DNA of 64,000 nt from Callorhinchus milii (taxonomy: Eukaryota), in assembly GCF_018977255.1 (NCBI RefSeq), contig NW_024704742.1, positions 70,062,001 through 70,126,000 on the forward strand, in the 5' to 3' direction. This document shows, one piece after another, positions 1 through 64,000 of the stretch. How positions within the stretch are numbered: position 1 is the first letter of the stretch; every line of letters starts with the position of its first letter. A program made the translations under genes and the position numbers. Below the pieces are notes generated by a model, which did not search any database, was not told where the DNA came from, and saw nothing but the letters and a program-made list of their open reading frames with translations.

Positions 1-34
1 CCAAAAATTTCACCTTGGAGCCAGTTGAGCTCAG

Positions 35-415
35 GATTTTACTGTAAAGTCAGTGTGTATTTTATAGACAACCGCGGCAGCCAATTTGCACACTATAACG
101 TCCCACACACAGCCATGAAATAAATGAACACATTTTATTTAGGAGATTGTTGGCCAGGACACCAGGCGAGAGAAACTCCCTTCTCTTTTCAAGTTGAGTG
201 CTGGATCTTTAACATCCACAAGCACAGGCACTGACGGGGAGCTCGGTTTAACGTCTCATCTGACAGACGGCATCTCCAATAATACAGCGCTCCCCTCCCC
301 CAGCACTGCACTGGAGCATCAGCCCTAACTTAGGTGCATTCAAAGTCACCCGATGAGGAGCTTGACACATAACTTTCTGACTCAGAGGGTAGAGTACTAC
401 CAATAGAGCCAGGTT
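35..415 (-). mobile_element. Deu-domain SINE
   Basis: Reverse-complement match to 705-1165. Confidence 0.8.
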
Positions 416-704
416 ACGAACCATGCAGACTGTATCAGAGACATAACTGACAGCTCGACAGTTAGGTATTAGCAAAGTGCACTGGATTAATCTCGACACC
501 GCAGCTGTGCACGTCAGGGCTGTCGAGCTCAGTTTGTGTTACCGCAGCAGCGAAACTCACCAATTTTCTTGTATCCAAAGCATTCGTTGCGGGGTGTAGA
601 GTGGGGGAATTAATAAAAAAACAAACCTACAAACTGAATCATTTTAACTCCTTGAATTCTTCTAAATCAAATGTCTATATTTTCTAGCACTCAGGAATGC
701 TGAT

Positions 705-1165
705 CATCGGCCTGACTCAGTTGGTAGTGCTCTCGCTTCCGAGTCAGAGGTTTGTGGGTTCAAGCCCCCACGTCAGGACTTGGAATCGTCTAAGCTGCCA
801 CTCCAATGAAGGGGGCGGGGGCGGGGCTGGGAGTGGGGGGAGATGCTGCATTGTCAGAGGTGTCGTCCTTCAGATGAAACGTTAAACCGAGGTCCCGTCT
901 GCCTGTTCAGGTGGACGTTAAAAATCCTGCAGCGCTGTTGGGAAAGAGAAAGGAGTTTCTCACTCCTGGTGTCCTGGCCAACAATCCCCAAGATAAAAAT
1001 TGGTCACGCACTCCATGACTGTTTATAGAACATTGCCTTGCGTGAACTGGTTGCTGCGTTCACTTACCAATACACAGTCACCACACTTCACAGTAAAATT
1101 CCATGAAGCACTTTGTGATGTCTCGTTAATGCTATATCAAACGCAATGATTATTATTATTATTAC
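705..1165 (+). mobile_element. Deu-domain SINE (SacSINE1/AmnSINE-like), full length
   Basis: tRNA-like head (tcagttggtagtgctctcgcttccgagtcagaggtttgtgggttcaagcc), Deu core (gttaaaccgaggtcccgtctgcctgttcaggtggacgttaaa..gtgtcctggccaa) and (ATT)n tail. Confidence 0.85.
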
Positions 1166-2667
1166 TCATTCATTGAAAGACTCAGGACTGAACTGAGTGT
1201 TGACTTGGGGAATGACTTTGAGTGTGGAGCGTGGGGGGAGAGAATTAATACATCACTATTTAATCTTATCAGAGACCCTAAAGTTCTCACAGTCTTGCCT
1301 AAAGATCTCTGCCTTTAAAATTCTGCTGTATTTTGGAAGATTTTCAAATTCATAGAGTTATACAGAGCGATAAAGAATAACACAGCACAGAAACAGAAAC
1401 TGCTTAACCCAACTAGTCTGTGCCGTTGTTTACACTCCATAGAAGACTACACCCCTCTATTCCCGTCTCCTAAACTCCTCTATTCCCATCTCCTACACCC
1501 CTCTATTCAATCTCCTACACGCCTCCATTCCTGTCTCCTACACCCTTCTATTCCCACCTCCTTCGTGTACATATCAAGTTTCCTCTTAACTATGTTGATA
1601 AGATGTCTTTTTGAGATGACGGGAAAGTGGCTTCTGAATAAAGGCCGGATTCCTGATTTTCCTCTGTTGTTCCGATGGATTTGCCGCTGGCCTGCGGGAA
1701 CGAACGTAGCTCCAGAAATAGATTGGGTGCGTGGGATCGGAGTTCCTGTGGGTTACGTGACCCAGGTCCGGTCACAGGAAACAGTCTCCATTTAAAACCA
1801 ATGGCCCACAGAAATTTACAGCACGGAAAAAGGACATTCATCCCATCATGTCTGTTTCTGGCTCTTTAAAGAACAATCTAGTCGGTCCCATTGATCTCCA
1901 TTGATCCCCTTCAAATGATTTTCTGTTAAGATATCTATCTAGTTCCCTCTTGGAAGTTAATATGGATTCTGCCTTGACCATTATCCCCAGCAAGGCATTC
2001 CACATATCAACAACTCTCTGTGTAAAAGGATTCCTCCTAATCCCTCCCTGTGCTTGCTATCTTAAATCAATGTCCTCCAGTCACTGACCCACCAACCAAG
2101 GAAAATAATTTCTCCCTATCAACACTATAAGCCATTTATCATTTTAAAGATCTTGATCAGTTCTCTGAAACTCATGTTTCTCTGTTCCAGTGAAAATAGC
2201 CTCAATTCCTGCTTGCAGGTAAACCACTCATCCTTGGTATTATAAGAACAACAAATTAAATTTGTATGACACCTTTCATGTTGGCAGGATGTCCCAAGAC
2301 AGTCAGGGAATTGGTCCCGAGCATGGGGTTGGGATAATAATAATCCTGACATTTGATGTAGTGCCTTATCATGTCTTCTGGACGTCTAGGCGAAACAACG
2401 GGTGGAGTGCTGGAAGGTTAGGGCTTGAAGGCTTTGAAGGAGAGGAAATCATCCTAGTGAATGTCCTCTGCACCCTCTCTATTGTCCTATCATCGTTCTT
2501 GTACTGCATCTAGCTCATAGTTTGCACAGGTTAAGCATCACATCTTTGGTTTAGTATCAATTAATATCTATTAATAAATCCTAGGATCCTGTTAGCTTTC
2601 TTCCTAGCTCAATCTACCTGCCTTCCCATCTTTTGAAGAGTTATAATAATTCTTGCCTTTGATATAT

Positions 2668-3008
2668 TGTGGAGTCCTGTAGCGTAGTGGTTAGAGCACT
2701 CGCCTCACAAGTGATATGAACCAGATTCGATTCCCGGGCAGGGCAAAACCTTGGGCAAGTTTCCTTATTTGACACACCTCTGTTTACCTAGTAGTTGGTG
2801 GTCGCTTTTCTGGGGGTAATCCCTTCAAAAAAAATTAATAATTGGGTCACTGAATCCATGACTGTTTGCGGGACACTGCTCTGCGCAATTGGCTGCCACA
2901 TTTCACTCGCAAAATACACAATCAATCTCCTTTATTGCGTGAAGCGCTTTGAGACGTCTCATTGATGTGATAAAGTCCTATATCAAATATAAGGATCATT
3001 ATTATTAT
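2668..3008 (+). mobile_element. tRNA-derived SINE, long older subfamily
   Basis: Same head plus an extra internal segment beginning ctgtttaccta. Confidence 0.85.
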
Positions 3009-3531
3009 AGCGCCTTATCATGTTGTTGAGACTTCTCAAAGCACTTCACAGGATATACTGTAAAGTGCAGTGGCTATGCATTTTATGGGTGAAATGTGGC
3101 AGCCAGTTGCGCATAGCAATTTTCCGCAGACTGCCATGAAGTGAGTAATTGATTTTATTTGGGGGATTGTTGGCCAGGACACCGGAAGAGAGAAACTTCC
3201 TTCTCTTTCCGAATTACGCCATGGGATCTTTTAACGACCACCTAAACAGGCACATGGGGTCTCATCCGAAGAAATGTTTAATAATTTTTAAAAAATCAAC
3301 CTACATGGAGGCTCAAACTACAGGCCATTCAACACATCACATCTGTGCTGGCATTCGCCGAGAAAATACATAATCACTACACTTTATATTAACTCCTGTG
3401 TGGTGGTTTGAGATGTCCTCTTGACATGAAAAGTGCACATGAAAGACGCAATAGGACGATTGTCTTTTTTCTGTGCTTTTTTCTTTGGTTCGATACCAAT
3501 TGCAAGGAGTATTATGAACAATGCTAATAAT

Positions 3532-3905
3532 AGTGGAGTCCCGTAGCGCAGTGCTTAGCACACTCATTTCGCAAGCGAGAGGACACGGGTTTGATTCCCA
3601 GGTGATTCAAAACCTTAGGCAAATTTCCTTACTCCACACGCCTGTGTTTACCTAGCAATAAATGGGAACCCGGTTGTTAGTCGATTGGCGGATCGCTTTC
3701 CAGGAGTAATAATCCCTACCCTACTTGAAAATTGGTCACTCAATCCACGACTGTTTGTAGGACACTGCTGTGCACAGCTGGCTGCCTCATTTTGTCCACA
3801 AAATACACAGTCAATCCACTTTACAGTATATTCTGTGAAGCCCTTTGAGACGTCGCAATCACTTGATAAGGCGCTATATCAAATGCAAAGATTATTATTA
3901 TAATA
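3532..3905 (+). mobile_element. tRNA-derived SINE, long older subfamily
   Basis: Head gtggagtcccgtagcgcagtg; internal ggaacccggttgttagtcgattggcggatcgctttcc; (ATT)n tail. Confidence 0.88.
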
Positions 3906-5282
3906 ATTGTCACACTCTCTTGCTCCAATGCCCTTTAATGTTCCATTTCAAGCATCTACCTCATTCCCTTTTACGAATTTACAAGCATCTGCCTCCATTG
4001 TTACTGGCGGTGAATTTCACATTTCCTCGTCCTCCCTCTGCACGGATTTTTTTTGAGAACGTCCCCTTTAATTCTGCTGAAACCTCACTCACCATCTCCT
4101 TGCTCACCATCTGTTTCCTCTCAGGCAGACAACAATTGCAACACAATTTGCTGTTCATAACCTTGAACAACACGTTTCCCTCTCCCTGAATATCTCTGTA
4201 ACCCAACTCATCTCCTAGGCTTTTATTTCACTGCCAACCTGATCTCCAACCTCACTCGTTCTATCACACAACCTCTATTATTTTTTTGGTCACCCGGGTG
4301 CCTAACACACACGGAAACTCATCATTATGCTTAAGAGTATCCAAACCACACTTAGAGTTGTACCTATTGTATGCCACCTACACGTGGAAATGTCCCCATG
4401 TCTGGATTGCAATGCACACACTCTCACTGTCTGGCAAGCTTTCCCGCTGCTTGTCCAGGTGGGACAACTTCAGCTGTTAGGTTTTGGGCCTACAGGGTTA
4501 ACAGGAGCCAAGTAGGAAGAATCCTGCCCTACGGCATAACCTGATTCCCAGCTTTTCTAACAGGATTCCTAATTGGAAACTTTAGGCAAGTTTCCTTACT
4601 CCACACGCCTCTGTTTACCTAGCAGTAAATGGTTGTTAGTCAATTGGCGGATCGCCTTCCCGGTTTAATAATCGCTCAATAAAAATTTGCCCCTCAATCC
4701 ACAATTGTTTGTGTTTTTATACATGCACAAAAAATGGTCACTCAATCTATGGCTGTTTGTGGGATACTGCTGTGCGTAATTCGCTGCTGTTGTGGATTGA
4801 ATGACCATTTCCTGTGAAAACATCTAATGCAATCGTGGTTGAAGTACAATTCAGCTGAGAATGCCTCTTAGATGTTGTTCAGCTCTGCCATGCGCACAGC
4901 CTAAATTGCCCTCTTTTTTGTGATTTGTGATCTTGATATAAACGTTCAGTTGTTCACTACGGCATTGTAGGAGAATACAAACATACAGCTTGCACTGTGT
5001 AGGGCTGAGCGTTAAAATCGCTGTCATATTGCGTATATAGGTTCAAACCCCAGGAGCTCCCAGGCTAGGGTGACACTCCAGTGCAGTGCTGGGGGCAGAG
5101 TCACTTTGTCGGAGGTGACATCCTTCAGATGAGAAGTTAAAACCGAAGTCGCATTTGTGCCTGTTCAGTTGGCTGTGAAAAATCCCATGGCACTATTCGA
5201 AGAAAGAAGGAAATTTCTTTTTTCCCTGGCCGACAATGATTAACATTGGTCACTTGCTTCATGACTGTTTGTGGGCTGTTAC

Positions 5283-5607
5283 AATAATTATAATAATAAT
5301 AATCCTTGCATTTGATATAGCGCTCATCACGTCTTTTAGACATCTTAAAGCGCTTCACAGAATATGCTGTAAAGTAAATTGACTGTATATTTGTGGGCGA
5401 AACGTGGCAGCCAATTGCACACAGCAGTGTCCCACAAACAGTTGTGGATTGAAAATGACCAATTTATTATTGTTTTTGTTTTTTGAGGGATTATTATCAG
5501 GCGTGTGGAGTAAGGAAACTTGCCCAAGGTTTCGCCCTGCCTAGAATTGAACCCAGGTGTCTCGCTTGCAAGGCGAGTGCTCTAACCACTGAGCTACAGC
5601 ACTCCAC
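5283..5607 (-). mobile_element. tRNA-Ala-derived SINE, short young subfamily
   Basis: Reverse-complement match to 43636-43958. Confidence 0.9.
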
Positions 5608-6004
5608 TTCCAAGACAATAAGTCCTGTGAAGCGCTTTGAGAAGGTTTGATGGCAATATCAAAGTTCAAGTGCTGTTGTATTTTAGGTAAAGAGTGGAAA
5701 AAAATTACCCTTGCACTTGATATCACGCCTCATCACATTGAAACGTCTAAAAGCACTTTACTGAATTTTTCTGTGAAGTGTAGTAACTGTGTATTTTATA
5801 GGTGAAAACCATCAGCCCAATTGCACACAGCAACGTCCCACAAACAGCTCTCGTTTTCATCAAGAGGAGGGGGATTATCAGCCAGGACAATGGGAGAAAT
5901 TATATTCTCTTTTCAAATAGTGCCATGTGATCTTTAATGCCTCATCTGAAGGATGGCACCTCTGACAATGCAATGCGCCCTTCAGCATGACATTATGTCA
6001 GATA

Positions 6005-6490
6005 AAACCTATCCGTGACCCTATCAACCCATCCTTGCCCTGCTCCACTTGCTTCCCATCCTCCAGAATAGTTCAAAGTCCTCATCTTCATTTTCAAGGC
6101 CCTCCATGGCTCTTCTCTCCCTCTGTGATCTGAAAACTCCACATCGACCCTGTCTGCTTCCTCCGCTCAGCGGGCTCCAGCCTGCTCCATGGACCCCCAC
6201 CCTGCCCTCCTCACTTTCAGCAGTCGGGCTTTGAGCCTTTCTATTCCCACCCTTTGGAACTCCATCCCACAGTCCCTTCGCCTCGCTCCCTCCCTTGCCT
6301 CCTTCAAGGCATGTCTCAAGACCTTCCTCTTCGACTGTGCCTTTGCTGACCCTTCTACACCACCCTCACTGCTCTCAACCCCTCCTGATCTCAACCCACA
6401 GCTCGGGTGCAAATCTTGGTCTGTCCAGCGCCTTGGGACATCCTCCTGACGTGAAAGGCTCTAATATAAATGCAATTTGTTGTTGTTGGT
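6005..6490 (+). mobile_element. L2 LINE 3' fragment
   Basis: PTLWNSIPQSLRLAPSLASFKACLKTFLF; tail cagcgccttgggacatcctcctgacgtgaaagg..(TTG)n. Confidence 0.85.
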
Positions 6491-7587
6491 AAGATGCTTG
6501 GACTCACAACCCTAATGACCATGAGGTGAAAGTGTTACTGACCAACATGAGCAGACAGGTCTCTTGTTTTAATGTCCTTGCTAGATATGAGCTGGGCTTG
6601 ATGTGCAGAAACGGTTTCTGATATGACTAGATGATTCTGCACTAAACTGAGATAGTGCGCAAATGGCTGCCGCGTTTCACCCACAAAATATACAGTCGCT
6701 TTACAGTATATTCTGTTAAGTGCGTTGAAACATCTCGACTATGTGATAAGGTGCTATATCAAATGCAAGGATTATTATTATATTATTCTTTATTGGGATG
6801 TTCAAACAAGAAGGCACAGGTTTCAGTTTACAAAGGGCAATGAAGGACAGTGTAGATTTACAGGGATGTTCCTCAGGGAGGAGGGGACACAGCTATCAGG
6901 AGAGCGTGAACAAGTCAGAGCTTTTCTCTCTGGAGTTGAGAGGATTGATAGGGGACCTGATCGAGGGCTTTAAGGTTATGAAAGGATTTGATAAGGTGGA
7001 CGTTGATGGGCTGTTTGCACTTGTTGGTGAGTCTATAACTAGAGGCTGTAAATATAAGCTCATCAGTAACATCTCATGGGGAATTTAGGAGGAACTTCTT
7101 CACACAGAGGCTGGTGAGAATGTGGACCTCACAGAGCTGTGGTTGAAGCAGAATACCTCAACATTTTTATGAGGAAACTTGATGCACACCTGAGGGGGCG
7201 GGGAATAGAGGGGTGTGTGGAGTATAAACGCCTGCGTGGATTTGTAGGGTGGAATGGCTTGCGTCTGTGCTGTAACATTTTATATAATTCTATCCCATGT
7301 AAACCTGGCTCAGGTGGTAGCACTCTGGTCTCTGGATCATGAAGGCTAGACTGGGGGGAGAATGGCGCAGCCACTATATTTTGCCAGAGGCGCTGTCCTT
7401 TGGACGAGAGGTCCTGTCTATGGCTGGTTCAGGTGGTCGTTAAAGATCCCACGATGCTCAAAAAGGGTTGGGAGTTTCTTTCTCCCGGGGTCCTTGTCAA
7501 CAATCCCCTAAAATAAAATAGGTCAATCACTTCATGGATGTTTATGGGATGTTGCTGTGTGCAAAATGGCTGCTGCATACGCCTACA

Positions 7588-7916
7588 AATAATAATAATA
7601 ATAATAATCCTTGCATTTGATATAGCGCTTTTCACGTCGGAAGGATGTCCCAAAGCACTTCACAGAACACACTGTAAAGTGAATTGACTGTATATTTGTG
7701 GGCGAACGCGGCAGCCAATTGCGCACAGCAATGTCCCACAAACAGTTGTAGATTGAAAATGACCAATTTATTATTGTTTTTGGTTTTGGAGGGATTATTA
7801 TTAGGCTCTGTGTGGAGTAAGGAAACTTGCCCAAGGTTTCGCCCTCTGCCTGGAATTGAACTCAGGTCTCTCACTTGCAAAGCGAGTGCTCTAACCACTG
7901 AGCTACAGGACTCCAC
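7588..7916 (-). mobile_element. tRNA-Ala-derived SINE, short young subfamily
   Basis: Near-identical to 35080-35394 and 41105-41436; inserted within a Deu-SINE. Confidence 0.92.
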
Positions 7917-8424
7917 AAAATACAGTCACTACACTTCAGAGTAAGTTCTGGATATTGCAATCAGATTACAGAGGCACAATCTTTATCTTCAAATCCAACT
8001 TGCAAATTTATGACCAACTAGTCCGTTTACATTCCTCCCAAGCCCACATTCGTCCAGTCACTCCTTCTTATTCCCTTTTATAATAATGAACCGGGTGTCT
8101 TGACACATGTGGAAACCCATCACCGTGCTTAAGAGTATCCAAACCAAACTGAGAATTCCATGCATCCGACCTACACACGGAAATCCCAGAGATAGATTTG
8201 TTGGAATGGAATGTGCACTCTCTCCCTGGAGGGAAGCATCCTGCTTATATAATTCTTGATCTTCACTGGTTTCTATCATTATTATTATGTTATTACAGTT
8301 TAAATCACACTGTAGAGGTAGTGTCTAAATGGTTTTCAGTAATGGTCAGCCAGTCCAATAAAACTGCCTCATTACATATGAATGGATGGTACTTTTCTTA
8401 TTACAGTGTATTAAGTAAAGTGAA

Positions 8425-8850
8425 TCTCTCATACACTCTCTTGTCTGTGTGTCTCTCTCTGTCTCACACACACTCGCACACATTCTGTGTTTGTGGTGTA
8501 TGTGTGTCTTATCTTTCACACACATTCTCACAAATCGTGTCTGTTTTTCACACTCACACTCTCTCTTGTCTCTATGTGTCTCTGTCTTTCAAACACTAAC
8601 AATCTTCTCTGTATGTGTGTGTGTGTGTGTGTGTCTCTGTCTTTCACACACACACACACACACACACTCTCTCCCTCCCCCACTCTCTAATGTAATATTT
8701 AATGTGTGCCAAGGTAACAACGACACCCTTTTGACCTCACCTTTCCAGGGTGTGGCAACGTGATAAAATCCTCTAAATATATATTACAGTATATTTGTGT
8801 GTAAGTGTGTGTGTTATCTGTGTGTTATGTGTTTGTACATGTGTTAACAC
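8425..8850. repeat. (TG)n/(CA)n/(CT)n microsatellite cluster upstream of the HTR7-like acceptor
   Basis: Directly visible. Confidence 0.9.
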
Positions 8851-9044
8851 ATTAAATTATCCCATTTAAGCCAGGAAACCACCCCATCTCTTGCTCTCTC
8901 TTGCTCTCTCCCTCTTTGTGAAGCGTTGTGGGAATAGGATTATTAACAGTCCCAGTTCCACTGATGATTATATTATTAATAATAATAAAACTTGTATAGT
9001 TATTAATACAATTATTAATATATTTGTCTGGTCATGTTTTTCAG

Positions 9045-9816
9045 ATATTTGGGGATAACTCGCCCTCTGACATACCCGGTGAGGCAGAACGGACGCTCGA
9101 TGGCTAAAATGGTGCTGATGGTTTGGTTGCTCTCGGCCTCTATCACTTTGCCGCCCTTGTTCGGCTGGGCCAAGAACGTCACGGTGGAGCGAGTGTGCCT
9201 CATCAGCCAAGACTTCGGCTATACCGTTTACTCCACAGGGGTGGCCTTCTACATGCCCATGACCGTCATGTTGGTCATGTACCATAGGATTTACAAGGCG
9301 GCCAAAATCAGCGCCGAGAGGCACAAGTTTGCCTGTGTCCCCTGGCGCTGTGAGCGGGAGGGGATCTACAGCATGGACAAGGACTCGCGAGCCCAGCATC
9401 CCGGGAAGCGGTCGAAGGCCGCGGAGGAGTGTGTGACCTTATCCAGGTTCCTCAGGCACGACAGGAGAAACATGTCTATCTTCAAGAGGGAGCAGAAGGC
9501 GGCTAGAACGTTGGGCATCATCGTGGGTGCCTTCACCTTCTGCTGGCTCCCTTTCTTCCTGCTCTCCACCGCCCGTCCTTTCATCTGTGGCATTGAGTGC
9601 AGCTGCATGCCCCTGAGGCTGGAGAGGACATTGCTCTGGCTGGGCTACACTAACTCCCTCGTCAACCCCATCATCTACGCCTTCTTCAACCGGGACCTGA
9701 GGACTACCTTTTGGAATCTGCTCCGCTGCCAATACCGCAACATCAACCGCAGGCTGTCAGCCGCCAGCATGCATGAGGCACTCAAAGCCACCGAGAGGCA
9801 CCAGTGCATATTATAA
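9045..9816 (+). CDS. HTR7: Terminal coding exon of a 5-hydroxytryptamine receptor 7-like GPCR (TM4-TM7 and C-tail); exon 1 not in window
   Basis: Translation has YLGITRPLTYPVRQNG, VWLLSASITLPPLFGW, CLISQDFGYTVYST, REQKAARTLGIIVGAFTFCWLPFF, NPIIYAFFNRDLR and RNINRRLSAA, all 5-HT7-typical. Acceptor tttttcAG (9043-9044) splits the Arg codon of the DRY motif, as in the known HTR7 intron. TAA at 9814-9816. May be a paralogue rather than the strict orthologue. Confidence 0.93.
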
Positions 9817-11887
9817 CCTGGAATCTCAGCTCTCACAGGGCCGACACGCTCCAGCCAAGTCGGCTGATAGCACCATTGCCAAAGGCGTCGACCCTCAGAA
9901 GAGATATTTCGCCGACAAAAATACACGGTCCATTCACAATGGACGGTCCATTCACAATATATTTACAATATATTCTGTGAAGCGCTGTGAGATGTATCAA
10001 TGACGTGATAAGGCACTGTATCAAATGCAAGGATTATTATTACTGATAACTGCGCTGCTGACCTCATCCTTCCTATTCCCCTCTTGTTCGGCTGTGTTTA
10101 AGGTTTAAATGTTCAATTATGCTACCGCAAAGAAAATCATTGGGCAGAAAAATTTCAACGTTCAATCTTTAATCAAACTATAAGAATCATTGCTGTTGAT
10201 ACGGCGCCTTTCATGTCAGGAGCACGTCTCAAAGCGCCCTATAGGATTTTTCTGTAAAGACTGTGTGGTTTATAGGTGAATGAGCGTCTTCATCATGTCA
10301 CTCGGCACCTGAGCTGGGTTTGGGAGCCGATAGATTGGAGTGTGGGGGGAGGGGAAAGAGTCCCGAAGGTCTTCAGACGGATCTTGAAAGAGGCAAAGGA
10401 GGGAGCAAGTCGGAGGGACTCCGGGATGGAGTGCTGGATGTCTAAAAGCACTTACAGTAAATTTGTCTGAAAGGATCTACAGTAAATTTTGTACCAATTT
10501 GCTACTGTGGGATACAAAGTAGCCTTGAAGCAGAAGACTGATTTTGTATCAGGGGAGTATCAGCCGGGACACTGGGAGAGAGAAACCCCCATCTCGTTCT
10601 TCGAATAGTGTTGGGGATCTTTAACATCCTCCTGAACAGGGCACAGACGGAACCTCGGTTTGAACGTCTCATCCGACAAGGCAGCAACCCCTCCCCCAGC
10701 ATTGCACCCACTCACTGGAGTGACAGCCTGGGGCTGAGAGTTTAAAATCCCCAACTTGGGAGCTTGAACCCACAACGTTTCTGACTTGGACACGAGAGCG
10801 TTACAGGCTAAACCAGGCTGACAGTAACATTAACTCATCCTCAAAGAGATGTAATGATCCGGAAAGAAAGAAAATAACAGGACAGGCCACAGCCTGGGAG
10901 ATCTCAGCATCAATCTTGTCCTGGCGTAGAGGCAAAACTAAGCACAGTTGGAAAGGAACGTTCGCTTTTGGTTGATAAATGGGACTGAACTGAATGACAT
11001 TGCACTGGGATGTAATGAGGAGAGAAAGGACAGGAAACAAAAATAATTTGTATTTACATAGAGGGGAGTGACTGAGAAGTGATCAGTATTGAAGTCAAAA
11101 ACAGCTTGCCAGATTGTTGCATTTTATGTTGTAAGACACCAAGCCAGGGTGCCTTGTATTTAAAATATGTATAATATATCTGTGTGTGTGTGTGTGTGTG
11201 TCTGTACGTATTTACAGGAAATTAATCAGACACCACAGAAGATCTTGTGTTTGTCTTACGGACAACTTTCAAGATGACATACATTAGAATACATTAGAAT
11301 ATACAGCACAGAAACAGGCCATTCGGCCTAACTGGTCTATGCCGGTGTTTATGCTCCACATGAGCCTCCTCCTGCCCTTCCTCAACTAAGTCTTCAAGCT
11401 CCCATCCCCAGCTCAGGTGCCCATCCAAGCCCCATATCAGGACTTTGAACTAACATTCCAGGCTCCAATTCATGCTGGAACGTGCCCTGATTACCTAATT
11501 CCAGAGAGTATTAGGTGCAGGTTGGCAAGAGCTAAGGCTTGGGACCCCAGAGAGTGCGTCGGGGTAACTGCTGGAGTCTAAACAGCCAAAACCACATAGG
11601 TTACCACTGGGAGTATTGTCCAGCAAACTTCCCTCTGCTTGTCCAGCTAGGACCACCTTACCCAGTGTATTCTGGGGTGAAAGTGAGCTCTGAATTGTCA
11701 GACGTATCGTCCTTGAGCTGAGACATTAAGCCAAGGCCCTGTGTGTGCCCTGTTCAGGTCGATGTTACAGATCCAATGTCATGATTGGAAAAGAGAAAAG
11801 AGTTTCATTTTTCCTGTATCTTGTTGACAATTCCCCAGATAAAATCAGTCATTCACTTCATGGCTGTTTGTGGGGCATCGCTGCGTA

Positions 11888-12545
11888 CAAACTGGTTGTT
11901 GAATTCACCCACAAAAAGATACATAGTCACTACATGGGACTTTTTACCCTAAATTCCTTTGAAGTGCTTTGAGAAATTATAAGGCACTGCATCTTATGCG
12001 ACGATTAATATTAATAATAAGATAGCAACAAGAACAAATTACATTTGTATAGCGCATTTCATGTTGGGAGATCGTTCCAAGGAAGAGGGCACAGGTTTCA
12101 GGTTACAAAGTGCAATTTAGGACAGACACCGGGAAGTTTGTCTTTACCCAAATGGTAATTAATAGCTGTAACAGGGATTTATTTGGAAGGATATTGTAGC
12201 GTTAGATACAGAGAGAACAGTGTAGATTTACAGGGATGTTCGCAGGGAGGAGAGGACACAGCTATCAGGAGAGAGTGGACATGTCAGAGCTTTTCTCTCT
12301 GGTGTTGAGAGGATTGACAGGGGACCTGATCGAGAGCATTAAGGTTATGAAAGGATAAGGTGGACGTTGATGGGCTGTTTGCACTTGATGGTGAGTCTAT
12401 AACTAGAGACTGTAAATATAAACTCATCTCATAGAGAGATTAGGAAGAACTGGTGAGAGCGTGGACCTCACTGACAAGAGCTGTGGTTGAAGCAGAAAGC
12501 GTCAACATATTTAAAAGGAAACTTGATGCATATGTGAGGGGAATA
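11888..12545 (+). repeat. Composite segment (SINE tail, L2 tail, CR1 3' pieces) duplicated in inverted orientation at 16245-16934
   Basis: Long near-identical reverse-complement match that includes the junctions. Confidence 0.9.
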
Positions 12546-12770
12546 GAGGGTGTAGAAGAAAGGAATAGAGGGGTATAGGAAAGGGGTGTACAGGGTGTAG
12601 GAGAGGGGAATAGAAGGTGTGGGAGAGGGGAATAGAGGCTTGTAGGAGAGGGGAATAGAGGGGTGTAGGAAAGGGGAACAATGGGGTGTAGGAAAGGGGA
12701 ATAGAGGGGTGTAGGAGAGAGGGATAGGTTTTAATAGGGGAATGGAGAGGTGGAGAAAAGGGGAATAGGA
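12538..12770 (+). repeat. ~23-bp G-rich minisatellite (ggggaatagaggggtgtaggaga)n within a CR1 3' UTR
   Basis: About 10 degenerate units; related reversed array at 1448-1562. Confidence 0.85.
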
Positions 12771-13029
12771 AGAATGAGGTCTTGTGTGGAGTATAAACAA
12801 CAGGCATGGATTAATTGGGCCTGTTTCCGTGTTGTATCACTCTATATAACTCTGATTATTCATCACTAAATCCAAAACGTGTTGTAAATCCCTGCAGCTT
12901 TTATGACTGGGTTCATTTAGGTAATTTTCAGCTATCACGGTTTGTTGAAAATACTTTTAAAGCATAAAAAAATGCTTAGCATCTATGTGTATTCCCAGAA
13001 CAGCATTGCTATCAACTCTGGATTAAAAA

Positions 13030-13350
13030 TATAATAATAATAATAATCCTTGCATTTGATATAGCGCTTTTCACGTCTTCTAGACGTCTCAAAGCGCTTC
13101 ACAGAATATGCTGTAAAGTGAATTGATTGTATATTTGTGGGCGAAACGCAGCAGCCAATTGCGCACAGCAGAGTCCCACAAACAGTGTGGATTGAAAATG
13201 ACCAATTTATTATTGTTTTGTTTTTTGGAGGGATTATCATTAGGTGTGTGGAGTAAGGAAACTTGCCCAAGGTTTCGCTCTGCCTGGAATTGAACCCAGG
13301 TGTCTCGCTTGCAAGTCGAGTGCTCTGACCACTGAGCTACAGAACACCAC
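13030..13350 (-). mobile_element. tRNA-Ala-derived SINE, short young subfamily
   Basis: Same head, body and (ATT)n tail. Confidence 0.9.
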
Positions 13351-14933
13351 ATCAACAAAGAGGCAATGCTAGTATTCCTTCAGGAATCTCCACCAGAAAA
13401 TATAATGATACTAATAATAATCAGTGTGTTTAATGCAGCATTTGATCACATTGTTAAAATGTTTCAAAGTAATACACAGCATTTGCTGTAAATTGTAGTG
13501 ACTCTGTATATTCTAGGGAAACCAATTTGCAACATCCCAGCCACAAATTGACCTGTTTTATTTTGGGGAATTGTCGGCCAGGAAACCAGGAGAGAGAAAT
13601 TCCCTTGTCTTTTCAAATAGCCCAGTGGGATTTTCCACATCCACCTGAACTAGCCACAGCCAGAGCCTCAATTTAACGTATCATCCGAAGCATGGCACTT
13701 CCCACAATGTGGTGCTCCCACCAGCACTACGCTGGATGAGTATGAAGGGGAATACTATGTAATAATAGAGAGCTTGTGTTTCCACAGAGATATTAAGGTT
13801 GAGACTCACCTCACAATGCTCAATGCCATGTATAGTGACTGCTTTATTTGTGGGTCCTTATTTGTAAGTCTTGGCCTTTGGATGAGATGTTAAACCAAGG
13901 TCCCATCTGCCTGTTCAGGTGGATTTTAAAGATCCCATTGCACTATTCAAAAAGAGAAGGGAGTTTCTCCTAGTGTCCTAGCCTATAATAAAAATTAGTC
14001 ACTTGTTTCATGGCTGTTTGTGAGACTTTGCTGTAAGCAATTGTGCTGTCACATTTGCCTACAAATACACAGTCACTCCATTTCACAGTAAATCCTGTGA
14101 AATGCTTTGAGACGTCCATCCGACTTGTTAAGACGCTCTACCAAATGCAAGGGTCATAGGTGAATGCATGTATGCAGCCTTCAGTTTGCACATGTTGAAA
14201 TCCTAACAAGCAGTTACCATGCAGGATTATTCTTTAACATCAACCCTGAACAACAGACAAAGAGGACCTCAGATTTAAAACCTCACCCAAAGGGAAAGGT
14301 CTGACAACGATCTGCATCCCCCCACCACCCCAATTAGTGCTGTCTTGGATCGTCATCCTGGAAATAGGAAATTGTATCTCAAAGTAAGTGGATTCTACCC
14401 TGAGACTGAGCTGGGCTGACACAAGTTTCAAATCCTGATAGCTGTCAGCCTGTCTCAGTTAGTCTGTTCAGGTGCATGTTAAAAGATCCTGCAGTGATAC
14501 TTGAAAAGAGAAGAGAGTTTCTCTCTCCTGCTGTCTTGGTCAACAATTTTCCCAAATACATTTGATCATTCACTTCATGGCTGTTTGCGTGATGTTATTG
14601 TAAGCAAATTGGCTGCTGCGTTCGCCTACAAAACGCACAAGTCGTTGCAATTGCTTTAAAAAAAACCTGTAAAGTGCTTTGAGACGTTCTTCTGACATGA
14701 TATATCAATCAAATGTAAGGATTATTATTAGAATAATATTACTAGGCAGTGGATTGGCTGTGTTCATGGTTGCAAAGTAACCATCGCTTAGAGAAGCAAT
14801 TTAGCTTCTTCATGTTAAATGTTGCCTGTGATGTATTGATGAACACGGGTGGTAAAATTCTACCCTGCTGATAACTAAAGACATTGACCTCTTGAATGTG
14901 TGGCCCCCTCCATAAACACATGGGACACAAGGG

Positions 14934-15268
14934 ATGGAGTTCTGTAGCTAAGTCAAGCGAGAGGACCTTTGTTCGATTTCTGGGCAGGGCGAAATGTTAG
15001 GCAAGTTTGCTCACTCTACACACCTTTGTTTAACTAGCAGTAAGTAGGAACCCAGTTATTAGTTAATTGGTGGATTGCTTTTCCGGGGATAATAATCCCT
15101 TAAAAAAATTTGGTCACTCAATCCACGACCGTTTGTGGGACACTGCTGTGCATGATTGGCTGCCACATTTCGCCCACAAAATATATAGTCAATTCACTTT
15201 ACAGTGTATTCTGTGAAACGCTTTGGGACGTCTCAAAGATGGAATAAGGCGCTGTATCAAATGCATTT
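14934..15268 (+). mobile_element. tRNA-derived SINE, long older subfamily
   Basis: Matches 3532-3905. Confidence 0.82.
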
Positions 15269-15639
15269 GATATAGTACCTTATCACATTGTCAAGACATT
15301 TCAAAATGCTTCACAGGAGATGCTGTAAAGTGGATTAACTGTTTATTTTGTGGTTGAAACACAGCAGACAGTTTGCGCACAGCAGTGTCCCACAAAAAGC
15401 CACGGAGCGAGCGACCAATTTGTTTTGGGGAATTGTTGGCCAGGACACTTGGGGAGAGAAACTCCCTTCTCTTTTTGAATAGTTGCATGGGATCTTTAGT
15501 TTCCATGTGAACAGGCAGACGGGGATGAACCAGAAGCCCATTGTACTCGTTGAGTCATCAATGGGAGACACCAAACGCTGAGAAACCAGGTTACTCAACA
15601 AAAACAACCACAGCTAAGATGGTGTGTCCCTCCTGACAA

Positions 15640-16010
15640 TAATGACATTTGCATTTGGTACAGCAACTTTCACATTGGGACAACATCTCAAATGATTTGC
15701 TGTGAAGGGGAGCGACTGTATTTGCCGCAGCCCAGCTATGCACAGTAATGCACAGACAGCCATGAAGCAAAGACTAACTTTATCAGGGGGATTGTCGGCC
15801 AGGACACTGGGAGAGAGCAACTCCCTTCTCTTTTCCAAAAAGTGCCGCGGGATCTTCAACATCCACCCGAACAGGCAAAGACAGTGCCTCGGTTTAACAA
15901 CTCACCTGAAGGACGGCATCTCCTACAATGCAGCGTTCCCCAAGCTCCACATTAGAATGTCAGCTTTGACTACGCAAGTTCCAAGTCCTGCCGTGGGTGT
16001 GTTGGATCCA
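15640..16010 (-). mobile_element. Deu-domain SINE
   Basis: Core ggccaggacactgggagagagcaactccc..gatcttcaacatccacc. Confidence 0.75.
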
Positions 16011-16244
16011 TGTGGCACCTTTTACATTCTGTTACATCGTTGATTTAAGAAGTGTTTCTTGGGGAATTTCAGGACAAATAGTTCCTGTGCGTGTTAAGAA
16101 GTGAGAATAAATGCATTGTAGCAAGCTGGAGTACGATAAAGTAATCAAGTGGGCTCTGAATTCTAAGCACCAAGTGAAAAGGCTTTTAAATCGAATTAAT
16201 CAATCCGCTGCATAAATAAAGCTAATTGGGAATGTTTTCAACAC

Positions 16245-16934
16245 ACCCCTCTATTCCCTTCTCCTCACATGTGCATCAAGTTTCCTCTTAAATACGTTGA
16301 CACTTTCTGCTTCAACCACAACTATGGTCAGTGAGGTCCACATCCTCACCAGCTTCTGTGTGAAGAAGTCTTCCTAAACTCCCTATGAGATGAGATTATA
16401 TTTACAGCCTCTAGTTGTAGACTCACCAAAAAGTGCAAACAGCCCATCAACGTCCACCTTATCAAATCCTTTCATAACCTTAAAGCCCTCGATCAGGTCC
16501 CCTATCAATCCTCTCAACTCCAGAGAGAAAAGCTCTGACTTGTCCACTCTCTCCTGATAGCTGTGTCCTCTCCTCCCTGCGAACATCCCTGTAAATCTAC
16601 ACTGTCCTCTCTGTATCTAACGCTACAATATCCTTCCAAATAAATCCCTGTTACAGCTATTAATTACCATTTGGGTAAAGACAAACTTCCCGGTGTCTGT
16701 CCTAAATTGCACTTTGTAACCTGAAACCTGTGCCCTCTTCCTTGGAACGTTCTCCCCACATGAAATGCGCTATACAAATGTAATTTGTTCTTGTTGCTAT
16801 CTTATTATTAATATTAATCGTCGCATAAGATGCAGTGCCTTATAATTTCTCAAAGCACTTCAAAGGAATTTAGGGTAAAAATTCCCATGTAGTGACTATA
16901 TATCCTTTTGTGGGTGAATTCAACAATCAGTTTG
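16245..16934 (-). repeat. Inverted copy of 11888-12545
   Basis: For example, ccttccaaataaatccctgttacagctattaattaccatttgggtaaagacaaacttcccggtgtctgtcc matches exactly. Confidence 0.9.
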
Positions 16935-17289
16935 CAACAAACAACAATCTCCTCTCCGGGAACATCCCTGTAACACTATCTTCTCTCTCTCTCTCCAAGG
17001 ATACAGCTGTTAATTGCCATCTGTGGTGTCTGTCCTGCATTGCCTTCTGTAACCTGAAACCTGTGCCCTCTTGTCTGAACATCTTTGTAAATAATAATAT
17101 AATAATTCTCCTTGCATTTGATATAGTACCTTATCATGTAGTCAAGACACCTCAAAGCGCTTAACAGAATTGTCCAGCGTTTGGTGGGGTCATGTCCCAC
17201 TAACATGTGCCATCCAGCACATCATTATATAAGGTAGGTGACATCCTTGCCTCACCCTCAACAGCAAAAGCAGCAACTTGCATTTAAAT

Positions 17290-17645
17290 AGTAATAATAA
17301 TAATAATCCTTGCCTTTGACATAACATCTTATCACATCATTGAGACGTCTCAAAGCGCTTCACAGAATATACTATAAAGTGAATTGATGTATATTTTGTA
17401 TCAGTCAATTGTGCACAACAGTGTCCCACAAATTGTCATGGATTGAGTGACCCAATTTTTTTTAAGAGGGTTATCATCCCTGGAAAGCAATCCGCCAATC
17501 GACTGACAGCCAGGTTCCTATATACTCCGAGGTAAAATGAGGCATCTGGAGTAAGGAAACTAAGGTTTCGCCTTGCCCGGGAATCGAACCCTGGTCCTTT
17601 CGCTTGCAAGGCAAGCGCTCTACCAATATGCTACAGGAATCCACA
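17290..17645 (-). mobile_element. tRNA-derived SINE, long older subfamily
   Basis: Reverse-complement match. Confidence 0.82.
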
Positions 17646-18789
17646 ATACTCCACCTCAATGCGATGTGGGCAGAAGTGAGAGAAGAATGTTTCTCCCAGT
17701 GGGAGGGGAAGAGAGAAGGAGGGAGGGAAACGGGGAAGATATCCACAGACACAGTAACGATGCCACCGTGGGAATGAAAGAGAATCTAGCGGACAGTTCG
17801 GATCTTTCCCTGCGTGCTATTAGCTCACCATTAGCTTACATCTCACCAAGCTAATGTCTACGGGCCATTAACTTAGTGAGATGTGAGCTAATGGGAAGCG
17901 ATACAGAACATGGGATGTCTGAGGCCGGATTAGTGAGCCGCTGTGATTGTCCATGGAGCATGGCATTTACACGGTAGAATTGTTTCTTAGGAACTTCCCG
18001 CTACACGGGGGATAATGGCAAACACTGACTGTTTTCAGTCACGTCCTATTACATCCCGCCTGACCGCACCTCTGTGAATAATCCCTTTACCAGAGCAGAC
18101 CTATATATAGCAGAGAACAAAGGGCCCACAGCTTTGCATCAACCTAGAATTAGCTCTGCACTGAAGGTTCCTTTCTTAGTTGTGAGTAGGCAGCAAATCC
18201 TCATGTCTAATAATAATAATCCTTGCATTTTATAGAGTGCCTAATCACATTGTTGAGATGCCTCAAAATGCTTCACAGGAATACTGTAAGGTGGATTGAC
18301 TGTATATTTTATGGGCAAAACGCGGACCCAATTGCACACAGCAGTGTCCCACAAACAGTCATTGATTGAAGGACCAAATTATTAGCCCCAGGAAAGCGAT
18401 CCACTAATCAACTAACAACCGGGTTCCTAGGAAACTTGATACATACATGAAGGAGAAGGGAATGGAGGGGTGTAGAAGAGGAAAATAGGTGGAGTGGAGG
18501 AGAGGGGACTAGGAAGGGAGGAGGCTTGTGTGAAAGCATAAATATCGGCATTAACCTATTGGGCTGAATGACGTGTTTCTGTGCTGTGTCACTCTGTGTA
18601 AGATTGGACCCACACATAGTGTGACACACACGTAGTGTGACTCCTATCTATCTGAAGGTTATGCATTCTTAACAGGTCCCTTTTCCCTTTTAAAACCTAC
18701 TCAGGCAATGAAATGCTAGCTTTTCAGGCTCAGTTTTGCAATTATTCTCTGCTTTCTGCACAAGTCAGTACCAATCTTTGTATGAGGGG

Positions 18790-20302
18790 GGAGATCTCCA
18801 ACCGGCCCATCTCCAACCTCCCCTTCCTGTCCAAGGTTTTCGAAAGAGTCGTCGCCTCCCAGCTGCGCTCTTTGCTCTCCACCCACTCACTTTTTGAACC
18901 TCTCCAACAACAACAAGATTCCATTTATAGAGTGCCTTTCATGTCAGTCGGGTTTCCGTGCTGCCCATAGCACAGAAACTAATGACATCTTGACCATCTG
19001 CAACCAGGGCTCCCTCTGCCTCCTCGTCCTCCTCGACCTATCGGCCGCATTCGATATGGTCGACCACTCTATCCTCCTCTACTGCTTGTCCTCCCACCTC
19101 AACCTTCAAGGCTCTATCCTTGAGTGGTTTAGGTCCTACCTCTCCCACCGTCTTCATTTTGTCTCTGCAAACAGCTTTTCCTCCAGCCCCCGCACTGTCT
19201 TGTGTGGTTTCCCTCAGGGCTCTGTCCTCGGTCCCCTCCTCTTCACCCTCTATATGCTCCCCCTTGGTGACATCATCCGCAGACATGGGGTTAACTTCCA
19301 CATGTATGCGGATGACACCCAACTCTACCTTTCCTCTTCTACCCTCAACTCTACGACCACCGATGTCCTGACAGCCGCCTGTCCGACATCGAGTCCTGGA
19401 CGAGAGACAACTTTGTTCAGCTCAACGTGCGTAAAACCGAGGCCCTCCTGATTGGCTCACGTCAGCGCCTCTGCACCTCAGGCGCTGACAGCATCAGCAT
19501 CCAAGGCTGCACTCTCCACCTCTCAAAGCCATCAGGACCCTCGGCGTTCTGTTCGATCCTGAGTTGTCCTTTCTTCCCCACATCCGCGCCACAGCTGGCA
19601 CCGCCTTCCACCACCTCCACAACATCGCCAGACTATGGCACTACCTCACCCCTCACGCTGCTGAAACTCTGGTCCACGCCTTTATCACCTCAAGGCTGGA
19701 CTATGGGAACTCTCTCCTCGCCGGCCTTCCCGCCACCTCCCTCCACAAGCTGCAGGTCATTCAGAACTCTGCAGCTCGTGTACTGTCCCGCACCAGGCTT
19801 CATGACCACATCACTCCCACCCTCGCTCACCTCCACTGGCTCCCCATCCCCCAGAGGATCGAATTCAAGATCCTCATCCTCACCTACAAGGCCATTCACG
19901 GCCTTGCACCCTCCTACCTCTCCGACCTACTATCCCCCTACTTACCTGCCCGTACCCTCCGTTCCTCTGGGTCCGGTCTGCTCCACATCCCCCGCCCTAA
20001 TCGCCCTACCATCGGTGGCCGGGCTTTCAGCCTCTCAGCCCCTAGGCTCTGGAACTTTATCCCCCAGTGCCTTCGCCGCCTCCTCCCTTTCCTCCTTCAA
20101 GGCCGGTTTCAAGACCTTTCTCTTCAACCGTGCCTTCAGCTCCCCTCTCGACTCTACCCCCTCCTCGCTCCCTCCCTTCCCTCCCCTCACCCTGACCATT
20201 TCCCCCCTGCTCGGGTCCTGACCCAACTGTCCAGTGCCTTGGGACGTCCTCCCAACGTGAAAGGCGCTCTATAAATGCAATCATGTTGTTGTTGTTGTTG
20301 TT
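18790..20302 (+). mobile_element. 5'-truncated L2-clade LINE (RT, C-terminal region, 3' tail)
   Basis: RPISNLPFLSK, LLDLSAAFD, GFPQGSVLGP, YADDTQLY, SRLDYGNSLL and LHWLPIPQRI across frameshifts; stem-loop tail and (TTG)n. Confidence 0.95.
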
Positions 20303-20799
20303 GAGATAGTGATTGTGGGACTAATAGCATGTCATGGGATTCGCACTGCCTCCTTCTCTGGAGCACTGATACCATTTTGGATAAAGGATAGGATCAGCAA
20401 GGATGGGGTTATTGAGCATTTTGATCATTGCTGGGACAGGTATCAGAGAGAGTAATATTGACGGCATCACCAGCAAGGTGTCAGCTTGGCTCTGTCAGTG
20501 TCACTCTCGCCTCTGAGTCAGAAGGTTGTGGGTTCAAAGCCCTCACATACGGATTTTGAGGTTACGATGTCTAGGCTGTTGCTCCAGTGCAGTGCTGGGG
20601 AGAGGTACATTGCCAGAGGTGCCTTCTATGGCTGTCAAAGGCAGTCTATGCCTATCTATGCTGTACAGGCATAGACGGAACCTCAGTTTAACGCCTCATC
20701 CGAAGCCCAGCGTCATCTTGGATGAACCCACAACCTTCTGACTCAGAGGCGAGAATGCTACCACTAAGCGGTTACACACAGGACAGGTATAAAATAGAA

Positions 20800-21415
20800 A
20801 TAATAATGATCCTTGCATTTGATATAGTGCCTTATCACGTCTCTCAAAGCGCTTCACAGAATATATTGTGAAGAGAATTGACTATATATTTTGTGGGCAA
20901 AACGCAACAACCAATTGTGCACAACAGTGTCCCACTAACAGTTGTGGATTGGGTGACCAAATTATTATTATTGTTATTATTCTTGAAGGGATTATTATCC
21001 ACGGAAAAGTAATCAGTCAATTGAGTAACAACTAGGTTCCAACTTACTGCTAGGAAAACGGAGGTATGTGCAGTAAGGAAACTTGCCCAACATTTTGCCC
21101 TTCCCAGGAATTGAACCTGGGAAGAATATATATTCTGTAAAGTGAATTAATTGAGTGTTTTCTGGGTGAAACGCAGCAGCCAATTGCGCAAATTAGTGTT
21201 CCACGAACAGTCGTGGATCGAGTGACTAAATTAGTTTTGAAGGAATTATTACCTCTGGGAAGCGATCAGCCAATCGACTAACAACCAGGTTCCGACTTAC
21301 TGCTAAGTAAACAGAGACGTGGGGAGTAAGGAATCTTGCCTAAGGTTTCATCCTGCCCGGGAATCGAACCCAATTGCGAGGCAAATGCTCTAATCAATAC
21401 GCCACAGGAATCCAC
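20800..21415 (-). mobile_element. Two tandem partial tRNA-derived SINEs, long subfamily
   Basis: Two successive reverse-complement matches, junction near 21125. Confidence 0.8.
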
Positions 21416-21842
21416 AAGAAAATAGGTCAATGGGAGCTTTGGTCAGTACTGGGAAGTGGGTACCAGAGGGATAAATTTGCATTTGCCTCTGCTCTGCCCC
21501 CCAACACCCCCTTTCCCCGAATCCCCCTCTCAACCCCCACCATCACCCCACCACCACCCTGAGTCATTTCCATTTAATATCTTCTGGCTGATTTCCTCCA
21601 CCAGTTGGAGACTAAAGTGCCTCACACTGCAGTGATGTTTGACATTATTAGCCTCCGAGGTACTTTGTCCTGGACAGAACCTTCCCTGTTAATTGAGCCC
21701 ATCGTACTTTTGTCTACATTGCAGTGAGTAGCACTTGCGATTAGGGCATGGAGGAACATTTAACTAACATTGTCAGGTTTTTTGAAGCGTCTAGAAAAGA
21801 TTTAATTATATGTTTTTTTCAAGTTGTGCGCTTTGCTCCCTG

Positions 21843-21886
<44 letters not shown>

Positions 21887-22087
21887 GAGCTTGTTTTTAA
21901 TAATGATCCTTGCATTTAGTTTCATTTCTTCGCAGGGAATTACTGTCAAGCGTAGTGACTGTGTGGCTGCAGATAAACGCAGTAGACAATCGGCACAAAG
22001 CCAATCCCAGCAAAAGCCTACAAACAAACAACCACAGCAACTTGCATTTGTACAGCGCCCTTCATGCGGGGTAATGTCTCAGAGCAC

Positions 22088-22350
22088 TTAACAGTGGCTA
22101 AATGGGAGAGAGGGGGAGGTGACCATCGAAGAGAACTTCAAGTGTGATCTGAAGATGGGCAAGGAGGGGGCAAGGCAGAGGTATTGAGGTAGAGAGTTCC
22201 AGAGTCTCAGGGCATAGTAGTTGAAAGCATGCCCGGCAATGGTGGAGAGGAGGGGATGAGGAATGTGCAGGAGGCTGGAGCGGGTTGGGTTGAGCGAAGG
22301 AGCAAGGGTAGAGGAGTGCGGTGTGATCAGGTCAGAGAGGTAGGGAGGTG
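22088..22350 (-). mobile_element. L2 LINE 3' fragment
   Basis: APPYLSDLI and LWNSLPQYL on the minus strand. Confidence 0.75.
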
Positions 22351-22429
22351 CCCACAAAACACACAAAAAAAAGGATAGATGACAGCCTTGCTTCACCCTC
22401 AACAACAAAAGCATCAACTTGCATTTAAA

Positions 22430-22795
22430 TAATAATAATAATCCTTGCATTTGATATGGCACCTTATCATGTCATTGAGACGTCTCAAAGCGCTTAACAG
22501 GATATATTGTAATGTGAATTGACTGTATATTTTATGGTCGAAACGCAGCAGCCAATTGCGCACAACAGTGTCCCTCACAGTCGTTGATTTAGTGACCGAA
22601 TTATTATTATTTTTTGAAGGGATTATTATCCCCAGAAAGTGATCCACCGATCGACTAACAACTGGGTTCCTATTTACTGCTAGGTAACCAGAGACGTGTG
22701 ACGAAAGGAAATTTGCTTTAGGTTTCGCCCTGCCTGGGAATCAAACCCGGGTCCTCTCACTGGCGAGGCGAGTGCTCTAACCACTACACTACTGA
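22430..22795 (-). mobile_element. tRNA-derived SINE, long older subfamily
   Basis: Reverse-complement match. Confidence 0.85.
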
Positions 22796-22994
22796 ACACC
22801 ATTAGGAAGTCACCAATTAGGAAAATGCACAGGAACATGTGAGAATCTGTAAGCTGCATTGAAACGTCAGGTTATGTAATGCTCACTGTGCGGCCGGGTC
22901 TGTTTTGACATCTGCCATTCCTCCTTCCTTGTTACCAGAGGCTCTGATACAAATGGACACCTCCTTGTCCCTTACCATAAACTGCAGAGAAATA

Positions 22995-23395
22995 ACAATA
23001 ATAATCCTCGAATTTGAGACAGTGCCTCATCACTTCCTCAAGACATCTCAAAGCACTTCACGGGATTTACTGTAAAGTATAGCAACGCACAGCAACGTCC
23101 CACAAACAGTCCCGTGAAGTGAGTGACCAATTTTATCTGGGGAATTGTTGGCCAAGACACCAGGAGAGTGGAATTCCCTTTTTTTTGAGTTCTGTCACGG
23201 GATCTTTAACATCCACCTGAACTGGTAGAGACGAGACCTTGGTTTAACATCTCATCTGAAGGATTGCACTGCCCCCTCAGCACTGCACTGGAGCGTCTGC
23301 AAAGACAAGAGGAGTTCCAAATTACGACACGGTGCTTGAACCCACAGCCTTCTGAATCAGAGGTGAGCGTCCGACCGACTGAGCCAGGCTGACAC
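22995..23395 (-). mobile_element. Deu-domain SINE, full length
   Basis: Reverse-complement match with head gtgtcagcctggctcagtcgg. Confidence 0.82.
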
Positions 23396-24574
23396 ACCAA
23401 TTTTTAGGGCCAGGGTGGTCTCACAGGCTAAGGCTAGGTAGAATTTCAGGGTACTGACATCTTTGTCTTTGATTTGACATCTAACCACCCACATGGTGCA
23501 GTCGTTCATTGACAGGTGGGAAGCTGTTATTATGCATCAATTTGCCACACTGCGGGAGGCTGGTGAAGAGGAGTGGGTCTGACAGGCAGAGGAGGGGAAG
23601 CTTACAGCAGCTGCAGAGCAAGGGCTATTGAAATACTCTCTGGGTTGGGAATATAACAGTGCATTTGGCCCTGTTTTCTCTCTGTGAATATGAAAATTCG
23701 TGTCAACCAGGCTCAGTCGGTAGCGTTCTCATCTCTGAGTCAGTGGATTGTCATTTTAAGCCCCCACATCGGGGACTTTGAGTACACAGTCTAGGCTGAT
23801 GCTCATCTGCAGTGTTAGTAGCAGTGCTGTAATCTCAGAGGTGCTGTCCTTCAGGAAAAGACGTTAAACTGAGATCCCGTCTGCGCCTGTTCAAGTGGAC
23901 CTTAAAGACCCCGCGGCGCTAGTCGAAACCTGTCACTACACTTTACAATAAACACTGTGAACTGCTTTGAGATGTGCGGCCTTCACGAAAGGCATGTCAA
24001 ATGCAGTTATTATCATTATTTTATTGGCGAGTTTGTGCTCCTCTTTGAAGGAGTAATCCAATCAGACCTATCTATCTGCCATAGAGAGCTCCAGTGGGGG
24101 AACGAGCACCAGCACAGACACAATGGGGAAACAGCGAGGGAATGGGATTAGAGTAGCGAACTCCACGGAGACAATGGGGGCAGAACAGGGAATGTGATTA
24201 GAGAAGAAAGTTCCAGTGGGGGGAGCGATACCACCACAGACACGATGGGGAAAGAGCAGGGGTATATTTGATGATTCTATTAAATTTCCGTTTACGATGA
24301 ACTCTGATGTATGTTTGAGATCCAGCAGATGAAGATATTTAATATTAGCCGTGCTCCTAATCATTGCTGTGGATTGAAGGACCCTATTTCCATTGCCAAG
24401 GATATATGAAATTCAATATTTGCCCAGAACATTTGGGCTTTTCACAAGATGTTCCCCTGAAACAAAGAGCTCAGTCACTCCAAGGCAGCAAAGATTTTAC
24501 TCTCGAGTCAACTTGAGGAATCCTGCACCTGGGTGACAAAATGGCTTTGATGTTGGGAACAGGAAGAGTGTGCA

Positions 24575-24990
24575 ATGGAGAATTCAGCCTGGCTCATTTA
24601 CTCGTGTTCTTCTGAGCCAGGCGGCTTTGCAGTATTCCAGGGCAATGCTGATGACAGCACAGTTCATTGGTTGGCTCATTGGAGAAGGGCAGACCAGTTA
24701 CTGGGGGCAGAAACTCTTCCCACTCAACTGTTAACCCAAAAACCAAAGCCCTTAATGGGAAGGATAGTCCTAACTGGACAAGCAGCAGGAAAGCTTGCCA
24801 GACAGCCATATCAATGGCAAGCTATGTTGTTTTAGTTGGTTAAACTCCAGCAGTTACCCCAACACACACTCTGGGGTCCCCCAAGCCTTAACTCTTGCCA
24901 ACCTACACCTTATCTCTCTAGAATTAGGTAAGCAGGATGCTTCCCTCAGGGAGAGACTGCACATTTCATTCCAGACACGGGAGTTTCCAT
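24575..24990 (+). mobile_element. LF-SINE-like repeat, partial
   Basis: Matches 46570-47015. Confidence 0.7.
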
Positions 24991-25042
24991 TTGTAATAAT
25001 AATAATAATCGTTGCATTTGATATAGCGCTTTACGAAGTCAT

Positions 25043-25372
25043 TAACAATAATAATAATAATAATCCTTGCATTTGATATAGCGCTTTTCACGTCGGGAGG
25101 ACGTCCCAAAGCGCTTCACAGAACACACTGTAAAGTGAATTGACTGTATATTTGTGGGCGAACGCGGCAGCCAATTGCGCACAGCAATGTCCCACAAACA
25201 GTCGTAGATTGAAAATGACCAATTTGTTATTGTTTTTTGTTTTGGAGGGATTATTATTAGGCGCGTGGAGTAAGGAAACTTGCCCAAGGTTTCGCCCTGA
25301 TCTGCCTGGAACTGAACCCAGGTCTCTCGCTCGCAAATCGAGTGCTCTAACCACTGAGCTACAGGACTCCAG
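25043..25372 (-). mobile_element. tRNA-Ala-derived SINE, short young subfamily
   Basis: Same family; retains CpGs. Confidence 0.92.
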
Positions 25373-25899
25373 AAGCAATATAATAATAGTGTAATATAAT
25401 AATGTTGTTGAGATGAGTAGGTAGCATTCATGGAACCTCTTAGGTATGGTGATGGGTTTCTGCGTGTGTCAGACACCAGGCAGACCCAAAAATCAAACTT
25501 GTGACTCCCTCTCTGGGTTTGAAGGTTTATGGGCTCAAGTCTCACATTAGGAGCTGATCTCCCACTGAAGGCTGCATTGTCAGAAGTGCTGACTTTCAGA
25601 CAAGATCCCGTCTGTACATGTTCAGGTGGACATTAAAGATCCTGTGACACAATCAAAAAATGAAGGGTGTTTCTCACGGTGTCTTGGCCAATGATCCCTC
25701 CCCCTCCGACCTCCCCCCCAGATGAATTGATCATTCGCTCAGGCTGGATATGTGCAAATTGGCCGGTGTTTCACACTTGCCTGCAAATACAAAGTCTCTT
25801 CACTCAACAGTAAATCCAGTAAATGAAGCACTTTGAGACGCCTCAAAGTCGTGGTAAGACATGGCATCAAATGCAAGTGTTTTAAAATCTTATTGTATA

Positions 25900-26120
25900 T
25901 TGGGTAGTCCAACTGGTGGCCCACAGGCCACATCCAGCCCGGGGGATGATTTCATCCACGAACCATTCCCAACTCATTGTTCAACAAGCAAATACAGATG
26001 ACATGGTCACCAGGTGCTCAGGCTCAGTCCAACAACAGGATAATCAGGATAAAATATTGCTTCCATGACCTCCAGACATTTCTCAAATACGACTACCAGC
26101 CCTCAGATTAGACCACCCTG
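25900..26120. mobile_element. Degenerate hAT-type non-autonomous DNA transposon (MITE)
   Basis: Ends gggtagtccaac and ttagaccaccctg are imperfect TIRs; subterminal ggcccacaggccacatccagccc is typical of hAT MITEs. Confidence 0.55.
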
Positions 26121-29100
26121 ATATATATTATTAAAATTTTTTAATGTAAGATAGCATAAAATCGTGGAAAATCATTCAATTCTATCCTCATTTGGAAGCT
26201 GGTTTCTTTTTAAGAACTAGGGAAGTTCATTCACTTCACAGCTCTTTGTGGGACTCTGCGCAAATTGCCTGCCATGTTCACCTGCAAAATACAGTCACCA
26301 CACTTCACAGTAAAATCCTTTGAAGCACTATGAGAAGTCCTCCCAATGTGAAAGGAGCTCCATCAAATGTAAGGAATAATGGTATTTATTTAGAAAGGCT
26401 TCCAAAATAAGATTGAATTGAAGAATTTTCCATAGTCTTGCACATTCTTAAGCTTTAAGGTAAAATGATCTCTATCTAAGTGGAATTTCGGGGTCTCATA
26501 AATTCATTGTGTAATTAGGCTCAGCCCGTCTCTGAGGGACAAGCTGTAGCGGACTGCAGAGAGAGCTGTTTGGTGAAGAAATTGACTGTAATTTGAGAAG
26601 AAATATTGGATACATTTTCTTTTCACTTGAGAGAAAGACCACCATGACAGCACTCAATAGTGTTTCCCAGTGCTGTGTTATTTATAATAATGCTTTCTGT
26701 TTATAATAATATAATAATCCTTGCATTCAAACTTATCACATAAACTTGCCTATGGTTTTACCCCGCCCAGGAATCAAGCCCAGATCATCTCACTTACAAG
26801 GCGAGTGCCCTAACCAACACGTTGGATTCAACTTGCAAAGATAACAGGAGATGAGCGGGAAGAATTCCAGCTCCCAGCTGTCTCCTAGAAATCAAGGATT
26901 CCTCAAGATCTTTACAATAATTCTGTGCAGTGCTTTGAGATGTCTCAATGACGTGATAAGGCGCTATATCAGATGCACGGATTATGATTATTATTATTAT
27001 TATTACTATTATTATTATCGAAAGCATCCCATTTAGATCTCTCTCTACTCTAATTTTGAACATTCACTCCATGTCCCAAAGCATACTACCTTGCACTTTG
27101 CAATGTTAGATAGGATTGGTATTCAACAGGACATTATTATTGCTTAGAATGAATAAATAAAGCAGAGAGGAGACTGAACCCAATTACAACATGGCTTGTG
27201 GTTGCATTGAGTTGCATATTTAAGGATTGAATTAAAGATTAAAGCAACTCCATGAGATAAAAAACTTCTGTACATATTTATTATCCATTTCTTTTACTTC
27301 AGCTTCCTTACGTCTATCCCTGCCTCACCCCAATGGGGCCAGAAGCCTTACCTGTTCTCTGCCATCTCAAGACTTAATTCTCCTCGCTGGCCGTCCAACC
27401 TCCATAAACTCCAAATAATACAGAGCTCCACTAATCCCATTCTCCTGCTCTTTCCCCATCGTGTCTATGCTGGTGCTCGCTCCCCCACTGGAGCTCTCTA
27501 TTCTAATTTCATTCCCTGCTCTCTCCCCATAGTGTCTGTGCTGGTGCTCACTTCCCCACTGGAGCTCCTTGATGGAATGTCAGAATTGAGTCAGCCCTCT
27601 ATGATGGTCTCCAGTCCGGTTCCTGAGCCAGGTCGGTCCTCAGTATTCCAGGGCACTGCTGATGACAGCACAGCCCAGCCTGGCTCATCGGTAGGACCTG
27701 GAAGGGCAGACCAGTCACTGGGGGCAGGGAGACATCTCACTCAGCTCCTGTTACCCCTGTCTGGATGTGTGTGTCTCGCTCCCTGACTTGCCTCGGGCCT
27801 ATGTCCTTGTTCCCCTCCCCCAAGTTGTCCATATAGTTTTTGTTAAAGAAAACGTTAATAAATTGTGTTTTTTTTGGCAACAATCAATGATGTGTTATTT
27901 CTTCATGTTCAGTTTTTAATCAATAAATGAAAATAATGTAGGTTAGCAGTAAAATAGCACCAACCAACTCTCCGCAATTTTCTGTAAAACTTTCCTGCAA
28001 TTATCTATTTGCCCTGGTCATGTGTTTTTTACTCCAGCAGTGACCCAACGCAAACTCTGGGGTCCCCAAGCATTATTTTTTCCCAAGCTGGACCTAATAC
28101 GTTCCAGAATTAGGTAAGCAGGGTGAGTCCCTCCAGGGAGAGAGTGCATATTCCATTCCAACAATCTATCTCTGGGATTTCCATGTGTAGGTGGGAGGCA
28201 TGGAATCCTCAGCTTGGTTTGGAGACTCTTAAGCATGGCGATGGGTTTCTGTATGTGTCAGACATCCAGCTGACTGAATAAAATGTTCTCTAATCCCATA
28301 TCTCCGTCTTCCTATGTTCCTAAATCAAAAGGGACACTAATGCAGTAACAACGCAACGAGAAATAGGAATGTGTCAAAACGCCATCGTGAGCTGCCAGTT
28401 GTTGCCAGCACAGGTGACAACTTAATTGTGAAAATGGAGATCATATGTAAAACGCTCTCTTAAAGAGAAAAATTCATTCAGTTCAGCCATTCGATGCTGG
28501 ATGCAAATAGCTGCTCGCTACCAATAAAATAATATCCTCTCACCAGACACGTTCTGGTGGGTGTCAGACAGCAACTAAGAACCAACGAACCTTAGATATT
28601 TAAGGCACAGAAGAAGGCTATTCGGTCCATTGTATTCGTGCTGGCTCTTTAAAAGAGCAACATATACATTATTTATTTAAAAAATTAAAAAATAATAATA
28701 GTAATTTGGTCACTCAATGCAAGACTATTTGTGAACATTGCTGTGCGCAATTGGCTTCTGCATTTCACCCACAAAGTATACAGTCAATTCACTTCACAGT
28801 AGATCCTGTGAAGCGCTTTGAGACATCTCAACGACCTGATAAGGCGTTATATCAAATGTAATTATTATTATTATACATAGATACAACAAAACCAAACAAC
28901 TCCCATTTACACAGAGCCCTTCATATAGCGTGGCATCTCAAAGCGCTTTACAGAGACAGTAACAGATACTGATTTGGGGGGTGAGGGTGTGGGAGTGCTG
29001 ATGGGTGTGGAGGGAGGTGACTGTAGACATGGTCAAAAAGTTTTAAGACGGCTTCCAAAGCTACTATAAAACAGATTTGATCCAACCAGATCAGACTGCA

Positions 29101-30954
29101 ACCAACATTAATGATTGTTAATAAAATTAAAAAGACACAGGGAGCTTTTTATAGTGTGCCACCTTTTCATTTTAAAGCAGAATGAAACCCATCAATAATG
29201 AATCGATTATTACTTATATTATTACTTAGTATTGTTTACAGCTTTATAAAACATTCACTTCTTCTGTGTTTTTTTAATTTAATTAAAAATCATTCATTAT
29301 AAAAATAATTACTTCATGTGATTCATGATTGATGGGTTCCATTCCGCTTTTAATTTATTATTTTAATTTAATTTATTATCTTATTTTAATTTATTATTCA
29401 TCAATAATGAATCTTCCTCTGCGCCCGTGCCAATGGTCATCTCCCCCGTCCCACCTGCTCGGCGTCAGGCTCCTCCACTGTCAAGCGCACTGGGACGCGA
29501 CGCTGTTTGAGGGGCGGTATATACAAGTTGTTGTTGCAGTTATTTTTGCGTCGCTCGGTTGTGAAATTGGTTCCAAGTAACTAAGTCCTTCTGATAAAAC
29601 CTCCCAGAATGCATCCAACCAGAGTTGACAGCTCGAGTCTGTGCCCTGTTCAAGTGGATGTTGAAGATATGAGGATGCTCTTCAAAAACAGAAGGGAGTT
29701 TCTTTCTCCGGGTGTCCTGGATGACAATTCCCCCCCAAATAAAATTAGCCATTCACTTCACAGCTGTTTATGGGATGTTGCTGTGTAGAGCAACAGGGTC
29801 CGAAACATTGATTGTTCAACGCTTTGGGACGTCCTCCCGATGTGAAAGGCGCTATACAAATGTAATTTTGTTGTTGTACAAATTGGCTGTGTGTTGCCCT
29901 ACAAAATATATAGTCACTACACTTTACAGAAGATCCTGCGATACCCTTTGAGATGTCCTCCTGAATGTCAAAGGCCCTGTGTAAAAAAAAGACTTATTAT
30001 CATAAAGGAGGCTGGAAAATAATAATAATAATCCTTGCATTGTATTGTAAGGTGAATTGACTGTATATTGTTTGGGCAAAAATTTGGCAGCCAATTGCGT
30101 ACAGCAAAATTCCACAAACAGTCATGCATTGAATAATCACATTTTTTTTAGGGATTATTATGCCTGGAAAGCAATCTGCCAATCAATTAACAACCGGATT
30201 CCTACTTACTGCTAGATAAATAGAGGCGTGTGGAGTAAGGAAACTTAGCCTAAGCTTTCGACCTGCCCGGAAATGATATAAATATAAATGATGTGATTTA
30301 AGCATGTGTAACACAACAACAACAAATTACACTTGTATAGCGCCCTTCACATCGGGAAGACATCCCAGGGCGCTGGACAATCAGGGTTTTACAATGTTAC
30401 AAAATAAAGTCTGAGTGACACAACCCCTGGAATAGTTTGCACATCTGACCGCGAGTTGTATATTACACCCACTCTTTATCGCCGCACGACAACCCCAACA
30501 AGAAGATGCAACAGCGGCATCATAAAAATGGCCGCCTCTATGTCCGATCGCTGTTGACGTCAATCCCTTCCAGTGCTGACTGGTCAGATCATGTGCACGG
30601 CTCGAAGAGTGAAAATAATTCTTTTTCTCTTTACTGTTCAACGTGAATGGTCCTTTCGCATTGTCAGGTACATTTATTGGGGGGGTTGGGGGAGTGGGGG
30701 GGGTTGCAGGGGAGAGGTTTACAAATACCTGTTCCTGTGTTAATTATTGAAAGGGTCTCTGATCTTTTATATGAAATCAAATGCATCAGCAACTTTAAGA
30801 AACACAGGAATAGAGAGCGTTTTATAAAACACCTAATCTTTTTGTTTAAAGCGGAATGAAGCCCATCAATAATGAATCAACTGAAGTAGTCGCCCCCACA
30901 GCAACAGCCCATGCAAAAACAATAAGCTCCACCTGTAAAGTTTGGCCTCTTATA

Positions 30955-31540
30955 TCCTGCAAACCAAAGCCCTAATGGGTAGGAACAAAACACAAAATAC
31001 TGCAGATGCTGGAATCTGAAATAAAAACAGAGAGAGCTGGGAAAACTCAGCAGGTCAGGCGGCATCTATAGGGAAAGTAAAGTGAGTCAATGTTTCGGGT
31101 CCACGACCCTTTGTCAGTACGCAAGTTCAGACGAAGGGTTATGGACCCGAAACGTTGACTCCTTTCCCTATAGATGCCACCTGACCTGCTGAGTTTTCCC
31201 AGCTCTCCCTAATGGGTAGGGTTGTCCCAGGTGAACAAGCAGCAGGAAAGTTCGTCAGTTATACAAGCTATGCGGTTTCATCTGGTTAGACACCAGCAGT
31301 TACTCCAACACATACACCAACACACACTCGGGGGATCGCCAAGCCTGGGCTCTTGCCACCCTGTGTCAAAAACCTTCCAGGATTAGGTAATCAGGATGTG
31401 TCCCTCCAGGGAGAGAGTGCACATTCCACTATCGCTGGGATTTCCATGTGTAGGTGGGATGCATGGAATTCTCAATTTGGTTTGGATACTTTTAAGAATG
31501 GTGATAGGTTTCCGCACGTGTCAGACACCCGGCTGACCCC
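30955..31540 (+). mobile_element. LF-SINE-like repeat interrupted by the Penelope palindrome
   Basis: Sequence is continuous across the TSD once the insert is removed. Other copies near 4285, 8090, 11480, 27575, 28030, 33955, 34680 and 48855. Confidence 0.72.
30984..31206. mobile_element. Penelope-like terminal-repeat palindrome with a 14-bp target-site duplication
   Basis: Arms 31032-31117 and ~31125-31207 are near-perfect inverted repeats; CCCTAATGGGTAGG is duplicated at 30970-30983 and 31207-31220; homologous to the 3' end of the Penelope fragment at 61500-61612. Confidence 0.85.
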
Positions 31541-31894
31541 TCAAAAATACAAAGCTTCCACTGCTCTCAGGATTGACCGGCATTGACCGGTGGAGTCCTG
31601 CAGCTCACTGGTTAGAGCACTCACCTCGCAAGCGAGAGATCTGGGTTCTATTTCCGGGCAGGGTAAAATGTTAGGCAAGTTTCCTTACTCCACACGTAGC
31701 TGTTTACCTAGCAGTAAGTAGAAACCTGGTTGTTAGTTGATTGGCGAATCACTTTTCCCACAAAATATACAGTCAATTCACTTTACAATATATTCTCTGA
31801 AGCACTTTGAAATGTCTCCAAGACGTGATAAGGCACTATATCAAATGCAATGATTATTATTAATATCTCTTAATTGGTTGAAGTTGTCAATTGC

Positions 31895-32250
31895 CTCAGT
31901 CCCCCACCCTCCTAATCCCCTACCAACCTGTTCGCTCCCTCCATCAGCGGGCTCCGACCTGCTTCACTTCCCCCACCTTGCCTGCCCCACCATTGGTGCG
32001 CAGGCCTTCAGCCTCTCTGCCCCCACCCTCTGGAACTCCATCCCACAGACCCTCTACCTCATCCCCTCCCTTCCTCCTTCAAGACCCATCTCAAGACCCT
32101 CCTCTGTAGAAGTAAACCAAAACAAAGGGAAATGCCAGCCCACGAGATTGGATGAAGTAAACACTTTGGTCAATCACTTTGGCCCAGCGCCTTGGGACAT
32201 CCTCCCAACATGAAAGATGCTATACAAAGTAATGTTGTTGTTGTTGTTGT
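31895..32250 (+). mobile_element. L2 LINE 3' fragment
   Basis: PTIGAQAFSLSAPTLWNSIP; L2 tail plus (TTG)n. Confidence 0.8.
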
Positions 32251-32659
32251 ATCTGATCTCATCCATCCAGGACAATGTTTCCCCCATCACAGCGTCAAGC
32301 TGATTTTAAAATGAATCCCAACATCCTGGCATTAAGCACCATTCCTGGTTACCCTGTTTCAGTCATTAATTATTCTCTGAGTAAAGAACCTACCCTCTGG
32401 GTAGGTAAATAATCTATCCTCCATCTGTTCAGTGCCTTGGGATGTATTCACGACGTCAAAGGCACTATACAAATGTAAGTTTGCTGTTGCTGTATATTTT
32501 GTGGGTGAAACGCAGCAGCCATTTGCACACAGCAGTGTCCCACAAACAGTCATGAATTGAAGTGACCAATCTTTTTTGTTGAAGTATTATTGCCCCAGGA
32601 AAAGCAATAAGCCAATTGATTAACCAGTTTCCTACTTACTGCTAGGTAAACAGTAGTCA

Positions 32660-32820
32660 CGAGGAGTATAATGGAGGAACATATAGATATGGAAGTGGAG
32701 GGTTATGGAGGAGTATATAGACATGGAGCTGAAGGATATGGAGGAGACTTTGGACATGGATGTGGAGGATATGAAGGAGGATATGGACATAGAGGTGAAA
32801 GATATGGAGGAGAACTTGAA
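32660..32820 (+). repeat. 33-bp coding-like tandem repeat (consensus ~ggatatggaggaggatatggacatggaggtgga)
   Basis: About 4.5 units with 33-nt periodicity. Confidence 0.8.
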
Positions 32821-33454
32821 TGACGATGATGATTATCACAATTGGTTGGAGCATTCATTGCCTGTACCTCTTGGTCTTGGACTGGAGCAGCCCCCATTAG
32901 GGGCACCCAAGGTATGGAACTTATGATGTGGACTTTGGCCAAATAATCCCCCAGGACGACAAATCTGCTCCAGATTCGATCATGTACATGACAACCTTCT
33001 CTCATGGCTTTGGATTGGTTGGAATGCACGGTGCAGGATTCATAGAAGTAAAGGGAAAAGTTCCTCATGACTCAGAAAGCTAACCGGTGCTCCATTGATT
33101 GCGTCCACTGTGATAAACAAAGTCACGTCATTCGACGAAGATATCTATCAAGAGCTGTGACAAATCTCCACGTGAACAAATGAACAATTTTACCTGTAAA
33201 TTTTAACAAGTGCTGGACAGTGACACAAAATCAGAAGATTGGTTTAGGTAAAGAAGGTCCACAACAAAACTTTGGACCTCCATATACTCCTCCATATGTT
33301 GGATCAGTCTCACTCAATCCCTCCACCTTGGCCCCTCCTTTCCCATTTTCAGATCATGCCTGAAGACCTTCTTCTTTGACTGTGGGCCCCCAAATGGGAT
33401 CAAAGGGCCCCCAAATGTGATGTGGTTTAGGGCCCACTGATGCCTTAATCTATC

Positions 33455-33950
33455 GCCTCTCCCTCTCAAAGGTCTTTACTCTAATATCATTCTGGAGGCC
33501 AAAAACAACTCAAAGGCACTGTTCTCCACCTTCCATCACCTCAAATGACGTGCGAAGAGGTCCTAGATTTCTTTGTCTCAAAGATTGAAAACACCCCGCC
33601 TCCCCTACGTTGCCTTCTGCACCACCTAGCCTGTCTACACAACCTTCTCTTTCCATCATGTCCTCTCCCCCACTCCTATACACCTTTGTCCTGATTTCTC
33701 CCTCCCCCTCTCAACCATGATCTCCCAGATGAAGTCCACCACCTGCTGCCTCGATCCCCTCCTCACCCAGCTGCTGGTCACTCAACTCCCCTCCTCACCC
33801 AGCTGCTGGTCACTCAACTCCCCCTCCTCTCCCAGCTATTGGCCAACACAGTCAACAAGTTGCTCTCCTCAGGCTTTGTTCCTCTCCCCCTTACAACTGC
33901 CATCATCATTCCCATCCTTAAAAAAAAACACCCTAAACCCCTCAAATCTT
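33455..33950 (+). mobile_element. Degenerate internal L2 ORF2 fragment
   Basis: MKSTTCCLDPL motif typical of the L2 region preceding RT; C-rich strand. Confidence 0.65.
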
Positions 33951-35079
33951 ACATAGGTCATGCCTGAAGTAACTACTAGAGTCAAACCAGCTAAACTGCA
34001 TAACTTGCCATTCATATCACTGTCTGGCAAGTTTTCCTGCTGCGTGTCCAGCTAGGACCACCCTACCCATTAGAGCTTCAGCTTGTAGGATTAACAGGAG
34101 CTGAGTGAGATGACTCCCTGCCCCCAGTGACCGGTCTGCCCTTCCAAGTCCTGCTGATGAGCCAGGCTGGGCTGTGCAGTCATCAGCAGTGCTCTAGAAT
34201 ACAGAGGAACAAGACTAGAGACCGTCACAGAGGTTCTGATAACTTGTTGCTAAATAAGTCACCATCCCCCGCAAAAACAACCCCCCCCCAAAAAAAAACA
34301 CCCCTCTCAAAAACAAACACCCCAAAAAACAACCCCCACTCCCCCACCACCCCCCCCAAAACAGTTTACTTTCTGTGAACCTGCGCTACTGTGAACTAAG
34401 AATATCGGCATCCTTAAAATGAATTAAAGTAATTATTTATAACACATAGAGAAACTGCTGATTGGGTCTATTGCATGGATAGTTAAGAGATAGGCCTTCA
34501 GAAAGCAGAAACAGATCATGGAGATAGAAAGGAGCAAGGCCGTGCAGGGCAAAAGCCTTCCCCCACCTCCGCAACATTGCCCAGCTCCGCAACTGCCTCT
34601 CCCCTCAGGCTGCCGAGACCCTCATCCACGCATTCATCGCATCTAGGTTCAGTTTATATGCAGCAGTTTTAATTAGAGTTAACTGGAGTTAAAACTGGGA
34701 TTAGGTAAACAGGATGTCTCTCCAGGGAGAGAGCATGCATTCCTTTCCAATGAACAGGAATTTCCATGTGTAGGTGGCATGGAACTCCCAGTTTGATGTG
34801 GATATTCTTAAACATGGTGATGGGTTTCGTCATGTATAAGAAACCCAATTGACCAAAAATAAGGCACTTTTCACATCAAGAAGAAGTCCAAAAGTGCATT
34901 CACGGTGGAATGGCACCCGGGCTGGGTAAGAGCCGAGGGAGGGAGGTGAGGGGCCGAAAGCACTGTCAAAGAGGAATGTCTTTAGGTAGACCTTAAAGGA
35001 GGTAAGGAGGTCGAGCCAGGGGAAAGGAGGAGGTGACAGTAGGCATGGTTGAAGAGGAAGGTTTTCAGGCACGACCTGA

Positions 35080-35394
35080 AAATAATCCTTGCATTTGATA
35101 TAGCGCCTTTCACGTCGGGAGGATGTCCCAAAGCGCTTCACAGAACACACTGTAAAGCGAATTGACTGCATATTTGTGGGCGAACGCGGCAGTCAATTGC
35201 GCACAGCAATGTCCCACAAACAGTCGTAGATTGAAAATGACCAATTTATTATTGTTTTTGGTTTTGGAGGGATTATTATTAGGCTCTGTGTGGAGTAAGG
35301 AAACTTGCCCAAGGTTTCGCCCTCTGCCTGGAATTGAACTCGGGTCTCTCGCTTCCAAAGCGAGTACTCTAAGCACTGAGCTACAGGACTCCAC
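35080..35394 (-). mobile_element. tRNA-Ala-derived SINE, short young subfamily, abutting the RPAP2 fragment
   Basis: Same family; head begins about 33 nt after the RPAP2 stop codon. Confidence 0.92.
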
Positions 35395-35427
35395 GACTCA
35401 ATTACAAGATGTAATTGTACTTTTGTT

Positions 35428-35790
35428 TTACAGACCCCCCACACCATTCTTCTCATGGTATTTGAAGATGTTCTTCAAATTTTCCAGGTCTTCAATCTGG
35501 GCGTCAAATTCTTGCAGAAAAGTAGATATGAACATTTCTGAGGTCACACTCTGCAGAGTCTCCTGAAGAAGTGGAATCTTCACTGACAGTACTGCAAGCA
35601 GCACAATAGCGATTAGGGTCCATTGGGAGGGTCGGTGAAGGATATTTGTGTTTGTTAGCCTGAATGTTTTTACAAGTCTGCTTAGCTCAAGAGAAATGTC
35701 ACACATTGTAAGTCGAAGAGGCCCCAATATGTCAGGTAAAGCTTTTTTAAGTTTTTCCACAACAATTCGTCTTCTGATTTGGTGCCGTGC
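35428..35790 (-). pseudogene. RPAP2: Intronless 5'-truncated RPAP2 C-terminal fragment (probable processed retrocopy)
   Basis: ARHQIRRRIVVEKLKKALPDILGPLRLTMCDISLELSRLVKTFRLTNTNILHRPSQWTLIAIVLLAVL...EDLENLKNIF matches the recalled RPAP2 C-terminus. Homology starts abruptly near 35790 with no good acceptor, and no other RPAP2 exons are seen. Confidence 0.8.
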
Positions 35791-36147
35791 ACCAGATGAG
35801 TAGGGTTTGAGGAGGTCGCAGAAGCATAGGTGGAAATTGGCTGCTAAGTTCGCCTATAAAATACATAGTCACTACAATTTACATTAAAAACCTGTGAATC
35901 GCTCTGAGACCATCTCTTGACTTGAAAGGTGCTGCATCATTTGTACACATAAGTTTGTGGCTGGAGCAAATGTCTGTCAACCTACAGAAAGTCTTGACAG
36001 CAATTGCACTGAGTGCTTGGCAGCATTTTGACATTTGACATCACTAAAAATGTAAGTTTGTTTCCAGCCCACTTTTATTGAGCCCACTTTTGAGGCGTTA
36101 CATTTTTAACAAATAAGAATTATGTTATTGAATTAATTAAATAAAAG

Positions 36148-37616
36148 CTCAGTAGATTCGGGAATTGTGCCCTTAGATTGGAAAATTGTGAATGTCACCC
36201 CTTTAGTTAAGAAGGGAGGGGGAGAAACCAGGAAACTACAGACTTGTCAGCTTAATGTCAGTTGTAGGGAAAATACTGAAATCCACTATCAGGGATGGAA
36301 TGACTGAACACTTGGACAGGTATGAGCTAGTCAAAGAGAGTTAGCATGGGTTTGTGAATGATATGTCGGGTCTGACTAATCTAGTTGAATCTTTTGAGGA
36401 GGTCACTAAAATGGTGGATAGGAGAGTGGTGGATGTTGTTTATATGGACTTTCAGAAGGTATTTGATAAGGTTCCACACAAAAAATTATTAGCAAAAATG
36501 GAAGCACATGGAGTCGGAGGTAACCTTGTGAGATGGCCTTGGTAATGGTTTGGGAGGCAGGAAACAGAGAGTAAGGTTAAAGGGAATGTTCTCCGATTGG
36601 TGGGATGTGACAAGTGGTGTCCCCTAGGGGGCCGTACTGGGACCCCAGCTATTCGCCATATATATAAATGACTTGGATGAAGGACTAGAAAGTTTTATAT
36701 CCAAGTTGACAGACAACACTAAGCTAGGAGGCTCAGTAAGTTGTGTAGATAGGAGTAGGAAGTTACAAGGGACTTGGACAGATTAAGTGAGTGGGCAAAG
36801 CTGTAGCAGATGGAATTCAATGTAGGGAAGTATGAGGTCATGCACTATGGACCAAAAAATGATGAAGCAGAATATTTTCTTATTGGGGAGACATTAAGAA
36901 CTGTGGAGCAGCAAAGAGATTTGGGTGTCCATAATCCACAAATCACTAAAAACTAGTTCCCAGGTGCAAAAAGTAACTAAAAAGGTGAATGGTATGTTGG
37001 CCTTTATCTCAAGGAAGAAATGATGCTTCAGCTTTATAGAGGGTTAGTCAGACCCCATCTGGAGACTGCATTCAATTTTGGGCACCACACTTCAGGAAAG
37101 ATATATTGATCCTGGAGGGGCTGCAGCCCAGGTTCACCAGAATGTTACCAGGCCTAAAAGGGTTAAGTTTTGAGGAAAGGCTGTGTAAACTTGGATTGTA
37201 TTCCCTGGAGTTTAGAAGGTTGAGGGGTAATTTGATTGAGGTATTTAAGATGATAAAGGGATTTGATAGGGTAGATACAGGGAAGCTAATTCCTCTGGTG
37301 GGGGAATCCAAAACAAGGGGCATCGTCTTAAAATTAGAACCAGGCCATTTAAGAGTGAAATCAGGAAGCATTTTTTCACTCAAAGGGTGGTAGAAATCTG
37401 TAATTCTCTCTCCCAAAAGGCCATGGATGCTGGATCCATCCACACCTTCAAGAGTGAGGTTGATAAATTTTTGGTAGGTCAGGGTATTAAGGGATACGGG
37501 GAGAAAGCGGGAAATTGGAATTGAAAGGATTAGTTGAGGTACAGATCAGCCATGATCTAATTAAATAGTGGAACAGGCTCAAAGGGCTGAATGGCCTCCT
37601 CCTGTTCCCATGTTCC
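36148..37616 (+). mobile_element. Degenerate 5'-truncated CR1 LINE (RT region and 3' UTR)
   Basis: Fragments VDVVYMDFQKVFDKVPH and LGLYSLEFRRLRGNLIEVFK; CR1 3' end gggctgaatggcctcctcctgttccc. Confidence 0.92.
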
Positions 37617-37959
37617 AAGAAGGAACACAGAGCGGGTCATGGCACGGATGTGGGGTAGAAAGGACAGTTGAGGGTAGTGAGATTGTGGAATTCACTGCCC
37701 AAAGCGATGGTGGTTGAAGCAGGTAACATTTAAAAGGAAACTGGATGTACACATGTAAACACTGACACAGACTGGTTGAGCTGAAAGGCCTGTTTCCATG
37801 GTGTACATTCTTTGTAAATCCTTGTCAGCCGAGACTGTGAGTTCAAAGTCCCCGACGTGGGGCTTGAACCAACAACTTTCTGACTCAGAGGGGAGGGTGC
37901 TACTGACTTCTCTCAGTCTTAGTTTTATGCTACTGTTGTAAAACATAGCATAACACCTA

Positions 37960-38135
37960 CGCATGGCATGCAGGAAGTCACGTCAGCAAGGCTTCATGTG
38001 CACAACCGCTTAACACAAAGGAAGTTATGTCAGTGCAGCTTTTTGCATTTAGGGTGCCTGCGTGGCACTCAAGAAGTGCTGTCTGCGGGTCTTCCTGTGC
38101 GTGGCTCTCGTGCGCCCAGGAAGTGACATCAGCGT
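37960..38135. promoter_or_regulatory. Candidate enhancer/promoter with three ETS-CRE-like composite sites
   Basis: caggaagtcacgtca 37971-37985, aggaagttatgtca 38019-38032 and caggaagtgacatca 38117-38131, in unique CpG-retaining sequence. Confidence 0.4.
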
Positions 38136-41104
38136 CAATCTGACGGACATCTTTTGGTGCTTGGTTTAATACAAGGCCTTTGAGATAATGGCCTCCAAAC
38201 GGACTCTCTGTACCAGGTTGTGCTGTACCTGTGGCCTTGTGGTGGAGGCTAACCTCACTAAATCCTCCCGGGCTATGCCTAGTGTGCAAACTGTCTGCCA
38301 TCGCAGGTTCCCCAATCTTTGAATGAGATGGAAAATTCATCATGGCAACTCAACCTCTTTTAAGTAGAATAATAAGAATAATCATCATCATCTTTCTTGC
38401 GCTTCATAGGATTTTACTGTGAAGTGTAGTGACTGTGTGTTTTGTGGGTGAACACGGCAGCCAATTTGCGCACAGCAATGTACCGAAAACAGCCGTGAAG
38501 TGAATATTTTTGCTGGAATTCTCGCTAAACGGTGACACACTGCCGTTCAACAGGCCAGAGCCTCCCAGTCTCTCAACCACGCCAGAGAGAATGCAAACAA
38601 TGGGGGAGCTAATAATGGAGAGCAAACACACTTAGAGACCCCCAAATTCCACCTCTTCCCAGCCATGAGACCATTTTCCAAATTGTTCCCGAATCCAGTC
38701 TAAACTTTGCTTTCATTTATGTTTTTTTTAATGTGAAATGCTGCAACCAGTTTGCACACAGAAATGTCTCTCAAACAGCTATGAAAAGATTGACCAATTT
38801 TATTTGACAGATTGTCACCAGGACAACAGGAGAGAAAACTCCCTTTCTCTGAATAGCGCAGCAGGATTTTTAACGTCCACCTGAACAGGCATAGATGGTA
38901 CCTCGGTTTACCATCTCATCCGAAGGACAGCACCTCTGACAATCAGTCGTGGATTGAGTGACCAAATTATTATTTTAAAAAAATAATAATTTGAATGGAT
39001 TATTACCTCCAGAAAGCAATCCACCAATCAACTAACAACTGGGTTCCTAATTATTGCTAGGTAAACAGAGGCATGGGAAGTAAGGAAACTTGCCTAAGGT
39101 TTCGCTCTGCCCGGGAATCAAACCCTGGTCCTCTCGCTTGCGAGGTGAATGCTCTAACCAATTCGCTATGGGAATCCACAAAGTCAACAAAAGTAGATTA
39201 GGAGGAAACAGACAAGTCACCCGGATAAAACACTCCAACATTGAAAGAGACATGTGTAGAAGGTGAGGAGACAGCTGTCCATTCTGCCTGAGAAAAGGCA
39301 TTAGTGGATTTCTTTGGGTGAAACTTTAAGTTTGGTCGTCCTAGCTGGAAAACGGCAGGAAAGCTTGCCAGATCGTGCTCTCAATGGCAAGCTATATGAT
39401 CCTTGAAGGGTAAGAAATATCAAGGGGCAAGTGGAAGGGTGGGAACAGACTGCATAAATGCAAAGAAAAACACTTAAGCAGTCTCATTAGGCTTGTTTCT
39501 TTAGCATAAGGTTCTAAGATTCTGTGATTGCATGTAAATTCCTGAAACAGAAACCAGGTATCTCATTCATTCATTAATGAATGAATGAATGAATGAATGA
39601 ATTGTTTTTTCTTGTGCTCTATGAGTGAATGATGTCCTCTGGTGGCCACTTCAACAGAGACACTACACCAAACACCTCCTCTTATGTACATCTCAAAGCT
39701 CTATCCATCTGAAGATCAATCAGCTGACTCCAAACAAATGGGAACACATGGGGCCATGTTATAGCTGGCAGCTTAGCTCAGTCATTTTATTATTTTACTG
39801 TGAAGTGTAGTAACTGTATATTTTGTAGGTGAACACAGCAGATAATTTGTACACAGAGTGACCCACAAAGATCCATGAAGAGAATGATCAATTTGATCAA
39901 ATACCTTTCTCTTCCACAGGATCTTTAACATCCTCCTAAATTGGCACTAAAACAACAACAACAACTTGCACTTATACAGTGCCCTCAAGCAGTGTAGCTT
40001 CTCAGAGCATTTAACAGTAGCGAAGCCTGACTCCGAGCCGGGGGAGGAGCTAGCTGGCCGAAGACACGACCGACCTCGGTTTAATATCTCATCCAAAGGA
40101 TGGCACCTCTGACAATGCAGCACTTCCCCCAGCACTGCCCTGGAGCGTGAGCTGTGAGCTTAAAGTGACAATGTAGGACTTGAACTCACAACTCCCCGAC
40201 TCAGAGGCGAGAGTGCTACCGAGTGAGCCAACCGTTGACTCGTTCCAAGCTAATGGAAACATGTGAGGTTATATGTCAGCTGGCAGCCTGGCTCATTCGG
40301 TTGCACTCTCGCTTCTGATCCAAAAGGTTGTTCGAGGCTCCACATCAGGGCTTTGAACTCCCAGCTGACTCTCCAGTGAGACAGCTGGGCAGCACTGTCC
40401 TATTGGAGGTGTCCTCCCTTGGAATGAGTCATTAAACTGAGCTCATGTCTGTTTGCTTAACCTCCTGTGATCCTATCTGAAAAGAGATTTTAAGTGGGAT
40501 TGAAAAAGTAAACCCAGAATAATACTTCAGCATGTACCGTAGAACTCTGAACAAGAGGACACAGGTTTACAAAAGGGCAGTTTCATGATAGACACCAGGA
40601 AGTTTTTCTTTATTCTGATGGCAATTAACGACTGGAGCAGGTTACCAGGAAGGATGGTTGATGTCAGGACATTGGGACTCATTTAAACAACAGATTGATG
40701 CCGTGCTAGGGATATGGTAAGGTAGGTGTTCTAGAGGGTTGAGATCAGATGGGCCAAAGGGCCATCGACATCCGAACCAATCTTATAACCTTGTGATTTG
40801 GTGAGAGACGAGTTTCTCCTGCTGTCCTGGCCAATGATCCTTCAGGTAAGAACTGAACAATCGTCTCGTGGCTTTGTGTGAGCTACTGGGAAAGGATTGT
40901 TTAAGAAAAACAACCTAAAGTATGACTTTTTTCCACAAAATCAGAATTGCTCAGTTCCAGGGTCAATCCTTGCATTTGGTATAGCACCTTTAACAACAGG
41001 AGGATGGTTCAAAGTGCTTCGCAGGACTTACTGTGAACTGTATGTTTTGTAACAACAACAAAATTACGCGCCTTTCACATCGGGAGGACATCCCAAGGCA
41101 CTGA

Positions 41105-41436
41105 ATATAATAATAATAATAATAATCCTTGCATTTGATATAGCGCTTTTCACGTCAGGAGGACGTCCCAAAGCGCTTCACAGAACACACTGTAAAGTGA
41201 ATTGACTGTATATTTGTGGGCGAACGCGGCAGCCAATTGCGCACAGCAATGTCCCACAAACAGTCGTAGATTGAAAATGACCAATTTAATTATTGTTTTG
41301 GGATTTTTGGAGGGATTATTATTAGGCTCTGTGTGGAGTAAGGAAACTTGCCCAAGGTTTCGCCCTGCCTGGAATTGAACTTAGGTCTCTCACTTGCAAA
41401 GCGAGTGCTCTAACCACTGAGCTACAGGACTCCACG
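41105..41436 (-). mobile_element. tRNA-Ala-derived SINE, short young subfamily
   Basis: Same family. Confidence 0.92.
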
Positions 41437-42290
41437 TCAATGTTTCGGATCCGAGTTGGGGATCGATATTGGGAAGGTAGAGGGCAGGGGGGAAGGAGAG
41501 TGATCAAAGGCACTGTCAAAGAGGAGGGTCTTGAGATGGGTCTTTTGAGGGAGGTAAAGGAGGGGGCGAGGCGGAGGGACAGCGGGATGGAGTTCCAGAA
41601 GGTGGGGGTAGAGTGGCTGAAAACTCCCCTGACAATGGTGGGGAGGGCGAGGCCGGGGATGTGAAGCAGGGCGGAGCCTGTTGAGCGGAGGGAGCAAGCA
41701 GGATGGTAGTGGGTTAGGAGGTTGCAGGCGTAGGAGGAGCAAGGCCATGGAAAGCTTGAAGGTGAGGCCGAGGATCTTGAACTGTATCCTCTGTGTGATG
41801 GGAAGCCATTGGAGTTGGGCACGGATGGGTGATAGGGTCATGGAGCCTGGTGCGGGAAAGGACACGGGCTGCAGAGTTCTGGATGATCTGCAGCCTATGG
41901 AGGGAGGAGTTGGGAGGCTGTCAAGCAAGGAGTTTGCATAGTCAAGCCTTGATGTTTTGAATGTGTGTATGAGGGTTTCGGTGGCCTGCGATGTGAGACA
42001 ATGGCGGAGCCACGCGATGTTGCAGAGGTGAGGAAAGGCAGAGCGGGTCATGGCACAGATGTGCGGTAGAAAGGATAGTTGAGGGTCAAACAAAGGTTCC
42101 AGACTGGTTCGGTGAGGTGGGGTGTGCATCCATGGTTGGTGATGCTGTTAGCCCCTGAGGTGCAGAGGTGCTGATGGGAGAGCCTAAATCTTGTTGACAT
42201 TCAACTGAAGAAAGTTCGCTCTCATCCAGGACTTGATGTCTGAGAGACCTTCTGTCAGGGCAGCAGTGGTCCTGGAGTCAAGGGTGGAGC
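41437..42290 (-). mobile_element. L2 LINE 3' fragment
   Basis: DIKSWMRANFLQLNVNK, TSRLDYANSLL and LQWLPITQRIQFK on the minus strand. Confidence 0.88.
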
Positions 42291-42846
42291 CGACATTGCT
42301 TGTTGGCCTCCACAACTCTTCCCTCCATAGGCTGCAGATCATCCAGAAATCTGCAGACTGCATCCTCTCCCACACTAGGCTCCGTGATCAAATCACCCCC
42401 ATTCTCACCCGACTCCACTGGCTTCCCATCACAGAGAGGATACATTTCAAGATTCTGGCCTTCCAGTATCTTGCTCCCCCCTACTTCTGCAACTTCCTAA
42501 CCCCCTACCATCCTGCTCGCTCTCTCCACTCAGCAGGCTCTGGCCTGCTTCATGTCCCCTGCCTCGCTTGCCCCACTATTGGCAGGCAGGCCTTCTGCCA
42601 CTGTGCCACCACCCGCTGGAACTCCATCCCGCCAGTCACTCCGCCTTGCCCCCTCGCTCGCCACCTTCAAGACACATCTCAAGGCCCCCCTCTTCAACCG
42701 TGCTATCGATCTCGCTGCTTCTCCTCCTGCCGTCTATCCTCCCCCACCCCTCTCCCTAGCTCGTGTCCAAAACTCTGTTTGTCCAGCACTTCGGGACACC
42801 CTCCTGACGTGAAAGTTGCTTTACAAATGTAATGTTGTTGTTGTTG
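42291..42846 (+). mobile_element. L2 LINE 3' fragment, head-to-head with the previous copy
   Basis: LHRLQIIQKSA and LHWLPITERIHFK; L2 tail with (TTG)n near 42830-42846. Confidence 0.88.
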
Positions 42847-43635
42847 GAAGCAGAGAGGTACAGTTAGGTGTCATCAGATTAAGAAAGCACAACAGCCACT
42901 TTGCATTTATGAATCCCATAAACAACCAGCAAGTCATTGAACTATTTTTTATCTGAGCAATTTGTTCATCCTCCAACACTGCAGTATCCCCCCGAGCCTT
43001 GAACCCACAACCTCCTGACACAGGGTTGAGAATACCACTAACTGAGCCATTCTGACACCTCAGACAGGCCCTAGGAGTTGAAATAGCAGTGGGATGCTTG
43101 TTAGTGTTCACATGCCAGGTTCAGTTGGTTAGCATTCAGCTGTCCATCTGGTATCCCCAAGCCGTGGTTCTCACTAACCTGTGCCTAATACTCTCTGGAA
43201 TTAAGCAGGGTTTCATCCCTTCCTATATATATATATATACAATAGAACATAAGAGCATAAGAAACACAAGACAAAAAAGACCAAGGTCCACCTAGTTCGC
43301 CTTCCATATTCCCAGTGGTCGCATGCACAGATGTCCCAATCTACCTTTGTACTATAATCCCATTATGTTATTTCCTAAAAGAAAACTAATCAGTGTTTGA
43401 AAGAAACAACATTTCCTGCTTCAACCGTCTCCCTAAGGAGCCTGTTCCACAGGGGGAAACAGTACCTATTCCATTCCAGACACAGGGAAGTTTCCATGTG
43501 TAGGTGGTTTACCTCCGACGCATCGCCCATCTCTGCCAATACCTCTCCCCAAAAGCCGCTGAAACCCTGGTCCATGCCTTTGTCGCCTCTCGGATGGACT
43601 ATTCAAATGCCCTCCTCGCCGGTCTCCCCTCCACT

Positions 43636-43958
43636 GTGGAGTCCTGTAGCTCAGTGGTTAGAGCACTCGTCTTGCAAGCGAGACACCTGGGTTCAATTCC
43701 AGGCAGAGGGCGAAACCTTGGGCAAGTTTCCTTACTCCACACACCTAATGATAATCCCTCCAAAAAAAAACAATAATAAATCGGTTATTTTCAATCCACG
43801 ACTGTTTGTGGGATGCTGCTATGCGCAATTGGCTGTCGCGTTTCGCCCACAACTATACGGTCAATTCACTTTACAGTATATTCTGTGAAGCGCTTTGAGA
43901 CGTCTAGAAGACATGAAAAGCACTGTATCAAATGCAAGGATTATTATTATTATATTAT
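43636..43958 (+). mobile_element. tRNA-Ala-derived SINE, short young subfamily
   Basis: Head gtggagtcctgtagctcagtggttagagc (A box), TGC anticodon-like loop, ggttcaattcc (B box), L2-like tail, (ATT)n. Confidence 0.92.
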
Positions 43959-45349
43959 TAGGTAATGCCAGCCGCTATTGCAGTGTGTACCGAGGGGGGA
44001 GGGAGAGAGAAGAGAGGGGAACGAGAGAGGTCCAGCAATCCCCCTTTCCTGCCCCCACCCCCACCTCTGTATCTCCCAACCCGACCGTTCCCTTTGCCTA
44101 CATACACCGGTTTGCTTTATGTCCCTCCACTCCATCTGCCCCACCATCGCCATTTTGTCACCATTCTCTGTAATTCCATTTCTGTAGTCCCTCTGACTGG
44201 CTCCCTCCTTCCCCTTTCAAGCCACATCAAGAAATATCTCTGACCGCACTTCCATTCATTTGTCCCCTCCCCATCCCACCTCTTTCAGCTCCCACCCCAG
44301 CTTAGGTGCCCAGCCAGCAGTGTTGAGCGCATTGAGACGTCCTTCCAATGTGAAAAAGGTGCTGTGTAAATGTAGTTATGTTTCTGGAAAGAAAACGCAA
44401 AATATTGCTTATGCAGCCTACAAACCTTTCCCGAATAGGGCATCTGGCCCTCAGCAGCCAAAAGTTTGGACCTCCCTGATCTAAAGTGATAGCCAACACT
44501 CTTTCTTTTAAACTTACTCAACATATCTTAACTCAACCGCCTTTCTATCATGTCCCAATTAGTTAAAGTAAATCCCTCCCTTCAATTACTCATCCTTGTG
44601 TTTAGAAATGCTTTGTTTATTACTTGGTTTCTTGACCGCCGCCTCCTCAGCCACGTTTTGTGCAAGTCGAAAGAGGAAGTGTCGTTATTGCGTAAGGAAA
44701 CTTACTTAACCAATACGTTACAGGACACCATTTATATAGCGTCCCTCATACAGGGTAGTGTTTCTTTTTCCTCTCCTCTTTCCCACCAACCCACCCCCCA
44801 CCACTCCTGGAGTGTCAGCCTGGACTGTGAACTCAATGTCCCAACATGAGGGTTCAGACCCACAATCTTCTGACTCGTAGTCAGGAGCACAATTGATCAC
44901 CTGAGCCAGACTGACCTATTCTGAGAAGAAAAATATAACAATAATGAAGTGAGGGAAGGACAGTGAAGGGGAGCTGAACCGGGGTTCATATTATGTTATA
45001 ATGATTCAGGGAGCGATGGGTGGAATGGCTCTTTCTGTGCTGTAAAACTCTTTTCGAAGAGAAAATGCTCTCACAGGCTGGGACTATGTGGAATATGGGG
45101 CCCTGCTCTCAGTGTGTCTATGTTTATGTTACAGATCTACGCCTCACATCCACCCAGTGTCCTCCTCTACTTTACTCTCCTCACCTCCCCTCCCCTCTCT
45201 GCACCAGGGATTGAGATCCCAACACTGGAGTCGGCCTGTGATGTCAGTGTCAACCTCAGTCACTCACACCTATGAGAGGTGACCTGGTCCTCGATTTTAT
45301 TCAACGGTGACACAGCTACACCAGGGGGAAATCTGATGCAATGATGTAT

Positions 45350-46165
45350 AGGGTAGACACAAAGAGAGAGAGACACACACACACACACACACACGTGGAG
45401 AGACATGCAGATACACATGCACATATAGAGAGAGACACATGTTTAGAGATAAACACACATACATAGACTCACATGTAGACACACACACATAGAGAGACTC
45501 ATGTATACAAGCACACACACATATAGACAGGCACACACCCACACACAGACTCACATATAGATACACACATAGAGATACTCACATATGGACACATAGACAC
45601 ATGCACACACACACAGACATATCTAGACACATACACACACACCCATAGAGAGAGAGAGACAGACACACACATAGGGAGAAAGAGAGAGACATGCACTAGA
45701 CACACACACTCATGGAGACACACACGCATAGAGAGAGACAAACCCACATAGAGAAAGACACACACACACACATACATACATATAGAGATACAGAGCGTCA
45801 AAGACAGAGAGAAAGTGATATGCAAAGACAATGAAAGAAAGAGATAGAGATGGAGTCACATAGAGAAAGACAAGGAGAGAAAGAGAGACAAAAACAGAGG
45901 AAACAAAGAAATATGGAAAAAAGAAAGATAGACAGAGGCAGATAGAAATAGAAAGTATGTGAGTGAGAGAGATGGAAATTATACATATAGTGAGGGCAAT
46001 AGAGTGAGACATGGAGAGAGGGAAAGGCAGATAGTGTGTGAAATAGACAAGGACAGCCAGAAAACAAATAAGAGTTACAGATAGACACACACACACATAC
46101 AGTTAGAGAGAGAGACAGAGAGACAGACACAGTGTGAAAGAGAGAGAGAATCATACACACAGAGG
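45350..46165. repeat. Degenerate (CA)n/(GA)n low-complexity tract
   Basis: Directly visible. Confidence 0.92.
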
Positions 46166-46319
46166 GAAGGACTGGCACAGTGTAACTGCAGTGTCAGTGT
46201 AAGTGCTGAGGGCAGGGGCTGGGTTAGATCTGGACACTGTGTGTGATGATCTATTCTCCATGTTTCCATATCCACACTGGGGGCCTCTTACACTCAGTGT
46301 GGGCATCATGTCTGGTTAC

Positions 46320-47110
46320 CTCAGGGTTTTGTACATCCAATAAAGAGAAATCTGGTTCAATGATTCTTGTGTGTGAGTGTCTGTGATGCTGAAGTCGTCT
46401 TATTAAACCTTCCCAGACCTATCCTGCCCATTCACAGTCAAGGCTTGTGAGAGCCTTGTGTGGAATGACCAAACAGTAACTATCCTCCATGAACTCGCTC
46501 CAGGGGGATATATTTGGCAATGGAATGTCGGAATCATGGCATCTCTCTGTAGTGGTCTCTAGTCTGGTTCCTGAGCCAGACGGGCACACAGTACTCCAGG
46601 GCACTGCTGATGACTGCACAGCCCAGCCTTGGAGCAGACCAGTAACTGGGGGCAGGGATTTCTCCCACTCAGCTCATGCTAACCCTGCAAGCCAAAGCCC
46701 TAACAGATAGGGTGGTCCTATTTTGGCAAGCAGTGGGAAAGCTTGCCAAACAGCAATATTAATGACAGCGATATGCAGTTTTAGCTGGTTAGACTCCAGC
46801 AACAACAACAACTTGTATTTATATAGTGCCCTTCACATGGTGTAGAGTCCTGAAGTGCTTTTACCCCAGCAGTTACCCCAATACATACTCTGGGGTCCCC
46901 AAGCCTTGGCTCTTGCCAGCCTGCGGCTAATACTTTCCAGAATTAGTTAATCAGGATATGTCCCTCCAGGGAGAGAGCGCACATTCCATCCAACAATCTA
47001 TCTCTGGGATTTCCATGTGTAGGTGGGATGTATGGAATTCTTAATTTGGTTTGGATACTCTTTAACATGGTGATGGGTTCCCGCATGTGTCAGGCATCCA
47101 GCTGTCCAAA
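46320..47110 (+). mobile_element. Most complete copy of a long, hairpin-rich non-coding interspersed repeat (LF-SINE-like)
   Basis: More than 10 homologous fragments on both strands; ends in an A-rich run; no ORF; ordered motifs resemble LF-SINE. Confidence 0.7.
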
Positions 47111-47119
47111 AGAAAGCAG

Positions 47120-47500
47120 TCAGACACTGGGACAGGGAATCCTCCCACTCAGCTCCTGTTAACCGTGGAAGCCAAAGTCCTAACGGCTAAGATGGTCCTA
47201 GCTGGACAAGCAGCAGAAAAGCTTGCCAGACAGTGCTCTAATGGCAAGATAGGTAGTTAGACTCCAGCAGTTATCCCAACGAACACTCTGGGGTCCCCAA
47301 ACCTTGGCTCTGTTCAAACCTTCATCTAGTGAACAGAGTGTGGTCCCCAGGGAGAGAGTGCCCATTCCATTCCAGACACATAGGGAAATTTTCATGTGTA
47401 GTAATTTCCATGCATATGTGCAATTCTCATTCAAGCTTAGATCATCTTAAGCATGGTGATAGATTTCTGCATACATCCGGCACCCGACTGATCAAAAAAA
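47120..47500 (+). mobile_element. Second, tandem partial copy of the LF-SINE-like repeat
   Basis: Repeats the 3' two-thirds of 46640-47110. Confidence 0.7.
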
Positions 47501-47844
47501 AGGCAAGGAAACATTTATAAGTGCTTTAATACTGAAAGTGTAAAGCTCATTATATACTGTGTCCTCTTCCAAACAACAACAAGTGTGTCAGCCTGGCGCA
47601 GTGGTATCACTCTCACTTTTAAGTCAGAAGGTTATGGGTTCAAGCCCCATGTCGGGACTTGGAATTACACAGTCTAAGATGGAATTCCAATACAGTACTG
47701 GGGGTATGTTGCTGTGCACAAGTGGCTGCTGCATTTCACCCACAAAATACACAGTCAATTCACTTTACAGTATATTCTGTGAAGAGCATTGAGACATCTC
47801 AGTGATGGGATAAGGCACTGTATCAAAGGCAAGGATTATTATTA

Positions 47845-48092
47845 ACAATTCACATTTACACAGTGCGTTCACATTGAAGGATGCCTCAATGCTCTTCGCA
47901 CTGGGAGCCAGCACTGGGATGGGGGGATGAGGGGAGGGGTGGGGCGGAGGTTGGGGAGAGTTGGGGGAAGAGTTGAGGAGAGTGGGGTTGGGTGGTGGTT
48001 GAAAGCATCATGGAAGAGATAGGTCTTCAGGTCAGTTTTGGAGGCTTGTAGGGAGGGAGCAAAGTGGAGGGACTCCAGGATGGAGTTCCAGA
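47845..48092 (-). mobile_element. L2 LINE 3' fragment
   Basis: LWNSILESLHFAPSLQASKTDLKTYLF on the minus strand. Confidence 0.7.
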
Positions 48093-48104
48093 GCACAGGC
48101 GGCA

Positions 48105-48450
48105 GAATAATAATATTCCTTGCATTTGATATAGTGCCTTATCACGTTTTCAAGACATCCAAAGCACTTCACAGAATATACTGAAAAGTGTAGTGACTGT
48201 ATTTTGTGGGTAAATGTGGTAGCCAATTGCACATAGGAGTATCCCACAAACAGTCGTGGATTGAGTGACCAAATTTTTTTTAAGGGATTATTACCCTCAG
48301 AAAGTGATCCACCAATCGACTAGCAACTGGCTTATTACTTACTGCTGGGTAAACAGTAGCGTGAGGAGTAAGAAACCTTGCCTACCATTTCAACCTGCCC
48401 AGGAATTGAATCCAGGTCTTCTCGCTTGAGGAGAGCGCTCCAACAACTAA
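48105..48450 (-). mobile_element. tRNA-derived SINE, long older subfamily
   Basis: Reverse-complement match. Confidence 0.78.
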
Positions 48451-49579
48451 GCTAAAAGACTCCATAATGGCTGAAAGTCCAATCGCCGATGATGAGGTTT
48501 GTCGGGCGGAGATCATAAAATTGAGCGGGGGGATGGCTCGCAGGTATGGTCACAGTGGTAGGGCTGTGGGGAGTGGGGGAGGAGGCCATGGAGGGATTTG
48601 GAACGCAAGGACGAAGATCTTGAATTCGATTTGCTGCGGGAGGGAGGGGGAGCGAGCACTCAGGAGATGGAGTCATCTTCACAGTGGGCACATCTGTTTG
48701 CCAAGGCACCTCCCACACGAGGACCAGGATTAAGCAGCTGTTGCTGAGTAAGCCTGGTACACAGCATTGAACTTGTACTTTGAGAACATCAAGGTGGCTG
48801 TTACGTGACAAGTTGTCCTGTAAAGGTCCTCCCACTACACTGAAATCAGATGTCCAGGGCAAGAGAGTGCACATTCCATTACAAACACAGGAATTTCCAT
48901 GTGTCGATGCGATGCATGGAATTCTCAATTTGGTTTGGATACTCTTAACCACAGCGATGGATTTCTGCACGTGTCAGACACCCGGTTGACCTATGAAACA
49001 ATCCTGTGATACAATATAACACGAAACAAACAAGTGTTAACTTCACTCTGACATTTTGTTGAGATATAATGGAGAATTTAAAGGTTTTGTGAGAGTAATA
49101 AAGCCAGAGAATTGGATATTAACCTCAAATACTCTCAATTTCGCTTTCAGCCTTGCTCCTTCATTAGCTTTTTTGATGGGAAAAAGAGCCTCAGCAAAAT
49201 ACGTATTGATACAGGGATCACATTTGCTCGGCAATAATAGCGCTTCAATCCTCTCCCCCCCAACCAGTGTCAGAATTGCCATGACAAGTGATGACAAGTG
49301 AATCTGAGGTCCCATCTGCCTGTTCAGGTGGACGTTAAAAATCCTGTATCACTATTCAAAAAAAACGTGAATTTCTCATGGGGTCCTGGCCAACAATCAG
49401 ATAACCTGTGTTCAGGGGACATCTCAAAGGATTTCACTGCACAGTGTAGTGACTGTGTATTTTATAGACGAATGCGGAAATCAATTTGTGTATAACAACA
49501 TCCCGCAAACAGTCATGGAATGAATGATCAGTTTTATCTGGGAGATTGTTGGCCAGGACAAGGGGAGAGAGAGAAACTG

Positions 49580-51045
49580 TCTTGATTGGAAAATTGCAAA
49601 CGTGACACCACTATTTAAGAAGGGTGGGAGAGAAAAGATGGGGAACTATAGACCAGTTAGTCTGACTTCAGTGGTAGGGAAAATTCTTGAGTCCTTAATT
49701 AAGGATGTTGTTATGGGATTCCTGGAAGACCATAACAAGATTAAGCAGAGTCAACATGGCTTTACAAAAGGGAAGTCATGCTTAACTAATCTTTTAGAGT
49801 TTTTTGAAGATGTATCTAGCAGGTTAGATAGGGGGGAATCAGTAGATGTAGTATATTTAGATTTTAAAAATGCATTTGACAAAGTGCCACACAAAAGGCT
49901 ATTGCAGAAGGTTAAGGCCCACGGGATTAATGGGAACATATTAGCATGGATTGAAGAGTGGCTAACGGGTAGAAAACAGAGAGTAGGGATAAACGGGTCA
50001 TTCTCGAATTGGCAGGATGTGACTAGTGGAGTGCCACAAGGATCAGTGCTTGGGCCTCAGCTATTTACGATTTACATCAATGATCTAGACGAGGACATTG
50101 AATGTAACGTATCTAAATTCGCGGATGACACTAAACTAGGTGGGAGAGTAAGCTCTGAGGATGATGCAAAAAGATTGGAATGGGATATAGATAGGCGAGG
50201 GGAGTGGGCGAGTAGGTGGCAGATGGAATTTAATGTGGGGAAGTGTGAAGTTATTCACCTAGGTAGAAAAAATAGAAAAACAGATTATTTTCTAGAGGGG
50301 AAGAGATTAGATAGTGTTAGTGTTCAGAGGGATTTGGGTGTCCTTGTACACCAGTCTCAAAAAGTTAGTTTGCAGGTGCAGCAAGCAACTAAGAAGGTGA
50401 ACGGCATGTTAGCGTTCATTGCGAAAGGTTTAGAGTACAAGAGTAGGGAAGTCTTGCTGCAACTGTATAGGACCTTGGTGAGACTGCACCTAGAGTATTG
50501 TGTGCAGTTTTGGTCTCCTTATTTAAAAAAGGACATACTTGCCCTAGAGGGGGTGCAGCGTAGATTCACTCGGTTAGTTCCTGGGATGAGGGGACTGACC
50601 TATGAGGATAGGCTGAATAAACTAGGGCTATATTCTCTAGAGTACAGAAGAATTAGGGGAGATCTTATTGAAACATATACGATTCTTAAAGGGCTGGATA
50701 GAATAGACACTGAGGGTCTGTTTCCCCTGGTAGGAGAATCTATAACCAGGGATCACAGTCTTAAAATTAAGGGTCAGCCTCTTAGAACAGAGTTGAGGAA
50801 ACATTTCTTCACTCAGAGGGTAGTGAATTTATGGAATTTACTACTCCAGAAGGCTGTAGATGCTCAGTCCTCGAACATCTTCAAGGCTGAGACTGATAGA
50901 TTTTTTAAAAAACAGAGGGATTAGGGGATATGGGGATAGGGCAGGTAAATAGAGTTAGGTCTGAAGGTCAGCCATGATCTTATTGAATGGCGGGGCAGGC
51001 TTGAGGGGCTGAATGGCCTACTCCTGCTCCTAATTCTTATGTTTT
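49580..51045 (+). mobile_element. 5'-truncated CR1 LINE with uninterrupted RT domain, inserted into an antisense Deu-SINE
   Basis: ORF to 50924 with DWKIANVTPLFKKG, DFKNAFDKV, GVPQGSVLGP and FADD; CR1 3' UTR (ggctgaatggcctactcctgctcc). SINE halves flank it. Confidence 0.95.
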
Positions 51046-51349
51046 TATATTCCCTTTTCCAATAGCGCCAGAGGATCTTCAGCATTTAGGCACAGACGGG
51101 AACTAGGTTCAATGTCTCATCCAAAGGATATGACCTCTAACAATGCAGCAATACTCCAGCACTGCACTGGAGCATCATCCTAGATGATGTGAAGGCTGAG
51201 CGTGGGGCTCGAACCGACAATTTTCTGATTCAGAGCCGAGAGCTCTACCGACAGCCAGTTGATGTTGTGTCCGATGTAAGATTATATCAATCTTACACCA
51301 AGTTGAGTTGCACTAAATGAAACAGAGCTGGATCCAAATAAATTCCTTA

Positions 51350-51705
51350 ATAATAATCATTAGATTTGATATAGTGCCTTATCAAATCTTCGAGGCATCT
51401 CAAAGTGCTTCACAGAATAGTACTGTAAAGTAAATTGACTGTATATTTTGTGGGCAAAATGTGGCAGCCAATTTGCACACAGCAGTGTCCCACAAACAGT
51501 CATGGATTGAGTGACCACATTTTATTTTGGAGGATCACTACCCGATCTGCCAATCAACAAACAACCGGATTCCTAATTACTGTTAGGTGAACAGAGGCAA
51601 TTGGAGTAAAGAAACTTGCTAAAGTTTCGCCCAGCCCGGGAATCGAGCCCAGGTCCTCTCGCTTGTGAGGTGAGTGCTCTAACCACTACATTACAGGACT
51701 CCACA
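51350..51705 (-). mobile_element. tRNA-derived SINE, long older subfamily
   Basis: Reverse-complement match ending ggactccac. Confidence 0.85.
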
Positions 51706-51771
51706 AGTCCTTAACTTGTTTCATCAAGGAATGTTATACTTGGAATAGGATCAGCTAGAAAAAACTAAAAC

Positions 51772-51895
51772 TCCCTCCCCTCCCCTCACCCTGACCATTT
51801 CCCCCCTGCTCGGGTCCTGACCCAACTGTACAGCGCCTTGGGACGTCCTCCCGACTTGAAAGGCGCTCTATAAATGGAATCTTGTTGTTGTTGTT
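51772..51895 (+). mobile_element. Short young L2 3' end
   Basis: Nearly identical to 20175-20300 (ccctcaccctgaccatttcccccctgctcgggtcctgacccaactgt). Confidence 0.85.
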
Positions 51896-52024
51896 TTCAT
51901 TTTGAGTAGCACTGTGGGATCTTTAACGTCCACCTGAACAAGCACAGGTGAGGTCTAGGTTTAACATCTCATCAGAGGGATGAAGATACTCTATCAAACG
52001 CAAAGATGGGTAGTACAGTTGTCT

Positions 52025-52430
52025 GGGTTATCGGTTCAATCCCCACATTGGGACTTTGAACTCACAGTCAAGGCTGAAGTCTAGTGTAATGCTGAGGGTG
52101 TGCTACACTGTTAGAGATATCATTCTTCAAATGAGACATTAAACCGAGGTCCTGTCTGCCTGTTCGGGTGGACATTAAAGATCTCATGGCACTATTTGAA
52201 AAGAGAAGGGAGTTCCTCTCTCCCTCTGTCCTGGACAACAATCCCCCAAATAAAATGAATCACTCACTTCATTGCTGTTCACAGGATGTTGCGGTGTGCA
52301 TATTGGCTGTGGCATTCACCTACAAAACAGGTCCAGTCACTACACTTAGCAGTAAAACCTATAAAGAACTTTGAGACATCTTGATGGCATGATAAGGCGC
52401 TGTATCAAGTGCAGGGATTATTACTACTTT
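52025..52430 (+). mobile_element. Deu-domain SINE
   Basis: Deu core and tail. Many more partial copies occur, e.g. near 13420, 13870, 14450, 23700, 25560, 39800, 52880, 60620 and 62060. Confidence 0.8.
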
Positions 52431-53387
52431 CTTTCTCCTGGTGTCCTGGCCGATCATACTGATCATTCACTTCATGGCTGTTTATGGGACATTGCTGTAC
52501 AGAAATTCTTTGGTGCATTCACTGAGAAAATACTCGGTCATTGCAGTATGAAACGCTTTGAGACATCCTCCTGAAAAAAAAGGCACTGTATCAAGTTGCA
52601 AGCATTATAGTATTTTATTATTATGAATATTTTATTGACTGAGTGCTTGAGAGATTGTGTTAGCAGAGTTAATGGAAGCATCGGTCTGTGCTTTCCCAAT
52701 TACTTGATAACAAGTTATAAAAAAACATGTGAGCTGTGTGGAGATCGCCTCTCACTGATATGTTATCTTTGAAAATGATTTGAGATTCATATTTGAGCCT
52801 TGTATTATTATTTTTAGTAGTTAACTTAAATTGCTACATGACCTCTCACTATTAGGTCTCTTTCTTTGCCTGAGACATTAGTGCCTGTTCAGGTGGATAT
52901 TAAGGATCCCACGGCACTACTTGAAAAGAGAAGGGAGGTTCTCTCTCCCTGATCTCTGGCCAACAATCCCCCAGATAAAATTAATCACTCGCTTCATTAC
53001 TGTTTGTGGTTTGTTGCTGTGCCAGGTTCAACTTATTAAAACACACATTTTGCAGTAAATCTCATAAAGCGCTTTGAGATGTCTCGACAACATGTAAGGT
53101 GCTGTATAAAGTGCAAGGATTAGTATAGTTATTATCTGCTTGTTTGAGAAAGAGAAGAGAGTTTCTCTCTTCCAGTATTCTGGCCAACAACCCCCAGATA
53201 AAATGGGCCATTCACTTCAAGGTTGCTTGTGGGTCATTGCTGTTGCGTCAAAAATACCCCCTCGCTGCACTAAGTGTGTTTTTTCCAATGGAAAAGGTTG
53301 ACAGGATCCAGATTCTGAAGAGCCAAAGTAATACAAGTAAAAAAAAAATTTATTTTAGATGAGGAATGGGTGACAAAGGGCTGGGCT

Positions 53388-53860
53388 GGCAGTGGGGTGT
53401 CAGAATCAAGCCCCTATGTGTGATGGTCTCTAGTCCAGTTACTGAGCCAAGTGAATCTGCAGTATTCTAGGCCACTACTAATGACAGCAAGGTCAGCCTG
53501 GCTCATCGGCAGGACTTAGAAGGGCAGAGCAGTCACTGGGACCAGGGAATATTCCCATTCAGTTCCTGTTAACCCTGCAGACCAAAGCCTTAACAGGTAG
53601 GATGGTCCTAGCTGGATGAGCAGCGGGAAAGCTAGTGATATAATGGTAAGCTACGTGCTTTTAGCTGTTTGGACTCCAGAAATTACCCCAACACATTCGG
53701 GGGTCCCCAAGCCTTGGCTCTTGCCAACCTGCGTCTAACAGATGGAATTAGGGAAACAGCTTTGGCTTGCAGGATCAACAGGAGCTGAGTGTGAGGATTC
53801 CCTGCACCCAGTAACCAGTCTGGCCCTCCAAGCCCTACCGATGAGCCAAGCTGGTTGATC
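53388..53860. mobile_element. LF-SINE-like repeat: + copy (to ~53745) followed by a short inverted piece
   Basis: Matches 46515-46950; 53755-53858 is the reverse complement of part of the same element. Confidence 0.68.
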
Positions 53861-54649
53861 CGTCATCAGGTGTGCAGGACTCTTGGCATAGCGGTACAGT
53901 AATGTGACCAAATGAAATCTGACCTCTACATCTCTGACATGTATGTGCGTGTGGAGAGAAGGGGGGTGGGGGGTAGAGATGGGGAGGGGCTTGAATCCTA
54001 TTGAGACCAATACCGACTGAGCCAGGCTGACACCTACTGTACATGGAGAGGCTGCAATGTGAAGCTGATTGCAAATCTGTGGTTGAAACAGTCCTTTGTC
54101 CAGTGCAAATGGAGATCCCGTAGTGTAGTGGTTAGCGTGTTTGCCTTGCAAGTGAGAGGTCGATTCTCAACCAGGCAAAACTATAGGCAAGTTTACTTAC
54201 TCCACATGCCTTTATTTACCTCGCAGTAAGTAGGAACCTGGTTGGTAAAACACTCGGGATCTCATCCTATATAGGGAACTATATAAATGCAAGGTGTTCT
54301 TGTTAGTCTATTGGCGGATCACTTTCTGGGGTAATAATCCCTCCACAAAAAAATCCACGACTGTTTGTGGGACATTGCTGTGTGCAATTGGCTGCATAAT
54401 TCCCCCACAAAATACACAGTCAATTCACTTTACAATATATTCTCTAAAGTGCTTTGAGACATCTCGAAGACATGATAAGGTAAGAATAAATGCAAGGATT
54501 ATTATTACTATTATTATTGATGCAGTGCTTTTTATGTCAGGAGGATGTCTCAGTAATGATAATAACAATAAACTTTGCATTTGACATAGTGTTTCATCAG
54601 TAAAAAGTCTCAAAGTGCTTCACAGAATATATTGCAAAGTGAATTGATT

Positions 54650-57600
54650 GAGAGTCCAACAGCTTGAGGAGGGAACTGAATAAGAATTCTGTTAAGGACT
54701 TTGGTGAGAGTGGGAATTAGGTGCAGAAGGGGAAAGAGGTGCATAATTATAAAATATATAATATTTACATTAAAACAATATAAAACATGTCTGGGAATAT
54801 GGCAGAGCAGCTGAGACAGGATGCATGCACGATGTGTGCTATGTGGGAACTCCAGGATGCTTTATGTACCCTGGACAAACAAATGTGTAGGAAGTGCCTC
54901 CAACTGCTCGAGCGTGAGCTCAGGGTTTCTGAGCTTGAGGAAAGGCTGGTGTTACTACGTAGCATACGGGTGGCTGAAGAGTTCATGGATTGAACTTTTC
55001 AAGAGGTTGTCTCCCCATAGCCACTGAAGGTTCAGAAGGAGACTGAGTGGGTGACCACCCATTATGGTAGGAAGAGGGGACGGGCAGTACAGAAATCCTG
55101 TGAGTGTGTGGCATTCACAAACCTGTTCTCTGTAATAAACAGCGGTCAGGGTGATGACATCACTGGGGAGAGGAATCAAAGGTCAATGGATGCACAGGGG
55201 GACACAGGGAAGAGTGTCAATGCAATTGTCATTGGGGACACAATAATGAAAAGAGTAGTCAGACGTTTCTGCAACCAAAAGAGCGACTCTCACATGGTAT
55301 GTTGACTTCCTGGTGCCAGGGTTGAAGATATCATAGAACGAGTACAAAATGTTCTACTGGGGGAAGGGCAACATGTTGGGATCCATGATGTAGGAAAAAA
55401 AAAGGGCTGAGATCCTATAGGGAGAGTGTCAGAAGCTGGAGAAAAAGCTAAAGAGTAGGATCTCAAAGGGGGTGATCTCTGGACTACTCCCAGTGCCTCA
55501 TGCAAGTGAGCATCAAAACAGCAGGATCAAACACAGGAATGCATGGGTTGAGAAATGGTGCAGAAAGGAGGGCTTCAGTTGATGTAATTTATATGGATCA
55601 TTGGGACCAGTTCTGGGGCAGGTGGGACCTGTACAAAGTGGATGGGTTACACCTGAATAGGCTGGGACTAATGTCCTCGCAGGGAAGGGTTTAAACTAAT
55701 TTTGAGGGTAGAAGGGAATCTGGGAAATGAATGGGGCAAGTGGAGAGCTTTCAGTAGGAGAGCATCTGAACAACAGTGATCACAACATCATTAGATTTAG
55801 AGTACTTATGGAAAGGGACAAGGAGCAATCAAAGTTGAAGATACTTAACTGGAAGAGGGCAAATTTCAGTGAGTTAAAAAGGGACCTAGTCATGGTGGAC
55901 TGGAAAGAAAAATTGGCAGATAAAACAGCTAACGAGCGATGGGAAGCCTTCAAGGAGGAGATAGTTCAGGGATGGAACAATACATTCCCACAAAGGGGAA
56001 AAGTAGGGCATCCAAACCTCCCTGGATGAATAATTAAATTGGGATTAAAATAAGACAGAAAAAGGAGGTTTATGATAAATGTCAGATTCAAAATACAGAA
56101 GCTAATCAAATAGATTAAAGAAAGTACAGAGGAGAACCGAAAAAGGAAAAAAGAGGGGCAAGGAGATTGTGTGAGAAAAGATTAGTGGGTAACATAAATG
56201 GCTAAGGTATTTTATAAACATATAAAGAGTGAAAGGTTAGTCAAAGGTAGGGTGGGACCAATTAGGGACCAAAGAGGAAATCTTCTTGTGGAGGCAGAGG
56301 CTGATGTACTGAATGAGTACTTTGGATCTGTCTTCACAAAAGAAGATGCAGCCAATGCCACAGTATTGGAGCAGAGGGTAGAGAAATTGGATAAGATAAG
56401 AATAAACAGAGAGGAAGTAATAAAGGTTGTTGGTGCTCAAGGTAGATAAGTCGCCCGTGCCGGACAGGATGCAGCCTAGGTTACTGAGGGAAGTAAGGGT
56501 GGAAATAGCGGAGGCTCTGGCCACAACCTTTCAAACCTCCTTGGACACCGGGGTGGTGCCAGAGGACTGGAGGGTTGCAAATCTTACTCCCCTGTACAAA
56601 AAGGGGCAGAAGGATAAACCCAGGAACTACAGGCCAGTCAGCCTAACATCAGTAGTGGGGAAACTTCTAGAGACTATAAACCAAGACAAAATAAATTTTT
56701 AATTGGAAAATATGAGTTAATAAAGGTCAGCCAACACGGGTTTGTTAAAGGCAAATAATGTCTAACAAACCTGATAGAGTATTTTGATGAAGTAACGAAG
56801 AGGGTGGATGAAGGTAGTGCAGTTGATGTAGTTTATATAGATTTTCAAAAGGTGTTTGATAAAGTGCCACATAAGAGACTTGTAAGCAAAATAGAAGCCC
56901 ACGATATTAAAGGGACAGTGGCAGCGGATACAGAACTTGCTGGGAGACAGAAAGCAGAGTGGTGGTGAATGGTTGTTTTTCTGACTGGAGGGAAGTGTTC
57001 AGTTGTGTCCCCCAGGGATCAGTTTTGGGACCACTGCTATTTTTGATCTATGTAAATGTCCTGGACTTGGGTATAGGGAGTACAATTGCCAAGTTTGCAG
57101 ATGATACTAAGCTAAGAAAAGTAGTAAACAGTGAGGAGGATAGTAGCAGACTGTGAATGGACATAGACAGACTGGTAAAATGGGCAGACACTTGGACGAT
57201 GAAGTTTAATGTGGAGAAATGCAAAGTGATGCATTTTGAGAGGAAGAATAAGGAGAGGCAATATAAGCTGATGGTACAATCTTAAAGGGGGCGAAGAAAC
57301 AGAGAGAACTGGGGGTTCATATCAGTAAATCTTTGAAGGTGGCTGGACAGGTAGATAAAGCTGTTAAAAAAGCATATGGGATACTAGGCTTTATAAATAG
57401 TGGCAAAGAATACAAAAGTCAGGAAGTTATGATGACCTTTATAAAACACTGGTTTGGCCTCAGCTAGAGTACATGTTCAGTTCTGGGCACCGCACTTTAG
57501 GAAGGATGTCAAGGCATTGTAGAGGATGCAAAGGAGATTTACCAGGATTGTACCAGGAATGAGGGACTTTAGCTATCAGGAGAGGCGAGAGAAGCTGGGA

Positions 57601-57975
57601 TTATTCTCCTTGGAACAGAGAAGATTAAAAGTTAAAAGTTTTGAACAAGGAGAAACTATTTCCACTGGTGGGTGGGTTGGTAACCCGAGGGCACCGATTT
57701 ACAATAGTTGTTAAAAGAAACAGAGGGGAGGTGAGGAGACATTTTTTTTTACAAGGTGAGTTGTTCTGATCTGGAATGCATTGCCTGAAAGGGTGGTGGA
57801 AGCTGATTTGATAACAGCTTTTAAGAGAGAAGTAGATAATCATTTGGAGAGGACAAGTTTGCAGAGCTATGGGGAGAGTGGGGGGGAGTGGGATTGAATT
57901 GGATAACTCTTTTCAAAGAGCCGGCTGAATGGGCTGAATGGCCTCCTTCGTGATGTACAATTCTATGATTCCATG
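54650..57975 (+). mobile_element. Near-full-length degenerate CR1 LINE (ORF1 Zn-finger/esterase plus frameshifted ORF2)
   Basis: ORF1 pieces CTMCAMW..CRKC plus coiled coil, AIVIGDT and DGLHLN; ORF2 pieces SDHNIIRF, DWRVANLTP, VPQGSVLGP and FADD; many stops and frameshifts; tail attctatgattccatg. Confidence 0.93.
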
Positions 57976-58109
57976 ACTGTGTATTTGTATATGAAATATC
58001 GTGATATCAAATGCAGGGATTATATAAGGATTATTATTAACTGTGACAGCGTGAAGGGGAATTCCAATGAATAAATCACAAATGCCACACATGAAATCTA
58101 AATCCTGTT

Positions 58110-58465
58110 CATAGAGTCCTGTAGTGCAGTCGTCAGCGAAAGGACCTGGGATCGAAATCCGGAGAGGATGAATCGTTAGGTAAGTTTTATTACTCCACAC
58201 GCCTCTGTTTACCTGGCAGTACATCAGAACCCGGTTGCTAGTCGATTGGTGGATGACTTCTCCAGGGGTACAAATCCCTTCAAAAAAAATAATAATAATT
58301 TGGTCACTCAATCCTCGCTGTTTGTGGAGCAGTGCTGAGTGCAATCGACTGCCGCACTTCGCCCACAATAAATATACAGTCAATTCACTTTAAAGTATAT
58401 TCTGTGAAGTGCTTTGAGGCGTCTCAAAGACGTGATAGGGCAATATAACAAATGCATTATTATTA
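58110..58465 (+). mobile_element. tRNA-derived SINE, long older subfamily
   Basis: Degenerate head, conserved body. Further copies near 30020, 31590, 38945, 54110 and 60928. Confidence 0.78.
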
Positions 58466-59651
58466 TCCATTTACTGAGCACTTTGCATCGCCTTGAATAT
58501 ATATTGGTAATGGCATTTCAACAGAGATGTTTTCTTACTGCGTATACACTTTGGGGCAGTCAAGGCACTGACCTGATGCAAGAGATCAAGCCCGGTAAGG
58601 TGAGGAGTGAAATGAGCAGAACAGGATTTGTAAAAAAATTTAAATGTCTCCAGTATATTACCAGTCTGGCTCAGTCAATAACACTCTTGCTTCTGAGTCA
58701 GAAGATTGTGGCTTCAGTCCAGGCTGATTCTATCCTCCAGATAAAATCGGCCACACACTTCATGGCCTTTTTGGGACGTCGCTGTGAACAAACTGCCTGC
58801 TGCGTTTGCCTACAAAAAAGTTATTGCACTTTATGATAAATTTTGTGAAGTGCTTTGAGACTTTCTCCTGACAATAAAGTCACTGTGCTAAATGTAAGGT
58901 TATCATATATATTGCAGTGAATATATCAGTGATGGCATTTCAGTAGGGATGTTTCCTTGCTTTATACAGACTTCAAAGTAACATAGAAATGGGAGTTGAC
59001 TATACAGCCCTTGAGCTTGTTCTGCCATTTTGTAAAATCATGCCCCTTTGTTCTGGATTCCCTGACTGAAGGAAATAGTTTCTCTATATTCACCCTATTG
59101 TTTTAAACACCTCAATCAGATCACCTCTCAATATATATACACAAATATATTGGAAGGTATATATATATATACACACACACACAAAGAGAGAGAAATTGAA
59201 ATGGGGGCGTGGGGGTGGTGTGGGGTGGGTTGGAACAGTCTTGAAAATGTGAATGTATCCAGCATCCACAGCCTTTTGGGGGAGAGAGTTTCAGATACCC
59301 ACTACCCTATTATAATATGTATCTATCCCTTCCTTTTAACAGTGTTTTGGGGTGTGTTGCATTGTGTGAGTAATGTGTGATTGACAGGTTGGGAGAGTGC
59401 AGCTGAACTCCACATGGGACATGCCACGTTCACTCAAACCCATTGAACCAGACGGCTCCAGGCACCCATTCCTGCGCTTAAAAACAAAGTTTAAAAGCAT
59501 TTTTTTTTCTCCAGGAAGCATCCTGTCACTTGGGATCAAGTCAGACTGCGAGTCCACAGCGGAAAAGCAGGAGATGTTTAATGAAACAGCTGTTTTTTCT
59601 CTCTCCATTTTTGGGTTGATGGCACAGTGCAGAGCTGTCATTATGTCGTTT

Positions 59652-59823
59652 CCACTCTCTCCCGTTCCACCACCCTCCTCACTCACTCTCTCCCATTCCA
59701 CCACCCTCCTCCCCCACTCTCTCCCATTTCACCACCCTCCTCCCCCACTCTCTCCCATTCCACCACCCTCCTCCCCCGCTCTCTCTCGTTCCACCACTCT
59801 CCTCCCCCACTCTCTTCCGTTCC
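59652..59823 (+). repeat. 31-bp minisatellite, about 5.5 copies
   Basis: Unit ccactctctcccattccaccaccctcctccc. Confidence 0.9.
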
Positions 59824-59841
59824 TGTCAGCCTGGCTCGATA

Positions 59842-60110
59842 ACAACATCAGATTACACGTGTATAGAGCCTTTCACATCAAGTTGACGTCAAAAGCCGCT
59901 GTACAGTCAAGGACGTGCACCCAAGCTGGGGTTTGGGATCAGGAGGGGTAGAGGGCAATGAGGATAGGGGTAGGAGGGTGAAGGCCCACTTGAAGAGCAG
60001 GATCTTGAGATGGGCCTTGAAGGAAGCAAGGGAGAGTGTGAGGCAAAAGGACTGTGAGATGGAGTTCCAAAGGGTGGGGGCAGAGATGCTGAAGGCTGGA
60101 CCGACAATGA
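59842..60110 (-). mobile_element. L2 LINE 3' fragment
   Basis: Reverse complement has ctttggaactccat and ccttcaaggcccatctcaag, plus an L2-type tail. Confidence 0.7.
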
Positions 60111-61186
60111 TAGGGCTCAGTCACAACATCTCAGGATTGGCTTGGATGAAGGAAGCCACGGAGTGAGGGAGGGAGCGAGGGAGGGAGCATGTGTGAGACA
60201 GAGGGACTCCAAAGAGCGGGAGCTGGGAGAGATGAGAAGCAATTAGCAATGAGGCTCAGGTGACAGAATGTAAATCCATTTTCATTATATGTAGTTAGAG
60301 GACATGACAGCAACTTAGCAAACAAGCCGTGATCCTTGCCAACAGGTTTGTGAAGCTTTCCTCAGGCATTGTGAGTCTTATTATGCGTAGGAGGCAGATT
60401 GTCTTCTCCACAAATTGGTGTTGACAGGGAATCAAACCAGGGACTCCGTGGAACTTTTTAATTCAAAGCAATTAACCTTTGGTGATCTCAACCACAACTC
60501 TACCACTATGCTGGGTACAACAATAAAAATATTTTTCCCACAAAATAGACAGTCAATCCACATTACAATATATTCTATGAAGCTCTTTGAGACATCTCAA
60601 CCACGTGATAAGGCTCTATATCAAATCCTTCTCAGGATTTACTGCAAAGTGTGGTGACTATTTTGTGGCTGAATGTGGCAGCCAATTTGCACACACCCCA
60701 GCGAAATCCCACAAACAGCTGTGTAGTGTGTGATCGATTTTATCTGGGGGTTGTGAGCGAGGACACTGGAAGAGAGAAACTCCTTTCTCTTTTCCAATAG
60801 AGCTGTGAGATCTTTAATGTCCACCTGAACAGGCAGATGGGACCTTGGTTTAAAGTCTCATCTGAAGGACAGCAACTCCAACAATGCCACACACCCCTCA
60901 GCCTCGACTGTGTGATTCCATGTCTGCTGGAGTCCCATAGTGTAGTGGTTAGTGCACTCGCTTCACAAATAAGAGGACCCGGGTTTAATTCCCGGGCGGG
61001 GTGAAACGCTACAAGTTTCTGTTTGCCTAGCAGTAAGTAGGAACCCATCTTTTAGTTGATTGGCAGATCGCTTTCTAGGGATAATAATCCCTCCAAAGAA
61101 AAATTGGTCACTCAATCCACGACTTTGTGGGACATTGTTGTGTGCTACATTTCATCCACAAAATAGTCAATCTACTGTATAATATT

Positions 61187-61612
61187 GCAAGTTTGAGGAA
61201 CAGCACCTCATCTACTTCCTAGGCACCTTACAGCCCTCACTATTGATTTTAACCACGATAGACCTAAAACACAGCTTCCATCTTCTCTCAGCCTTCCCTC
61301 CCTCCTTCTCCTCCTGTAACCTATAACACATCCTCTGAGTCTCAGACAAATCTTTTCTTTCCATGATCTCCCACTATTGCCTCTTTTGTCTTGCATCATC
61401 AACACCCCTGATCTCCTGTCCTTCACGTAATTTTTTCCTGTGTTTTTCTTTCCTGCCCCTTCTCTGTTGGTCCTTATAACTTGCTCCCTTCCAACATCCC
61501 CCAATTCTGATAAAAGATCATCTTTTATCATCTGAAACGTTACCTCACTTTCCTCTCTCCATTGATACTGCCTGACCTGCTGAGTGTTACCAGTGATTTC
61601 TGTTTTTATTCC
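61187..61612 (+). mobile_element. Penelope-like element 3' fragment (GIY-YIG C-terminus and terminal repeat) inserted in a SINE
   Basis: KFEEQHLIYFLGTLQPS matches the PLE endonuclease C-terminal motif; followed by a pyrimidine-rich UTR and ctgataa..gaaacgtta..tgcctgacctgctgagt. Confidence 0.82.
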
Positions 61613-62299
61613 TGTCTTCATTTCAATATATTCTGTGAAGCACTTTGAGACAGCTCAATGATGTGAAAATGCGCTATATCAAATGCAAGGATTATTTATT
61701 ATAAATCCCGATGTGTGGCTTGAACTCACAACCTGACTCTTTCTGACTCAAAGATGAACGTGTCATCGACTGAGCCAGGCTGACACCTGCATTATTAGAA
61801 GCTTCTTGTGTTTTCTAATACAAAAAGTAATCACTGTAACATTCAAGCAAGCCTCACCTTTTGGCCTCAGCAAATTGAAGATAAAACATAATTTAAATGG
61901 CTAATTGCCCCAAATCTGCTTCCAAACCTCCTGGTGTTTTATTTTAAATTAAAAAAAACACACACTGTGATGGATTAAAAGTATTGATATCAGTGGCGTG
62001 CAAGAGGGCAGATCATGCATTCACCGAAATATCACAGCGAGCCAGAGGGTTGCAGAAATGGGAGAGCATTGCTGTCCTTTCGAGGAGATATTAAACTGAG
62101 GTCCCGTCTGTGCTTATTCAGGTGTAATATTAAAGATCCAGTGCCGCAACTCAAAAAGAGAAGGGAATTTCTCTCTCCCGGTGTCTTGGCCGACAGTTGA
62201 CCAGATAAAATCGATCATTCGCTTCATGATTGTTTGTGGGATTCCACTGTGCCCAAATCGGTTGCTGCGTTTGCCTACAAAAATACATAGTCACTGCAC

Positions 62300-64000
62300 T
62301 ATATCATAGAATCATAGAATGTTACGGCACAGAAGGAGGCCATTCGGCCCATCGAGTCTGGGCCAGCTCTTTGACAGAGCAACTGACTTTTATTAACCCC
62401 ACTCACCAACTTTCTCCCCATAACCTTGCAAACCTGTCTTTCCCAGATACCTATCCAGTTATCTCTTAACCCCTGTTATCGAATCGGACTTCACTGCCCT
62501 TTTGGGCAGATCATTCCAAATTCTAACAACTCGCTGAGTGAAAAAATTTCTTCTAACCTCCCCTCTGCTTCTTTTGGTAAATATCTTAAGACTGTGACCA
62601 CAAGTCACAGACACACCTCCCAGCGGAAACAGCTTTTCCTTATCTAGCCTGTCGAAACCTTTCATGATCTTGAAGACCTCTATCAGTTCCCCGTGTAAGC
62701 TTCTCTGCTCTAATAGGAAAAGTCCTAACTTTTCCAGCCTGTCTTCATAGCTAAGCTTCCCCATTCCTGGTATCATTCTCGTGAATCTCCTCTGCACCCT
62801 TTCCAGTGCCTTAATATCCTTCCTGAGGTAAGGTGTCCAGAACTGGATGCAGTACTCCAGCTGAGGCCTAACCAGTGTTTTGTACAGATTAAGCATAACT
62901 TCCCTACTCTTATACTCTATGCCCCTACTAATGAAGCTCAGTACACCAAATGCCCTTTTTACTGCCCTATCTACCTGCTCTGCCACCTTCAATGAATCGC
63001 TTACTTGAATGCCTTGATCTCTCTGTACGTTCACCTCCCTTAAGATTGAGCTACCAAACCTATATTGCCTCCTATCATTTTTCCTACCTAAGTGTATCAC
63101 CTCGCACTTATCTACATTGAAATCCATCTGCCACATGTCAGCCCATTCCACCATTCTGTGTATGTCTGCCTGCAGTCCGTTACAATCTTCTTCACTATTT
63201 ACTACCCTACCTAACTTGGTATCATCTGCAAACTTGGAAATAGTGCTCCCTATGCCCAAGTCCAGATCATTAATATATATTAGAAAGAGCAGTGGTCCCA
63301 ATACCGATCCCTGGGGGACACCGCTGCACACCTCCTTCCATTGCGAGAAACACCCATTAACCACCACCCTCTGCATTCTGTCACTCAGCCAGTTCCTAAT
63401 CCAAACGGTTACTGTCCCCTTAATACCGTGGGCCTCCAGTTTTTTTATTAACCTCTTATGCGGTACTGTGTCAAAAGCCTTTTTAAAATCCATGTAAATA
63501 ATGTCCACCGCATTTCCCTCATCAACCCTCGCAGTCACCTCTTCAAAAAATTCTATTAGATTTGTTAGGCAAGATTTGCCTTTAACAAATCCATGTTGGC
63601 TGTCTCTAATTACCTCGTGTTCCTCTAAGTAGAGATTTATTTTGTCCCGGATTACGGTCTCCAGTAGCTTTCCTTTTACCGAAGTTAGGCTGACTGGCCT
63701 GTAATTTCCGGGCTTGTCTTTCTGTCCCTTTTTGTAGAGTGGGGTAACATTAGCTACTCTCCAGTCTCTTGGCACCACTCCTGTGTCCAATGACGATTGA
63801 AATATAATGGCCAAAGCCTCCGCTATTTGAACCCGTATCTCCCACAGCAACCTTGGGTGAAACCCATCTGGTCCTGGTGACTTATCAATTTTGAGCCCAG
63901 TCAATCTTTTCAGAACTTCCTCTCTGTCTATAGTAATCTGATCTATGTCTTCTACCCTGTCATCCAATACTGTGGCGTTTGGGGCATCCGTTTCCATTGT
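62300..64000 (-). mobile_element. CR1-clade LINE, ORF2 RT region and 3' UTR, continuing beyond the window
   Basis: Stop-free 512-aa ORF 62459-63997 with KSPGPDG, NYRPVSLTS, DFKKAFD, GVPQGSVLGP and FADD; (ATTCTATG)n-type tail near 62303-62320. Confidence 0.96.

What the first reader, a model, noticed from the sequence alone, without database searches (positions are those of the whole stretch)
30970..31220. 223-bp Penelope-derived palindrome with two back-to-back hammerhead-like cores, inserted with a perfect 14-bp TSD
Seen: CCCTAATGGGTAGG flanks the insert on both sides, and the insert folds into a hairpin of about 80 bp per arm. The + strand reads agtt-CAGACGA-a-gggtt.atg.gaccc-GAAAC-GTT-gact (31124-31160). 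The - strand reads gta-CTGACAA-a-gggtc.gtg.gaccc-GAAAC-ATT-gac. Known: Penelope-like elements carry minimal type I hammerheads (CUGANGA..GAAA, vestigial stem III) in their terminal repeats, which can be inverted. Inference: a non-coding mini-element made only of inverted ribozyme-bearing termini was mobilised as a unit. Each arm has different core mutations, so their consensus restores CUGACGA..GAAAC-GUU.
Basis: partly seen in the sequence, partly recalled or inferred. Interest (0 to 1): 0.7.

Follow-up and report, generated by a model that had tools for sequence, protein, structure and literature searches.

The report
Decayed fold-back Penelope retroelement stub
This 223-base insert is two head-to-head copies of the end piece of a very abundant Penelope-like jumping gene, each with a broken copy of that element's already-described minimal self-cutting RNA motif, so it is a real but ordinary piece of retrotransposon debris.

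Summary
A 223-nt insert (30984-31206) lies between identical 14-mers, and 5 of 5 aligned copies of the host repeat carry that 14-mer once, so the duplication is a true TSD. Only 174 nt fold back; one arm has an unpaired 49-nt tail. The arms are ends of a high-copy family whose core reads CUGA in about 95% of laid depth in four runs and fits the published minimal hammerhead of Penelope-like elements. Head-to-head ends, a one-sided tail and a TSD are the described Penelope insertion pattern. 'Mobilised as a unit' is not supported. Many family copies continue into ordinary upstream sequence, other fold-back joints lie at different points, and both arms share three rare bases, so one template made both. 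Each core has a mutation, and the hairpin buries either ribozyme by 23-41 kcal/mol. The link to a Penelope protein rests on a by-eye match of a 17-residue remnant. The scan has noted this kind of insert before, in this genome and in two others. Open point: whether the fold-back site just before the core is a hotspot.

The parts
30970..30983 (+). Left target-site duplication, 14 nt; part of a host interspersed repeat
30984..31032 (-). Unpaired 49-nt tail of the left arm, running to the family's distal 3' end
   Evidence: Outside the hairpin; 5 of the 32 contig pieces shown begin at 30983-30988 (table 8)
31033..31120 (-). Left arm: Penelope-type end sequence read on the minus strand
   Evidence: high summed depth in 4 of 4 runs
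31085..31120 (-). Left minimal hammerhead motif, C3 at 31117; core CUGACAA (G8 to A), helix III C-G pair lost, helix I partly broken
31121..31124 (.). Head-to-head junction (GCAA), 3-4 nt upstream of both cores
31124..31160 (+). Right minimal hammerhead motif, C3 at 31128; core CAGACGA (U4 to A), 5-bp helix II, presumptive cleavage after 31156
   Evidence: family base at 31129 is T
31124..31206 (+). Right arm, tail-less, 6 nt shorter than the left arm at a short internal repeat; ends with 3-of-4 microhomology to the target
31207..31220 (+). Right target-site duplication, 14 nt
30946..31540 (+). Host interspersed repeat interrupted by the insert
   Evidence: BLAST to other window copies, alignment, high depth over 31208-31567
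61185..61610 (+). Second, single-arm copy of the same family: remnant of a GIY-YIG-like reading-frame end, 3' untranslated stretch, decayed hammerhead, short end
   Evidence: 79% identity over 77 nt, E 4e-14; translation; by-eye likeness to Neptune endonuclease ends; no significant database hit

Best explanation
A single, extremely 5'-truncated insertion of an endonuclease-bearing Penelope-like element (probably Neptune clade), made at this site in one event. Shown: insertion into an older repeat with a 14-nt duplication; two head-to-head copies of the family's end; only one carries the tail; both came from one template. Inferred: the element's GIY-YIG endonuclease cut the two target strands 14 nt apart. 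Reverse transcription began at the distal start site (long arm) and ran through an uncleaved hammerhead to 3-4 nt before the core. The mirror arm arose at the site, either because the new cDNA folded back and copied itself or because the second nick primed a second cDNA at the proximal start site; the two cannot be told apart here, and the near-exact symmetry leans to fold-back. The copy then decayed, mostly at CpG. It is inert: no reading frame or promoter is known in it, each core is mutated, and the hairpin prevents either hammerhead from folding.
For: TSD proven by single-copy target in 5 of 5 aligned host copies. Layout equals the typical Penelope unit: inverted pLTR, optional tail on one end, 8-10-bp TSD, head-to-head most frequent (PMC3846280, passages and Discussion; PMC8557442 passages). 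Purified anole Penelope protein cuts and extends both strands, has two reverse-transcription start sites whose spacing is the tail, and uses uncleaved RNA (PMC11167929, parts 1-2 of 4). Both arms share the rarer base at 31061, 31070 and 31072, where 96-99% of depth in run X1 has another base. Summed depth rises 2-5-fold from the tail bin to the next bin in 4 of 4 runs, as expected of two kinds of end. Loose ends behind 31117 give upstream sequence in X5, X10 and X12 (240, 153, 78 records, agreement 0.42-0.51) that resembles the stretch before the core in the window's single-arm copy. 6 of 15 joints shown join the arms at other points. Forcing the hammerhead costs 37-41 (+) or 23-31 (-) kcal/mol in the insert against 4.7 and 3.1 in an isolated arm.
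Against: No genome was held, so copies could not be listed with their ends and TSDs. Depth at the centre (31122) is 356 in X1 against 8.25 on the unique flank, and 3 contigs of X10 cross the same centre with 3 letters fewer (depth 244.5 of 4489.6): the same junction recurs, which fits a hotspot but also a small subfamily. Summed depth is no copy number, contigs handle hairpins badly, and joints at likeness 80 with sides under 30 nt may be other repeats or later deletions; 331 joints were not shown. The protein link is by eye only; four searches gave no hit. The tail (49 nt) and TSD (14 nt) are longer than in the papers read (30-40 nt; 8-10 bp). The shared rare bases could also come from arm-to-arm conversion after insertion.
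Confidence: 0.75

Rival explanations
1. A non-autonomous palindromic mini-element: a hairpin RNA ending in the tail is copied as a unit by the Penelope protein.
For: Centre depth above single-copy level in X1 and X5, and 3 X10 contigs crossing the same centre. pLTR sequences alone can be mobilised in trans (PMC3846280 passage), and non-autonomous hammerhead-bearing PLE derivatives are described (abstract, part 1 of 5 and passages of 10.64898/2026.07.22.740005). An unchecked scan note reports a 225-nt fold-back with a 14-bp TSD in this genome.
Against: Centre depth is under 1% of peak arm depth in 4 of 4 runs and may be overhang of single arms; other joints vary; the X10 centre differs in length from this one. 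A fully double-stranded RNA is a poor template (inference). The window's only other copy is single-armed.
Confidence: 0.15
2. A single-arm insertion was duplicated in inverted form later by DNA repair or replication, or two copies landed side by side.
For: Arm identity and shared rare bases are also expected of a later inverted duplication.
Against: The TSD encloses both arms exactly with no host sequence lost or copied; two independent copies would not share three rare bases; the pattern is the published insertion signature.
Confidence: 0.05
3. A functional RNA: self-cleaving dimer, circular RNA, or hairpin source of small RNAs against the family.
For: Very stable hairpin; if read through, it would give about 80 bp of double-stranded family sequence.
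Against: Both cores mutated and buried; dimer activation is described for tandem same-strand motifs, and is weak even then (PMC4209133); substitutions follow CpG decay with no compensating change among 7 arm differences.
Confidence: 0.05

Closest known systems
Insertion units of endonuclease-positive Penelope-like elements with inverted pLTR and one-sided tail (PMC3846280, passages and Discussion read; PMC8557442, passages and one supplement part read)
   Same: Head-to-head inverted ends, tail on one end only, whole unit enclosed by a TSD, heavy 5' truncation.
   Different: No reading frame is left in this unit: both arms stop 3-4 nt before the hammerhead core. TSD 14 nt against 8-10 bp, tail 49 nt against 30-40.
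Minimal type I hammerheads (min-HHR) of metazoan PLEs (PMC4209133, parts 1-2 of 4 and supplement file 2 part 2 read)
   Same: CUGANGA + one unpaired base + G-C-closed helix II + GAAA + C/G palindromic vestige of helix III + UH + short helix I. The paper also notes pairs of motifs on opposite strands 100-700 bp apart in Schistosoma.
   Different: Here the pair is 10 nt apart, each motif has a core mutation, and each is paired with its antisense copy. No shark or Callorhinchus entry was found in the supplement file searched (file 1 was not searched).
Poseidon element PAc of Anolis carolinensis (PMC11167929, parts 1-2 of 4 read)
   Same: Gives the biochemistry that would make this layout: both strands cut and extended, two start sites, uncleaved RNA as template.
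   Different: Other clade; in vitro only; formation of the inverted junction was not shown there; it prefers AT-rich targets, and this 14-mer is 57% G+C.
Non-LTR retrozymes (10.64898/2026.07.22.740005, part 1 of 5 and passages; PMC7229834, search listing only)
   Same: Small non-coding, type I hammerhead-bearing, PLE-derived.
   Different: Defined by head-to-tail tandem units with intact motifs; this insert is inverted, not tandem, and its motifs are broken.

Membership tests
Penelope-like element insertion (EN+) | Inverted head-to-head pLTR ends | tested here: met
Penelope-like element insertion (EN+) | Optional tail on one end only | tested here: met
   49-nt unpaired extension 30984-31032; depth step in 4 of 4 runs
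Penelope-like element insertion (EN+) | Target-site duplication around the whole unit | tested here: met
   14 of 14; single in 5 of 5 host copies aligned
Penelope-like element insertion (EN+) | Family end attached to an RT + GIY-YIG reading frame | tested here: inconclusive
   17-residue remnant at 61186-61236 shares 8 residues by eye with the Neptune1_Nv endonuclease end in Fig. S2 of PMC8557442; no hit; no RT seen
Metazoan min-HHR | Secondary layout (helix I, bulge, G-C-closed helix II, GAAA, palindromic vestige, UH) | tested here: met
   (right arm fully; left arm with decay)
Metazoan min-HHR | Intact CUGANGA core in this copy | tested here: not met
   U4A on +, G8A on -
Metazoan min-HHR | Intact core in the family | tested here: met
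   T at 31129 in 95-98% of depth in 4 of 4 runs.
Metazoan min-HHR | Self-cleavage | not testable with these tools
   Only folding energies were computed
Rfam hammerhead families | Covariance-model match | tested here: not met
   None among 37 matches at E up to 10
Non-LTR retrozyme | Two or more head-to-tail units with complete motifs | tested here: not met
   No tandem array here; arms inverted
Non-autonomous mini-element moved as a unit | Many copies sharing both ends and the centre, each with its own TSD | tested here: inconclusive
   Distal end shared; centre low and variable, yet recurring in 3 contigs of X10; no genome

The most novel reading that the evidence does not exclude
The point 3-4 nt before the hammerhead core is a recurrent stop-and-fold-back site of Penelope reverse transcription, set by the folded uncleaved ribozyme or by an RNA boundary there, or it defines a small hairpin subfamily that spreads as a unit with both ribozymes switched off by their own antisense arm. 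In either case the many stubs in such genomes would be a natural data set for deciding how Penelope's inverted ends form, which the papers read call unresolved.
Probability: 0.2. Interest if true: 0.5.

Novelty: new member of a known kind. Interest (0 to 1): 0.2.

Why it matters
On its own it matters little: it is one decayed copy among very many. It is a clean minimal example of the Penelope insertion signature (inverted ends, one tail, TSD) and shows that the template crossed an uncleaved hammerhead, in line with the in vitro work on the anole element. As a class, such stubs could separate fold-back from double priming, and they warn that hairpin-shaped Penelope stubs can be mistaken for MITEs, microRNA hairpins or working ribozymes.

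Tried and rejected
Genome-wide copy search: no genome held. Pattern scans for family copies: viral contigs 0 and 0; metagenome contigs 6 loci and prokaryote genomes 2 loci, all bacterial-looking chance matches with nothing beyond the pattern. Protein searches with the short remnant at 61183: 2 candidates, none scoring; PDB 0; Pfam 0 for three short peptides; Atlas no usable hit. These blanks are weak, given the length. Rfam MIR533 match over the hairpin, 38.8 bits against a gathering score of 80: rejected as hairpin chance. Expression: no RNA holder listed; the four runs laid are contigs, and no RNA run was laid. Empty site in another organism: the X5 contig matches 30629-30970 and then stops fitting; no joint skipping exactly the insert was among the 15 shown, so this is inconclusive. 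The X1 contig covers 30560-31008 without mismatch but has only 25 letters beyond the left junction and may be the window's own source. Literature: no paper held shark + Penelope + Neptune + inverted, Penelope + cartilaginous fish + hammerhead ribozyme or the family 14-mer; two searches gave nothing relevant. The library lacks most subscription papers and Repbase/Dfam, so the family may already be named there. Supplements of the bioRxiv preprint were not seen and may hold the cartilaginous-fish families.

Full report
Observation. The 14-mer CCCTAATGGGTAGG stands at 30970-30983 and 31207-31220 around a 223-nt insert. The insert folds far better than shuffles (-166 against -70.1 +/- 4.8 kcal/mol, z -20). 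The pairing covers 31033-31206: 82 positions with 7 mismatches, a 6-nt bulge and a 4-nt centre. The first 49 nt are an unpaired tail that belongs to the left arm only. A minimal-hammerhead descriptor found no perfect motif in the 64 kb and two motifs with one core mismatch, exactly these two; 20 control sequences gave two hits in all. Rfam listed no hammerhead family among 37 matches.

The TSD is real. Exact 14-mers 100-500 nt apart are common in this repeat-rich window (25 cases), so the repeat alone proves little. The insert, however, sits inside an older interspersed repeat. I aligned 5 of the 7 other copies that BLAST placed at the junction, and all 5 run through the target once and continue as the right flank does. 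At the right end the arm's own continuation matches the target at 3 of 4 letters, so the boundary is blurred by a base.

The family. No genome was held, so I laid contigs of four public runs (X1, labelled organism A, the best holder; X5, X10 and X12, labelled B, C and D) on 30560-31610 at likeness 80. Summed depth in X1 is 8.25 on the unique flank and up to 177,281 on the left arm; the other three runs show the same shape. The tool warns that this is no copy number, but the family is clearly abundant. Five of the 32 pieces shown begin at 30983-30988, so the left end is the family's own end. Depth rises 2-5-fold from the tail bin to the next bin in all four runs, as two kinds of end would give. 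At 31129, where this copy has CAGA, 95-98% of depth reads T, so the family core is CUGA. With that the motif fits the published consensus of metazoan Penelope min-HHRs (supplement of PMC4209133). The window has one other copy, single-armed, at 61185-61610 (79% over 77 nt). It is preceded by a remnant translating KFEEQHLIYFLGTLQP, which by eye shares 8 of 17 residues with the end of the Neptune1_Nv endonuclease in Fig. S2 of PMC8557442. Four searches with this short peptide gave nothing, so the protein link is a resemblance, not a test passed. That the host is a cartilaginous fish is my recall of these repeats, and comes from no call.

Unit or on-site product? Against a unit: loose ends behind 31117 in X5, X10 and X12 (240, 153 and 78 records, agreement 0.42-0.51) continue into upstream sequence like that before the core in the single-arm copy, not into a mirror arm. 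Six of the 15 joints shown connect the two arms at other points (31014 to 31125, 31133 or 31182; 31060 to 31124; 31064 to 31133; 31069 to 31160); 331 joints were not shown, and such short-sided joints may also be deletions or other repeats. Depth at the centre is under 1% of the arm peak in all four runs. For a unit, or at least a recurrent junction: centre depth in X1 is 356 against 8.25 on the flank, though single arms can overhang there, and 3 contigs of X10 cross the same centre with 3 letters fewer. Both arms share the rarer base at 31061, 31070 and 31072, where 96-99% of X1 depth differs, so both were copied from one template or homogenised later; they are not two independent neighbours.

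Mechanism. Papers describe the typical Penelope insertion as a truncated inverted copy joined head to head, a 30-40-nt tail on one end and a TSD of 8-10 bp (PMC3846280, passages and Discussion; PMC8557442, passages). The anole protein cuts and extends both strands, starts at two sites whose spacing is the tail, and uses uncleaved RNA (PMC11167929, parts 1-2 of 4). The insert is that pattern with nearly everything truncated away. Each arm spans the presumptive cleavage site, so the template was uncleaved (inference). The mirror arm came from fold-back of the cDNA or from a second primed cDNA. Both arms stop within a base of each other, which leans to fold-back, the reading that PMC3846280 also prefers, but this is not shown.

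Function. Five of 7 arm differences are transitions at CpG, including G8 to A in the left core. Changing G8 to C abolishes cleavage of the anole motif; that G8A and U4A do likewise is inference from general hammerhead knowledge. More decisive is the geometry: in either direction the antisense arm is made first. Forcing helices I and II with an open core costs 37-41 kcal/mol on the plus strand and 23-31 on the minus strand, already when the transcript has just passed the motif, against 4.7 and 3.1 for an isolated arm (secondary structure only). The dimer activation described for min-HHRs needs same-strand tandem motifs and is weak (PMC4209133, parts 1-2 of 4).

Earlier notes. After forming my reading I looked at the scan's notes: none by sequence or nearby, two in other genomes and eight shown of nine in this genome. 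They reach the same verdict on other DNA. They are unchecked and I count them as no support.

Verdict. Real, well observed, and a new instance of a described kind. Interest 0.2. The one open lead is whether the junction just before the core is a hotspot or marks a small subfamily.

Noticed in passing
window 61185-61610 (+): Single-arm, 5'-truncated copy of the same family set inside a SINE-like repeat; its hammerhead is decayed and its end lies about 13 nt beyond the right arm's end, well short of the tail end. No clear TSD.
   Followed up: partly
family sequence just before the core (loose ends; window 61495-61507): The upstream sequence ends in a pyrimidine run plus AG two bases before the core, like a 3' splice site. 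PMC4209133 reports the Drosophila virilis intron ending at the 5' side of helix I. It could bear on why junctions fall here; untested.
   Followed up: no
window 15091-15437, 2849-3146, 47743-48208, 53473-53874, 54417-54650: Several closely spaced inverted pairs at 72-92% arm identity. The one I read, at 15091-15437, is two SINE-like 3' parts joined tail to tail with no spacer, which hints at insertion into the ends of earlier copies.
   Followed up: partly
window 2674-60995, 11 sites: tRNA-derived SINE heads scoring 22-50 bits against the Rfam tRNA model, one at 31595-31665 just right of the host repeat.
   Followed up: no
window 9019-9816 (+): Open frame of 265 residues with a rhodopsin-family 7tm_1 match, E 7.5e-38; it looks like the last exon of a serotonin receptor 7 gene (recalled, not tested).
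   Followed up: partly
window 49524-50924 (+): 466-residue open frame with RVT_1 match, E 8.6e-33; CR1-type LINE by recall.
   Followed up: partly
window 17823-17899: Isolated 34-bp hairpin with a 9-nt loop, 85% complementary; weak microRNA-model matches far below gathering score.
   Followed up: no
window 29107-29353 and 30845-30888: Nested AT-rich inverted repeats, one arm of which recurs 85 nt left of the finding; possibly a small DNA-transposon relic.
   Followed up: no
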